The notes beneath the pieces are model-generated. The model saw only the letters and a list, made by a program, of their open reading frames with translations, was not told the origin of the DNA and searched no databases. From contig CAZECW010000018.1 in assembly GCA_964510585.1 (NCBI GenBank), forward strand, positions 5,634 to 37,633: a stretch of DNA of 32,000 bases, written 5' to 3'. Positions 1 through 32,000 of the stretch are shown one piece after another. The translations under genes were made by a program, and so were the position numbers. The stretch's first letter is position 1. Each line of letters starts with the position of its first letter. This stretch comes from an uncultured archaeon. GTDB taxonomy: Archaea > Asgardarchaeota > Jordiarchaeia > Jordiarchaeales > Jordiarchaeaceae.

Positions 1-432
1 CTAAAATCTAAGTTAACCATAGTTGAAAGATTAATCAACAAGTTACAGAATCCGGGGCGGAACGCTGGCAAAAAAATAAAAGCACTGAACATAGTTAGAC
101 TCGCCTTCGAAATCATACATCTAAAAACTGGACAGAATCCCGTGCAAGTCCTCGTCAGGGCGGTAGAAAATTCAGCACCCAGAGAGGAAACGACCCGAAT
201 TAGTTACGGTGGAATAGTTTACCACCAGGCAGTAGATGTAGCCCCTATGAGGCGCGTAGACTTGGCGTTAAGATTCCTAACCGAAGGAGCGAGAAAAGCA
301 AGCTTCGGCAACCAGAAGACCATAGAGGAATGCCTAGCAGACGAACTGATAAATGCAGCAGCCAACGACACAAAAAGCAGTGCAGTAATGAAGAAAGAGG
401 AAAAGGAAAGAATAGCAGTTTCAGTGAGATAA
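1..432 (+). CDS. rps7: 30S ribosomal protein S7 (uS7), 5'-truncated by window edge
   Basis: Frame open from base 1: [15 protein letters not shown]...[37 protein letters not shown]...LADELINAA, typical of archaeal uS7. Confidence 0.97.
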
Positions 433-786
433 ACAAAACTCAGATATTTCAATTTATGATAATCTAAAAAGACCACCTTCAAAAACCAATGAAAAAGGGA
501 AAACCCCAATAATCAAAAGATAACTTATTTTTGAATCCAACTTTCGGAACCTACAATTTTGAATAATTTTGCTCCTACGCAGCTGTGTGGTTGCAATTTT
601 ACTGACCTAACACATCTATACAAGAGAGAGAACCTGATTGACGGATGGCTTAAACTGCAATAAGAGACGTTCAAATCCGCGTAATGGAGTTTAAACTGTG
701 CCAAACCTAACATAAAGGGTATCCGATTCTCATTCTAAAAGTATAAAAATTTCCCCGCAATGAGGGTGGAACGGTTCGGGTAGTTT

Positions 787-1227
787 TCAGCCAATGATTA
801 CATCATCAATCTGGAAATGCCTACGCGCCAGCAGACGTGCACGGGCAACATTCTTTCCCGCTTTTCCAATGGCAATGCCCTTATCTTTGGGATCCACGTT
901 CACAACCGCTACCTTTTTTCCGTTTCTTTTCTCAGTTATGTGGATAGATTTTATTCTTGCTGGGGCGAGAGTATTTTTTATGAAGTCCTCAGGGGTATCT
1001 GCGTATTCAACTACGTCTATGGGTTTCTTAATGAAATCCCTGACTCTCTTTATGTTCGTTCCCCGTTTTCCTATAGCCATTCCGATATCTCCCGGTTTTA
1101 TTACAAACACTATTCTTCCTTCTTCCTCATCCACAATGCAGTCTTTTACTACCGCACCTGTTATGCTCTCAAAGAGAGCTATATACCGGAGTTCTGTTGA
1201 GGTGAGTTTTACACTATAGCTTGCTAT
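787..1227 (-). CDS. nusA: Archaeal transcription factor NusA (KH domains); probable ATA start at 1227
   Basis: ORF 787..1134 (GxxIGKxG KH motifs) extends upstream without a stop through the conserved N-terminus VKLTSTELRYIALFESITGAVVKDC. There is no ATG/GTG/TTG in that stretch; ATA at 1227 lies 8 nt after GGAGG. Confidence 0.92.
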   Translation of the reverse strand: MASYSVKLTSTELRYIALFESITGAVVKDCIVDEEEGRIVFVIKPGDIGMAIGKRGTNIKRVRDFIKKPIDVVEYADTPEDFIKNTLAPARIKSIHITEKRNGKKVAVVNVDPKDKGIAIGKAGKNVARARLLARRHFQIDDVIIG

Positions 1228-1230
1228 TTT

Positions 1231-1530
1231 TTATCCCTCCTTTAATTTTAGTATGTTTGAGTCACCAGGTTGCTCTACTGATAGGCATGCCACCATATGC
1301 GGTCTTCCGCATACGGAGCCTAGATCCCAGCTTGTGCCTGCATAGTTGTAGATGGGTATGTTGGAGAGTTTGCTATAGTAGAGTATTTCTTCTCGAGTTT
1401 CTTTAGGGCAGTTGGATGCTATGATTACAAGCTGGGTTTTACCCAGCTTTATTTGTCTTATTGTTTTTTTTGTGCCGAGGGTTACCTTTCCGGTTTTAAT
1501 TGCGAGGTTTATTGCTTTATCGATGTCCAT
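1231..1530 (-). CDS. rpl30e: 50S ribosomal protein L30e
   Basis: AIKTGKVTLGTKKT...LVIIASNCP...GTSWDLGSVCGRPH; usual position between rpoA2 and nusA. ATG at 1530, alternative GTG at 1536. Confidence 0.96.
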   Translation of the reverse strand: MDIDKAINLAIKTGKVTLGTKKTIRQIKLGKTQLVIIASNCPKETREEILYYSKLSNIPIYNYAGTSWDLGSVCGRPHMVACLSVEQPGDSNILKLKEG

Positions 1531-1532
1531 TT

Positions 1533-2726
1533 TCACTTCTCCTTAGCTTCTTCCCGCCTGGGATATTGACCCATTAGTAGGTCTATTGCGCCAGTGCCTA
1601 CAGGTATTAGTTGGCCTACTATAACGTTTTCGGTTATACCGCTTAAACTGTCTTCTTCTCCTTTTACACTTGCTTCAATTAAATGTTTTACGGTTACCTC
1701 AAAGGCCGCCCTTGCAAGTACGCTTTCCTTTTCTCCGCTTATTCCGTGGCGTCCTATCTGCCTTATGTCTCCTGAAACTGTCATTAGGTCTGCTACTAAC
1801 ATTATGTGGCGTATATCTACGTCTAGCCCTTGCTCATCTAGAACCTTGCTTGCTTCTTCTATTATAGCGTTTCTGGCGGCTTCTACTCCTAATGTTTGCG
1901 CTACTTCATGTATATGATTTGAACTGGTTCTCGAAATGTCAACTCCAGGAATGCGTAAAACTTCAGGTAGATTTGTTCCCTCAGAGTACAAAACATACTC
2001 ATTTGAGTCCCTCTCCTTTTTGATAACGACCCTATCGATTCCTGCCACTCCCTTTAGGGTTAGACTTCTTGTTTTTTCCAAAAGTTTTTGTAGGTCAGTT
2101 AAGGTTTCAGATTCAGGCGTTAGATAGATGGTGTTTTCTTCAAAGCTTACTTCGCCTTTCTTGAGACCTTTTACCTTTTCCAGCACCATTTCTACTGTGA
2201 TGCCCTTATCTTCCAGCATTTCCGGATCCAAATTGATGACAATTTGATGTGTGGCGAGGTCTATTTCGACATTGTGGGCAACATTTTCTATTCTGGTGGT
2301 TTCAATCAGTCTTGCTACTTCTTTGGCTTTTGCAAGATCGTATCGGTGTTCCTCGTCTAAATGTATAGTCATCATAGGAGTTGCGGGGTTGCGCCGGGCA
2401 TCAACAATTTCAATTAAACGTGGTAAACCTAACGTTACGTTAAGTTCAGCTACTCCCGCATAGTGAAATGTTTTCAGAGTCATCTGTGTACCTGGTTCTC
2501 CTAGACTCTGAGCAGCAACTGTGCCAACGGCTTCTTCAGGCTCTATTAAAACTTTTGAATATGCCTTCTTAACCTCTTCTATTATTTTTTTAACTTTTTT
2601 GGGGGTTAGATTATCTTCACCAATTTTAGCTTTCAAGGTCTTTTCAAGCTCATCAATCAATGAATGGGGAAGAAATTCCTCCTTCCTTAGTTCATCTATT
2701 TGCTTCGAGATTTCTTCGGCTAACAT
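1533..2726 (-). CDS. rpoA2: DNA-directed RNA polymerase subunit A'' (Rpo1C)
   Basis: EAVGTVAAQSLGEPGTQMTLKTFHYAGV and LARAAFE motifs; 397 aa. Confidence 0.98.
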   Translation of the reverse strand: MLAEEISKQIDELRKEEFLPHSLIDELEKTLKAKIGEDNLTPKKVKKIIEEVKKAYSKVLIEPEEAVGTVAAQSLGEPGTQMTLKTFHYAGVAELNVTLGLPRLIEIVDARRNPATPMMTIHLDEEHRYDLAKAKEVARLIETTRIENVAHNVEIDLATHQIVINLDPEMLEDKGITVEMVLEKVKGLKKGEVSFEENTIYLTPESETLTDLQKLLEKTRSLTLKGVAGIDRVVIKKERDSNEYVLYSEGTNLPEVLRIPGVDISRTSSNHIHEVAQTLGVEAARNAIIEEASKVLDEQGLDVDIRHIMLVADLMTVSGDIRQIGRHGISGEKESVLARAAFEVTVKHLIEASVKGEEDSLSGITENVIVGQLIPVGTGAIDLLMGQYPRREEAKEK

Positions 2727-2853
2727 TTTAAACCACTTACTGGTATTCCAATATTAAGAGATAAGCGTAATTTTAGATTCATATTCCATTCAACATAATT
2801 ACACGTAATCTTCCACTGTTTTCAATCGGCATAAATATTTTTCTTTGTATTGT

Positions 2854-5502
2854 TTATTCTTCCTCGCTTAGTACTTTTTCAATTATTACATCAATATTCA
2901 CGGATTTGCCGTGATCACTCTTAGAGGGGTCTACACCGTCCTCCCCATACTGGAATTGAATTATGCTCCCTGCCGCATTCCTTACCGTCCTATCATACTC
3001 TACCTTAATGTCCTGAAGCGCATTTATCAGTCTTCTTTGCATGTATCCACTAGTGCTGGTTCTTACAGCCGTGTCTACAAGTCCTTCTCGGCCGCCCATA
3101 GCGTGGAAGAAGAATTCAATGGGAGTTAATCCTTTTTGATAACTTGAACTAACAAAACCTCTTGCTTTCGCACTCAAGTCACCTTCTTCAAAGTGGGGCA
3201 GTGTTCTATTCCTGTATCCTCTCTGCACCCTGCTTCCTCTCACTGATTGTTGCCCAACGCAAGCAGCCATCTGTGCAAGATTAAGTAATGTTCCTCTTGC
3301 ACCCGTTTTTGCCATTATTACTGCATGGTTTTGCATACCAAGGTATTCGCCTGCTACATCACCAGCCTTGTCTCGAGCATTGGAAAGCTCTTGCATAATC
3401 AGCATTTCCAAGGTCTCCTCCAGAGTTCTGCCCGGAAGACTTTCAAGTTCTCCCCTTCTATAAGTTTCAATCAGTTCATTGACTTTAGCATTAGATTCTT
3501 CCAAAATTTCATTTATACGGGAAAGCGCCTCCTTCGTTATCTCTACATCGTCTATTCCCATCGTAAAGCCCTTAGCGGTTATTAGAAGAGTCAACATGCG
3601 TGTAACAGAATCAAGAAAGTCCCTCGCCTGATCCGACCCATAGTCCTTGACGATTCTGTGGAACAGGCTACCCGGCACCCCCGCCCCAAATGCGGCCTTA
3701 TCAATAATGCCAGAAACAAGATTTCCGTTACGAACCACCACAAAATAGTCATACGGGCAATTTTCTTTTAAGCAAGTATCGCATCTTTTACAGATTTTTG
3801 ATTTGAAAGAAAGATTCAGGTCTTTAGGTAGAAGGACACTAAAAATCTGTTTCCCAGTCCAAAGTTCCACTGGACTTTTAATGGCAGGAGGCGGAAGTTC
3901 GGTGCGACCCGCCGCCAAGAGCAGGTCACAAGCATCCTTCCTATTGAAAAACGTGTCCTTCTTTGTGAGCAAATAAGCTGCGGAAATGAAATCCTGAATG
4001 CCACCTATAATTGGGCCTCCGTAGCGTGGACTGAGGATATTTTCCTGAACCCTCATTAAGACATAAGCCTCCGCCCGCGCCTCCTCTCCCTGGGGGACAT
4101 GAAGATTCATTTCATCCCCATCAAAGTCTGCGTTATAGGGAGGACAAACACACAGATTCAACCTAAATGTTTTGAAAGGCATCACACGCACTTGATGAGC
4201 CATTATTGACATCCTATGCAGTGAAGGTTGCCTATTGAATAAAACAATATCTCCATCCCGAAGATGACGCTCTACAATAAACCCCACCTCTACCGTATCA
4301 GCGATGGCCTTTCGATCCTTCACAAAACGAAGATCAATCCTCCTCCCATCACTACGAATAACATAGTTAGCACCCGGAGTATTATCCGGCCCCCTAATAA
4401 TCAGCTCCTTCATATCATCAATATTCCACTCAGTTATCCTCTCAGGTATCGTCAGAATTTTTGCAATTTCAACCGGTACACCAACCTCATTTATTCCAAG
4501 ATTAGGATCGGGAGATATAACAGTCCGCGCAGAAAAATCAACTCTCTTCCCAGAAAGATTGCTCCTAAATCGACCCTCTTTCCCCTTAAGCCTCTGCGCA
4601 AGAGTACGCAGAGCCCTACCAGACCTGTGTCTCGCGGGAGGTATCCCAGACATCTCATTATCAAAATAGGTGGTAACATGATACTGAAGTAACTCCCACA
4701 AATCCTCTACTATAAGTTGTGGCGCCCCCGCCTCAATATTCTCCCTCAAACGCTGATTAATACGAATAACATCAACAAGCTTATGTGTAAGATCATCCTC
4801 AGAACGAACACCCGAATCCAAAGTAATACTCGGACGAACAGCTACCGGAGGCACAGGTAATACAGTGAGAACCATCCACTCCGGCCTAGCATATTTAGGA
4901 TTTATACCCATTAAACGACAATCACTATCAATAATCCTTTCACACCTATCCCTAACATCGCTCGGAGTTAAACGTATAGAACCTATATCAGTCTCCTCAT
5001 AAAAAGTAGTAGGCTTCTCTAAACGAATCTTAAGCTGTTTTTCCCCACAATGAGGACAAGTACTAATTCGAGAAGCCCTCTTAATAACCTCAGCCGCAAT
5101 AGCATCACTCAGAGTCCCCATCTCCCTCTCATACGCATCCATCTGCTCCGTAAAGACTTTAATTTCATCCTCAGGCAAAAGAAGACGCGAACAAGAGCGA
5201 CAAGTAGCCCTCAAAATCTTTTGAAGAAGCTTAGCAAACGCCTCATGAATAACAGGCCTCGCCAACTCAATATGACCGAAGTGGCCCTGACACTCGCCCA
5301 CCCTTGATCCGCAAGTACGACAGCGCCTGCCTGGTTCTATTGTTCCTAGTCTGCTGTCCATCAGTCCTGAGTCTATTGGAGCTCCGTCCTCATCGTAGGT
5401 GTCGGGTGTGATTATTCTGGTGACGGACATTCTTCGAATCTCGTCGGGTGAAAGTAGCCCGAATTTTATCGAGTCAACGACTTTGGGCAGTCTGAATGCC
5501 AC
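2854..5502 (-). CDS. rpoA1: DNA-directed RNA polymerase subunit A' (Rpo1N)
   Basis: Catalytic NADFDGD motif, N-terminal zinc-binding CxxC motifs, GGREGLVDTAVRT; 882 aa, GTG start. Confidence 0.99.
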   Translation of the reverse strand: MAFRLPKVVDSIKFGLLSPDEIRRMSVTRIITPDTYDEDGAPIDSGLMDSRLGTIEPGRRCRTCGSRVGECQGHFGHIELARPVIHEAFAKLLQKILRATCRSCSRLLLPEDEIKVFTEQMDAYEREMGTLSDAIAAEVIKRASRISTCPHCGEKQLKIRLEKPTTFYEETDIGSIRLTPSDVRDRCERIIDSDCRLMGINPKYARPEWMVLTVLPVPPVAVRPSITLDSGVRSEDDLTHKLVDVIRINQRLRENIEAGAPQLIVEDLWELLQYHVTTYFDNEMSGIPPARHRSGRALRTLAQRLKGKEGRFRSNLSGKRVDFSARTVISPDPNLGINEVGVPVEIAKILTIPERITEWNIDDMKELIIRGPDNTPGANYVIRSDGRRIDLRFVKDRKAIADTVEVGFIVERHLRDGDIVLFNRQPSLHRMSIMAHQVRVMPFKTFRLNLCVCPPYNADFDGDEMNLHVPQGEEARAEAYVLMRVQENILSPRYGGPIIGGIQDFISAAYLLTKKDTFFNRKDACDLLLAAGRTELPPPAIKSPVELWTGKQIFSVLLPKDLNLSFKSKICKRCDTCLKENCPYDYFVVVRNGNLVSGIIDKAAFGAGVPGSLFHRIVKDYGSDQARDFLDSVTRMLTLLITAKGFTMGIDDVEITKEALSRINEILEESNAKVNELIETYRRGELESLPGRTLEETLEMLIMQELSNARDKAGDVAGEYLGMQNHAVIMAKTGARGTLLNLAQMAACVGQQSVRGSRVQRGYRNRTLPHFEEGDLSAKARGFVSSSYQKGLTPIEFFFHAMGGREGLVDTAVRTSTSGYMQRRLINALQDIKVEYDRTVRNAAGSIIQFQYGEDGVDPSKSDHGKSVNIDVIIEKVLSEEE

Positions 5503-5590
5503 CTAATCAACTCCATGTTAATGTTAAAATTATCTTACGGGATACAAAAGTAGTAAATTTTTTGCACAACAAAAATGAACCCCGCACAAC

Positions 5591-5603
5591 TTATAAACTT
5601 TTC
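5591..5603 (-). promoter_or_regulatory. Putative BRE/TATA promoter for rpoA1
   Basis: Minus strand reads GAAAAG-TTTATAA about 90 nt upstream of the rpoA1 start. A second TTTATATG lies near 5636-5643. Confidence 0.5.
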
Positions 5604-5748
5604 TTCAAGAGAAAAGTTACCCGAGGCATATAAACTTAATGTGTTTGCGTTGCGAATTCGAAGGACGCAAACCAGTTGTTATGGCGTGGTAGTTTTGTGA
5701 AATAATGAGTCTGGAGCTTTAATTTTTCTTTTCAATTTATTAAGCTGT

Positions 5749-7569
5749 TTATAGGACGGTGACGCTTTTGGCTAGGTTTCTGGGTTTGTCTGGGTCGAAT
5801 CCTCTTTTAGTGGCAATGTAATATGCGAGTAGTTGTAATGGTACGACGTATGTGATTGGTGAGAATGGTGTGGGGGTTGGGGGTATGCTAATTATTCTAT
5901 CAGAGAGTTCTTTGATGTCGTGGTCGTTTTGCTCTGCTATGCTTATGATTTTTGCTCCTCGTGCCTTCATCTCCATGATGTTTCCAATTATTTTTTCGTG
6001 TGTTTCGTCAGGTGGTGTGATGAAAACTACTGGGAAGCCGGGCTCGACTAGGGCTATTGGTCCATGCTTGGATTCTCCTGCGGGGTAAGCTTCGGAGTGA
6101 ATGTATGCTATTTCTTTTAGTTTTAACGATCCTTCCATTGCTGTGGTGGTGCTAATGCCTCTCCCTAGAAATAAGAAGTTTGGCTTGTAGGCGTACTCGT
6201 AAGCGATGTCTCTTACCAGGCTTTCTTCCTTTTTGAGGATTTTTTCTACAATTTTGGGGGTTTGCATTAGCCCTTCTCGGAGTTGGTTTATCTCTCCGCT
6301 TCCGAGAACTCCTCTAATTTCGGCAATCTTTAAGGATATTAGGGCTAAGCTTGCAAGTTGTACAATGAAGGTTTTTGTTGCTGCTACTCCTATTTCGGGT
6401 CCAGCTTGTGTGTATAGAGTGAGGTCTGATAACCTGGAGATGGTGCTTCCCATGACATTGGTGACTGAAATTATTTTTGCTCCGTTGTTCTTGGCGAATC
6501 TTACGGCGTTTAGAGTGTCCGCAGTTTCTCCCGATTGGCTTATTGCAAGGATCGTGGTGTCTTGATCAATAAGGTTGGCTGTGGATTCCTGAAATTCTGA
6601 GGATATTATTGCTTGGCTCTGTAAAGCAGATAATTTGGATAGCATGTATTTTCCAGCTAACCCTGCGTGGTTCGATGTGCCGGCAGCTGTGATGTACAAT
6701 TTCCTCGAGTCATTTAGAGTTCTGGCTACTTGATCTACTATTTCTGGTCTTATCAGAAGTGTGCCGGTAAGTGCATGGGGTTGTTCATGTATCTCCTTAA
6801 GCATAAAGTGGGGGTATCCACCCTTTTGGGCCATTTCGGGTGACCAAGAAATCTCCTGTATTTCTGGTTCAACTACTACCTCGCCGTTGATGGTTTCTAC
6901 GTGTATTTTGTCGATATTTATGGCTGCTATTTCTCCGTCATCTAGTAATGCTATTTTTTTCGTGAATGGGAGAAGTGCAGTAATATCAGAGGCACAATAG
7001 TTAGCGTTTTTGCCAATTCCAATTACCAAGGGGCTCTCGTTCCTGGCGCAAACTAGCACATTTGGCTCCTCTACGTAAATTACAGCTATTGCGAATGTTC
7101 CCCTTATTTTCTGCAACGCCTTCCTAGTAGCCGTGTAGAGGTCACACCTAGTTTTCGATATGATTTCTTCTATTAGGTGTGGAATTACTTCGGTGTCTGT
7201 TTCTGACTCAAATTTGTGGCTTCTCTCCAGATCCTTGCGTAGCTCTAGAAAGTTTTCAATAATACCATTGTGAACTACTGCTATTTTTTTGGTGCAGTCA
7301 AGGTGAGGATGAGCGTTAATCTTTGATGGAAGACCATGTGTAGCCCATCTTGTGTGTCCTATCCCTATTTTACCAAGAAGACTGTCTAAGTCAAGCTTTT
7401 GGTGAATCTCATCTATTTTTCCCTTATCTTTTTTTATACAGATTGAGTTTTGATGAATCGTTGCTATACCTGCTGAATCGTAGCCTCGATACTCAAGCCT
7501 TTTAAGCGCTTCATGTATGAGTGGTGAAACAGGATTATTTTTTTCAATGATACCTACAATTCCACACAC
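5749..7569 (-). CDS. glmS: Glutamine--fructose-6-phosphate aminotransferase (isomerizing)
   Basis: N-terminal MCGIVG, LEYRGYDSAG, GHTRWATHG, SQSGETADT, C-terminal DKPRNLAKSVTV; 606 aa. Confidence 0.98.
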   Translation of the reverse strand: MCGIVGIIEKNNPVSPLIHEALKRLEYRGYDSAGIATIHQNSICIKKDKGKIDEIHQKLDLDSLLGKIGIGHTRWATHGLPSKINAHPHLDCTKKIAVVHNGIIENFLELRKDLERSHKFESETDTEVIPHLIEEIISKTRCDLYTATRKALQKIRGTFAIAVIYVEEPNVLVCARNESPLVIGIGKNANYCASDITALLPFTKKIALLDDGEIAAINIDKIHVETINGEVVVEPEIQEISWSPEMAQKGGYPHFMLKEIHEQPHALTGTLLIRPEIVDQVARTLNDSRKLYITAAGTSNHAGLAGKYMLSKLSALQSQAIISSEFQESTANLIDQDTTILAISQSGETADTLNAVRFAKNNGAKIISVTNVMGSTISRLSDLTLYTQAGPEIGVAATKTFIVQLASLALISLKIAEIRGVLGSGEINQLREGLMQTPKIVEKILKKEESLVRDIAYEYAYKPNFLFLGRGISTTTAMEGSLKLKEIAYIHSEAYPAGESKHGPIALVEPGFPVVFITPPDETHEKIIGNIMEMKARGAKIISIAEQNDHDIKELSDRIISIPPTPTPFSPITYVVPLQLLAYYIATKRGFDPDKPRNLAKSVTVL

Positions 7570-7602
7570 CTTTTTCCCTCACAGTGTCCTATAAGGCCTT
7601 TT

Positions 7603-8964
7603 CTAAAAATTTTCTGCGCCTACTTGGAATATTTGGTAAGCTCTGTAGGGTTCTCGGTCGGTTATCTCTCCACACAGGTTGGTGGTCATTTGTTCATATA
7701 TTTCCTTCATATTTTTTGTGTGTCCTAATACGTAGATTAGTTTTACATAGGCGGTTTCGGGCAACATGTTTTTGCAAGGAATAACTCCAATTTTAAGTAG
7801 GTCTCTTCCCCGTTCATACACGTTCATACCTACGAATCCAAAGAGGCACTGGGAAGTCATGGCTACAGGAATATCTTCCTCCACTGCCCTTTTTAAAGGT
7901 TCTATAATTGTTTTGGGACAGTGCCCCAAACCGGTTCCTGCTAAAACAATCCCATGATATTTTAAGTCTATGAGTTTATGAATAATATCTCCATCCATTC
8001 CGGGATAAGTGTATATCAGCGCCACTCTGGGGTCAAGTTGGGTGTCTAATTTAACTTCGCCTTTCTTAACTCTTTTCCTGTAATCATTTCTAATTATTTT
8101 TATTTCATTATCCTTCACCAAACCTATGGGAATATCTGCAATTGTACGAAAAGCATCCCGTCTGCTGGTGTGCATCTTTCTAACTCTGGTGCCTCTATGA
8201 ATCAAGTTATAGTCGTCGCTGCTACTTCCATGCATACATACAACTACCTCAGCTATATCGCTAAACGCAGCCACTCTGGCCGCAGAGATTAAATTTATCG
8301 CCGCATCACTTGAGGGCCGGTCACTGCTCCTCTGGCTGCCAACTAGAACTACTGGAACTGGCAAATCATTTAACATAAATGACAGGGCTGAAGAGGTGAA
8401 ATGCATAGTATCAGTACCGTGGGGAATGATGACTCCGTCCGCACCTGAGTTTATCTCTTCAGCAACAGTTTCCGCGATTTTTATCCAGTTGTTCGGTGTC
8501 ATATCTTCTGAAAATATTTCGAATAAGAGTTTTGTTTTCAGATTGCAGATTTCTGCAAGTTCGGGAACCGCACTAAAAAGCTCTTGTGGAGTAAAAGCGG
8601 GAATAACAGCTCCGGTTCTGTAATCGAGTCTGCTCGCCACAGTTCCGCCAGTGCCAATCAGAGAGACTTTGGGTTTCTTGGGATCAAACTCAACTTGTAT
8701 TTCGGGAATGGCGTAAAGTCCTGGCTTGTAGCCTAATTCTTTAATTTTTGTGTCTTCTGTGACTCTCACACCTATATTGTATCCAGTATCTAGTTTGAGG
8801 ACTAGGTGCTTATCATCACCCATATCACTTCTTGGGAGTAGTATCCCTCGGTATGTTGCTTCGGGGGTAATTACTTCGATTTCGCTCCAAATTCTAACTT
8901 TAGCGGTCTCAAGTTTTTTCCTAACAAATCCCCAGTATCCTTGCAGCTCCTCCTTTACCGTCAT
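7603..8964 (-). CDS. gatD: Glu-tRNA(Gln) amidotransferase subunit D
   Basis: KLDTGYNIG N-domain plus asparaginase-like TGGTVASRLDY, HGTDT and SQRSSDRPSSD motifs. Start overlaps the gatE stop (ATGA). Confidence 0.97.
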   Translation of the reverse strand: MTVKEELQGYWGFVRKKLETAKVRIWSEIEVITPEATYRGILLPRSDMGDDKHLVLKLDTGYNIGVRVTEDTKIKELGYKPGLYAIPEIQVEFDPKKPKVSLIGTGGTVASRLDYRTGAVIPAFTPQELFSAVPELAEICNLKTKLLFEIFSEDMTPNNWIKIAETVAEEINSGADGVIIPHGTDTMHFTSSALSFMLNDLPVPVVLVGSQRSSDRPSSDAAINLISAARVAAFSDIAEVVVCMHGSSSDDYNLIHRGTRVRKMHTSRRDAFRTIADIPIGLVKDNEIKIIRNDYRKRVKKGEVKLDTQLDPRVALIYTYPGMDGDIIHKLIDLKYHGIVLAGTGLGHCPKTIIEPLKRAVEEDIPVAMTSQCLFGFVGMNVYERGRDLLKIGVIPCKNMLPETAYVKLIYVLGHTKNMKEIYEQMTTNLCGEITDREPYRAYQIFQVGAENF

Positions 8965-10916
8965 TGTTTTCCCTCCAATATTTTTACTATTTTTTTACGG
9001 AGAACTTCAGCCACTACTTTTCCGTCAATTTTGCCTCTTACCTTTTCCATCACTTTGCCCATCATGGGACTAAACGCCCTATCCCCACTTTTTTCTATAA
9101 AGTCCCTGCTTTCATAGAGCATCTCGTCGATTATTTTTTCAAGTTTCTCAACTGTAATGGTTTCCAACCCTAATTCTTTAAGGGCGTCACTGACACTAAT
9201 TGAGGGGGATTTCGCTAGTTCTTGTAGAATGTTTTCCACTGCTTCTTTTGCTATTTTTCCTTCTGATAGAAATTTGAAAACATCTTTAATTTTTTCTTCG
9301 GAGATATTGTCTGTTCGGAAGCCCTCCCTCTCCAGAGATTTCATGGTTTGAAGCAAGGTTACAACAACAATTGTTGGATCTATTTTGTATTTCTCGACGA
9401 TATCCATAAACAATTCCATTTTCCCTGACGCCATTAATTCTTCTACGAACTCTTCTTTTATCTTGTACTTTTCAGCAAGGCGTTTCTGAGCCACCCAAGG
9501 ATATTCAGGTAACCTCTTACTAATTGCTGCAACCCTTTCCTTTTCTATGACCAATGGGGGGGTATCTGTATCGGGATATAAACGCGCCCCGCCATGTAAC
9601 TCTCTTAAAAATTCACTGTTACCATTTTCTAACGCTCTCCTAGTTTCCCTCATCACGCCCTTCAGGGCGCCCTTAGCCCTATCAACAACATTCTCCAAGG
9701 CCTTTTCCGCCGTGTCCGCATCACCTATAACGATTGCGTAAGCATCCATTTCCCCCAGTGCAAGAAGATCACGTATCTGGGAGTTCTCCTCCGCACTGAT
9801 GTTATATTTGCTGAGGTTTTCATCAGAGTGAATGATGCCTTTTAAACCAGTGATTATCATAACTTTCTCTGCTATTTCTTTTCCAAAACTCTTCCCTGGC
9901 TGAATCTCTTTAGATAAAAGTCCCGCGAATTTTGGAAGTTTTACCGCTAATACGGTTTCATTAGCCTTCCTATTTTTGATAATCTTACATTTGGTGGAGG
10001 CGAAAATCTGGGAAACATCTTTAAAATCTTTAGAGAAGTCCGTTTCCTTCACACCACGATTCAACAACTGATTCTTAATATCAATTAGTGCAAGTTGTCT
10101 CAGTACTTCATTCTCAGCCAGTTTAGGTATCCAATCCAATTTTTGTACTCCTTTAATTTCCACACGCTCTCCGCCCTCTATACTCACATTTAAATCCTGC
10201 CTAATGGTTCCGAGCCCCCTCTTAACCTTCCCTGTCGCCCTGAGAAGCATTCCTATCCTGTAAGCTACTTTGAGAAGCTCTTCTGGATTTTTAATTTCAG
10301 GCGCCGTAACAACTTCAACCAGAGGTATACCTAATCTATCAACCCTGTAATAAACAGTGCTTTGCTCCTCACGGATTTTCCTAGCCGCATCCTCCTCTAT
10401 ACAAATAGTAGCTACTCCAACCTTCCTACCATTAATTGGAATGTAGCCCTCTGTTCCAATAATTAATGTACGCTGAAATCCACAAGGAACTGACCCGTCA
10501 AGATAATTTTTGCGAAGGACATGTAACTCGTCTATAATCTTTGCATTAAACAATAGGGCAATTTCTATACCTATATCTATTGCTTCCTGAGATATGCTAA
10601 AAGGAGGAGTTTAATGCTTGTATGCGTCCTACATACAAGTTTCATCTATCTCGTAAGTACAATTAACATCATCAAATCCTTCATAAACAATTGTACGCCC
10701 CTTTTCATACTCAACAAGCATTGCTTCGTCATACTTACCCATCTCGCCCAAAACAGGTCTAAAGAATCTTTTAACCAGAAACTGTGGTTCATCGGTCTTC
10801 AGAACAGGTTTACAGAAGCAAAAAAGTTTGCGACTGGTTAAAAGCTCCTGGTGAATCTCGATCCCGGCCTTGAATCCCAGTTTATCATAGTCGAGTTGTA
10901 TTGCGACCACCTCCAT
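8961..10916 (-). CDS. gatE: Glu-tRNA(Gln) amidotransferase subunit E, interrupted by a 30-nt intron; join(10641..10916, 8961..10610)
   Basis: ORF 10629..10931 (DYDKLGFKAGIEIHQEL..KLFC) and ORF 8961..10553 (RK..DGS..GFQRT, YRVDRLGIPLVEV, GGARLYPDTD) share one frame. Removing 10611..10640 gives ...YEIDETPPFSISQEA... and about 640 aa. Start is ATG 10916 or ATA 10901. Confidence 0.93.
10611..10640 (-). other. BHB-type mRNA intron in gatE (30 nt)
   Basis: mRNA reads GAUG-AA^A-CUUGUAUG-UAGGACG-CAUACAAG-CAUU-AA^A-CUC. The 4-bp helix is GAUG/CAUU, both bulges are AAA, and the intron stem is 8 bp. Cutting after the 2nd bulge nucleotide removes exactly 30 nt, including in-frame UAG and UAA. Confidence 0.88.
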
Positions 10917-11089
10917 TTTTGGAGTTTTCAAATTATTAGTAGATTATAGCAATATTAATAATACCCTTTACCTCATAAGAATGTATCATTCTAAAAACAT
11001 TTTCCTTAGAAAAATTCAAAGTATTTATAACTAATTTTGTAACTTAGTCAAATTAACACTCTAACTATCAGCCAAGGTGATAAAAATTC

Positions 11090-12697
11090 TTGAAGACACC
11101 AGAACCCTCTCAAACATGGAAAACGGCAGCTTACAGCGAAATAATTAAGCAAATTCTAAATAATAGGGAAAAAGGCTTAGAGCTAAACATATTGAAAAAA
11201 AGGGTTTGCCAAAAGTACCACCTAAATAAGGTTCCCAGTAACTCAGAAATTCTCAGTTACGCCTCGGAACAGGAAAGACAACTTTTACTACCTTTACTTC
11301 AAAAAAAGAAGGTACGTACAATTTCAGGTATTGCAGTAGTAGCGGTAATGTCCAAGCCTGCTCCCTGTCCCGGCAAATGCATCTACTGTCCGGGTGGTAC
11401 TATTGCACCAAAGTCCTACTCGGGACAAGAGCCTGCAGCCATGAGAGCTATTCAAAATAACTTTGACCCCTACTTACAAGTGAAATCCCGGCTTGAACAG
11501 CTAAAAGCCATAGGCCACAAAGTGGACAGGGGAAAAATTAAGCTAATAGTGATGGGAGGAACTTTTCTCTCTCTCCCACAAGACTATCAACACTATTTTG
11601 TACGTAGATGCCTTGAAGCAATAACTGGCGTCCCCTCTGAAACTTTGGAGGAAGCAAAAAGAAATGCTGAGCATTCCCGCATAAGAAATATAGGAATAAC
11701 CTTCGAGACCCGACCCGATTATTGTAGAGAAGAAAATGTTGATAATATGCTTAACATGGGTGGCACCCAAGTTGAGATAGGTGTTCAAACAGTTTATGAT
11801 GATATTTACAAGCTTGTTAACAGGGGCCACACAGTACAAGAGGTGGTGAAGGCCTTCAGGATAGCTAAAGATGCAGGCCTTAAAGTAACAGCACACTTAA
11901 TGCCAAATCTCCCGGGAACCAATTATGAGAGAGATTTGGATATGTTTAAAACGGTTTTTAATGATCCGAGGTTCAAGCCAGACGGCCTCAAGATATATCC
12001 CTGCTTGGTGCTTAAAGATACACCTCTCTATGATTTATATCTTAAAGGGGAGTATAGCCCTTACCCCACGGAAGACGTTATCAAGCTCATTGCTGAAGTC
12101 AAAAGAATAATTCCAAAATGGATCCGTATCCAACGTATTCAAAGGGATATCCCCTCAAAATTAATTGTCTCAGGTGTAAAGAGCGGTAATCTAAGAGAAC
12201 TAGTTGCTGACGAGCTAACCAGAAGAGGATATAAGTGCCAGTGCATTAGATGCAGAGAAGTGGGCCATATATTAAGAAAAAATAATAATATTTTAGATGT
12301 GGACGAGGTAGTTTTGCACACTGAGAGGTACTCCGCTTCTGAAGGCGAAGAAGTTTTCATATCCTACGAAGATAAAGATAGAAATATTTTAGTTGGATTT
12401 TTAAGACTCCGCCGCCCCTCACCTTTAGCCCATAGGCCAGAGATTCAGAATTGTGAATCAATGATTATTAGAGAATTACACGTCTACGGTCCACTAGTGC
12501 CCGTCCGTGAAAAACCAAATGATGAGTGGCAACACCGAGGATACGGCAAAAGGTTACTTAGTTTAGCAGAAAAAATTGCTAGGGAGGAATATGATGCCAA
12601 AAAGATTCTAGTCCTCTCCGGCATAGGCGTTAAAGAGTACTATTATAAACTAGGATACAAACCAGACGGAGTCTACGTTTCAAAAATGTTAAATTAA
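11090..12697 (+). CDS. elp3: Elp3-family tRNA U34 carboxymethyltransferase (radical SAM + KAT/GNAT domains)
   Basis: CPGKCIYCPGG radical SAM motif, MGGTF, ETRPD, DGLKIYP, RELHVYG, QHRGYGKRLL; TTG start after AGGTGA. Confidence 0.96.
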   Translation: MKTPEPSQTWKTAAYSEIIKQILNNREKGLELNILKKRVCQKYHLNKVPSNSEILSYASEQERQLLLPLLQKKKVRTISGIAVVAVMSKPAPCPGKCIYCPGGTIAPKSYSGQEPAAMRAIQNNFDPYLQVKSRLEQLKAIGHKVDRGKIKLIVMGGTFLSLPQDYQHYFVRRCLEAITGVPSETLEEAKRNAEHSRIRNIGITFETRPDYCREENVDNMLNMGGTQVEIGVQTVYDDIYKLVNRGHTVQEVVKAFRIAKDAGLKVTAHLMPNLPGTNYERDLDMFKTVFNDPRFKPDGLKIYPCLVLKDTPLYDLYLKGEYSPYPTEDVIKLIAEVKRIIPKWIRIQRIQRDIPSKLIVSGVKSGNLRELVADELTRRGYKCQCIRCREVGHILRKNNNILDVDEVVLHTERYSASEGEEVFISYEDKDRNILVGFLRLRRPSPLAHRPEIQNCESMIIRELHVYGPLVPVREKPNDEWQHRGYGKRLLSLAEKIAREEYDAKKILVLSGIGVKEYYYKLGYKPDGVYVSKMLN

Positions 12698-12822
12698 ACC
12701 GCTCCATTTTCTTTAGAGAACTCTCTGCAAAAACTTATCTTAGTATCTTTGCTTTACATTAGATCTTCAGGGGAAAGGTTCTTCTACCCAATTTTTCACT
12801 GTGCAGCAGGTAAAGAAGGTAT

Positions 12823-13191
12823 TCACTTTAGCTCAGACACTTTTTTCGCTATGTCATTAATCAAGTCCTTCGCGTTTCCCGGATCAATTATACTTGCAGC
12901 CGCAGAGGGAACATCTATACCTGCGGCAATGCCAATCTGTTCTTTGCTGTGAACATATACATAGGGAATTTTCTTTTCCTCACATAGCAATGGCAAATGT
13001 GCTACTACTTCGGGAGGATCTACATCCTCCGCCAGAATAACTAATTTAGCTTGCCCACGTTCAATGGTCTTAGTCGTCTCATTTGTGCCCTTTTTAATCT
13101 TACCGGTATCACGCGCAATCTCCAATGCTTGCAAAGCCTTTTTAACCAGTTCTTCTGGAACTTGGAATCTCACATAAAAGGGCTTCGACAA
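12823..13191 (-). CDS. rpl7ae: Ribosomal protein L7Ae (K-turn-binding protein)
   Basis: [48 protein letters not shown]; TTG start 8 nt after GGAGG. Confidence 0.98.
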
Positions 13192-13199
13192 CAGTCATT

Positions 13200-13230
13200 C
13201 CTCCTTCAGGCAGCGCCCTCATCATATGGT
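13200..13230 (-). promoter_or_regulatory. Box C/box D K-turn-like motif in the rpl7ae 5' leader
   Basis: Minus strand reads CCAU-AUGAUGA-GGGCGCUGC-CUGA-AGGAGG. Box C is at 13219-13225 and box D at 13206-13209, directly abutting the Shine-Dalgarno. Confidence 0.55.
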
Positions 13231-13365
13231 GGGGCTTCGCTTTTTTTGATTTTTAATGAGAAACAAGTTAACATACTTGGCTTATGAAATTTTTGGTTCA
13301 GGAGCATTTTTCACAAACTTAGGTTGAACCGCATCCCTTATTCAGTTGATTTTTCTCAGAAATAG

Positions 13366-13881
13366 TTAATCAGATAGGAATTTAAGAACCTCGTTAAATG
13401 CAATTTTAAACCACACAGTATATTTTTCGGGATGTTTTTCCACATTTTTTTTAAGGGTTTTCACATTCACCCATTTATAATCTTCTGCCTCCATTGGATT
13501 TACTTCAACTTTTCCATCATAATTACCAACAAAAACATGATCAAACTCATATTCCGTAAGATTATGATCAAGATTAGCCTTATATATAAAAGCGAATATT
13601 TTTTTCAAATCACAATCAAAGCCCATTTCTTCTTTTAGTCTTCTATGAGCAGCTTGTTCCGTGTCTTCGCCGGGTCTCGGATGACTACAACAGGTATTTG
13701 ACCACAGACCACCAGAATGATATTTACTTTTAGCCCGTTTTTGGAGAAGAGTTTCCCCCTTGGAGTTGAAAACAAATATGGAAAAAGCGCGGTGTAATCT
13801 CCCTTCTTCGTGTATTCTCATCTTTTCCCCAGTACCTATCTCGTTATCATTCTGATCCACAAGGATTACCATTTCACTCAT
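13366..13881 (-). CDS. idi: Isopentenyl-diphosphate delta-isomerase, type 1 (Nudix fold)
   Basis: LHRAFSIFVFN, WSNTCCSHP (catalytic Cys), EYEFDH and YTVWF motifs of IDI-1. Confidence 0.94.
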   Translation of the reverse strand: MSEMVILVDQNDNEIGTGEKMRIHEEGRLHRAFSIFVFNSKGETLLQKRAKSKYHSGGLWSNTCCSHPRPGEDTEQAAHRRLKEEMGFDCDLKKIFAFIYKANLDHNLTEYEFDHVFVGNYDGKVEVNPMEAEDYKWVNVKTLKKNVEKHPEKYTVWFKIAFNEVLKFLSD

Positions 13882-14066
13882 ACACCTTGCCTCCTACACA
13901 CCTACACTTTTCTAAACCATTCTTTGATTATGGGGAGAAGTTTTACTGCTAAAATGTATTTTATTATTTTTGAATCTTGTTATTTCATCATTATCTTGTT
14001 TTAAATCTCTCTTTTTGTTTACCTCAAGCCTTTGCTTGCAAGCCTTAAATCATGAGATAATTTAAC

Positions 14067-14873
14067 TCATCTCCGGTTGCATATAAGTGTTCCTAAATCC
14101 TGTTTGCCAAGTAGAGATTGGAGGATGTAACCATCCCTTTTTGCATTAATAATTTCTATTTGAATTCCTTTTTGAGCTAAGGGCAAGATCTCTAATATTT
14201 TACGATGCATGCCTCCCGTAACATCGGTTGTTTTGGATCCCGAAATGTTTTGTAGGGTTTTTTCGATGTTATCTGTAGTAATTGAACGGATTAATACCGC
14301 GTTTCTATTTGTGTTGGGATCAGAATCAAATACTCCATCCACATCGGTTCCAAAAACCACACGTTTAACATTTAAGTTCTGTGCCAAAAATGCCACGATG
14401 TGGTCGCCGGATAATATACTGTGACCTTGTTTTTCATCAAAAACAGCATCACCCCACAGCACCGGTATACAACCCATATCCAGAGCAAATTTCACAGTTT
14501 TAGTATAAATTTCTGATATTTTACCACCGCTCTGAATAGAAATTGCGGAGGGTTGTAGCGGTATGGCAGGCAATCCCAGGCTTTGTAGCTCCTCTACAAG
14601 TATAAAATTTAGTTTACGCATAACCTGAATGGTTTTAGTGAACCCAAATATTTGGTTCCTAGACTTTAAACCCAGATGAATATTGTACTTATTTGCAATC
14701 CTATGTCCGAACGACCCCCCTCCATGAACTAGAACTATTTTCAAATCAGGACTCTGTTTCAAGGCGCTCTCAATTTCTCTACTAATTCTCCTAATGGTTT
14801 TAAAATCAGCTTGCATCTCCCTATCTTTTTTTGTAATAACGCTACCACCCAACTTAAGTATAACAACACTCAT
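14067..14873 (-). CDS. ipk: Isopentenyl phosphate kinase (amino-acid kinase family)
   Basis: KLGGSVIT, VHGGGSFGH, GDAV...SGD, DVTGGM motifs; located next to mvk. ATG at 14873. Confidence 0.92.
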   Translation of the reverse strand: MSVVILKLGGSVITKKDREMQADFKTIRRISREIESALKQSPDLKIVLVHGGGSFGHRIANKYNIHLGLKSRNQIFGFTKTIQVMRKLNFILVEELQSLGLPAIPLQPSAISIQSGGKISEIYTKTVKFALDMGCIPVLWGDAVFDEKQGHSILSGDHIVAFLAQNLNVKRVVFGTDVDGVFDSDPNTNRNAVLIRSITTDNIEKTLQNISGSKTTDVTGGMHRKILEILPLAQKGIQIEIINAKRDGYILQSLLGKQDLGTLICNRR

Positions 14874-14987
14874 CAAAACCTCTCCCTGAAACAATTATTT
14901 TCTATTCAGCACACCTAATTGACGAAGATATTTCTGACTCCAAAATAATTGTAGCAAGTAAACTATCCTTATTTTATACAGATATTT

Positions 14988-15948
14988 CTATTCTACTTTT
15001 ACTCCCTGCTGTGAAAAGTTGGTAATAATGGGTTTACCTCCCGCTTTTAGTATAGCATCCGCTATTTGTTTCTGTTTATCTTCTGAGGAAAGAGCGATCA
15101 TACAGCCTCCTCCGCCCGCGCCTGTTAACTTTGCGCCATACGCTCCATTCTCTCTAGCGGCATTTATTAGTTTGTTAAGCTCAAAAGTGGATACTCCAAT
15201 TGCTTCTAGCAATCCCTGGTTTATGTCCATTAATTCTCCAAGTGCGCGAAAATCATTCTTGTCTAAAAGTTTTAGGCCTTCCATAACAATGAGCCCGATC
15301 GATTTAATAATTGGCTTCATTATTTTTTCTTGCCTTTGCTTTCTTAATCTCACCCTTCCAACCCATTCTGCAGTGCTCCTTTTTATACCTGAGTCCCCAA
15401 TCACAAGGGGAATTTCGGCTTTTATTTTAACCTGCTTCATATTTCCCTTCTCGTAAAGTATTGCGCCACCATAGGTTGCAATTGTGTTGTCGATCCCAGA
15501 AGGGGTTCCATGGACGGTTTTTTCAGCTCCAAAGGCTATACTTGAAATTTCAGAGTTTGACAGATCTAGGTCCAGACAAGCATTCATAGCCGCGGCAGTA
15601 GCTACAGAAACCGCCGCAGAAGAACCCAACCCAGCGCCTGGAGGTATCTCTGATTTTATTGAAATATCGAAGCCTTTATGTAAGCTAGTTAGAGAAGAAA
15701 TCTCCTTGCAAACGGTCCATACTGGTTTGAAAATTTGGGGTAAATGGGGAGGAGGGTGACTTTTATCAATTTTAAACTTTGCCGCCTGATCATATTCCTT
15801 TGAGTAAACTCGAGATATTTTCTCGTCACTCAAATTAACAGATACATAAACACGTTTATCTATAGAAGCCACTAAAGCGGGCTCACCGTAGACAACAGCA
15901 TGTTCACCGAAAAAAAATAACCTTTCCGGGTGCAGAGGCGGTCACCAT
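14988..15948 (-). CDS. mvk: Mevalonate kinase (GHMP family), +1 frameshift in a T8 tract near codon 12
   Basis: ATG 15948 gives MVTASAPGKVI. After A8 at 15910-15917 (+ strand) the next frame continues FGEHAVVYGEPAL...PPGAGLGSSAA...HGTPSGID...GAKLTGAGGGGC. Length is 961 nt (3n+1). Confidence 0.9.
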
Positions 15949-16033
15949 GTTTAACACACCCATAATTAGACGTCGCAAGCCTTCTAAAAATTGTTACTAT
16001 TCAATTAAAATTTAAAATAATAATCAGCACTCA

Positions 16034-16645
16034 TCACTGTCTCCTAACTTTGGCTTCAAATTCTTCTACAGAAACGGGTAGCTGCCCGTCGGGTGGAATT
16101 TCTCCTCTCTCCCTGAGAACTTGCCGGGCTAATAGCCAGTATATTAGAGAGAGAGCTCTACGCCCCTTGTTATTGCTTGGAATAACCAAATCAATATTCT
16201 CAGTAGAATTATCGGTATCGCATAAAGCAACAACTGGAATTCTAGCTTTGGCTGCCTCACTCAATGCCTGTGAATCAGCCCTAGGATCAGTAAGCATTAT
16301 AACATCTGGCTCAATATATCTGTCGAAAGACGGATTAGTGAATGTTCCCGGAATGAATCTTCCCGCAATTGTATTAGCATGAATTATGCTGCTAAACTTG
16401 CGTACTGGTCTTTGACCATACTGTCTAGCTGACACGACGGCTATTCGGGCAGGTTCAAATCTCGCTAAAAAGCGACCGCCAATTCTTATTCTCTCATCTG
16501 TTTTTCGGATGTCGAGAACATAAAGTCCATCAGACCTTACTCGGTAGATGAAGGGCTCCATGCTCTTCGTTTTGACCTGAGTTCCAATATGGACACCCGC
16601 AGCTAGATACTTATCCAATGGGATTAGCAGTTCCGGCTCAGACAT
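16034..16645 (-). CDS. rps2: 30S ribosomal protein S2 (uS2)
   Basis: [32 protein letters not shown]. Confidence 0.98.
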
Positions 16646-16720
16646 TACTTAACACGCTCTAAATCGTGATTTGATTTTGATGTCTAGTCAAATAAATTTT
16701 AAACCTAAAAATTTTGTGGA

Positions 16721-16921
16721 TTAGGTATGTTGACTAAAGGGAATTACATCATCAATCAGATTAACATGACTTAGTAACATACGTCTACAACAATACCTTG
16801 TAAGTCCCATACTAGTTAAAACGGCATCGGGCGGCTCTCCTTGTCTTACTCTCCTAAGAAACTCTTCCCATTTGTCTCCTACCACTTTTCCACATGTAAA
16901 GCATCTTATGGGTATTATCAT
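16721..16921 (-). CDS. rpoN: DNA-directed RNA polymerase subunit N (Rpo10)
   Basis: [12 protein letters not shown]...[11 protein letters not shown]; ATG at 16921. Confidence 0.97.
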
Positions 16922-17064
16922 AAATCCAATCACCATTAAAAATTTAGGAATACTGACTTTCCCAAGTACACAAGATTATATATAGCTTACCACATTAACA
17001 TTATTTGGTTGATAAGCGAATAAATATGAGACCTCCATAATTTCCTCATCCCAGGGTGGACTGG

Positions 17065-17475
17065 TTACCTATAACTTTTCTGTTCTTTTGCTCGGGCGCC
17101 CCTTCCTCCAGGTTTCTTAGGTTCCTTCCGTCTTGGGTCTGAAACTAGAATTTTTCTATCATACTCTAAAAGTTTTTGTCTTATTTGAGGGTCATCGAAA
17201 TATTGAGTTAAGGCCTTCGAGATGGAGGTTCTAGCTGCTTCCGCTTGGCTAATCACTCCTCCACCCTTCACAGTAACATCTATGTCAACTTTATTATATA
17301 AATCAGGGCCTACAAGGAGTAAGGGTTCCAGTACCTTTTGGCTAGCTAGAAGCGGTTGCATTAGATTAATGGGGATGTTATTAACTCTAATTTTTCCCGT
17401 ACCAGGTTTTAAGACCGCCCTAGCTATTGCATTTTTTCTTTTTCCACTTGTTAATATTACTACTTTTTTACTCAA
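17065..17475 (-). CDS. rps9: 30S ribosomal protein S9 (uS9)
   Basis: GKRKNAIARA, V.GGG..SQAEA, DPRRKEPKKPGGRGARAKEQKSYR; TTG start. Confidence 0.98.
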   Translation of the reverse strand: MSKKVVILTSGKRKNAIARAVLKPGTGKIRVNNIPINLMQPLLASQKVLEPLLLVGPDLYNKVDIDVTVKGGGVISQAEAARTSISKALTQYFDDPQIRQKLLEYDRKILVSDPRRKEPKKPGGRGARAKEQKSYR

Positions 17476-17491
17476 TATTATTCCTCCAAGA

Positions 17492-18031
17492 TTAGATTCT
17501 GTCAGATGGAGGTACCCATCCTATTTCTCTGGAAAGTGTTTCTACTGTGATGTAGCTAGAGTCCGTTTTTTTGACATGTGCATCAGTAATTGTTTGAGCG
17601 GAAACTTGGCTGTAAAATTCAGGAGTTCCTATGTAAACTCTCAGACGCTTATAGGCTGCTTTTCCTTTAGGTTTCTTCCAAGGGAGCATGCCCCGAATGG
17701 TACGTTTAACTATCCTATCGGGTCTACGATAATGAAAAGGCCCCTTCCAAGGAGCGGTATGTGTTCTGATTTCTAATCTCGATTTATATTTAGATATGAC
17801 TGCGCTTCTCTTGCCAGTAATTACCGCTTTCTCAGCATTAATAATCGCTATTTTTTCGCCTCTCAGCAGGCGATTGGCAACCACACTCGCTAACCTTCCA
17901 AGAATTAGGTTAGTAGCATCAATTACCGCTAAATTTTCGATTGGCAAATAGTCTCTGTTCTTCTTTTCCTTTGGTTTCTTTATCGTTTCTTCCAATTTGG
18001 CCTCTTTTCCCTCTTCTGACATTTCGCTCAC
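17492..18031 (-). CDS. rpl13: 50S ribosomal protein L13 (uL13) with a charged N-terminal extension
   Basis: VIDATNLILGRLAS, RRPDRIVKRTIRGMLP. Start is GTG 18031 or ATG 18022. Confidence 0.96.
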   Translation of the reverse strand: MSEMSEEGKEAKLEETIKKPKEKKNRDYLPIENLAVIDATNLILGRLASVVANRLLRGEKIAIINAEKAVITGKRSAVISKYKSRLEIRTHTAPWKGPFHYRRPDRIVKRTIRGMLPWKKPKGKAAYKRLRVYIGTPEFYSQVSAQTITDAHVKKTDSSYITVETLSREIGWVPPSDRI

Positions 18032-18035
18032 TCAT

Positions 18036-18401
18036 CTATTTGATTATTTTCACCTTAGTACCGGAAGGGTTTCTTTTAATGAGCTCTTGAATGGTTATGC
18101 ATTCCCCTCCGGATTTTTTAGTTTTGTTGACAGCCTCTTCAGAGAAGGATAATGCTGCTATGCAAACCTTATGTTCTAGCTCTCCTGAACCTAAAACCTT
18201 TCCAGGCACTAGAACTGTATCATCATTGACGGTGTGTCTATTAATTTGGGACAAGTTTACAGAGGTTCTGTTCCTTCTAGGTTTTCTTAACTCTTCTGAG
18301 ACTCTTTTCCATATCTTACTTTTCTCTGATTTTGATTTTTTCTCGAGTTCAACTATTAATTTCCAAATTTCGGGATTTGTGGGTCCTGTTGTTTTAGGCA
18401 A
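18036..18401 (-). CDS. rpl18e: 50S ribosomal protein L18e
   Basis: TNP..., VNLSQINR, VLVPGKVLGSG, FSEEA. TTG at 18401, 7 nt after GGAGG. Confidence 0.95.
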   Translation of the reverse strand: MPKTTGPTNPEIWKLIVELEKKSKSEKSKIWKRVSEELRKPRRNRTSVNLSQINRHTVNDDTVLVPGKVLGSGELEHKVCIAALSFSEEAVNKTKKSGGECITIQELIKRNPSGTKVKIIK

Positions 18402-18450
18402 CTTTAGGCCTCCGCTTTTTATTGTATCTTTCAAAGCAAATATGGGCTTT

Positions 18451-19245
18451 TTAGGCGAGCAGTGATTGAAGTTGTTTAACCTTTTTCTCAAATATCTCTA
18501 CAGCAGTTTCTACAATTTTTTCTGGAGGGAGAGCACCAGTAGATTCGATACTAAATATGAAGGAGGAGTCATCCGCATCAACGTGAATGGCGTCAAATTC
18601 ACATTTTTCTTCGCATGACTTACACAGAGAACAATTTAAAACATCCTTAATCACTATTGATTTATTTTTCAGATCCAAAACACCCTTTGGGCAAATTGTT
18701 ACGCATTCACCACAAGCTTCACATTTATCTCCCTCAAGTTGTACAATGGGCTTGTACTTGTAAGCACATGTAGAAACCGGTTGGTATTTTGCATGGTCTT
18801 TACCTTGACCGAGAGAAGCGTAAGCTTCCAGCACTATACGTTGCCCCCGAGCCAAACGAACAATTGGGATTTTATCACTAACGGGAACCACTGAGGGATC
18901 TTGAGATTTCAAGTCTCCAGAATAAACCGTCACACCCTCTTCTTCCGCCTCCCTCTCAAGCGTGAAAGTTAGCTGACACTGTGTGCAACCAGCTCCCTGA
19001 CAACTGCATTCTTCCGGTAAAACATAATTCTCTAAATCGGTCTTAAGAGGAATGAGACCCAAACGGTGTGCAAGAATTTCATCAAATAGAGGAGACGTAT
19101 TCTCAATAATAATGACTTCTTCGATAGCCATAGTTGGCACTTCGGCTAAGATAATACGCCTTAAGGCATTGGCAAACGCTACATCAACATTTTCAAGCAG
19201 GAACCTTAGATTATTCGTGTCCTTAGATAATATTCGTATATTCAT
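18451..19245 (-). CDS. rpoD: DNA-directed RNA polymerase subunit D (Rpo3) with a ferredoxin-like Fe-S insert
   Basis: ANALRRIILAEVP, DEILAHRLGLIPL, GKDHAKYQP, CEACGECVTICP and CSLCKSCEEKC. Confidence 0.98.
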   Translation of the reverse strand: MNIRILSKDTNNLRFLLENVDVAFANALRRIILAEVPTMAIEEVIIIENTSPLFDEILAHRLGLIPLKTDLENYVLPEECSCQGAGCTQCQLTFTLEREAEEEGVTVYSGDLKSQDPSVVPVSDKIPIVRLARGQRIVLEAYASLGQGKDHAKYQPVSTCAYKYKPIVQLEGDKCEACGECVTICPKGVLDLKNKSIVIKDVLNCSLCKSCEEKCEFDAIHVDADDSSFIFSIESTGALPPEKIVETAVEIFEKKVKQLQSLLA

Positions 19246-19385
19246 AATCACACCAACGAGCTACGTCAAAGTTGAATAAAAATGATGCTCAACCTTAGCA
19301 AGCATGAGTAAACAACATATGAAATTATAATATAAAGGTACTTGGTCTACACTTAAGATCTCGAGCTGAAATAAATAACTAATTT

Positions 19386-19787
19386 TTAGACCCTCCGACC
19401 ACGTCGACCTCCTGGTCTACGTGTGCCGTCATGTGGATACGGAGTTACCTCTTCGATTCGCCCAATTCTCAATCCAGCCCTAGCCAAGGCACGTATTGCT
19501 GCTTGAGCTCCCGGCCCCGGTGTTTTGGGACCATGTCCACCTGGTGCTCTGACATAAATGTGTATTGCTGTGATACCCTTATCCATAGCTGCTTGCGCTG
19601 CTCTGTAAGCTGCTTGCATAGCAGCGTAGGGGGAGGACTCGTCCCGATCAGCTTTTACAATCATACCTCCTGAGTAACGCGCAATTGTTTCAGCACCGGA
19701 AATGTCCGTTATGTGAACTATGGTATCATTATAAGAGGAGTATATGCGAGCAATACCCCAATGAGGTTTTTTGGATTTTTCACTCAT
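19386..19787 (-). CDS. rps11: 30S ribosomal protein S11 (uS11)
   Basis: [35 protein letters not shown]. Confidence 0.98.
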
Positions 19788-19813
19788 TTTTCATTCCCCT
19801 CAATTCAAATATA

Positions 19814-20341
19814 TTATCCTTCAACTTTAGTTTTGACGCGTTCAGGATGGTTGGGGTCGCTTAGCGGTGAAGAAGGAGCGAAGGACACCAAAGTCTCTTC
19901 CTCTCTAGTTACTAAGTATCCCGGCGAAGTTACGCGTCTATTATCTATTGCTATGTGTCCATGTGTTATAAGTTGCCTTGCATGATAAATGGATTTGGAC
20001 AACCCCAACTTATTAACTATAGTCTGTAACCGCCTACCTAATATGTCCTCAATGTTAAGTTTGAGAACGTCATCCAAGGAAGCTTCATGATTTAGTATCC
20101 CTAAACGGTTAAGTCTTCCCACCAATAATTTTCTTGATTTTTCTTGTTCCTCGTCGGGAAGAGCGAGGCAGCGTCTAGCTTGATCCCTAAAGTTGCTAAG
20201 CATAGTGCTTGCTCGCCATATCTCTCTCTTATTTCTTAAACCATACTTACCTATGAGAATTAGTTCACTGTGGATTCTATCCTTCTGGAAAGGATGCCTT
20301 GGAGTCTTGTACTTCTTTCTATGTCTTTTGGGATCACCCGT
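19814..20341 (-). CDS. rps4: 30S ribosomal protein S4 (uS4); probable ACG start at 20341
   Basis: GDPK...Y.TPRHP, YGLRNKREIW, RRLQTIV, ARQLITHGHI. The family-typical MGDP is encoded ACG-GGT-GAT-CCC after GAGGTGA; an in-frame GTG at 20350 lies inside the SD. Confidence 0.95.
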   Translation of the reverse strand, partial: TGDPKRHRKKYKTPRHPFQKDRIHSELILIGKYGLRNKREIWRASTMLSNFRDQARRCLALPDEEQEKSRKLLVGRLNRLGILNHEASLDDVLKLNIEDILGRRLQTIVNKLGLSKSIYHARQLITHGHIAIDNRRVTSPGYLVTREEETLVSFAPSSPLSDPNHPERVKTKVEG

Positions 20342-20357
20342 TTCAATCACCTCAAGT

Positions 20358-20810
20358 CTACTTTTTCTTTCTCCTTACACCCACGGTTTGACCTTTACGT
20401 CCCGTAGTTTTGGTGTGCTGTCCTCTTACCTTGAGTCCTAAGGCGTGACGTATGCCCCTGTAACTCTTCATTTTTCTCATATCATCAATGTCGGTTTTAA
20501 TGGCTAAAGTGAGATCTGAACCAGTGAGATGTAAATATTCACCTGAACTTATGTCCTTTTGTCGATTAACCATCCATTTGGGAATGCCATATTTTACGGG
20601 GTTAGCTAAAACCTCCTCAATTTTTCTAACATCTTGATCCGAAATAAACCCCATTCTAATGTTAGGATCAAGCCCAACAACCCGTATTATGGACTCCGCT
20701 AACCTGATACCCACTCCTTTAATTCCAGTCAAAGCGTAGGCTAGCTTTTTTGAACCGTCCAAATCTGTACCAGCAACTCGAACAAGATAACGGTACTCTT
20801 CCGACGACAA
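20358..20810 (-). CDS. rps13: 30S ribosomal protein S13 (uS13)
   Basis: ALTGIKGVG, SYRGIRHALGLKVRGQHTKTTGRKG; TTG start. Confidence 0.98.
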   Translation of the reverse strand: MSSEEYRYLVRVAGTDLDGSKKLAYALTGIKGVGIRLAESIIRVVGLDPNIRMGFISDQDVRKIEEVLANPVKYGIPKWMVNRQKDISSGEYLHLTGSDLTLAIKTDIDDMRKMKSYRGIRHALGLKVRGQHTKTTGRKGQTVGVRRKKK

Positions 20811-21035
20811 TTGTAAACACTCCTTATTAGGGAATCAAAAACAACAAAACACCAAATAAACTTTACGTACAGCATTTAACAGCAAAAAACAGTAAAACCA
20901 ATAAAAAAATAAATATATCGCCCATTTTCACAGAAAACAAATAAATATTCTAAGAACTCTAAACTAAAAGGTAGCTAAAATTCACAAAAATTGAGAAAAA
21001 TGTTAAAATGAAGATGCCGGGGTAACCAAGTGGAT

Positions 21036-21055
21036 CACGTTATAGGCGTACAAAA
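21036..21055 (+). other. tRNA intron 1 (D-loop, 18-20 nt, relaxed BHB; exact ends uncertain)
   Basis: The D-loop is about 18-20 nt too long and contains an ACG/CGU hairpin. Two relaxed BHB registers fit: 21036..21055 or 21037..21054. Confidence 0.7.
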
Positions 21056-21064
21056 ACGGTGCAG

Positions 21065-21089
21065 ATACTTACTAGTGTAGTTAGCACAA
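21065..21089 (+). other. tRNA intron 2 (anticodon stem, position 29/30, 25 nt)
   Basis: GUGC-AG^A...GCAC-AA^G forms a perfect 4-bp helix with two 3-nt bulges. Removal makes CAG+GC = CAGGC, complementary to GCCUG. Confidence 0.88.
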
Positions 21090-21097
21090 GCCTGGAG

Positions 21098-21109
21098 AAT
21101 ATCCTAGTA
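21098..21109 (+). other. tRNA intron 3 (canonical position 37/38, 12 nt)
   Basis: CUGG-AG^A-AUAUC-CUAG-UA^A; helix CUGG/CUAG. Removal restores a 7-nt anticodon loop. Confidence 0.88.
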
Positions 21110-21143
21110 AGCCTGTGGTCCGAAAGGATCGCGCGAGTTCGAA

Positions 21144-21171
21144 AGGAAAATATTTATTATTTACCCGAGTG
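21144..21171 (+). other. tRNA intron 4 (T-loop, position 59/60, 28 nt)
   Basis: UUCG-AA^A-GG...CC-CGAG-UG^U; helix UUCG/CGAG flanked by the T-stem. Removal restores UUCGAAU. Confidence 0.9.
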
Positions 21172-21263
21172 TCTCGCCCCCGGCGCCAATAACTACCCTT
21201 TTCAGTGGCCGGAACATATTTTGACTTGTTAAAACTAGGTAGGAATAACTGGATTTTGGATGC

Positions 21264-22314
21264 TTATTCCTCAGCTTCCTCGCTTCTGTCGTGTTTTTTC
21301 CACATAGGAGGGTAGGTTCCCGGCTCCATTAAGACACGGTTTATTTCCACTGCAACCCCGTGGTTTGAGGTGTACATTTCTTGACTGCTCATTTTTGCTA
21401 TTCCCAATGCTACAGCTTCATTTTTAAGCGTGAAGATTGAAACTAGATCACCAGCTTTTATTTCGCTCTCTAGTTTAACTATTCCAGGAGCGGTTAGATT
21501 TGCACCGTGACAAAGAGAATCTACGGCAGAGTCTCGTATAAAAATTTTAGGTATATGCTCCAGTGCATTTTCCATTGGTTGTATAATTTTTCTTAGGAAT
21601 GATTCGTCTCCATCTTCCTTCCAGAAATGGTAAGCATCAACGAGGTCGTATAGGTTTGTTATAGTATCTTCTTTGAAAGGCCCTGTTCGGGTGCGTCTGA
21701 GTTCTCTCATATGGGCGCCACAACCTAAAACCTCGCCGATGTCGTGGCAGAGCTTCCTTATGTAGGTGCCGGCCTCACAACCAACACGCAGGAGCCCATT
21801 TCTACCCTCTACTTCGTTTAGTTCAATATAGTATATTTCCCTAATCCTCACCCTCCTTTTAACCGAGGAGCGGAGCGGTGGACGCTGATAAATTTGTCCC
21901 GCAAACTCGTTTACAACTTCTCTCAATCTACTTTCAGACACATCCCCGTGCAGCCGAATTACACAAACATACTCTTTCCCAGCCGGAAGGAGAGCTTGAA
22001 CTACTTTAGTTGCAGATTCTAAAGCCACAGGAAGCACACCTGTGACTTTGGGATTTCACTGCCTCCTATGCTTCTGAAGGAAGCTCTAGTGTCCCAGCGT
22101 GGCCTGCCTTCTTAACATTCAAGATTTTTTTGACCCAGCTAACCACTTCATGTGAAGTGGGACCCGGAGGCTTGTCAATATTGACTATCCCGTTTTTTAT
22201 ATAATCTTCTATTTGACGTTCGTTGGGTGGAGTTCCATACTCCGGATTAGTGACCACGTTAGCCTTCTGGAGCATCTCTCTTTTCTTGTCGCTGGGTAAA
22301 AAACGCTCGACCAT
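21264..22314 (-). CDS. cbf5: Cbf5 H/ACA RNA-guided / tRNA psi55 pseudouridine synthase, with a 31-nt intron; join(22086..22314, 21264..22054)
   Basis: ORFs 22066..22314 ([19 protein letters not shown]) and 21264..22037 ([16 protein letters not shown] domain) join as [18 protein letters not shown] after intron removal; 339 aa. Confidence 0.96.
22055..22085 (-). other. BHB mRNA intron in cbf5 (31 nt)
   Basis: GGGA-CACU-AG^A-GCUUCCU-(10-nt loop)-AGGAGGC-AGUG-AA^A-UCCC is a full hBHBh' motif. It splits the GAU codon of the catalytic Asp and contains an in-frame UAG. Confidence 0.95.
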
Positions 22315-22377
22315 TATCCATCCCCACTAAGTTTTTAAAATAAAAATAAAGATATTGGATTGACTTTACCGCATATC

Positions 22378-22659
22378 TTAGAGATTAACTTTTACTTCTT
22401 GCTTCATTAAATCCAACAACCCTGCTTTTTCTAGCGCACTAATGATTTCGCTGTCTTCAGCCCCACGTTTGATGTCAATTTTGTTCTCTGTAACCTCCAA
22501 GTGTTTTATATTCGCTCTGCGTCTTCTAACCTTGTTTAGCGAGGGGGGCCCTGTAATGAGAACATAGTTTTTGTCGATGACCTCTACTATTACGCATTTT
22601 TTGCCAGCTTCTCTTCCCATTAATTTAACGCAAATTCTTCCCGGTTCAATTGCAACCAT
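22378..22659 (-). CDS. rpl14e: 50S ribosomal protein L14e
   Basis: [35 protein letters not shown] (KOW motif). Confidence 0.96.
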
Positions 22660-22721
22660 TTTTCTAAACCTCCAGTCGCTCTCGAGTCTTCCTTCCAGGT
22701 CACCCTAGTAGGTTCAACCTC

Positions 22722-23264
22722 TTAGGAGGACGAGGCAATATATTCTTCCACCACTGTCTTTAAAATCTTTACTATAGAATCAAGCGACCACAATTCGGTG
22801 TTAATTATCACATCAAAAATTGAGTGGTCATCAATGTTAATGTTATAAATTTTTTTAAATCTCTCCTTTTCACTCTTCTCCCTAGCAAGAGTTTCTTCTA
22901 AAGCCTCCTCATAAGACTTATTATCCCTTTTGGCTAATCTTCTGACCCTTACTTCGAGTGGGGCGGTCAGCAATATCTTTATGTCAGCATACTCTTGTGC
23001 CATCCAGGCGCTCAAACGAGCATCAATAATTACGTTTCCTTTTTTTGCCACCTTAATAGTTTCTTCATCAATCTGACGATCTATCTCGGGGTTATCCTCG
23101 ACATAGGAGCTAAATTCTTCTAGGCTCATACCTTTCTCTTTGGCTAAACGGCGGAAAATTTCCCCCGAAGAAATGTACCTCAAATTAAAAATTTCAGCTA
23201 AGAGCTTGGCACAGGCAGATTTACCCACACCATGCTCCCCGCTAATTGTTATAACAATACCCAC
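22722..23264 (-). CDS. cmk: Cytidylate kinase, archaeal type
   Basis: ITISGEHGVGKS P-loop, SGEIFR, DRQIDE; conserved position between L34e and L14e. Confidence 0.95.
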   Translation of the reverse strand: MGIVITISGEHGVGKSACAKLLAEIFNLRYISSGEIFRRLAKEKGMSLEEFSSYVEDNPEIDRQIDEETIKVAKKGNVIIDARLSAWMAQEYADIKILLTAPLEVRVRRLAKRDNKSYEEALEETLAREKSEKERFKKIYNINIDDHSIFDVIINTELWSLDSIVKILKTVVEEYIASSS

Positions 23265-23530
23265 TACTCGCTGCCCCTAACACTAATCTTATAAAACGAT
23301 TTTAAACATTTAGAGCAGAGGTAACCACCATAAGGCCTGTCTGGTCGCCTCTGAGTCTTTGACTTTAAATGTGAAACACTTTCACTCCAACATCCCGAAA
23401 GAAGCGCACCACAGGAAGCACAAACGGGTTTATTAGCCTTCTTCCTGCGATACTGGGTTACGAGTTTCCCACCTGAAGTTCTAACTTTTTTTCTCAGCAT
23501 AGATCTGGATCTATATTTTGGACTAGGCAA
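23264..23530 (-). CDS. rpl34e: 50S ribosomal protein L34e
   Basis: PSPKYRSRS, CASCG, RRPDRPYGGYLCSKC; TTG at 23530. Confidence 0.95.
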   Translation of the reverse strand: MPSPKYRSRSMLRKKVRTSGGKLVTQYRRKKANKPVCASCGALLSGCWSESVSHLKSKTQRRPDRPYGGYLCSKCLKSFYKISVRGSE

Positions 23531-23546
23531 CTCATCCATCACCATC

Positions 23547-24230
23547 CTAAGTTTCAAAATTTACTCCAAACAACCGCTGAAAAATCCCAGCAAAAGCAAA
23601 GTTAGTAATAAAGTACCACCAAATGAAGAAAATTCCAAAACCGGGAATTAGACACCAAGCATCAGCAGCAATTGGTACGTTTAAACCCATTACGGTGTGG
23701 AAAAATGTGTACCACTCTGAGGGCATCGCAAAAAGGTAAACTCCCGGAAAATAGCCCAACCCCCCCATCTGCCAAATTAACCAGTTAATGTCTAAATACT
23801 GCGGCCCAACAAGCCCCCCAAACATCCCCTCAGGGACACCAGGGAGTCGAGCTAAGTTAATTGGAAGCACTGCAACAATGGAGGGGATCATACGCTCGAA
23901 TCCGGGAAAACCATATAAGCCATATAGGTAGTAGAACAGAGCCATAAAGGGTATCATGTAAATAAGGGTTGGTTTCATCCTCGTGGACGCTTGTTCTCTC
24001 TGAATTCTCTCAATGAATTTTCGTTTCCTCTCTAGTTTCAATATTAATTTTTGGTTATTCTCCTTTTTCGCATTAGCCATTGCTTCGCGCCATTTCCTTA
24101 TCTCCCTACTGTATCTACGAATTTTAGCCACTGGTAAAACTAACCTGTTGACAGCGCTTGCTGTGATGCTGAGCAAGAGAGAAGCACCCAAGACGACCCA
24201 CATTGACCCCGGAGGAACACTAAAACTCAT
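23547..24230 (-). CDS. DUF106 / EMC3-TMCO1-like membrane protein (Oxa1 superfamily)
   Basis: TM1, coiled coil, MKPTLIYMIP, then TM segments ending FIWWYFITNFAF; conserved position downstream of secY-adk. Confidence 0.85.
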   Translation of the reverse strand: MSFSVPPGSMWVVLGASLLLSITASAVNRLVLPVAKIRRYSREIRKWREAMANAKKENNQKLILKLERKRKFIERIQREQASTRMKPTLIYMIPFMALFYYLYGLYGFPGFERMIPSIVAVLPINLARLPGVPEGMFGGLVGPQYLDINWLIWQMGGLGYFPGVYLFAMPSEWYTFFHTVMGLNVPIAADAWCLIPGFGIFFIWWYFITNFAFAGIFQRLFGVNFET

Positions 24231-24259
24231 TTTAACACCTTCTCATATTAATAAATACT

Positions 24260-24862
24260 TTATCTCTTCAGCGACTTAAATAACTTAACGGTCTCAGCCG
24301 CAGCCTCTTCTGCCTTTCCATCGTGGTTCATAATTATCTTCACGGTTGAGCCCGCTATCTCAGCACAGGCCAAGGCAGCTGACCTACACATTTGCTGGTG
24401 TAGATTTATATCCTCGACAGATTCAACATCACGGTTTCTAGTAGTATCCTTACTCCGTCTACCAGCTATCTCTTCGGGAAAAGCCTCCACTAATATTATC
24501 ATATTAGGGCAGAGAGCCTCAACAACCCACATAGGAAGACCGGGCAAGAAGCCTTCAGGTGTCCTGATTAGCATATGGGTGTCCACAATTACAATCTTGT
24601 CTCTAGCCATATTAGCAATTTTTTCAGCTGCTGAACGCTGTATCTTACGCTGGATTTCAGTGGGCAAACTTCTCATTTGATCTCTATTCTCTACCAAGCC
24701 ACTGGATTTAGCTTCTTCAAACATAACTGTTCCATAATTTACAAGTACAACTTCACCAAAACCTAAAGACTTTAGCGTTTCAAGCGCAGCATTCAGAACT
24801 GTGGTTTTACCACTACCCGGCAAACCGGTCAAAACGAATACTTTACCTTGTCTGTCAGCCAA
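24260..24862 (-). CDS. adkA: Adenylate kinase, archaeal type
   Basis: TGLPGSGKTT, NYGTVM, RDQMR, VDTH, GFLPGLP; TTG start. Confidence 0.96.
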   Translation of the reverse strand: MADRQGKVFVLTGLPGSGKTTVLNAALETLKSLGFGEVVLVNYGTVMFEEAKSSGLVENRDQMRSLPTEIQRKIQRSAAEKIANMARDKIVIVDTHMLIRTPEGFLPGLPMWVVEALCPNMIILVEAFPEEIAGRRSKDTTRNRDVESVEDINLHQQMCRSAALACAEIAGSTVKIIMNHDGKAEEAAAETVKLFKSLKR

Positions 24863-24874
24863 GTCAAAAGCCTC

Positions 24875-26551
24875 CTACTTTATACCGAGCAATCCCCTCA
24901 AAGCGGGGTTAATAGTGGCAAGCTGCTCCTGAGCAATGATTTGATAATACTGATAGATAATACCCACCGTTAACAGCATTCCTACCCCTGAGCCCAGAGC
25001 CCCTGCGAAATCAGCCAAGGCAGCCAAAACGCCAACACCTAAACCTCCGAGAATTGTGACCACTGGAATGTATCTATCCAGTATTTTTTCAATAATTACA
25101 GGTGATCTTCTGAAACCAGGCACCATCATCCCTGCTTGAATGAGTTGATTTGCGATATCCTTAGGACTTAATCCAGACACGTCAATCCATATGTATGCAA
25201 AGAGCCCACAGAAACCAGCGAATAACAGAAGATAGACTCCCGCTCTCACGGGGTCGGCAAAAACAGAGGACAGACCATGTGGTGTCGTAAGATAGTATAC
25301 AAGACCTCCATGGGGTATGAATTGGCCCTGAGTTCCCCAAGAAGGAATAAATTGACCAAGAAGGTTCACTATGGGATTGAAGTTCCAACCAACATTATAC
25401 TGAGCCACCCAGTAGTACTGTGCCAACAAATTGGGTTCACCTAGTAATGCTAAATAATTGTAGAAGGGTTGGAAACCATAACTGGTCCACAAAACTTGAG
25501 CTATAATTAGAGCGTTTGCATAGAGGGCCCAAACCAAGATGACGGGTATATTTGAAGTATAGAAGAATTTTATAGGGTAACGCCCTCGAAAACCACGGTA
25601 ACGAGCATATTGGAGGGGAATTTCAACTCTCACAGACTCGATATAAACTACAACCAAAAAGGTTATGATGCTAGCAATTAAACCAATTAGGTCTGGTTGG
25701 CCGTAACCTCGGTTAAAGAGGTGCCAAATATCTGCATGGGGATACATAAGATCGAAAATAAAGGCCATCCTAGCCCACTCAATAGCAGTAGGAAGTCCAT
25801 TTATAAAGTATGTATAATCATAGATATTTTGGGGAGGATAGATAGTTCTAAAATGGCTGATTGTTTGTTGGAATACACTATAAGTATAACTGTAAGGAAA
25901 TGCAAGGGTCTGAATGGTCGCCAGAATTATACCGCTAGCAAGAAAGTCATAGGGGCTCGTAGTAGTGTTAAAACAGCCCCAAAATATTTGACCTGCAACA
26001 TTTGCGGCAATAAATAAACTCACTCCACTCCCGAGGCCCCAGCCCTTCTGAATTGTTTCATCCATTAATATAAGAAGAGTTCCCGCAACTGTGAGCTGAA
26101 CAAAAACTAGGAGCATTTTATCACCAGAGAGTTGTCCGTAAGCGCCGGATAGTATGTAAATTGCAGCCTGCACCACTGTAACTAGAAAAGCTAATATCTT
26201 CTGTGTCCCAGTAAAAAGAGCACGGTCCTCAGGATTGCCATATTCCATCTGAATCAGCCTGGAGCCGACAAGCAGCTGCATTATTAATCCCGCTGTCACT
26301 ATTGGCCCAATACCAAGCTCCATTAGAGTGCCACGAGAAGAGGCAAGAATTACACGCATAAAATAGAGGTAGTCATACCCTTGCCCCGTTTGAATACCGT
26401 ATAGAGGGGTGTTAGCCATTACGAGAAAAATTATGAGTATTACTCCAGTCCAGAGGAGCTTTTCTCTAAAGGATACTTGACGTTCAGGGGCTCTTATCTC
26501 TGGAAAGAACTTTATTAGAGGCTTAAAGGCACTTAGAAACAGTCCCGGCAT
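24875..26551 (-). CDS. secY: Preprotein translocase subunit SecY (Sec61alpha homolog)
   Basis: FREKLLWT, GTLMELGIGPIVTAG, GWGLGSGVSLFIA, YPIKFFYTSNIP, GALGSGVGMLL; 558 aa with enlarged loops. Confidence 0.98.
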   Translation of the reverse strand: MPGLFLSAFKPLIKFFPEIRAPERQVSFREKLLWTGVILIIFLVMANTPLYGIQTGQGYDYLYFMRVILASSRGTLMELGIGPIVTAGLIMQLLVGSRLIQMEYGNPEDRALFTGTQKILAFLVTVVQAAIYILSGAYGQLSGDKMLLVFVQLTVAGTLLILMDETIQKGWGLGSGVSLFIAANVAGQIFWGCFNTTTSPYDFLASGIILATIQTLAFPYSYTYSVFQQTISHFRTIYPPQNIYDYTYFINGLPTAIEWARMAFIFDLMYPHADIWHLFNRGYGQPDLIGLIASIITFLVVVYIESVRVEIPLQYARYRGFRGRYPIKFFYTSNIPVILVWALYANALIIAQVLWTSYGFQPFYNYLALLGEPNLLAQYYWVAQYNVGWNFNPIVNLLGQFIPSWGTQGQFIPHGGLVYYLTTPHGLSSVFADPVRAGVYLLLFAGFCGLFAYIWIDVSGLSPKDIANQLIQAGMMVPGFRRSPVIIEKILDRYIPVVTILGGLGVGVLAALADFAGALGSGVGMLLTVGIIYQYYQIIAQEQLATINPALRGLLGIK

Positions 26552-26759
26552 TTTTCATTTCAGCCTCGGCTTTTTTGGTTTGATGCATCATTTGGCTTTG
26601 TGGAGTAAAGTGGATATAGTTTTCTTTATATTTTTTGCTGTTGATTCAGAGTTATAGACTAAGTTGTTACTATAAGGTGTTTCTTTTTCATAAAATTTGA
26701 AATTCACCTTGTTAAAATACTGAGAACAGTAAAATATTATTTTGGAATAAAATCCCTTT

Positions 26760-27200
26760 TTATTGATTGGAGGTGACTATTTTTCCACCCGCAGCCTCAA
26801 TTTTTTCTTTGGCCTTTTCAGTGAAGCTTTCTGCCTTGACCAGAAGGGGTCTTGTTACTTTGCCTGATCCGAGGACTTTGTCATATCCAAGATTATGAAG
26901 GTCTATAACTAGCATGTTTTCTTGTTTTCCTGAGGAAAATTTTTCAACAAACTGGTCTATCGTGCCCACATTAATTGTTTCGGGTTTTTTAACTATCCTT
27001 TCGTAGCGGGTGAATCCGTGTTTTCCAAAATAGTCTGGTTCGTATTTTATGGTTTGGATCCATAGATGTTTATGTTTTCCCGTTTGTCCTCTGCCGCCTC
27101 TCTGACCTTTGCTCCTATGTTGGCCTACTTGTCCGAAGCCATGAGTTCTAGACCCACGCATTTTCCGCGATTTTTTCCTTCTTCTCATCACCGTTATCAC
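26760..27200 (-). CDS. rpl15: 50S ribosomal protein L15 (uL15)
   Basis: RKMRGSRTHGFG, GGRG, YFGKHGF, KVLGSG, AKEKIEAAGG. Exact start uncertain. Confidence 0.96.
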   Translation of the reverse strand: MITVMRRRKKSRKMRGSRTHGFGQVGQHRSKGQRGGRGQTGKHKHLWIQTIKYEPDYFGKHGFTRYERIVKKPETINVGTIDQFVEKFSSGKQENMLVIDLHNLGYDKVLGSGKVTRPLLVKAESFTEKAKEKIEAAGGKIVTSNQ

Positions 27201-27378
27201 ACACTAAAATATTAATTAGTATATTGTGGTGGGAGTAAGCTGAGAGTCTTTATATTTTTTGCTATTAAAATATATTTGGCTAAGTTTTTTCGAAAAGGTA
27301 GACGTTATTTAAATTTTAAATATAGAAAGAATCATGTTTTGGTTCTTTAGAGAATTAAGGTTCATGTGCCTTTTGCTT

Positions 27379-27897
27379 TTAGGCTTTTTGGGCTCTTATC
27401 TCTAGAACCCTGTTTTTGTATCTTGATTCTACCGTTTTGGGATTTATGTTACAGGGCATTTGGATTTCCTTATTATATTTTTTCATGTTAGAGTTGACCC
27501 ATATGTAAATTGTATTTTTAGTAGCATCTACCTTTATGTCATCCTTTTTTATGCCGGGAATTTCGGCTATGACTATTATTTCCTTCCCCTCGTCAAATAC
27601 ATCAAATAATGGTTCTTCTTCTTTTTGTTCGATTTGCACTTCAGGTTTGAATAGGTCTTCACTTTTTCCGATTGGCTTGATTTGAGGCTTACCGTCTGGG
27701 CCCAGAGTTACGGAAAAACCATAGAACAGGGGTGGGGGGTTTCGGAAGAACTTTTCAGGATCTTGGAATAATTTTTCCTGGTTTTGGAAAAGCTGACGCA
27801 TCATTTCCTCTATGATTTCCTGGAACTGTTCAAAGTTTTCAAAGATATCCCAGAAGGGGAATCGACGTTTCCTTTTTTTATCGTCAGTCAAATACAA
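27379..27897 (-). CDS. hsp20: Small heat shock protein (Hsp20 / alpha-crystallin domain)
   Basis: Phe-rich N-terminus, YGFSVTLGPDGKP, EPLFDV, AEIPGIKKDDI, YKNRVLEI. TTG start at 27897 or 27891. Confidence 0.92.
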   Translation of the reverse strand: MYLTDDKKRKRRFPFWDIFENFEQFQEIIEEMMRQLFQNQEKLFQDPEKFFRNPPPLFYGFSVTLGPDGKPQIKPIGKSEDLFKPEVQIEQKEEEPLFDVFDEGKEIIVIAEIPGIKKDDIKVDATKNTIYIWVNSNMKKYNKEIQMPCNINPKTVESRYKNRVLEIRAQKA

Positions 27898-28003
27898 GCC
27901 TCCTATTAAACGATGTAATCATAGGGATTTAATAATGTATCGAAAGCGGTGGATGATTACTGCGGCAGCAAGAAAAAAAGGGTTTTCAGTTTTTTCAATA
28001 TTT

Positions 28004-28377
28004 ATCACACTTTCCGCACCTTTTACTTATTTTTTCCTATTTTTGTAAAATTTAAGCCTGTGGGGGCAGAAGCCTCCGCGTGTTTTAAGCAAAACCATCA
28101 AAAGAGTGTGGCTTATTTTGTGTGATGACTTCGGGGGTTGCCGGCTTGTGCGTCCCTTGCCCACATTTTTCTACACAGTGGCTTTAAAAAAGAGGGAAAA
28201 CGCGGTATCCAACCGGCCACCACAACAGCTTAAAAACTGGGAGGGGGGATTAAACACGGGAAACGCCTCCCCGGGACAAATTTTTCAAGTTTTTGAATCC
28301 AAGCAAGGAGAAACAAGCAGTAATTGGAAAAAAACGAAAAACCTCAAAACATTCGTAAAGGGTGCGGAAAGTGGGAT
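28004..28377. repeat. 374-bp segment bounded by 23-bp imperfect inverted repeats (MITE-like)
   Basis: 28004-28026 ATCACACTTTCCGCACCTTTTAC versus 28355-28377 GTAAAGGGTGCGGAAAGTGGGAT: 21/23 complementary with a 13-bp perfect core. No credible CDS inside. Confidence 0.55.
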
Positions 28378-28434
28378 TTATATTTTGAAAATGTTTATTT
28401 ATTCCAAATAGGAGAAATTTGGAATGCAATCTAT

Positions 28435-28914
28435 TTAAATCATTTTCCTTAAAAGTTCATTTATTTTTTCTCCACGGTATCCAAGCTCCCCACTTGCCCT
28501 AAATGGCCTTTTTTTGGGATTATCGAACCCTCCCTTCGGAGGATGTAGTCTAAAAACAGGTTTCAAGTCTGGCAAATCGTTAAGTTTCGCCTGGTTTTTG
28601 TAAACCGCCTTTGAGAAAGCATCCACACTGTCAAACTTTGACTTTTCTTTCAAATATTGATCTGTAAGTCTCTTGTTACCACTAAGGCGCCCTCTTTTAC
28701 TTAGTAGCAAGCTTAAAGTTTCTTCATCTATTTCTCCCCATGTAATATAATCTTTGGCCTTCTGGAGCATTCCAAGGTAACTTGGAGTGCTTTCTATTAA
28801 GGTTGCATGATTTAAATGATGCAATCTAAGCATTTTTAGAGTATCTTTTATTTCTCTTCGGACATTAACTGTTCCTCTAATTCTTACTACAGCCAGAAGT
28901 TTGTTTGATTCCAT
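28435..28914 (-). CDS. rpl30: 50S ribosomal protein L30 (uL30, archaeal long form)
   Basis: AVVRIRG, TLKMLRL, GMLQKAKDYITWGE, VFRLHPPKGGF, GYRGEKINELL. Confidence 0.97.
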   Translation of the reverse strand: MESNKLLAVVRIRGTVNVRREIKDTLKMLRLHHLNHATLIESTPSYLGMLQKAKDYITWGEIDEETLSLLLSKRGRLSGNKRLTDQYLKEKSKFDSVDAFSKAVYKNQAKLNDLPDLKPVFRLHPPKGGFDNPKKRPFRASGELGYRGEKINELLRKMI

Positions 28915-28919
28915 CTAGT

Positions 28920-29552
28920 TTAGCTCCTTACCCAATCTTTTGGATGCATAGTTTCGTAGGTTTTTCTGAGCGCATCAAATGTAGCATATGCGAAGTTTAC
29001 GGTGGTTTTGGTGTGTCCCCGTGACCATGACCATACATCAGTAATGCCAGCCAATCTTAAGATTATTCTTGCAACATCAGAGGCAACGATTCCTACACCT
29101 CTAGGCGCGGGAATAAGTTTAACTTCCACACTTCCCGATTTGCCTCTTACTTTGAAGGGCAGGGAGTGTACATCACCACAGCCGCATTCCCAGCTTCCGC
29201 ATCCCCGACGTACAGGAATTATGTTCATTTTGGCGCTTATTATTGCTTTTCTTATTGCGGGGCCTATTTCTGTGGCTTTTGCCTCGCTTATTCCTAGGTA
29301 GCCGTTATTGTTACCAACAGCTACGGTTGCTTTAAACCGGTTCTTTTCTCCAGCGTCTGTTTGTTTTTGAACTAGATTTATGTCTATTACTTCCTCTTCT
29401 AACCCGGGAAGAAGAATGTCCACTATTTCGGGCTCCATAATACGCAGACTTTGCTGGAAAATTTCCTCGATGCTTGTAATTATTCCTTCCTTAACCATCA
29501 TGCCGACTCTTGTTTTTGGCTGAAATTCTTCTTCATATTCTGTCTTGGACAT
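28920..29552 (-). CDS. rps5: 30S ribosomal protein S5 (uS5)
   Basis: PKTRVG, VQKQTDAGE, RRGCGSWEC, LIPAPRGVG. Confidence 0.98.
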   Translation of the reverse strand: MSKTEYEEEFQPKTRVGMMVKEGIITSIEEIFQQSLRIMEPEIVDILLPGLEEEVIDINLVQKQTDAGEKNRFKATVAVGNNNGYLGISEAKATEIGPAIRKAIISAKMNIIPVRRGCGSWECGCGDVHSLPFKVRGKSGSVEVKLIPAPRGVGIVASDVARIILRLAGITDVWSWSRGHTKTTVNFAYATFDALRKTYETMHPKDWVRS

Positions 29553-30155
29553 TTATTTCTTGCCTCCAAAACTCTCAAGAATCGCATTTTTTACAGTGTC
29601 AAAATGTTTGGGCAGATTTTCTGGTTTTACTCCACGTTTTAGCTGTTCGGAAAATTGTCTATTGTAGAGGTCAGGATTCTGAGATTGAAGCATTTTAGCG
29701 TATTCTGCTATGTGTTCACCGCGTATGCGTGAATCGTCGGGAAGTATATCTTCTCCATGTGGAACCTCAAGGTTCGCATCTAGAGCACCTTTTAGAACCG
29801 CAAACAGGCTGCTGTTTTTAACAGATGCTTGTAATCCAATATCTAGAATAGTTTTCTTTATTTTTTTCTTTTGAGCCTTTAGACCAATAAGGAGACCTAT
29901 TAAATAGGCAGCAGGAATATTTCCGCAGTGCCCTTTCCAACCATATTTTTTCTTAAGCTCATGTGTATGCGCAGAAAGCAAAACTTTATCACCGTGAGGC
30001 AGAGAATCTATTATCTGCACAGAAATGTTGTTTGCACTCCTTCTTACAACTAACCTAGGCAGTCCCGAAACTAGTAGTCTCCGCCTTAGATAATAATTTG
30101 TTTTTTGTTCTCTTCTTCTTCTTACTGGAACTTTGTATGTCGGGTTTTTAGGCAT
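29553..30155 (-). CDS. rpl18: 50S ribosomal protein L18 (uL18)
   Basis: YKVPVRRRREQKTNY, RLVVR, NIPAAYLIG, ILDIG, RIRGEHIAEY. Confidence 0.97.
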   Translation of the reverse strand: MPKNPTYKVPVRRRREQKTNYYLRRRLLVSGLPRLVVRRSANNISVQIIDSLPHGDKVLLSAHTHELKKKYGWKGHCGNIPAAYLIGLLIGLKAQKKKIKKTILDIGLQASVKNSSLFAVLKGALDANLEVPHGEDILPDDSRIRGEHIAEYAKMLQSQNPDLYNRQFSEQLKRGVKPENLPKHFDTVKNAILESFGGKK

Positions 30156-30303
30156 CGCTTAAACCTCTAACGAAAAATTCATTCAAATCAATTAGGGAAG
30201 TAGGATTGTAAAGTAAACAACAACATTTATCGTTTAAAAGGTTTCTACCATAGATAGTAATTATTGTTCATGTCTAAACTACATTTTTATCAGGTTCTAA
30301 AAT

Positions 30304-30753
30304 TTATCGCCTTGTTAATTTTTGTTCTTTTATGTAGGTTTTCACATGAGCCACATTTCGGAATGTACCGCCCTTTGCCTTCAGGTAAAGGGTTCTATAA
30401 ACGGAAGGAGTAATTACTCTTCTAGCTCTTAAATCTTTCAGGAATCTTCGGATTGGCCTAATTTTCTTCATCCATAGCTCTTTTCTTGAGACACGAGAGT
30501 ACTTTGCGCCTCTGATTTTTCCTTTACCTCGCCTCTGTCCCTTCCTTTTTTTCTTAGCAAGAAGCCTAGCTCTTCCCCGGCTGGTTCCCACAACATCTTT
30601 TGCACGTATTATTTTGTTTTTAATTAGACTTCGAATATCTTCCTTCCTAATGGCCATTGAAACTTTATCCAGATTGTCAGGGTCTATCCATACCTTATTT
30701 TCGCCAACTTTAAGGAGTCTTGCCGCAATTTTTCTTTGAGCTCTAAGATTCAA
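30304..30753 (-). CDS. rpl19e: 50S ribosomal protein L19e
   Basis: QRKIAARLLKVGENKVWIDP, SRGRAR, LYLKAKGG.F; TTG start. Confidence 0.97.
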   Translation of the reverse strand: MNLRAQRKIAARLLKVGENKVWIDPDNLDKVSMAIRKEDIRSLIKNKIIRAKDVVGTSRGRARLLAKKKRKGQRRGKGKIRGAKYSRVSRKELWMKKIRPIRRFLKDLRARRVITPSVYRTLYLKAKGGTFRNVAHVKTYIKEQKLTRR

Positions 30754-30810
30754 TTTGCTCTACCTCTCTTTTTTTACCCGTTTTTCGCATTTCTTTTTTG
30801 CAGGTTTATC

Positions 30811-31527
30811 TTAACTCTTTTTTGAGGTTATTTCCTTCGCCTTTTCGACCCATTTTTTAATTTGTTCAGCAGGCACTTCAATTATTTCAGATAGTTCCTC
30901 TATTTCCGTTTCCTCAGCTAAATCCTCAGCGCTGAATATGCCAATTTCTTCTAGCTTTTTAGCTGTTGCCTTATTTATACCTTCAATGGCTGTTAATTCA
31001 GTTTCTCCAGCTATCTTCGGGGCTTCTTCGACCTTCTTTTTCCGAGGCTTCTTTTCTGCAGCCTCTAGCTCCTCTAGTTCCTCTAGGTCCTCTTCTTTTA
31101 TTGTTTCGCCTTCTTCCAACCCTTCTTCAAGTTCCTCTTCTTCAGCCAGTATTACCCTTGGATTAAGCACCCATATAGCTCTTTTTTCAGCCTCGTCCAT
31201 GATATCAACAGCTTTACGTCCACCGACTGAATTCGCTATGCGAATTGCCTGCCTCTCGGGGTTTACCTTATCTAAATCTTTAACATTATAAACTATCACT
31301 TCATCGAATCCTGAGGGGTGTAAACCCCTAATTTTTTTGGGGCTACCATATCCTATACTGGGGGATTTAGGTACGCCCTTTCTTTTGAGCCTCATCATAT
31401 TGTCAGTACCCTTTGGTGCGCGCCATCTACTTTTTATCCTCTTATAGCGCCAACTCTCATAGGCGACGAAAGTGGGTTTTTTTGCCTTGATTTTTTTCCT
31501 AACTTGTAAGAGTCTTTTTTCACTCAA
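30811..31527 (-). CDS. rpl32e: 50S ribosomal protein L32e with an acidic linker and C-terminal HhH-like domain
   Basis: WRAPKGTDN, GYGSP, RGLHPSG core of about 123 aa, followed by an E-rich linker and LTAIEGINKATAKKLEEIGIFSAEDLA. Confidence 0.95.
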   Translation of the reverse strand: MSEKRLLQVRKKIKAKKPTFVAYESWRYKRIKSRWRAPKGTDNMMRLKRKGVPKSPSIGYGSPKKIRGLHPSGFDEVIVYNVKDLDKVNPERQAIRIANSVGGRKAVDIMDEAEKRAIWVLNPRVILAEEEELEEGLEEGETIKEEDLEELEELEAAEKKPRKKKVEEAPKIAGETELTAIEGINKATAKKLEEIGIFSAEDLAEETEIEELSEIIEVPAEQIKKWVEKAKEITSKKS

Positions 31528-31758
31528 GTTAGCATCCCTTCTAGAAGGTATCGCAACAATTGATTAGCATAAAGCGAGAATGAGAAACTCTCTTTTTAGC
31601 TTTGCAGAATAAACAATTACTAAAACTTAAATTTTACGCATTCCCATAAGGACACTATGTTCCTCGTTAGTGAATTTTTGTAAAAAAAATGGGGGGTTAA
31701 TGGAAAGAAATTTGTACGGGAGGGAGGTACCGTTATACCAAAAAGGTGATACACGCCC

Positions 31759-32000
31759 ATGGCGCAAACAACAGTACCTCCCACAGATTACGGCTTCATC
31801 CCTGTCGGTTCTCTGCCCAACATCATCCTACATGGAGAATATTCGCGAGAAGAGGAAATAAGGCTTGCGGCTGAAACCCTGGTTAAGAAGCTCAGCCTCC
31901 CAACTGGAGGAGACCTGCCACTCAGACTCTACCACATACTGACAACAACCTTCGGCGCCCTAGACGACCAGTTCAACATGCTAAAAGACCTGTGGGGAAT
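31759..32000 (+). CDS. Hypothetical protein, 3'-truncated by window edge
   Basis: AGGTGA SD, then ATG at 31759. Reads MAQTTVPPTDYGFIPVGSLPNIILHGEYSREEEIRLAAETLVKKLSLPTGGDLPLRLYHILTTTFGALDDQFNMLKDLWG, open to the window end; no motif recognised. Confidence 0.65.
   Translation, partial: MAQTTVPPTDYGFIPVGSLPNIILHGEYSREEEIRLAAETLVKKLSLPTGGDLPLRLYHILTTTFGALDDQFNMLKDLWG

What the first reader, a model, noticed from the sequence alone, without database searches (positions are those of the whole stretch)
10595..10660. BHB-type spliced intron inside the gatE mRNA
Seen: gatE is broken by a 30-nt in-frame insert carrying UAG and UAA, exactly in the D-E-x-P-P motif. The insert folds as GAUG/CAUU helix, two AAA bulges and an 8-bp stem. 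Cutting after the second nucleotide of each bulge, the tRNA splicing endonuclease rule, removes exactly those 30 nt and gives GAU GAA ACU CCU CCU (DETPP). The exon-side helix is imperfect (a 3x3 loop, then GAG/CUC), so this is a relaxed BHL-type substrate. Established: GatDE is the archaeal route to Gln-tRNA(Gln), and cbf5 is the well-established archaeal mRNA spliced by EndA. Inference: a second essential mRNA here needs tRNA-type splicing. I know of no described gatE intron, but could not search.
Basis: partly seen in the sequence, partly recalled or inferred. Interest (0 to 1): 0.92.

Follow-up and report, generated by a model that had tools for sequence, protein, structure and literature searches.

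The report
tRNA-type mini-intron inside Asgard gatE
The only gatE gene of this Asgard archaeon (needed to make Gln-tRNA) is interrupted by a 30-base intron of the kind normally cut out of archaeal tRNAs. Comparison with relatives shows it is a conserved, structured intron and not a broken gene, though no RNA data were available to see it spliced.

Summary
gatE (minus strand, 8961-10931) carries a 30-nt insert (10611-10640) with in-frame TAG and TAA. It folds as a 4-bp helix (GAUG/CAUU) flanked by two AAA bulges, plus a 9-bp inner stem. Cutting after the second nucleotide of each bulge restores ...YEIDE|TPPFS..., which aligns without a gap to intron-less GatE.

The genome is an Asgard MAG (Jordiarchaeia, Freyrarchaeaceae). 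The same site is interrupted in all 6 genomes of the genus (30 nt) and in 5 Jordiarchaeaceae (29, 30, 30, 31, 35 nt, so some shift the frame). A site 5 nt upstream is interrupted in all 3 genomes of a second Asgard class (35-41 nt).

- **Structure:** the 13 core pairs are about 98% paired, and 7 show compensatory double changes. The exon-side outer helix is not supported, so the motif is relaxed (HBh').
- **Function:** the spliced gene is under purifying selection (dN/dS 0.06-0.12). It is the only gatE, and no GlnRS was found.
- **Machinery:** two EndA paralogues and RtcB are present.
- **Missing:** no RNA run was available, so splicing itself is inferred.

In the paper library searched, only cbf5 is reported to carry such an intron inside a coding sequence. 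This scan has already reported similar introns in other genes of this genome and in other archaea. My own homology census confirms 12 here, including cbf5 in this window and rtcB.

The parts
10641..10916 (-). gatE exon 1. The start is probably ATG 10916-10914; a TTG at 10931 is also in frame. It ends with GAU GAA (Asp-Glu).
   Evidence: NCBIfam GatE profile positions 3-88.
10643..10646 (-). 5' strand of the 4-bp central helix (GAUG). This is exon sequence: the Asp codon plus the first base of the Glu codon.
   Evidence: The synonymous GAU->GAC change in Jordiarchaeaceae is compensated by A->G in the intron.
10640..10642 (-). 5' bulge AAA. The predicted cut is between 10641 and 10640.
   Evidence: The bulge is invariant in all 10 Jordiarchaeia versions.
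10611..10640 (-). The 30-nt intron, with in-frame TAG (10631-10629) and TAA (10613-10611).
   Evidence: The sequence is unique in the genome.
10617..10639 (-). Inner (intron) stem-loop: CUUGUAUGU / GCAUACAAG with a 5-nt loop.
   Evidence: Six of its 9 pairs show compensatory double changes.
10613..10616 (-). 3' strand of the central helix (CAUU). This is intron sequence.
10610..10612 (-). 3' bulge AAA. The predicted cut is between 10611 and 10610.
8961..10610 (-). gatE exon 2 (549 codons plus stop). It begins ACU CCU CCU (TPP).
   Evidence: GatE profile positions 90-628, E 1.8e-187.
7603..8964 (-). gatD, overlapping the gatE stop by 4 nt. It encodes the partner subunit, in the same operon.
   Evidence: GatD equivalog, E 5e-171.
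22055..22085 (-). Context: a 31-nt BHB intron in cbf5 (CACU/AGUG helix, bulges AGA and AAA, 7-bp inner stem). Excision gives GTL-D-PKVTG.

Best explanation
The 30 nt at 10611-10640 are an archaeal bulge-helix-bulge (BHB) intron inside the gatE coding sequence.

In the pre-mRNA, the exon bases GAUG pair with the intron bases CAUU. This places two AAA bulges 4 bp apart on opposite strands, next to a 9-bp intron hairpin. The organism's two-subunit splicing endonuclease EndA is predicted to cut after the second nucleotide of each bulge. RtcB would then join the exons, giving GAU GAA|ACU CCU and a full-length, about 645-aa GatE. Unspliced mRNA terminates at the in-frame UAG four codons into the intron.

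Shown by sequence and comparison:
- the structure and its conservation with compensatory changes;
- exact restoration of the protein;
- purifying selection on the gene;
- presence of the enzymes.

Inferred: that cleavage and ligation actually occur in the cell, and that they are constitutive.
For: - **Motif and product:** the BHB geometry and the exact in-frame product are.
- **Conservation:** the same site is interrupted in 6 of 6 genomes of the genus and 5 of 5 of the sister family. Lengths are 29, 30, 30, 31 and 35 nt, so two-thirds of these cannot be read through in frame.
- **Second lineage:** a separate class (3 of 3 genomes) has 35-41-nt BHB introns 5 nt upstream, with a different helix, AGGC/GCCU.
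- **Covariation:** 7 of 13 core pairs carry double compensatory changes, 97.5-97.8% of cells are paired, and 0 of 500 shuffles reach the observed values.
- **Protein restoration:** all spliced products align gap-free to intron-less Asgard GatE at E[ILV]D[ED]|[TE]PP.
- **Selection:** dN/dS is 0.06-0.12 at dS up to 1.9.
- **Essentiality:** there is a single gatE, plus one gatB, and no GlnRS above cut-off.
- **Machinery:** there are two EndA paralogues. The catalytic one is closest to the Aeropyrum/Pyrobaculum heterotetramer catalytic chains. RtcB is present.
- **Cut rule checked independently in this genome:** in cbf5 it yields the catalytic Asp of GTLDP, and in rtcB it yields LPDAHQGYGFPIGG. 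Other offsets would give the wrong residue.
- **Other genes:** the same kind of insert restores 12 conserved genes when compared with an intron-poor Asgard genome.
- **Lineage match:** the three lineages with the gatE intron are, as far as I can identify them, the ones reported to have the heaviest tRNA intron load (PMC11291895). The Jordiarchaeia families are named by record titles; the identity of the third lineage as Atabeyarchaeia is inferred.
Against: - **No transcript evidence:** no run on record as RNA holds this locus.
- **Weak outer helix:** the exon-side helix is not conserved, so the motif is not a strict hBHBh'. Cleavage therefore depends on a broad-specificity EndA, which is inferred from homology only.
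- **Weak energy signal:** the folding energy of the single sequence is not significantly below that of shuffles (z -1.55).
- **Non-independent sequences:** the covariation test uses related sequences, with roughly 5-6 independent variants.
Confidence: 0.85

Rival explanations
1. Recoding during translation. Either the ribosome hops over the insert (as in T4 gene 60), or it reads through the stops (for example TAG as pyrrolysine, which has been reported for Jordarchaeia), so the RNA is never cut.
For: - The insert is flanked by the direct repeat AAAC(U) and contains a hairpin and an early stop, which superficially resembles a bypass element.
- Some relatives have only one TAG.
- Pyl use in Jordarchaeia is proposed in PMC9723677.
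Against: - G000 also has a TAA.
- The 29-, 31-, 35- and 41-nt versions shift the frame, so readthrough cannot work.
- No PylS is above cut-off in this genome.
- The stop is three codons after the would-be take-off codon, not adjacent to it.
- In G006 no take-off and landing codons match.
- Bypassing does not explain two 3-nt bulges kept exactly 4 bp apart with compensatory changes.
- It also does not explain the same motif in cbf5, rtcB and other genes.
Confidence: 0.04
2. gatE is a split gene. A roughly 100-aa N-terminal fragment and a roughly 530-aa C-terminal fragment are translated separately and assemble into the enzyme.
For: Gene callers in all public records annotate it this way. Split genes are known in some archaea.
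Against: - The first in-frame start of the downstream piece (TTG 10553) lies 19 codons into conserved sequence.
- The break falls inside the most conserved motif.
- The intron-encoded tails differ between relatives (TCM, TYM, MRTR, SNSRSHYRELLA).
- This reading does not explain the conserved BHB structure.
Confidence: 0.04
3. The gene is a pseudogene, or the insert is an assembly or sequencing artefact.
For: There are two in-frame stops in an otherwise conserved gene.
Against: - The insert is present in independent samples and strains, and in a complete circular genome of the genus.
- It is found in 14 genomes of three families.
- dN/dS is 0.06-0.12.
- There is no other gatE and no GlnRS.
Confidence: 0.02

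Closest known systems
cbf5 pre-mRNA BHB intron of Crenarchaeota (Watanabe 2002; Yoshinari 2006; Yokobori 2009, PMC2738675)
   Same: Both are short BHB/BHL introns inside a coding sequence, in hosts with a two-subunit EndA. In both, excision restores a conserved motif, and the intron has been gained and lost among related lineages. The papers searched still describe cbf5 as the only coding-sequence case (PMC7714728).
   Different: The gene is different (gatE) and so is the phylum (Asgard: Jordiarchaeia and a second class). The outer helix is weak. cbf5 splicing was shown experimentally; gatE splicing was not. Here cbf5 itself is also interrupted (window 22055-22085).
Non-canonical BHB/BHL introns of archaeal tRNA genes, especially the very intron-rich tRNAs of Freyr-, Jordi- and Atabeyarchaeaceae (PMC11291895; bioRxiv 10.64898/2026.10.13.758758)
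   Same: The motif is the same (4-bp helix, two 3-nt bulges), the size range is the same (12-40 nt), the presumed enzymes are the same, and the lineages are the same.
   Different: The host RNA is an mRNA, so the exon half of the motif is constrained by codons (GAY GAA). Failure to splice gives a truncated protein and not a misfolded tRNA.
BHB intron in the 5' UTR of Haloferax volcanii HVO_1309 (Schwarz 2020, PMC7714728)
   Same: Both are mRNAs processed, or predicted to be processed, by EndA.
   Different: That intron lies in the untranslated leader, and it was shown by circRNA-seq and in vitro cleavage. The gatE intron interrupts the reading frame.
HAC1/XBP1 unconventional mRNA splicing in eukaryotes (IRE1 cleavage, tRNA-ligase joining). 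Cited from general knowledge.
   Same: Both remove a short intron from an mRNA without a spliceosome, using protein enzymes, and join the exons with the tRNA ligase (RtcB in animals).
   Different: The nuclease is different (IRE1, not EndA/TSEN) and so is the stem-loop motif. HAC1/XBP1 splicing is regulated by stress. Homology of the intron systems is not implied.

Membership tests
Archaeal BHB intron (EndA substrate) | [quoted passage not shown] | tested here: met
   GAUG-AAA...CAUU-AAA. The same geometry is found in all 13 homologous introns (one A-C mismatch in G006 and one in G041).
Archaeal BHB intron (EndA substrate) | Inner flanking helix h' (intron side) | tested here: met
   It is a 9-bp stem. 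Six pairs carry compensatory double changes and 97.8% of cells are paired.
Archaeal BHB intron (EndA substrate) | Outer flanking helix h (exon side), required for the strict hBHBh' form | tested here: not met
   GAG/CUC lies behind a 3x3 loop, is 76.7% paired, shows no covariation and is broken in G001 and others. The motif is therefore the relaxed HBh' form.
Archaeal BHB intron (EndA substrate) | Cuts after the second nucleotide of each bulge give a functional product | tested here: met
   The product is continuous with the GatE profile and aligns gap-free to intron-less homologues. The rule was checked independently on cbf5 and rtcB of this genome.
Archaeal BHB intron (EndA substrate) | Host encodes a broad-specificity EndA ((alpha-beta)2 or epsilon2) and an RtcB ligase | tested here: met
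   There are two EndA paralogues. One has the Tyr/His/Lys catalytic residues (seen by eye) and is closest to the A. pernix and P. aerophilum catalytic chains. RtcB is present. The quaternary structure itself was not tested.
Archaeal BHB intron (EndA substrate) | Excision observed in RNA (spliced transcript, linear or circular intron) | not testable with these tools
   No RNA run holds the locus. The contigs laid show only the genomic form.
Translational bypass element (T4 gene 60 type) | Matched take-off and landing codons, with a stop directly after the take-off codon | tested here: not met
   The stop is three codons downstream. G006 (31 nt) has no matching codon pair, and ACG versus ACU in G007 and G008 differ at the wobble base.
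Stop-codon recoding (Pyl or Sec) | A single recodable stop in frame, with the machinery present | tested here: not met
   G000 has both TAG and TAA, relatives have frame-shifting lengths, and no PylS is above cut-off.

The most novel reading that the evidence does not exclude
gatE is one node of a splicing-gated circuit. In these Asgard lineages, mRNAs for tRNA and RNA-maturation functions carry BHB introns with conserved in-frame stops. These include gatE, cbf5, tyrS and even rtcB, the ligase that completes splicing. Their expression would then depend on the free capacity of EndA/RtcB, which is shared with the extremely intron-rich tRNA pool. That would couple protein synthesis capacity to tRNA maturation. 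The weaker part of this reading is well supported by sequence: routine protein-enzyme splicing of perhaps 1-2% of conserved mRNAs in close relatives of eukaryotes. The regulatory coupling is speculation.
Probability: 0.15. Interest if true: 0.9.

Novelty: new member of a known kind. Interest (0 to 1): 0.72.

Why it matters
- **Beyond cbf5:** the papers searched still cite cbf5 as the only archaeal coding sequence with a BHB intron. A conserved intron in an essential translation gene, in the archaeal group closest to eukaryotes, shows that this kind of mRNA splicing is not a crenarchaeal curiosity.
- **Annotation:** every public record of Jordiarchaeia gatE, and of the second lineage's gatE, is called as a truncated protein of 428-572 aa. 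Pipelines that ignore such introns mis-annotate essential genes and could report missing pathways.
- **Intron evolution:** two lineages carry introns 5 nt apart in the same motif, and a synonymous exon change co-evolves with its intron partner. That gives a clean system for studying how BHB introns are gained, move and persist in coding sequence.
- **Translation before splicing:** without a nucleus, ribosomes may meet unspliced mRNA. All 13 versions keep an in-frame stop, which raises the question of how the cell deals with that.

Tried and rejected
- **RNA evidence:** both run searches listed no holder on record as RNA. Two runs labelled metatranscriptomic but 'probably DNA' were laid. Their contigs carry the insert with no joint, which I treat as uninformative about splicing.
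- **Spliced protein in the database:** I looked for a full-length, RNA-derived GatE of this clade among 5.8 billion proteins. None was found; all close relatives are truncated gene calls.
- **Homology-free census:** a genome-wide scan for the BHB motif plus ORF joining was dominated by noise. It gave 358 hits for the true geometry against 328 for a mirror-image control, so I abandoned it in favour of the homology census.
- **Mirror control on the census:** on the 22 homology-defined inserts the result was 10 true against 3 mirror. This is supportive but not clean.
- **Alignment of the second class:** MAFFT aligned its introns by coding similarity and not by structure, so I left them out of the pair count.
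- **Chance hit:** a BHB-like hit in a 46%-identical Promethearchaeota gatE lay inside normal coding sequence.
- **G024:** its TAA in gatE is not at this site, and I did not pursue it.
- **RNA finders:** ARAGORN and Rfam found nothing in the window.
- **Naming the second class:** sequence searches could not name it. 'Atabeyarchaeia' is an inference from genome size, completeness and the literature.
- **Phylum-wide scan:** it listed only the best 150 matches, so absence of the intron is shown only for the families sampled.

Full report
**What is there**

gatE lies on the minus strand of the window (8961-10931) and is followed by gatD (7603-8964), which overlaps it by 4 nt. The frame reads ...NCTYEIDE, then TCM*DAYKH*, then TPPFSISQEA.... 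The NCBIfam GatE equivalog matches profile positions 3-88 upstream of the insert and 90-628 downstream. The extra 30 nt (10640->10611) are therefore the only defect.

- helix GAUG(10646-10643)/CAUU(10616-10613);
- AAA bulges at 10642-10640 and 10612-10610;
- a 9-bp inner stem;
- a weak GAG/CUC outer helix behind a 3x3 loop.

The folding energy alone is unremarkable (z -1.55), so one sequence proves little.

**Not an artefact, not a pseudogene**

- Contigs from four runs carry the insert with no deletion or joint. They include an independent 2025 hot-spring sample and a strain 3% divergent.
- The genome is 3.78 Mb and 96% complete. It has one gatE and one gatB, and no GlnRS above cut-off. GatDE is therefore the only visible route to Gln-tRNA(Gln).
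- The spliced coding sequences have dN/dS of 0.06-0.12 at dS up to 1.9.

**Who it is**

Record titles of near-identical contigs name Candidatus Freyarchaeota/Jordarchaeia MAGs. In GTDB terms this is Jordiarchaeia, Freyrarchaeaceae. The runs that hold the sequence are mostly hot-spring metagenomes.

**Comparative evidence**

A GatE profile search of 41 related genomes shows stops or split matches at profile position about 88 in three groups:
- all 6 genomes of the genus (30 nt);
- all 5 genomes of the sister family (29, 30, 30, 31 and 35 nt);
- all 3 genomes of a separate class-level lineage (41, 41 and 35 nt).

The third lineage includes two complete 2.8-Mb genomes and is probably Atabeyarchaeia, but that name is my inference. 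Other Asgard families sampled have uninterrupted genes of about 640 aa.

Lengths that are not multiples of three rule out any in-frame reading. In every case a 4-bp helix with two 3-nt bulges and an inner hairpin sits at the break. Cutting after the second bulge nucleotide gives a protein that aligns without a gap to intron-less GatE at E[ILV]D[ED]|[TE]PP.

On the 10 distinct Jordiarchaeia versions:
- the central helix is 97.5% paired and the inner stem 97.8%;
- 7 of the 13 pairs show changes on both sides, for example GAUG/CAUU to GACG/CGUC, where a synonymous Asp-codon change is matched by the intron;
- 0 of 500 shuffles reach the observed values;
- sliding the partners by 1-3 columns collapses pairing to 18-52%;
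- the outer exon helix is only 76.7% paired with no covariation, so the motif is the relaxed HBh' form.

In the second class the helix is AGGC/GCCU with AGA bulges. By the EndA rule the cut falls in the Asp codon, 5 nt upstream. Allowing for junction ambiguity, the two sites are still at least 2 nt apart. This means either two gains or a slide of the intron.

All 13 versions keep an in-frame stop inside the intron. The intron sequence is unique in the genome, so it is not a repeat.

**Machinery**

The genome has two EndA paralogues. One carries the Tyr/His/Lys catalytic residues (seen by eye). Its best matches among solved structures are the catalytic chains of the Aeropyrum and Pyrobaculum heterotetramers. 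The other is divergent and lacks the His. This fits the (alpha-beta)2 type, the class known to accept relaxed motifs and linked to cbf5 splicing (titles and abstracts). RtcB is present.

**Context in this genome**

cbf5 lies in this same window and is split by a 31-nt BHB intron at 22085->22055 (CACU/AGUG helix, bulges AGA and AAA, 7-bp stem). Excision recreates GTL-D-PKVTG.

rtcB on contig C58 has a 30-nt insert between LPD and AHQGYGFPIGG, with a CCCG/CGGG helix.

I then ran tblastn of its ORFs against this genome. Of 890 ORFs with hits at E<1e-20, 22 loci have short inserts that contain stops or shift the frame. Twelve of these show a perfect 4-bp helix, two 3-nt bulges and exact restoration:
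- gatE, cbf5, rtcB, tyrS, ahcY and ppsA;
- an eL42-like ribosomal protein;
- a 2-oxoacid oxidoreductase-like gene;
- a PIMT-like gene;
- an aconitase-family gene;
- two others.

Earlier agents of this scan had already reported such introns in tyrS, ahcY, selD and a radical-SAM gene of this genome, and in other archaea. This finding therefore repeats, on new DNA, a pattern the scan has seen before. I re-derived tyrS, ahcY, ppsA and cbf5 independently.

**Literature**

Full-text searches found no paper on a gatE intron or on mRNA introns in Asgard archaea. Schwarz et al. 2020 state that, apart from their own 5' UTR case, the cbf5 mRNA is the only reported example. Two papers report extreme tRNA intron loads in Freyr-, Jordi- and Atabeyarchaeaceae. 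Two of these families are the Jordiarchaeia families that carry the gatE intron, and the third probably corresponds to the second lineage. Neither paper mentions mRNAs.

**Rivals**

- **Readthrough or pyrrolysine:** it fails on the TAA, the frame-shifting lengths and the absence of PylS.
- **Ribosome hopping:** it fails because take-off and landing codons do not match in some relatives. It also does not explain the conserved BHB geometry.
- **Two-piece GatE:** it lacks a conserved restart, and the N-terminal fragments would end in variable tails.

**Verdict**

This is a real, conserved BHB-type intron in an essential mRNA, and a new member of the kind founded by cbf5. Its excision is strongly inferred but not observed.

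Noticed in passing
window 22055-22085 (minus strand), within cbf5 at about 21297-22284: cbf5 carries a 31-nt BHB intron (CACU/AGUG helix, bulges AGA and AAA, 7-bp stem) that splits the catalytic Asp codon of GTLDP. This extends the classic crenarchaeal cbf5 intron to an Asgard archaeon.
   Followed up: yes
G000 contig C58, about 3762-3791 (locus L054): The RNA ligase gene rtcB is itself interrupted by a 30-nt insert with a TGA, between LPD and AHQGYGFPIGG. It has a CCCG/CGGG helix, bulges ACA and AAG, and a weak inner stem. The ligase mRNA would therefore need ligase to be spliced.
   Followed up: partly
G000 contigs C4:20568, C4:22119, C20:52146, C56:9204, C72:43826, C73:5719, C180:1144, C181:4183, C187:67036: Nine further conserved genes carry 28-33-nt inserts with a perfect 4-bp helix and two 3-nt bulges, and excision restores the alignment to an intron-poor Asgard genome. 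They are ahcY, tyrS, a small conserved protein, ppsA, a 2-oxoacid oxidoreductase-like gene, an eL42-like gene, and others. The 5' bulge starts with A in all 12 cases.
   Followed up: partly
window 21016-21188 (plus strand): This 173-nt stretch has complementary ends resembling a tRNA acceptor stem (GCCGGGG...CCCCGGC, then GCCA). ARAGORN and Rfam detect no tRNA anywhere in the window.
   Followed up: partly
public protein records (P0001-P0017, P0121-P0135; locus L130): All close relatives of this GatE in public data are annotated as truncated proteins of 428-572 aa, with a separate ORF of about 90-100 aa upstream. Other Asgard GatE are 634-735 aa. This is a systematic mis-annotation caused by the intron.
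   Followed up: yes
gatE introns of 13 genomes (L017-L019, L022-L027, L034-L037, L130): Every version keeps an in-frame stop inside the intron, usually UAG at intron nt 10-12. It is UGA in G009 and shifted in G006. This may be a fail-safe against translating unspliced mRNA, or it may only reflect shared ancestry.
   Followed up: partly
L029 (G024 gatE): A gatE from another Asgard family has one TAA elsewhere in the gene and an 18-aa coding insertion in the N-terminal region. It has no intron at the DExPP site.
   Followed up: no
L130 compared with window 7603-10931: Gene order differs between lineages. gatD lies upstream of gatE in the second class, but downstream of gatE and overlapping it here.
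   Followed up: no

Follow-up and report, generated by a model that had tools for sequence, protein, structure and literature searches.

The archaeal mRNA intron closest to those reported here is the cbf5 pre-mRNA intron of Crenarchaeota, described in Aeropyrum, Sulfolobales and Desulfurococcales (Watanabe 2002; Yokobori 2009, PMC2738675). As of 2020, crenarchaeal cbf5 was the sole archaeal gene whose coding region had been reported to contain a bulge-helix-bulge (BHB) intron (PMC7714728); in a literature search we found neither a later report of a second such gene nor any published case in gatE. Published work describes heavily interrupted tRNA genes in the present lineage. Complete Freyarchaeia and Atabeyarchaeia genomes carry introns in 92-95% of their tRNA genes (PMC11291895), and a preprint counts 2.2 inserts per tRNA gene, with a maximum of five in one gene, and finds that inserts with weak motifs cluster in the D-arm (10.64898/2026.10.13.758758).

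Two further systems are comparable in part. Haloferax volcanii HVO_1309 also holds an EndA substrate within an mRNA, and its removal seems important for expression (PMC7714728). Unlike the gatE and cbf5 introns described below, the HVO_1309 intron sits in the 5' UTR, outside the coding sequence, and it is a lone case in an intron-poor organism. In eukaryotes, the HAC1/XBP1 mRNAs are cut at paired stem-loops independently of the spliceosome; in animals the ligation is of the RtcB type, and the reading frame is altered. There the nuclease is Ire1 and not the tRNA endonuclease, and splicing is clearly stress-regulated.

Here we analysed a window of 32,000 nucleotides from an uncultured Asgard archaeon (order Jordiarchaeales; contig CAZECW010000018.1 of assembly GCA_964510585.1). 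A first-pass annotation had placed six BHB introns in gatE, a tRNA-Ser gene and cbf5. With a probability of roughly 0.8, we consider the inserts to be ordinary archaeal BHB introns which, as far as the evidence goes, are removed constitutively.

Inserts in gatE and cbf5

Sequence reading, folding and motif scanning found all six inserts at the claimed places (Table 1). Five of them fold as BHB or relaxed BHB motifs, and the sixth, in the D-loop of the tRNA, lacks a clean motif in this genome; only the cbf5 intron and tRNA-Ser intron 59/60 are strict BHBs. As had been noted, the inserts range from 12 to 31 nt and are unrelated to one another, and each proved to be single-copy in the genome. In each of the five clean introns the first nucleotide is an A, the third base of the bulge, and three of these introns finish in AA.

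Table 1. Coordinates of the interrupted genes and their inserts within the window
Feature	Position	Strand	Description	Basis
gatD	7603..8964	minus	GatD_N and asparaginase domains	Pfam
gatE exon 2	8961..10610	minus	GatB_N, GAD and GatB_Yqey domains	Pfam
gatE intron	10611..10640	minus	30 nt, frame kept; TAG and TAA in frame	fold
gatE exon 1	10641..10931	minus	97 codons, start of GatB_N domain	ORF and Pfam match
tRNA-Ser(GGA)	21016..21188	plus	173 nt, CCA encoded, four inserts	ARAGORN on spliced forms
D-loop insert	21034..21054	plus	~18-21 nt, start 21034-21036, ends uncertain	ARAGORN needs removal
tRNA-Ser intron 29/30	21065..21089	plus	25 nt	motif scan
tRNA-Ser intron 37/38 (canonical)	21098..21109	plus	12 nt, bulge-helix-loop	motif scan
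tRNA-Ser T-loop intron 59/60	21144..21171	plus	28 nt, strict BHB	fold, scan
cbf5 exon 2	21264..22054	minus	TruB_N, TruB_C_2 and PUA domains	Pfam
cbf5 intron	22055..22085	minus	31 nt, frame-shifting; in-frame TAG	fold
cbf5 exon 1	22086..22314	minus	DKCLD domain; ends GHAGTL plus G of Asp codon	Pfam, sequence

The gatE intron folds around a central helix GAUG/CAUU, with AAA in both bulges and an inner helix of 9 bp. Its 3' site is relaxed, the bulge standing opposite AUA in a 3x3 internal loop, and it is classed by four of four central pairs and at least one flanking helix, not as a strict BHB. The spliced product, which joins ..YEIDE to TPPF.., aligned without gaps to 10 orthologues. Every one of the 11 class genomes has the intron at this site, with lengths of 29-35 nt. 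Across 10 genomes 97.7% of the cells were paired and 7 of 13 pairs were altered on both sides; none of 500 shuffles matched the real pairing, and structures slid along the alignment paired at 11-53%.

The cbf5 intron combines an outer helix GGGA/UCCC, a central helix CACU/AGUG, bulges AGA and AAA, and a 7-bp inner helix. It interrupts the catalytic Asp codon between letters 1 and 2 (CUA G/AU CCC, the slash marking the junction), and the spliced product GHAGTL-D-PKVTG is gapless against orthologues. It too keeps its site throughout the 11 class genomes (27-35 nt), with 95.2% pairing, 6 of 15 pairs altered on both sides and no match to the real pairing in 500 shuffles. Compensatory changes preserve the helices; in one of them an exon Asp codon changes from GAU to GAC together with intron CAUC to CGUC. 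In both genes, over 11 genomes with 58-100% protein identity, the bulges are invariant and the intron lengths are often not a multiple of three. Structure is kept while sequence drifts, as seen from covariation in gatE and cbf5 and from exon versus intron variability in tRNA-Ser.

Each of the two genes appears as two ORFs, the appearance that pseudogenes, split genes or assembly errors would also give. This explanation is very improbable: the same inserts recur across 11 genomes and were also assembled independently from metagenomes, the adjoining exons are strongly conserved, a cbf5 interrupted within its catalytic Asp codon would leave halves that could not function apart, and a phylum-wide scan obtained a cbf5 match in 238 of 251 Asgard genomes at E <= 1e-40.

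Evidence from RNA

A contig assembled from RNA-Seq run X20 joins position 22053 to 22085 at a depth of 16.7, which indicates that the cbf5 intron is removed from RNA. The gap is 31 nt with a 1-nt ambiguity, consistent with 22055-22085. This evidence is one assembled metatranscriptome contig of a related population, not reads of this strain, and assembled contigs can mask minor unspliced forms. The X20 contigs are ~93-99% identical to the window, and every DNA relative of that closeness retains the intron, as do more distant ones; the site is unspliced in contigs of X14, X16 and X3, and DNA contigs retain the insert. In the contigs of this one RNA run, neither the gatE intron nor tRNA-Ser was covered. 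We infer that splicing in vivo extends to gatE and tRNA-Ser and is constitutive.

These observations also bear on whether the inserts might be translated or bypassed, through Sec or Pyl recoding of stops or through ribosome hopping, instead of being spliced. Stop-codon recoding is reported in this lineage, and some relatives have a 30-nt gatE insert whose only in-frame stop is a TAG or TGA. However, the gatE insert of the present genome holds both TAG and TAA, the frame is broken by those gatE inserts of relatives that measure 29, 31 or 35 nt and by the cbf5 insert of 31 nt, the covariation in both genes points to a conserved RNA structure and not a conserved peptide, and RNA without the cbf5 insert exists. 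We therefore hold translation or bypass to be very improbable, and splicing remains our reading of both inserts.

Probable splicing enzymes and other interrupted genes

Two EndA paralogues were found, with ORF lengths of 192 aa and 198 aa. In the 192-aa paralogue the catalytic Tyr, His and Lys are all retained. It matches 3p1z_B best (E = 3e-45), the catalytic subunit of the heterotetramer from Aeropyrum pernix, and the match takes in the loop segment GQPL..KP; the 198-aa paralogue is without the His. Judged by these features, EndA is a two-subunit, crenarchaeal-like enzyme with one predicted catalytic and one predicted structural subunit, the kind of architecture that the first-pass annotation expected to suit relaxed motifs. 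We propose that each transcript folds so that four exon and four intron bases form a 4-bp helix flanked by two 3-nt bulges, that EndA would cleave each bulge between its second and third bases, and that RtcB would then ligate the exons, giving uninterrupted reading frames in gatE and cbf5 and a complete cloverleaf in tRNA-Ser. Cutting the sequences at these positions does restore the gatE, cbf5 and tRNA-Ser(GGA) products, and EndA and RtcB are the probable agents of cutting and joining here.

Inserts with BHB geometry were also read in ahcY, rtcB, ppsA and an AIRS/selD-like gene of the same genome, in line with the earlier suggestion that other apparently split genes are intron-containing; rtcB, a single gene, is interrupted by a 30-nt BHB-type insert with a TGA. 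The introns look like part of a lineage-wide load in Jordarchaeia/Freyarchaeia, where nearly all tRNA genes are interrupted and at least a dozen protein genes with varied functions have an intron. A spread of micro-introns into mRNAs, also raised earlier, fits the real introns, the two-subunit EndA and the other intron-bearing genes.

The first-pass annotation had further suggested splicing-gated control, in which EndA/RtcB capacity limits GatE (and GatD via coupled translation), Cbf5 and tRNA-Ser and so ties tRNA charging and modification to splicing. With the in-frame stops, unspliced mRNA would yield short fragments only. The gatD start and gatE stop overlap as ATGA at 8961-8964, which suggests translational coupling, and failed gatE splicing may reasonably be expected to be polar on gatD. 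The insert in the sole rtcB makes a feedback loop conceivable, and HVO_1309 offers a precedent, removal of its intron being apparently required for expression (PMC7714728). Nevertheless, the proposal found no support and we regard it as unlikely. The sole RNA form seen is the spliced cbf5 of the X20 contig, and condition-dependent splicing was not seen. The genes interrupted include ahcY, ppsA and the AIRS/selD-like gene, which are unconnected with tRNA, and any apparent bias towards tRNA biology is uncontrolled, intron detection favouring very conserved genes. The three genes lie close together because all belong to the conserved archaeal ribosomal/RNA-polymerase gene cluster, and two intron-bearing genes 11.5 kb apart are within chance: with ~13 flagged intron-bearing genes in 3.78 Mb, ~0.5 pairs within that distance are expected. 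Moreover, knowledge of the cbf5 intron goes back to 2002, and no function has been reported for it (PMC7714728).

A wider form of this idea is similarly doubtful. EndA/RtcB could act as a cell-wide checkpoint, with the ligase mRNA itself needing ligation, and with gatE, the coupled gatD and cbf5 expressed only when splicing capacity exceeds the very large pre-tRNA load; if so, output of the translation machinery would be tied to tRNA maturation. The data give no support to a local regulatory switch, and the introns look like a genome-wide habit of the lineage.

Distribution and significance

Like its crenarchaeal counterpart, the Asgard cbf5 intron lies in the same gene at the same Asp-codon position (PMC2738675), has a BHB motif and a similar size, and occurs in hosts with a two-subunit EndA; to this identical codon position our data add RNA evidence of removal. 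It differs in that the host is an Asgard archaeon and that its distribution within Asgard is patchy. Sequences confirm it in the two families that make up the class and in family f13, and a short open frame suggests it in families f16 and f19; it was absent at 17 other Asgard loci read. The two introns may share common descent, or the intron may have been gained repeatedly at a predisposed site, where the exons themselves pair GGGA/UCCC. Possibly, the Asp-codon intron is older than the Asgard-TACK split, in which case an mRNA intron would have been present in the archaeal ancestry of eukaryotes.

On comparative sequence grounds, gatE is a second gene with a coding-region BHB intron, conserved and covarying across a whole Asgard class. 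Taken with cbf5 and the other intron-bearing genes, it indicates that some of the archaea most closely related to eukaryotes routinely splice mRNAs without a spliceosome. Such genes are broken up or cut short by gene callers, so annotations, metabolic reconstructions and completeness estimates for these lineages need correction with intron-aware models.

The tRNA-Ser(GGA) gene

Neither ARAGORN nor Rfam called the tRNA in the raw window. After removal of all four inserts ARAGORN called tRNA-Ser(GGA), and no call was made with the D insert kept. Syntenic copies are present in five relatives. Among four close genomes, variation affects 1 of 84 columns in the exons versus 14 of 86 in the introns (Fisher p = 6e-4). 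Inserts at the D-loop, 29/30, 37/38 and 59/60 resemble those of Freyarchaeia and Atabeyarchaeia (PMC11291895; 10.64898/2026.10.13.758758) and the multiple tRNA introns of Thermoproteales. The weak-motif D-arm insert missed by standard callers is a further likeness to these groups, from which we found no essential difference; this tRNA-Ser is one more example.

No canonical BHB was found for the D-loop insert in this genome, the best central helix being GUGG/GUAC with 3 of 4 pairs. By hand reading, a D-loop insert is also present in the congeners G006 and G007, where the central helix reads GUGG/CCGC or GUGG/CCAC; this would lead to a canonical 7-nt D-loop. Because the gatE 3' site is not clean and the D-loop insert lacks a canonical motif, both would need a permissive enzyme, and the introns offer natural substrates for probing the limits of a permissive EndA.

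Intron 59/60 has an outer helix GCGAG/CUCGC, a central helix UUCG/CGAG, and bulges AAA and UGU. It is missing from the same tRNA of G006 and G007 and was therefore gained or lost inside the genus; this variation of the T-loop intron between species of the genus, a further likeness to the tRNA introns of the groups named above, fits recent gain or loss. Introns 29/30 and 37/38 both have four of four central pairs and at least one flanking helix. The former (central helix GUGC/GCAC, bulges AGA and AAG) leaves an anticodon stem CAGGC/GCCUG upon removal, and in G006 and G007 its helix is GCGC/GCGU, covarying with the D-stem. The latter (central helix CUGG/CUAG, bulges AGA and UAA) is 11 nt in two relatives, and a DNA contig from a relative carries a 1-nt deletion at 21100.

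Results

The gatE gene was found as two open reading frames in the same frame, which together hold both ends of the Pfam domain GatB_N, followed by GAD and GatB_Yqey. The RNA at the break folds into a central helix GAUG/CAUU, each strand of which is followed by an AAA bulge, and an inner helix of 9 bp. A cut after the second bulge base is predicted to excise an intron with TAG and TAA inside, giving the junction GAU GAA|ACU CCU (..YEIDE|TPPF..). The 3' site is relaxed, since its bulge lies opposite AUA within a 3x3 internal loop. An insert was found at the same site in all 11 Jordarchaeia genomes compared, which span two families and 58-100% GatE identity. It is 29, 30, 31 or 35 nt long, both bulges are AAA in every case, and its inner helix is built from any of four unrelated sequences. 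The central helix forms a series, GAUG/CAUU, GAUG/CAUC and GACG/CGUC, the last combining a synonymous exon change with the matching intron change. In the alignment 97.7% of cells were paired, and both sides had changed in 7 of 13 pairs; no shuffle matched this pairing, and slid structures were only 11-53% paired. The first-pass annotation had gatD overlapping the gatE stop (ATGA), and in the sequence the gatD start does lie in this overlap.

In cbf5, the two reading frames are in different frames, and the fold is the strict bulge-helix-bulge (BHB) motif: outer helix GGGA/UCCC, central helix CACU/AGUG, bulges AGA and AAA, and a 7-bp inner helix. Removal of the intron gives the junction CUA G|AU CCC and the product GHAGTL-D-PKVTG, and the published position of the crenarchaeal cbf5 intron is identical (PMC2738675). 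Inserts of 27-35 nt were found in the 11 genomes, with 95.2% pairing and both sides changed in 6 of 15 pairs. Single-fold energy z-scores were weak (-1.8 for gatE, -0.9 for cbf5), and the case for the introns stands on covariation rather than on folding energy.

A contig of the RNA-Seq metatranscriptome X20 joins 22053 to 22085 and thus skips 31 nt, which, with a 1-nt ambiguity, is compatible with the cbf5 intron. Its depth is 16.7, and the shorter side of the junction has 31 letters. Contigs of the runs X14, X16 and X3, which hold DNA contigs, cross the site unspliced. Identity to the window is about 93-99% for the listed X20 contigs, and because all DNA relatives at such a distance or beyond retain the intron, we read the X20 contig as spliced cbf5 mRNA. 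This RNA evidence covers the cbf5 site. For the gatE/gatD stretch no RNA run was listed, and X20 neither bridges the gatE intron nor covers the tRNA.

Interrupted genes and their inserts in the window
Feature	Position	Strand	Length	Description
gatE, upstream frame	10931-10629	-		
gatE, downstream frame	10553-8961	-		
gatE intron	10640-10611	-	30 nt	predicted excision
tRNA-Ser(GGA) gene	21016-21188	+	173 nt	acceptor stem perfect, CCA encoded
tRNA D-loop insert		+	18-21 nt	
tRNA intron 29/30	21065-21089	+		geometry scan, central helix GUGC/GCAC
tRNA intron 37/38	21098-21109	+	12 nt	geometry scan, bulge-helix-loop type
tRNA intron 59/60	21144-21171	+		geometry scan, strict motif, 5-bp outer helix
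cbf5, upstream frame	22314-22066	-		DKCLD
cbf5, downstream frame	22037-21264	-		TruB_N, TruB_C_2, PUA
cbf5 intron	22085-22055	-	31 nt	strict motif

When the window was scanned with ARAGORN and Rfam, no tRNA was reported. Excision of the 29/30 intron forms the anticodon stem CAGGC/GCCUG. With the D-loop insert removed, tRNA-Ser(GGA) was called by ARAGORN at every boundary tried, and no call was obtained with the insert retained. This insert has no canonical motif in the window genome; in the congeners G006 and G007 its central helix is GUGG/CCGC or GUGG/CCAC, and excision there would yield a canonical 7-nt D-loop. A rival excision at 21029-21044, with central helix UAAC/GUUA, is geometrically better but was rejected, as it loses the conserved AAGUGG and is not kept in either congener. 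Across four genomes that are nearly identical, variation was seen in 1 of the 84 exon columns and in 14 of the 86 intron columns (p = 6e-4), the sole exon change being compensated in the variable arm. In G006 (locus L038) and G007 (locus L037), tRNA-Ser(GGA) also lies beside cbf5, with D-loop, 29/30 and 37/38 inserts and an intact T-arm; as the 59/60 intron is missing from both, the genus has seen either its gain or its loss. In the whole 3.78-Mb genome ARAGORN, run with the intron option, reported only 6 tRNAs, of which several are doubtful. To standard callers the tRNA set of this genome is almost invisible.

The suspicion that other split genes contain introns was borne out: BHB-type inserts were read in ahcY (TKWE|FDN) and ppsA (AED|LPGASF), and in an AIRS/selD-like gene the Pfam domain is divided at profile positions 50 and 56. 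A de novo scan of the 3.78-Mb genome, in a strict and a tolerant form, sought BHB geometry at sites where excision would fuse two long ORFs, with filters for longest ORF and bulge composition and with removal of Shine-Dalgarno and start-codon junctions. Each time, the hits were matched in number by a mirrored-geometry control (4088 vs 4161, 1051 vs 1098, 199 vs 170, 86 vs 72). The signal was drowned by operon junctions, and the scan overlooked the real cases ahcY (inner-helix mismatch) and rtcB (short inner helix). In view of the controls and the missed cases, we therefore do not claim a genome-wide intron count. One scan candidate, C180:1143 (locus L075, ~1290-1320), is a putative 28-nt intron (central helix ACGG/CCGU, both bulges AAA) that joins ORFs of 274 and 191 aa, both without a Pfam match.

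Two EndA paralogues are present in the genome. In one, Tyr, His and Lys are conserved, and the best match, which includes the loop segment GQPL..KP, is the catalytic subunit of the A. pernix heterotetramer; the other is without the His. The architecture, which the first-pass annotation had left to be classified, is thus of the two-subunit type, which has been associated with non-canonical introns (PMC5829648). The sole rtcB gene (C58:3702-5036, locus L073, outside the window) has one TGA within its Pfam match. An in-frame insert of 30 nt, placed between a conserved D and AHQGYGFP, holds this TGA and has BHB geometry (central helix CCCG/CGGG, bulges ACA and AAG). Judged from this sequence, RtcB, the ligase required by splicing, would need splicing of its own mRNA.

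Discussion

Introns in tRNAs of these lineages have already been reported (PMC11291895; preprint 10.64898/2026.10.13.758758). For mRNA coding regions, cbf5 was stated in 2020 to be the sole case (PMC7714728), and our literature search found no paper on mRNA introns of Asgard archaea.

A survey of 251 Asgard genomes suggested that cbf5 is broken at this position in three further families (f13, f16 and f19), where a short open frame precedes exon 2. The break was confirmed by sequence in f13, with inserts of 41 nt; in 17 other cbf5 loci GTLDP was read uninterrupted. The gatE gene is uninterrupted in f16 and f19. In the intron-rich family f13 (L064 of genome G041, L066 of G021) an insert interrupts gatE at GCA G|AC GAA, 5 nt upstream of where it lies in Jordarchaeia; this suggests that an intron either slid or was gained independently very close by. 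Invariant codons, D-E in gatE and T-L in cbf5, supply the exon strand of the central helix in each mRNA, and the cbf5 exons pair mutually (GGGA/UCCC). Such features may make a site prone to carrying an intron, and the cbf5 introns could then share a position without descending from a common one.

The six introns in the window had been described as unrelated, and a short-word BLAST against the genome indeed matched each only to itself, which rules against copying between them. The introns of the three genes, which lie within 11.5 kb, had been read as possible splicing-gated control, and this reading is not supported. Taking about 13 genes flagged as intron-bearing, 78 x 23/3782, or about 0.5, pairs are expected within 11.5 kb by chance; ahcY, ppsA and the AIRS/selD-like gene are interrupted too, and a four-intron tRNA is normal in this lineage (preprint 10.64898/2026.10.13.758758). 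We therefore attribute the grouping to a conserved gene cluster and a genome-wide intron load. Regulation through splicing is possible but unlikely, and the rtcB intron makes a feedback loop conceivable.

The window corresponds to C18:5634-37633 of an assembly that comprises 3.78 Mb in 217 contigs, and its close relatives are named Candidatus Jordarchaeia, Candidatus Freyarchaeota, Ca. Jordarchaeum madagascariense and, as a complete chromosome, SRVP19_Freyarchaeia-1. Most DNA runs containing the window stretch are hot-spring metagenomes. The region is the usual archaeal information-processing cluster, in the order rpoA1/A2, glmS, gatD, gatE, elp3, L7Ae, two kinases, S2, rpoN, S9, L13, L18e, rpoD, S11, S4, S13, tRNA-Ser, cbf5, cmk, L34e, adk, secY and L15. 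The spacer between rpoN and S9 (16922-17067) is variable; in a related population (run X14) 34 other letters replace 144 nt. The L7Ae leader, at 13200-13250 on the minus strand directly before the start at 13191, has a box C/D-like pair, AUGAUGA ... CUGA, which encloses a short GGGC/GCCU stem and adjoins a GGAGG ribosome-binding site. Self-repression of L7Ae translation through a kink-turn has been described for other archaea; the leader element looks like a kink-turn, and by analogy L7Ae could repress its own translation through this putative structure.

Follow-up and report, generated by a model that had tools for sequence, protein, structure and literature searches.

The window, by which we mean the whole 32,000-nucleotide stretch of DNA that was analysed, almost certainly contains a genuine tRNA-Ser(GGA) gene in five pieces that are separated by four short introns. 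The window is part of contig C18 of a 3.78-Mb, 217-contig genome that is 96% complete. The gene is 173 nt long (21016-21188, plus strand) and runs from a 5' end GCCGGGG to a 3' end CCCCGGC-G-CCA. We parsed it by hand and with a cloverleaf-with-jumps solver, which was written for this analysis and was blind to the earlier proposal. In window coordinates, the exons and introns are as follows.

21016..21035, plus strand: exon 1, with the acceptor 5' strand GCCGGGG, U8, A9 and the D stem 5' strand ACC
within 21016..21035, plus strand: the 5' part of the D loop in exon 1, AAGUGGAU, from both the hand parse and the solver
21036..21053, plus strand: intron 1, which follows G18-G19-N-N of the D loop and is 18 nt long when set in register with the relatives
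possibly to 21055, plus strand: the uncertain 3' boundary of intron 1, with alternative registers of 16-20 nt
21054..21064, plus strand: exon 2, with the 3' end of the D loop, the D stem 3' strand GGU, G26 and positions 27-29 (CAG)
21065..21089, plus strand: intron 2, at position 29/30, 25 nt
21090..21097, plus strand: exon 3, with anticodon stem positions 30-31 (GC) and loop positions 32-37 (CUGGAG), including the anticodon GGA
21098..21109, plus strand: intron 3, at the canonical position 37/38, 12 nt
21110..21143, plus strand: exon 4, with A38, the anticodon stem 3' strand GCCUG and a 17-nt variable region (5-bp arm)
within 21110..21143, plus strand: the 3' part of exon 4, with the T stem 5' strand GCGAG and T loop positions 54-59 (UUCGAA)
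21144..21171, plus strand: intron 4, at T loop position 59/60, 28 nt
21172..21188, plus strand: exon 5, with U60, the T stem 3' strand CUCGC, the acceptor strand CCCCGGC, G73 and an encoded CCA

In positions of the gene, the cloverleaf is laid out as follows.

1-7 / 163-169, plus strand: acceptor stem, from the hand parse and an unbiased search
10-12 / 43-45, plus strand: D stem, from the hand parse and an unbiased search
47-49 and 75-76 / 96-100, plus strand: anticodon stem (CAG+GC / GCCUG)
79-81, plus strand: anticodon GGA, in the loop CUGGAGA
101-117, plus strand: variable arm, 17 nt with a 5-bp stem
118-122 / 158-162, plus strand: T stem (GCGAG/CUCGC), with the loop UUCGAAU after splicing
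21-38, 50-74, 83-94 and 129-156, plus strand: the inserts in the D loop and at 29/30, 37/38 and 59/60

All four inserts had to be removed before the gene was recognized as a tRNA-Ser. ARAGORN called Ser(GGA) only when all four were out (D-loop registers of 18-20 nt were all accepted), and any one insert left in place was enough to abolish the Ser call. The solver recovered the identical four inserts, and found no penalty-free cloverleaf when fewer than four were removed. The initial annotation had described one tRNA-Ser(GGA) gene with four inserts of these sizes at these places, and ARAGORN and the solver agree on that structure. The spliced product predicted from the gene is 88-90 nt long with G73 and CCA, and the features of a class II tRNA-Ser (long variable arm, G73 and the Ser anticodon GGA) are all present.

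The gene is conserved throughout its genus. We found an orthologue in all five other genomes of the genus, giving six with the window gene. Three of them (G003, G001 and G004) are 95-97% identical to the window gene and have all four inserts in common with it. The other two, in the published complete genome (G005) and in G002, are ~73% identical and contain the inserts of the D loop, 29/30 and 37/38 but not the one in the T loop, which is intact and reads TTCAAAT; in the alignment, a clean gap of 28 columns falls precisely at 59/60. The 37/38 intron is 11-12 nt long in all six orthologues. A search for the anticodon-arm pattern across the class found the genus itself only, plus one chance match in a coding region of G009.

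The split cloverleaf is supported by covariation, which rests on effectively two lineages. Standard pairs occupied 150 of 150 cells (25 pairs in six orthologues), compared with 30-51% in slid controls, and five cloverleaf pairs had compensatory changes on both sides. Acceptor and D-stem pairs that include exon 1 are among those that covary. The bulge-helix-bulge (BHB) helices were paired in 99% of cells, with one compensatory pair. The four close genomes differ in 1 of 90 exon columns and in 14 of 83 insert columns (Fisher p = 2e-4); judged by these alignments, the inserts are evolving faster than the exons.

Three of the inserts have clear splicing motifs. In the BHB geometry that we used, four exon bases ending two before the 5' cut pair with four intron bases ending two before the 3' cut, and each strand is cut after the second base of its 3-nt bulge, following the BHB rule as in PMC2738675. 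The 29/30 insert has the central helix GTGC/GCAC (4/4 pairs), bulges AGA/AAG and an intron hairpin of 6 bp. At 37/38, the central helix is CTGG/CTAG (4/4) and the bulges are AGA/TAA, without an intron helix. The 59/60 insert has a full hBHBh' motif in which the 5-bp T stem is the exon helix, with the central helix TTCG/CGAG (4/4), bulges AAA/TGT and an intron helix of 7-8 bp, and this motif appears in the MFE fold of the precursor. The clear motifs that had been reported for these three inserts were therefore found again, all of them with four paired positions in the central helix and bulges of 3 nt. Central helices with 4/4 pairs are also frequent by chance: there are 31 within the 173-nt stretch.

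The central helix of the 29/30 motif is built from exon nucleotides that have a second role in the mature tRNA. Nucleotides 24-27 pair with the intron in this helix. The window gene has U25:A in the helix versus C25:G in G005 and G002, and the change from U25 to C is matched in the D stem as well, by a change from A10 to G. One exon base, nucleotide 25, thus has two alternative partners, the intron base and nucleotide 10, and both matched it when it changed. In the alignments, the covariation of nucleotide 25 is as expected if it were to pair with the intron at first and with nucleotide 10 afterwards.

The D-loop insert of the window gene has a relaxed motif. Its central helix, GTGG/GTAC, has 3/4 pairs and is without a flanking helix, and there are several further 3/4 registers of 16-20 nt. 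The predicted occupancy of this helix was ~0 at every stage, from the primary transcript through all partly spliced intermediates. The degenerate motif is common to the window gene and its three closest relatives. According to a recent preprint (bioRxiv 10.64898/2026.10.13.758758), relaxed 3-of-4 motifs are expected by chance at most arbitrary boundaries. The only strict BHB motif in the D-arm region, with a cut after gene position 13 and an insert of 16 nt, gave a product without A14 and G18-G19 that ARAGORN rejected.

These properties could mean that three introns are spliced and that the D-loop insert, in a gene still under selection, has lost a competent BHB and is either retained as an enlarged D loop of 30 nt or removed independently of a BHB. 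Removal might then take place through protein-assisted or order-dependent recognition by a two-subunit endonuclease, or through pairing in trans. The homologous D-loop insert of the published congener was left uncounted by tRNAscan-SE and R2DT. Nevertheless, we consider this outcome unlikely. A 30-nt D loop would disrupt the elbow formed by G18-G19 and the T loop, and the three-intron product was not recognized by ARAGORN. Purifying selection acts on the exons in each of the four genomes with the degenerate motif, and two-subunit endonucleases accept relaxed motifs at non-canonical positions, as discussed in PMC2738675.

Relatives of the gene also argue for an intron at this site. G005 and G002 have D-loop inserts of a wholly different sequence, yet these keep GTGG:CCGC or GTGG:CCAC, and their BHB, with the D stem as the outer helix, has a fold probability of 0.93-0.99. 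The helix at this D-loop site is GTGG:CCAT in a Ser gene from the sister family. A 4/4 BHB is thus present at exactly this site in the congeners and in the sister-family gene, while the sequence of the insert has been free to change. Within the window's own genome, the Ser-TGA gene has a canonical 4/4 BHB in the identical 5' context (AGTGGAT up to the cut). Because the relatives and Ser-TGA keep 4/4 pairs, we interpret the D-loop insert as an old intron position at which the motif has decayed in the window's subclade. We infer that the inserts are actually spliced and, likewise, where the D-loop intron has its exact 3' boundary.

The gene appears to be the only one of its kind in the genome. 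BLAST of the mature sequence matched this locus only, and so gave no second Ser(GGA) gene. We also ran an anticodon-constrained search of the genome from strict seeds (7-bp acceptor stem, U8, A14, C61 and T arm) that covered 605 of 897 seeds, and within that coverage this gene alone gave a penalty-free GGA solution of the Ser type. Two further GGA solutions without penalty came from parsing the Leu-GAG and Trp-CCA genes in another way. The initial annotation had asked for confirmation that no other Ser(GGA) gene is present, and none was found by BLAST or in the 605 of 897 seeds searched. The congener's complete genome has one Ser-GGA gene only, the orthologue. Its published 'Ser-AGA' gene parses as a tRNA-Cys(GCA) with U73 and gave no solution with an AGA anticodon, and is therefore not an alternative decoder.

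It is very improbable that the gene is decaying or non-functional and that UCU and UCC are read by another tRNA. Four accumulated inserts and a degenerate D-loop BHB would fit such a pseudogene, and in a 217-contig assembly another copy could be unassembled. However, the exons are near-invariant while the inserts vary, all 25 cloverleaf pairs are intact in the six orthologues, with compensatory changes, and the locus adjoins cbf5 in the close relatives, where its position is conserved. The searches described above for another GGA gene, in this genome and in the complete genome of the congener, also speak against a substitute. Chance resemblance, in which an AT-rich intergenic stretch has been cut to look like a tRNA, is effectively refuted by the covariation among orthologues in five other genomes: random long regions do yield many spurious solutions with 5-6 'introns' in the permissive solver, and 4/4 central helices are common, but this is the only penalty-free Ser-type GGA solution among the seeds covered, and the orthologue was scored at 76.8 bits by tRNAscan-SE in the published annotation. 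We put the probability that the locus is the sole functional tRNA-Ser(GGA) gene, with four introns spliced by the archaeal endonuclease EndA, at about 80%.

Standard gene finders overlook the gene, as had been anticipated. The raw gene gave nothing with ARAGORN (with or without the intron option) or with Rfam at gathering thresholds across the whole 32-kb window, and a search of the whole genome with RF00005 did not list it even at E <= 1. Over the genome, ARAGORN made 9 tRNA calls, several of them dubious, and RF00005 had 7 matches above its cut-off. Going by these low counts, the typical tRNA gene of this genome is interrupted. Consistent with this, 27 of the 28 tRNA genes that we validated with ARAGORN are interrupted (26 by the solver, which missed the intron of Gln-CTG), with at least 58 introns in all. 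Four inserts were also validated, by the solver and ARAGORN, in Leu-GAG and Trp-CCA, and three inserts in seven further genes. A T-arm intron of 26-33 nt is present in 21 of the 28 validated genes, in 16 of them at 59/60, and 59/60 is the commonest intron class in the genome. The solver cannot serve as a census tool, because it yields many spurious solutions with 5-6 'introns' in long regions and fails on some real genes (Arg-TCT, Arg-TCG, Arg-CCT and the 'Ser-AGA' locus).

The host is, by its SecY sequence, an Asgard archaeon of the class Jordarchaeia/'Freyarchaeia', in the genus of the complete 'Freyarchaeia' genome. SecY is 95-97% identical to that of the 'Candidatus Jordarchaeia' MAGs QZM_A3 and RPF2, and 81% identical to that of the 'Freyarchaeia' chromosome CP147778.1. 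The initial annotation had cited the multi-intron tRNAs of the Thermoproteales; the host is not of that lineage, the neighbours of SecY being Jordarchaeia/Freyarchaeota MAGs. DNA of the organism occurs in hot-spring metagenomes. Contigs from two data sets labelled 'metatranscriptomic WGS' (probably DNA) and from one DNA run belong to a related strain and contain the unspliced form only, with no joints, and are uninformative on splicing. The single RNA run that we examined had no contig of the locus and says nothing either way.

The genome encodes the enzymes of archaeal tRNA splicing. There are two genes for splicing endonuclease proteins (PF01974). One, of 192 aa, keeps the catalytic Tyr, His and Lys residues, and its closest match is 3p1z_B (E = 3e-45), which is the catalytic subunit in the heterotetramer of Aeropyrum pernix; the other, of 198 aa, has Thr at the position of the catalytic His of M. 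jannaschii. From these sequences, EndA thus appears to have two subunits, as in the crenarchaeal alpha2-beta2 type. The ligase RtcB is also encoded (PF01139, 578 bits).

The mechanism would be that of ordinary archaeal tRNA splicing. The precursor of ~173 nt would contain a cloverleaf interrupted in the D loop and at 29/30, 37/38 and 59/60. At each insert, exon bases upstream of the 5' cut and the 3' end of the intron would form a 4-bp helix between two 3-nt bulges, and EndA would cut each strand after the second of its bulged bases. RtcB would then join the exons into a class II tRNA of 88-90 nt with G73 and CCA. A two-subunit EndA would be expected to tolerate the relaxed motifs at non-canonical positions.

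The introns might be removed in a fixed order. The initial annotation had raised this possibility on the grounds that the 29/30 motif uses bases that must later form the D and anticodon stems. Its premise held, in that nucleotides 24-27 alternate between the 29/30 intron and the mature stems, and in the window gene the predicted occupancy of the 37/38 central helix rose from 0.09 to 0.56-0.69 once the 29/30 intron was removed, the 29/30 and 59/60 helices being already populated in the primary transcript. The in silico order, however, was not shared by the orthologues: G005 and G002 depart from this pattern, which also becomes weaker at 65 C. We therefore do not claim an order of splicing.

The T-loop intron was probably gained recently in the window's subclade, which is the parsimonious reading of its distribution. 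It is confined to that subclade, the T-loop intron of Ser-TGA is distributed in the same way, and the intron is absent also from the sister-family Ser gene. The anticodon of the sister-family gene can be read as GGA or as TGA/CGA, according to which splice register is chosen, and the anticodon stem of that gene is similar to that of Ser-TGA. Because its orthology to Ser-GGA is ambiguous, the argument for a recent gain is one of parsimony only. BLAST of each intron against its own genome found no paralogous copies, and hence no donor of the T-loop intron was identified.

Intron-rich tRNA genes have been described in this lineage. In Atabeyarchaeia and Freyarchaeia, 92-95% of tRNA genes have introns and over half have several (Valentin-Alvarado et al. 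2024, PMC11291895). Supplementary Data 4 of that work lists genes with four introns in Freyarchaeia (Arg-TCT, Ile2-CAT and Leu-GAG) and in Atabeyarchaeia (Trp-CCA and Lys-TTT). We spliced Ile2-CAT and Arg-TCT at the published coordinates, and ARAGORN accepted both products. The Freyarchaeia Ile2-CAT gene has the same four-position layout as the window gene (D loop, about 30, 37/38 and 59/60). The preprint of Goswami et al. (October 2026, bioRxiv 10.64898/2026.10.13.758758) gives an average of 2.2 inserts per gene and up to five, states that D-arm introns are systematically missed by tRNAscan-SE, and infers 129 gains, 71 of them on terminal branches. The initial annotation had given three introns as the usual reported maximum for a tRNA gene. 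With four-intron genes tabulated for the genus (PMC11291895, Supplementary Data 4) and up to five introns per gene reported in the preprint, that premise is outdated.

The published table under-counts the introns of the orthologue in the closest complete genome. The Ser-GGA gene of the congener (1482398-1482542) is listed in Supplementary Data 4 of PMC11291895 with two introns, a 26-nt intron at 29/30 and one at 37/38, both annotated by tRNAscan-SE. With these two removed, ARAGORN returned nothing; with the 20-nt D-loop insert removed as well, it called Ser(GGA). Based on this requirement, we conclude that the congener gene really has three introns rather than two. It is without the T-loop intron, and the window gene adds the 28-nt intron at 59/60, for a total of four.

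The gene can be compared with other disrupted tRNA genes. The split and permuted tRNA genes of Nanoarchaeum, Caldivirga and Cyanidioschyzon are likewise disrupted and processed at BHB motifs; unlike these, the five exons of the window gene follow each other in order on the same strand over 173 nt, so that neither trans-splicing nor permutation is needed. In the Thermoproteales, positions 29/30 and 59/60 are also in use as intron positions, and genes there are not known to have more than three introns. The tRNA introns of that order follow the same logic, in which a heteromeric endonuclease cuts BHB motifs behind the second base of the bulge (Sugahara et al. 2008; Marck & Grosjean 2003; PMC4033280; PMC4090602), whereas the phylum of the host differs, being Asgard rather than Thermoproteota. 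Intron density differs as well, at ~2.2 per gene in the Asgard lineage versus 1.54 in the richest Pyrobaculum, by the figures in bioRxiv 10.64898/2026.10.13.758758.

Based on these comparisons, we conclude that the window gene is a new example of a four-intron tRNA gene, of a kind already tabulated for its genus, and that it leaves existing knowledge unchanged. Genes with four or five introns, and hidden introns in the D arm, had already been described for the lineage. For annotation, the gene matters as the only detectable decoder of UCU and UCC in this genome, one that ARAGORN and Rfam miss entirely, and as a case in which the published table for the closest complete genome counts too few introns in the orthologue. 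For the biology of the genus, it provides a clean case of presence and absence of a T-loop intron among close relatives, and a nucleotide, at position 25, that covaries with two partners, one in the intron and one at position 10. Both should be useful in studies of how introns arrive and persist in Asgard archaea.

The tRNA-Ser(GGA) gene is next to a protein-coding gene that contains an intron with the hBHBh' motif, a bulge-helix-bulge (BHB) with flanking exon and intron helices.

Window 21264-22314, (-) strand: cbf5 gene, adjoining the tRNA-Ser(GGA) gene.
Window 22055-22085, (-) strand: cbf5 intron, 31 nt.

The intron interrupts the catalytic Asp codon of cbf5 between its first and second bases (GHAGTL/DPKVTG, the slash marking the junction), a codon phase that it shares with the classic cbf5 intron of crenarchaea (PMC2738675). 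Its central helix is CACT/AGTG with bulges AGA and AAA, flanked by an intron helix of 7 bp and an exon helix of 4 bp, and without it cbf5 has a stop-free reading frame of 339 aa. The intron is shared by the congeners G003, G001, G004, and the more distant G002, with a length of 31-32 nt. A literature search found no paper naming cbf5, an intron, and Asgard together.

Two further tRNA genes in the window's own genome (G000) have four introns, found by our cloverleaf-with-jumps search (the solver) and, with those four inserts cut out, accepted by ARAGORN.

G000:C4:10407-10612, (-) strand: Leu-GAG.
G000:C209:6905-7109, (-) strand: Trp-CCA.

Seven more G000 tRNA genes have three inserts by the same two programs. 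The tRNA genes of G000 are grouped on few contigs (C126, C140, C104, and C209), and the gene for the non-catalytic EndA paralogue is on C126, which is rich in them.

A congener's Arg-CCT gene and the RtcB ligase each matched G000 with an irregularity.

G000:C104:2078-2392, (+) strand: Arg-CCT orthologue.
G000:C58:3702-5036, (+) strand: RtcB ligase, full length, 578 bits.

The Arg-CCT match is in two pieces with approximately 180 nt between them, which suggests that the locus either is rearranged or holds an intron of unusual length; the solver found no solution with a CCT anticodon at this locus. The RtcB match contains a single in-frame TGA, for which possible explanations are a selenocysteine codon, an assembly error, or a mini-intron in the mRNA, of a type present elsewhere in G000.

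The parse obtained for the 'Ser-AGA' entry of the published Freyarchaeia table (Infernal score 25.2) is a tRNA-Cys(GCA) that has U73 and four or more inserts, and ARAGORN calls its spliced form Cys.

G005:C1:1326639-1326821 (L074): listed 'Ser-AGA', entered together with G000:C177:6238-6384.

No parse carries the anticodon AGA. A 17-nt 'variable region' remains in the Cys(GCA) parse, suggesting one further unrecognised insert.

In several tRNA genes, two BHB registers overlap with an offset of 3-4 nt and give different anticodons.

Loci with overlapping registers: G000:C4:10407-10612, (-) strand; L105-L108; L005:1501-1645.

Depending on the register, the anticodon is GAG or GGA in G000 Leu-GAG, GGA or TGA/CGA in a sister-family Ser gene, and GGA or TGG in Ser-GGA of G005, the published complete Freyarchaeia genome. 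The identity of the tRNA in these two-register genes is set by the register that is cut.
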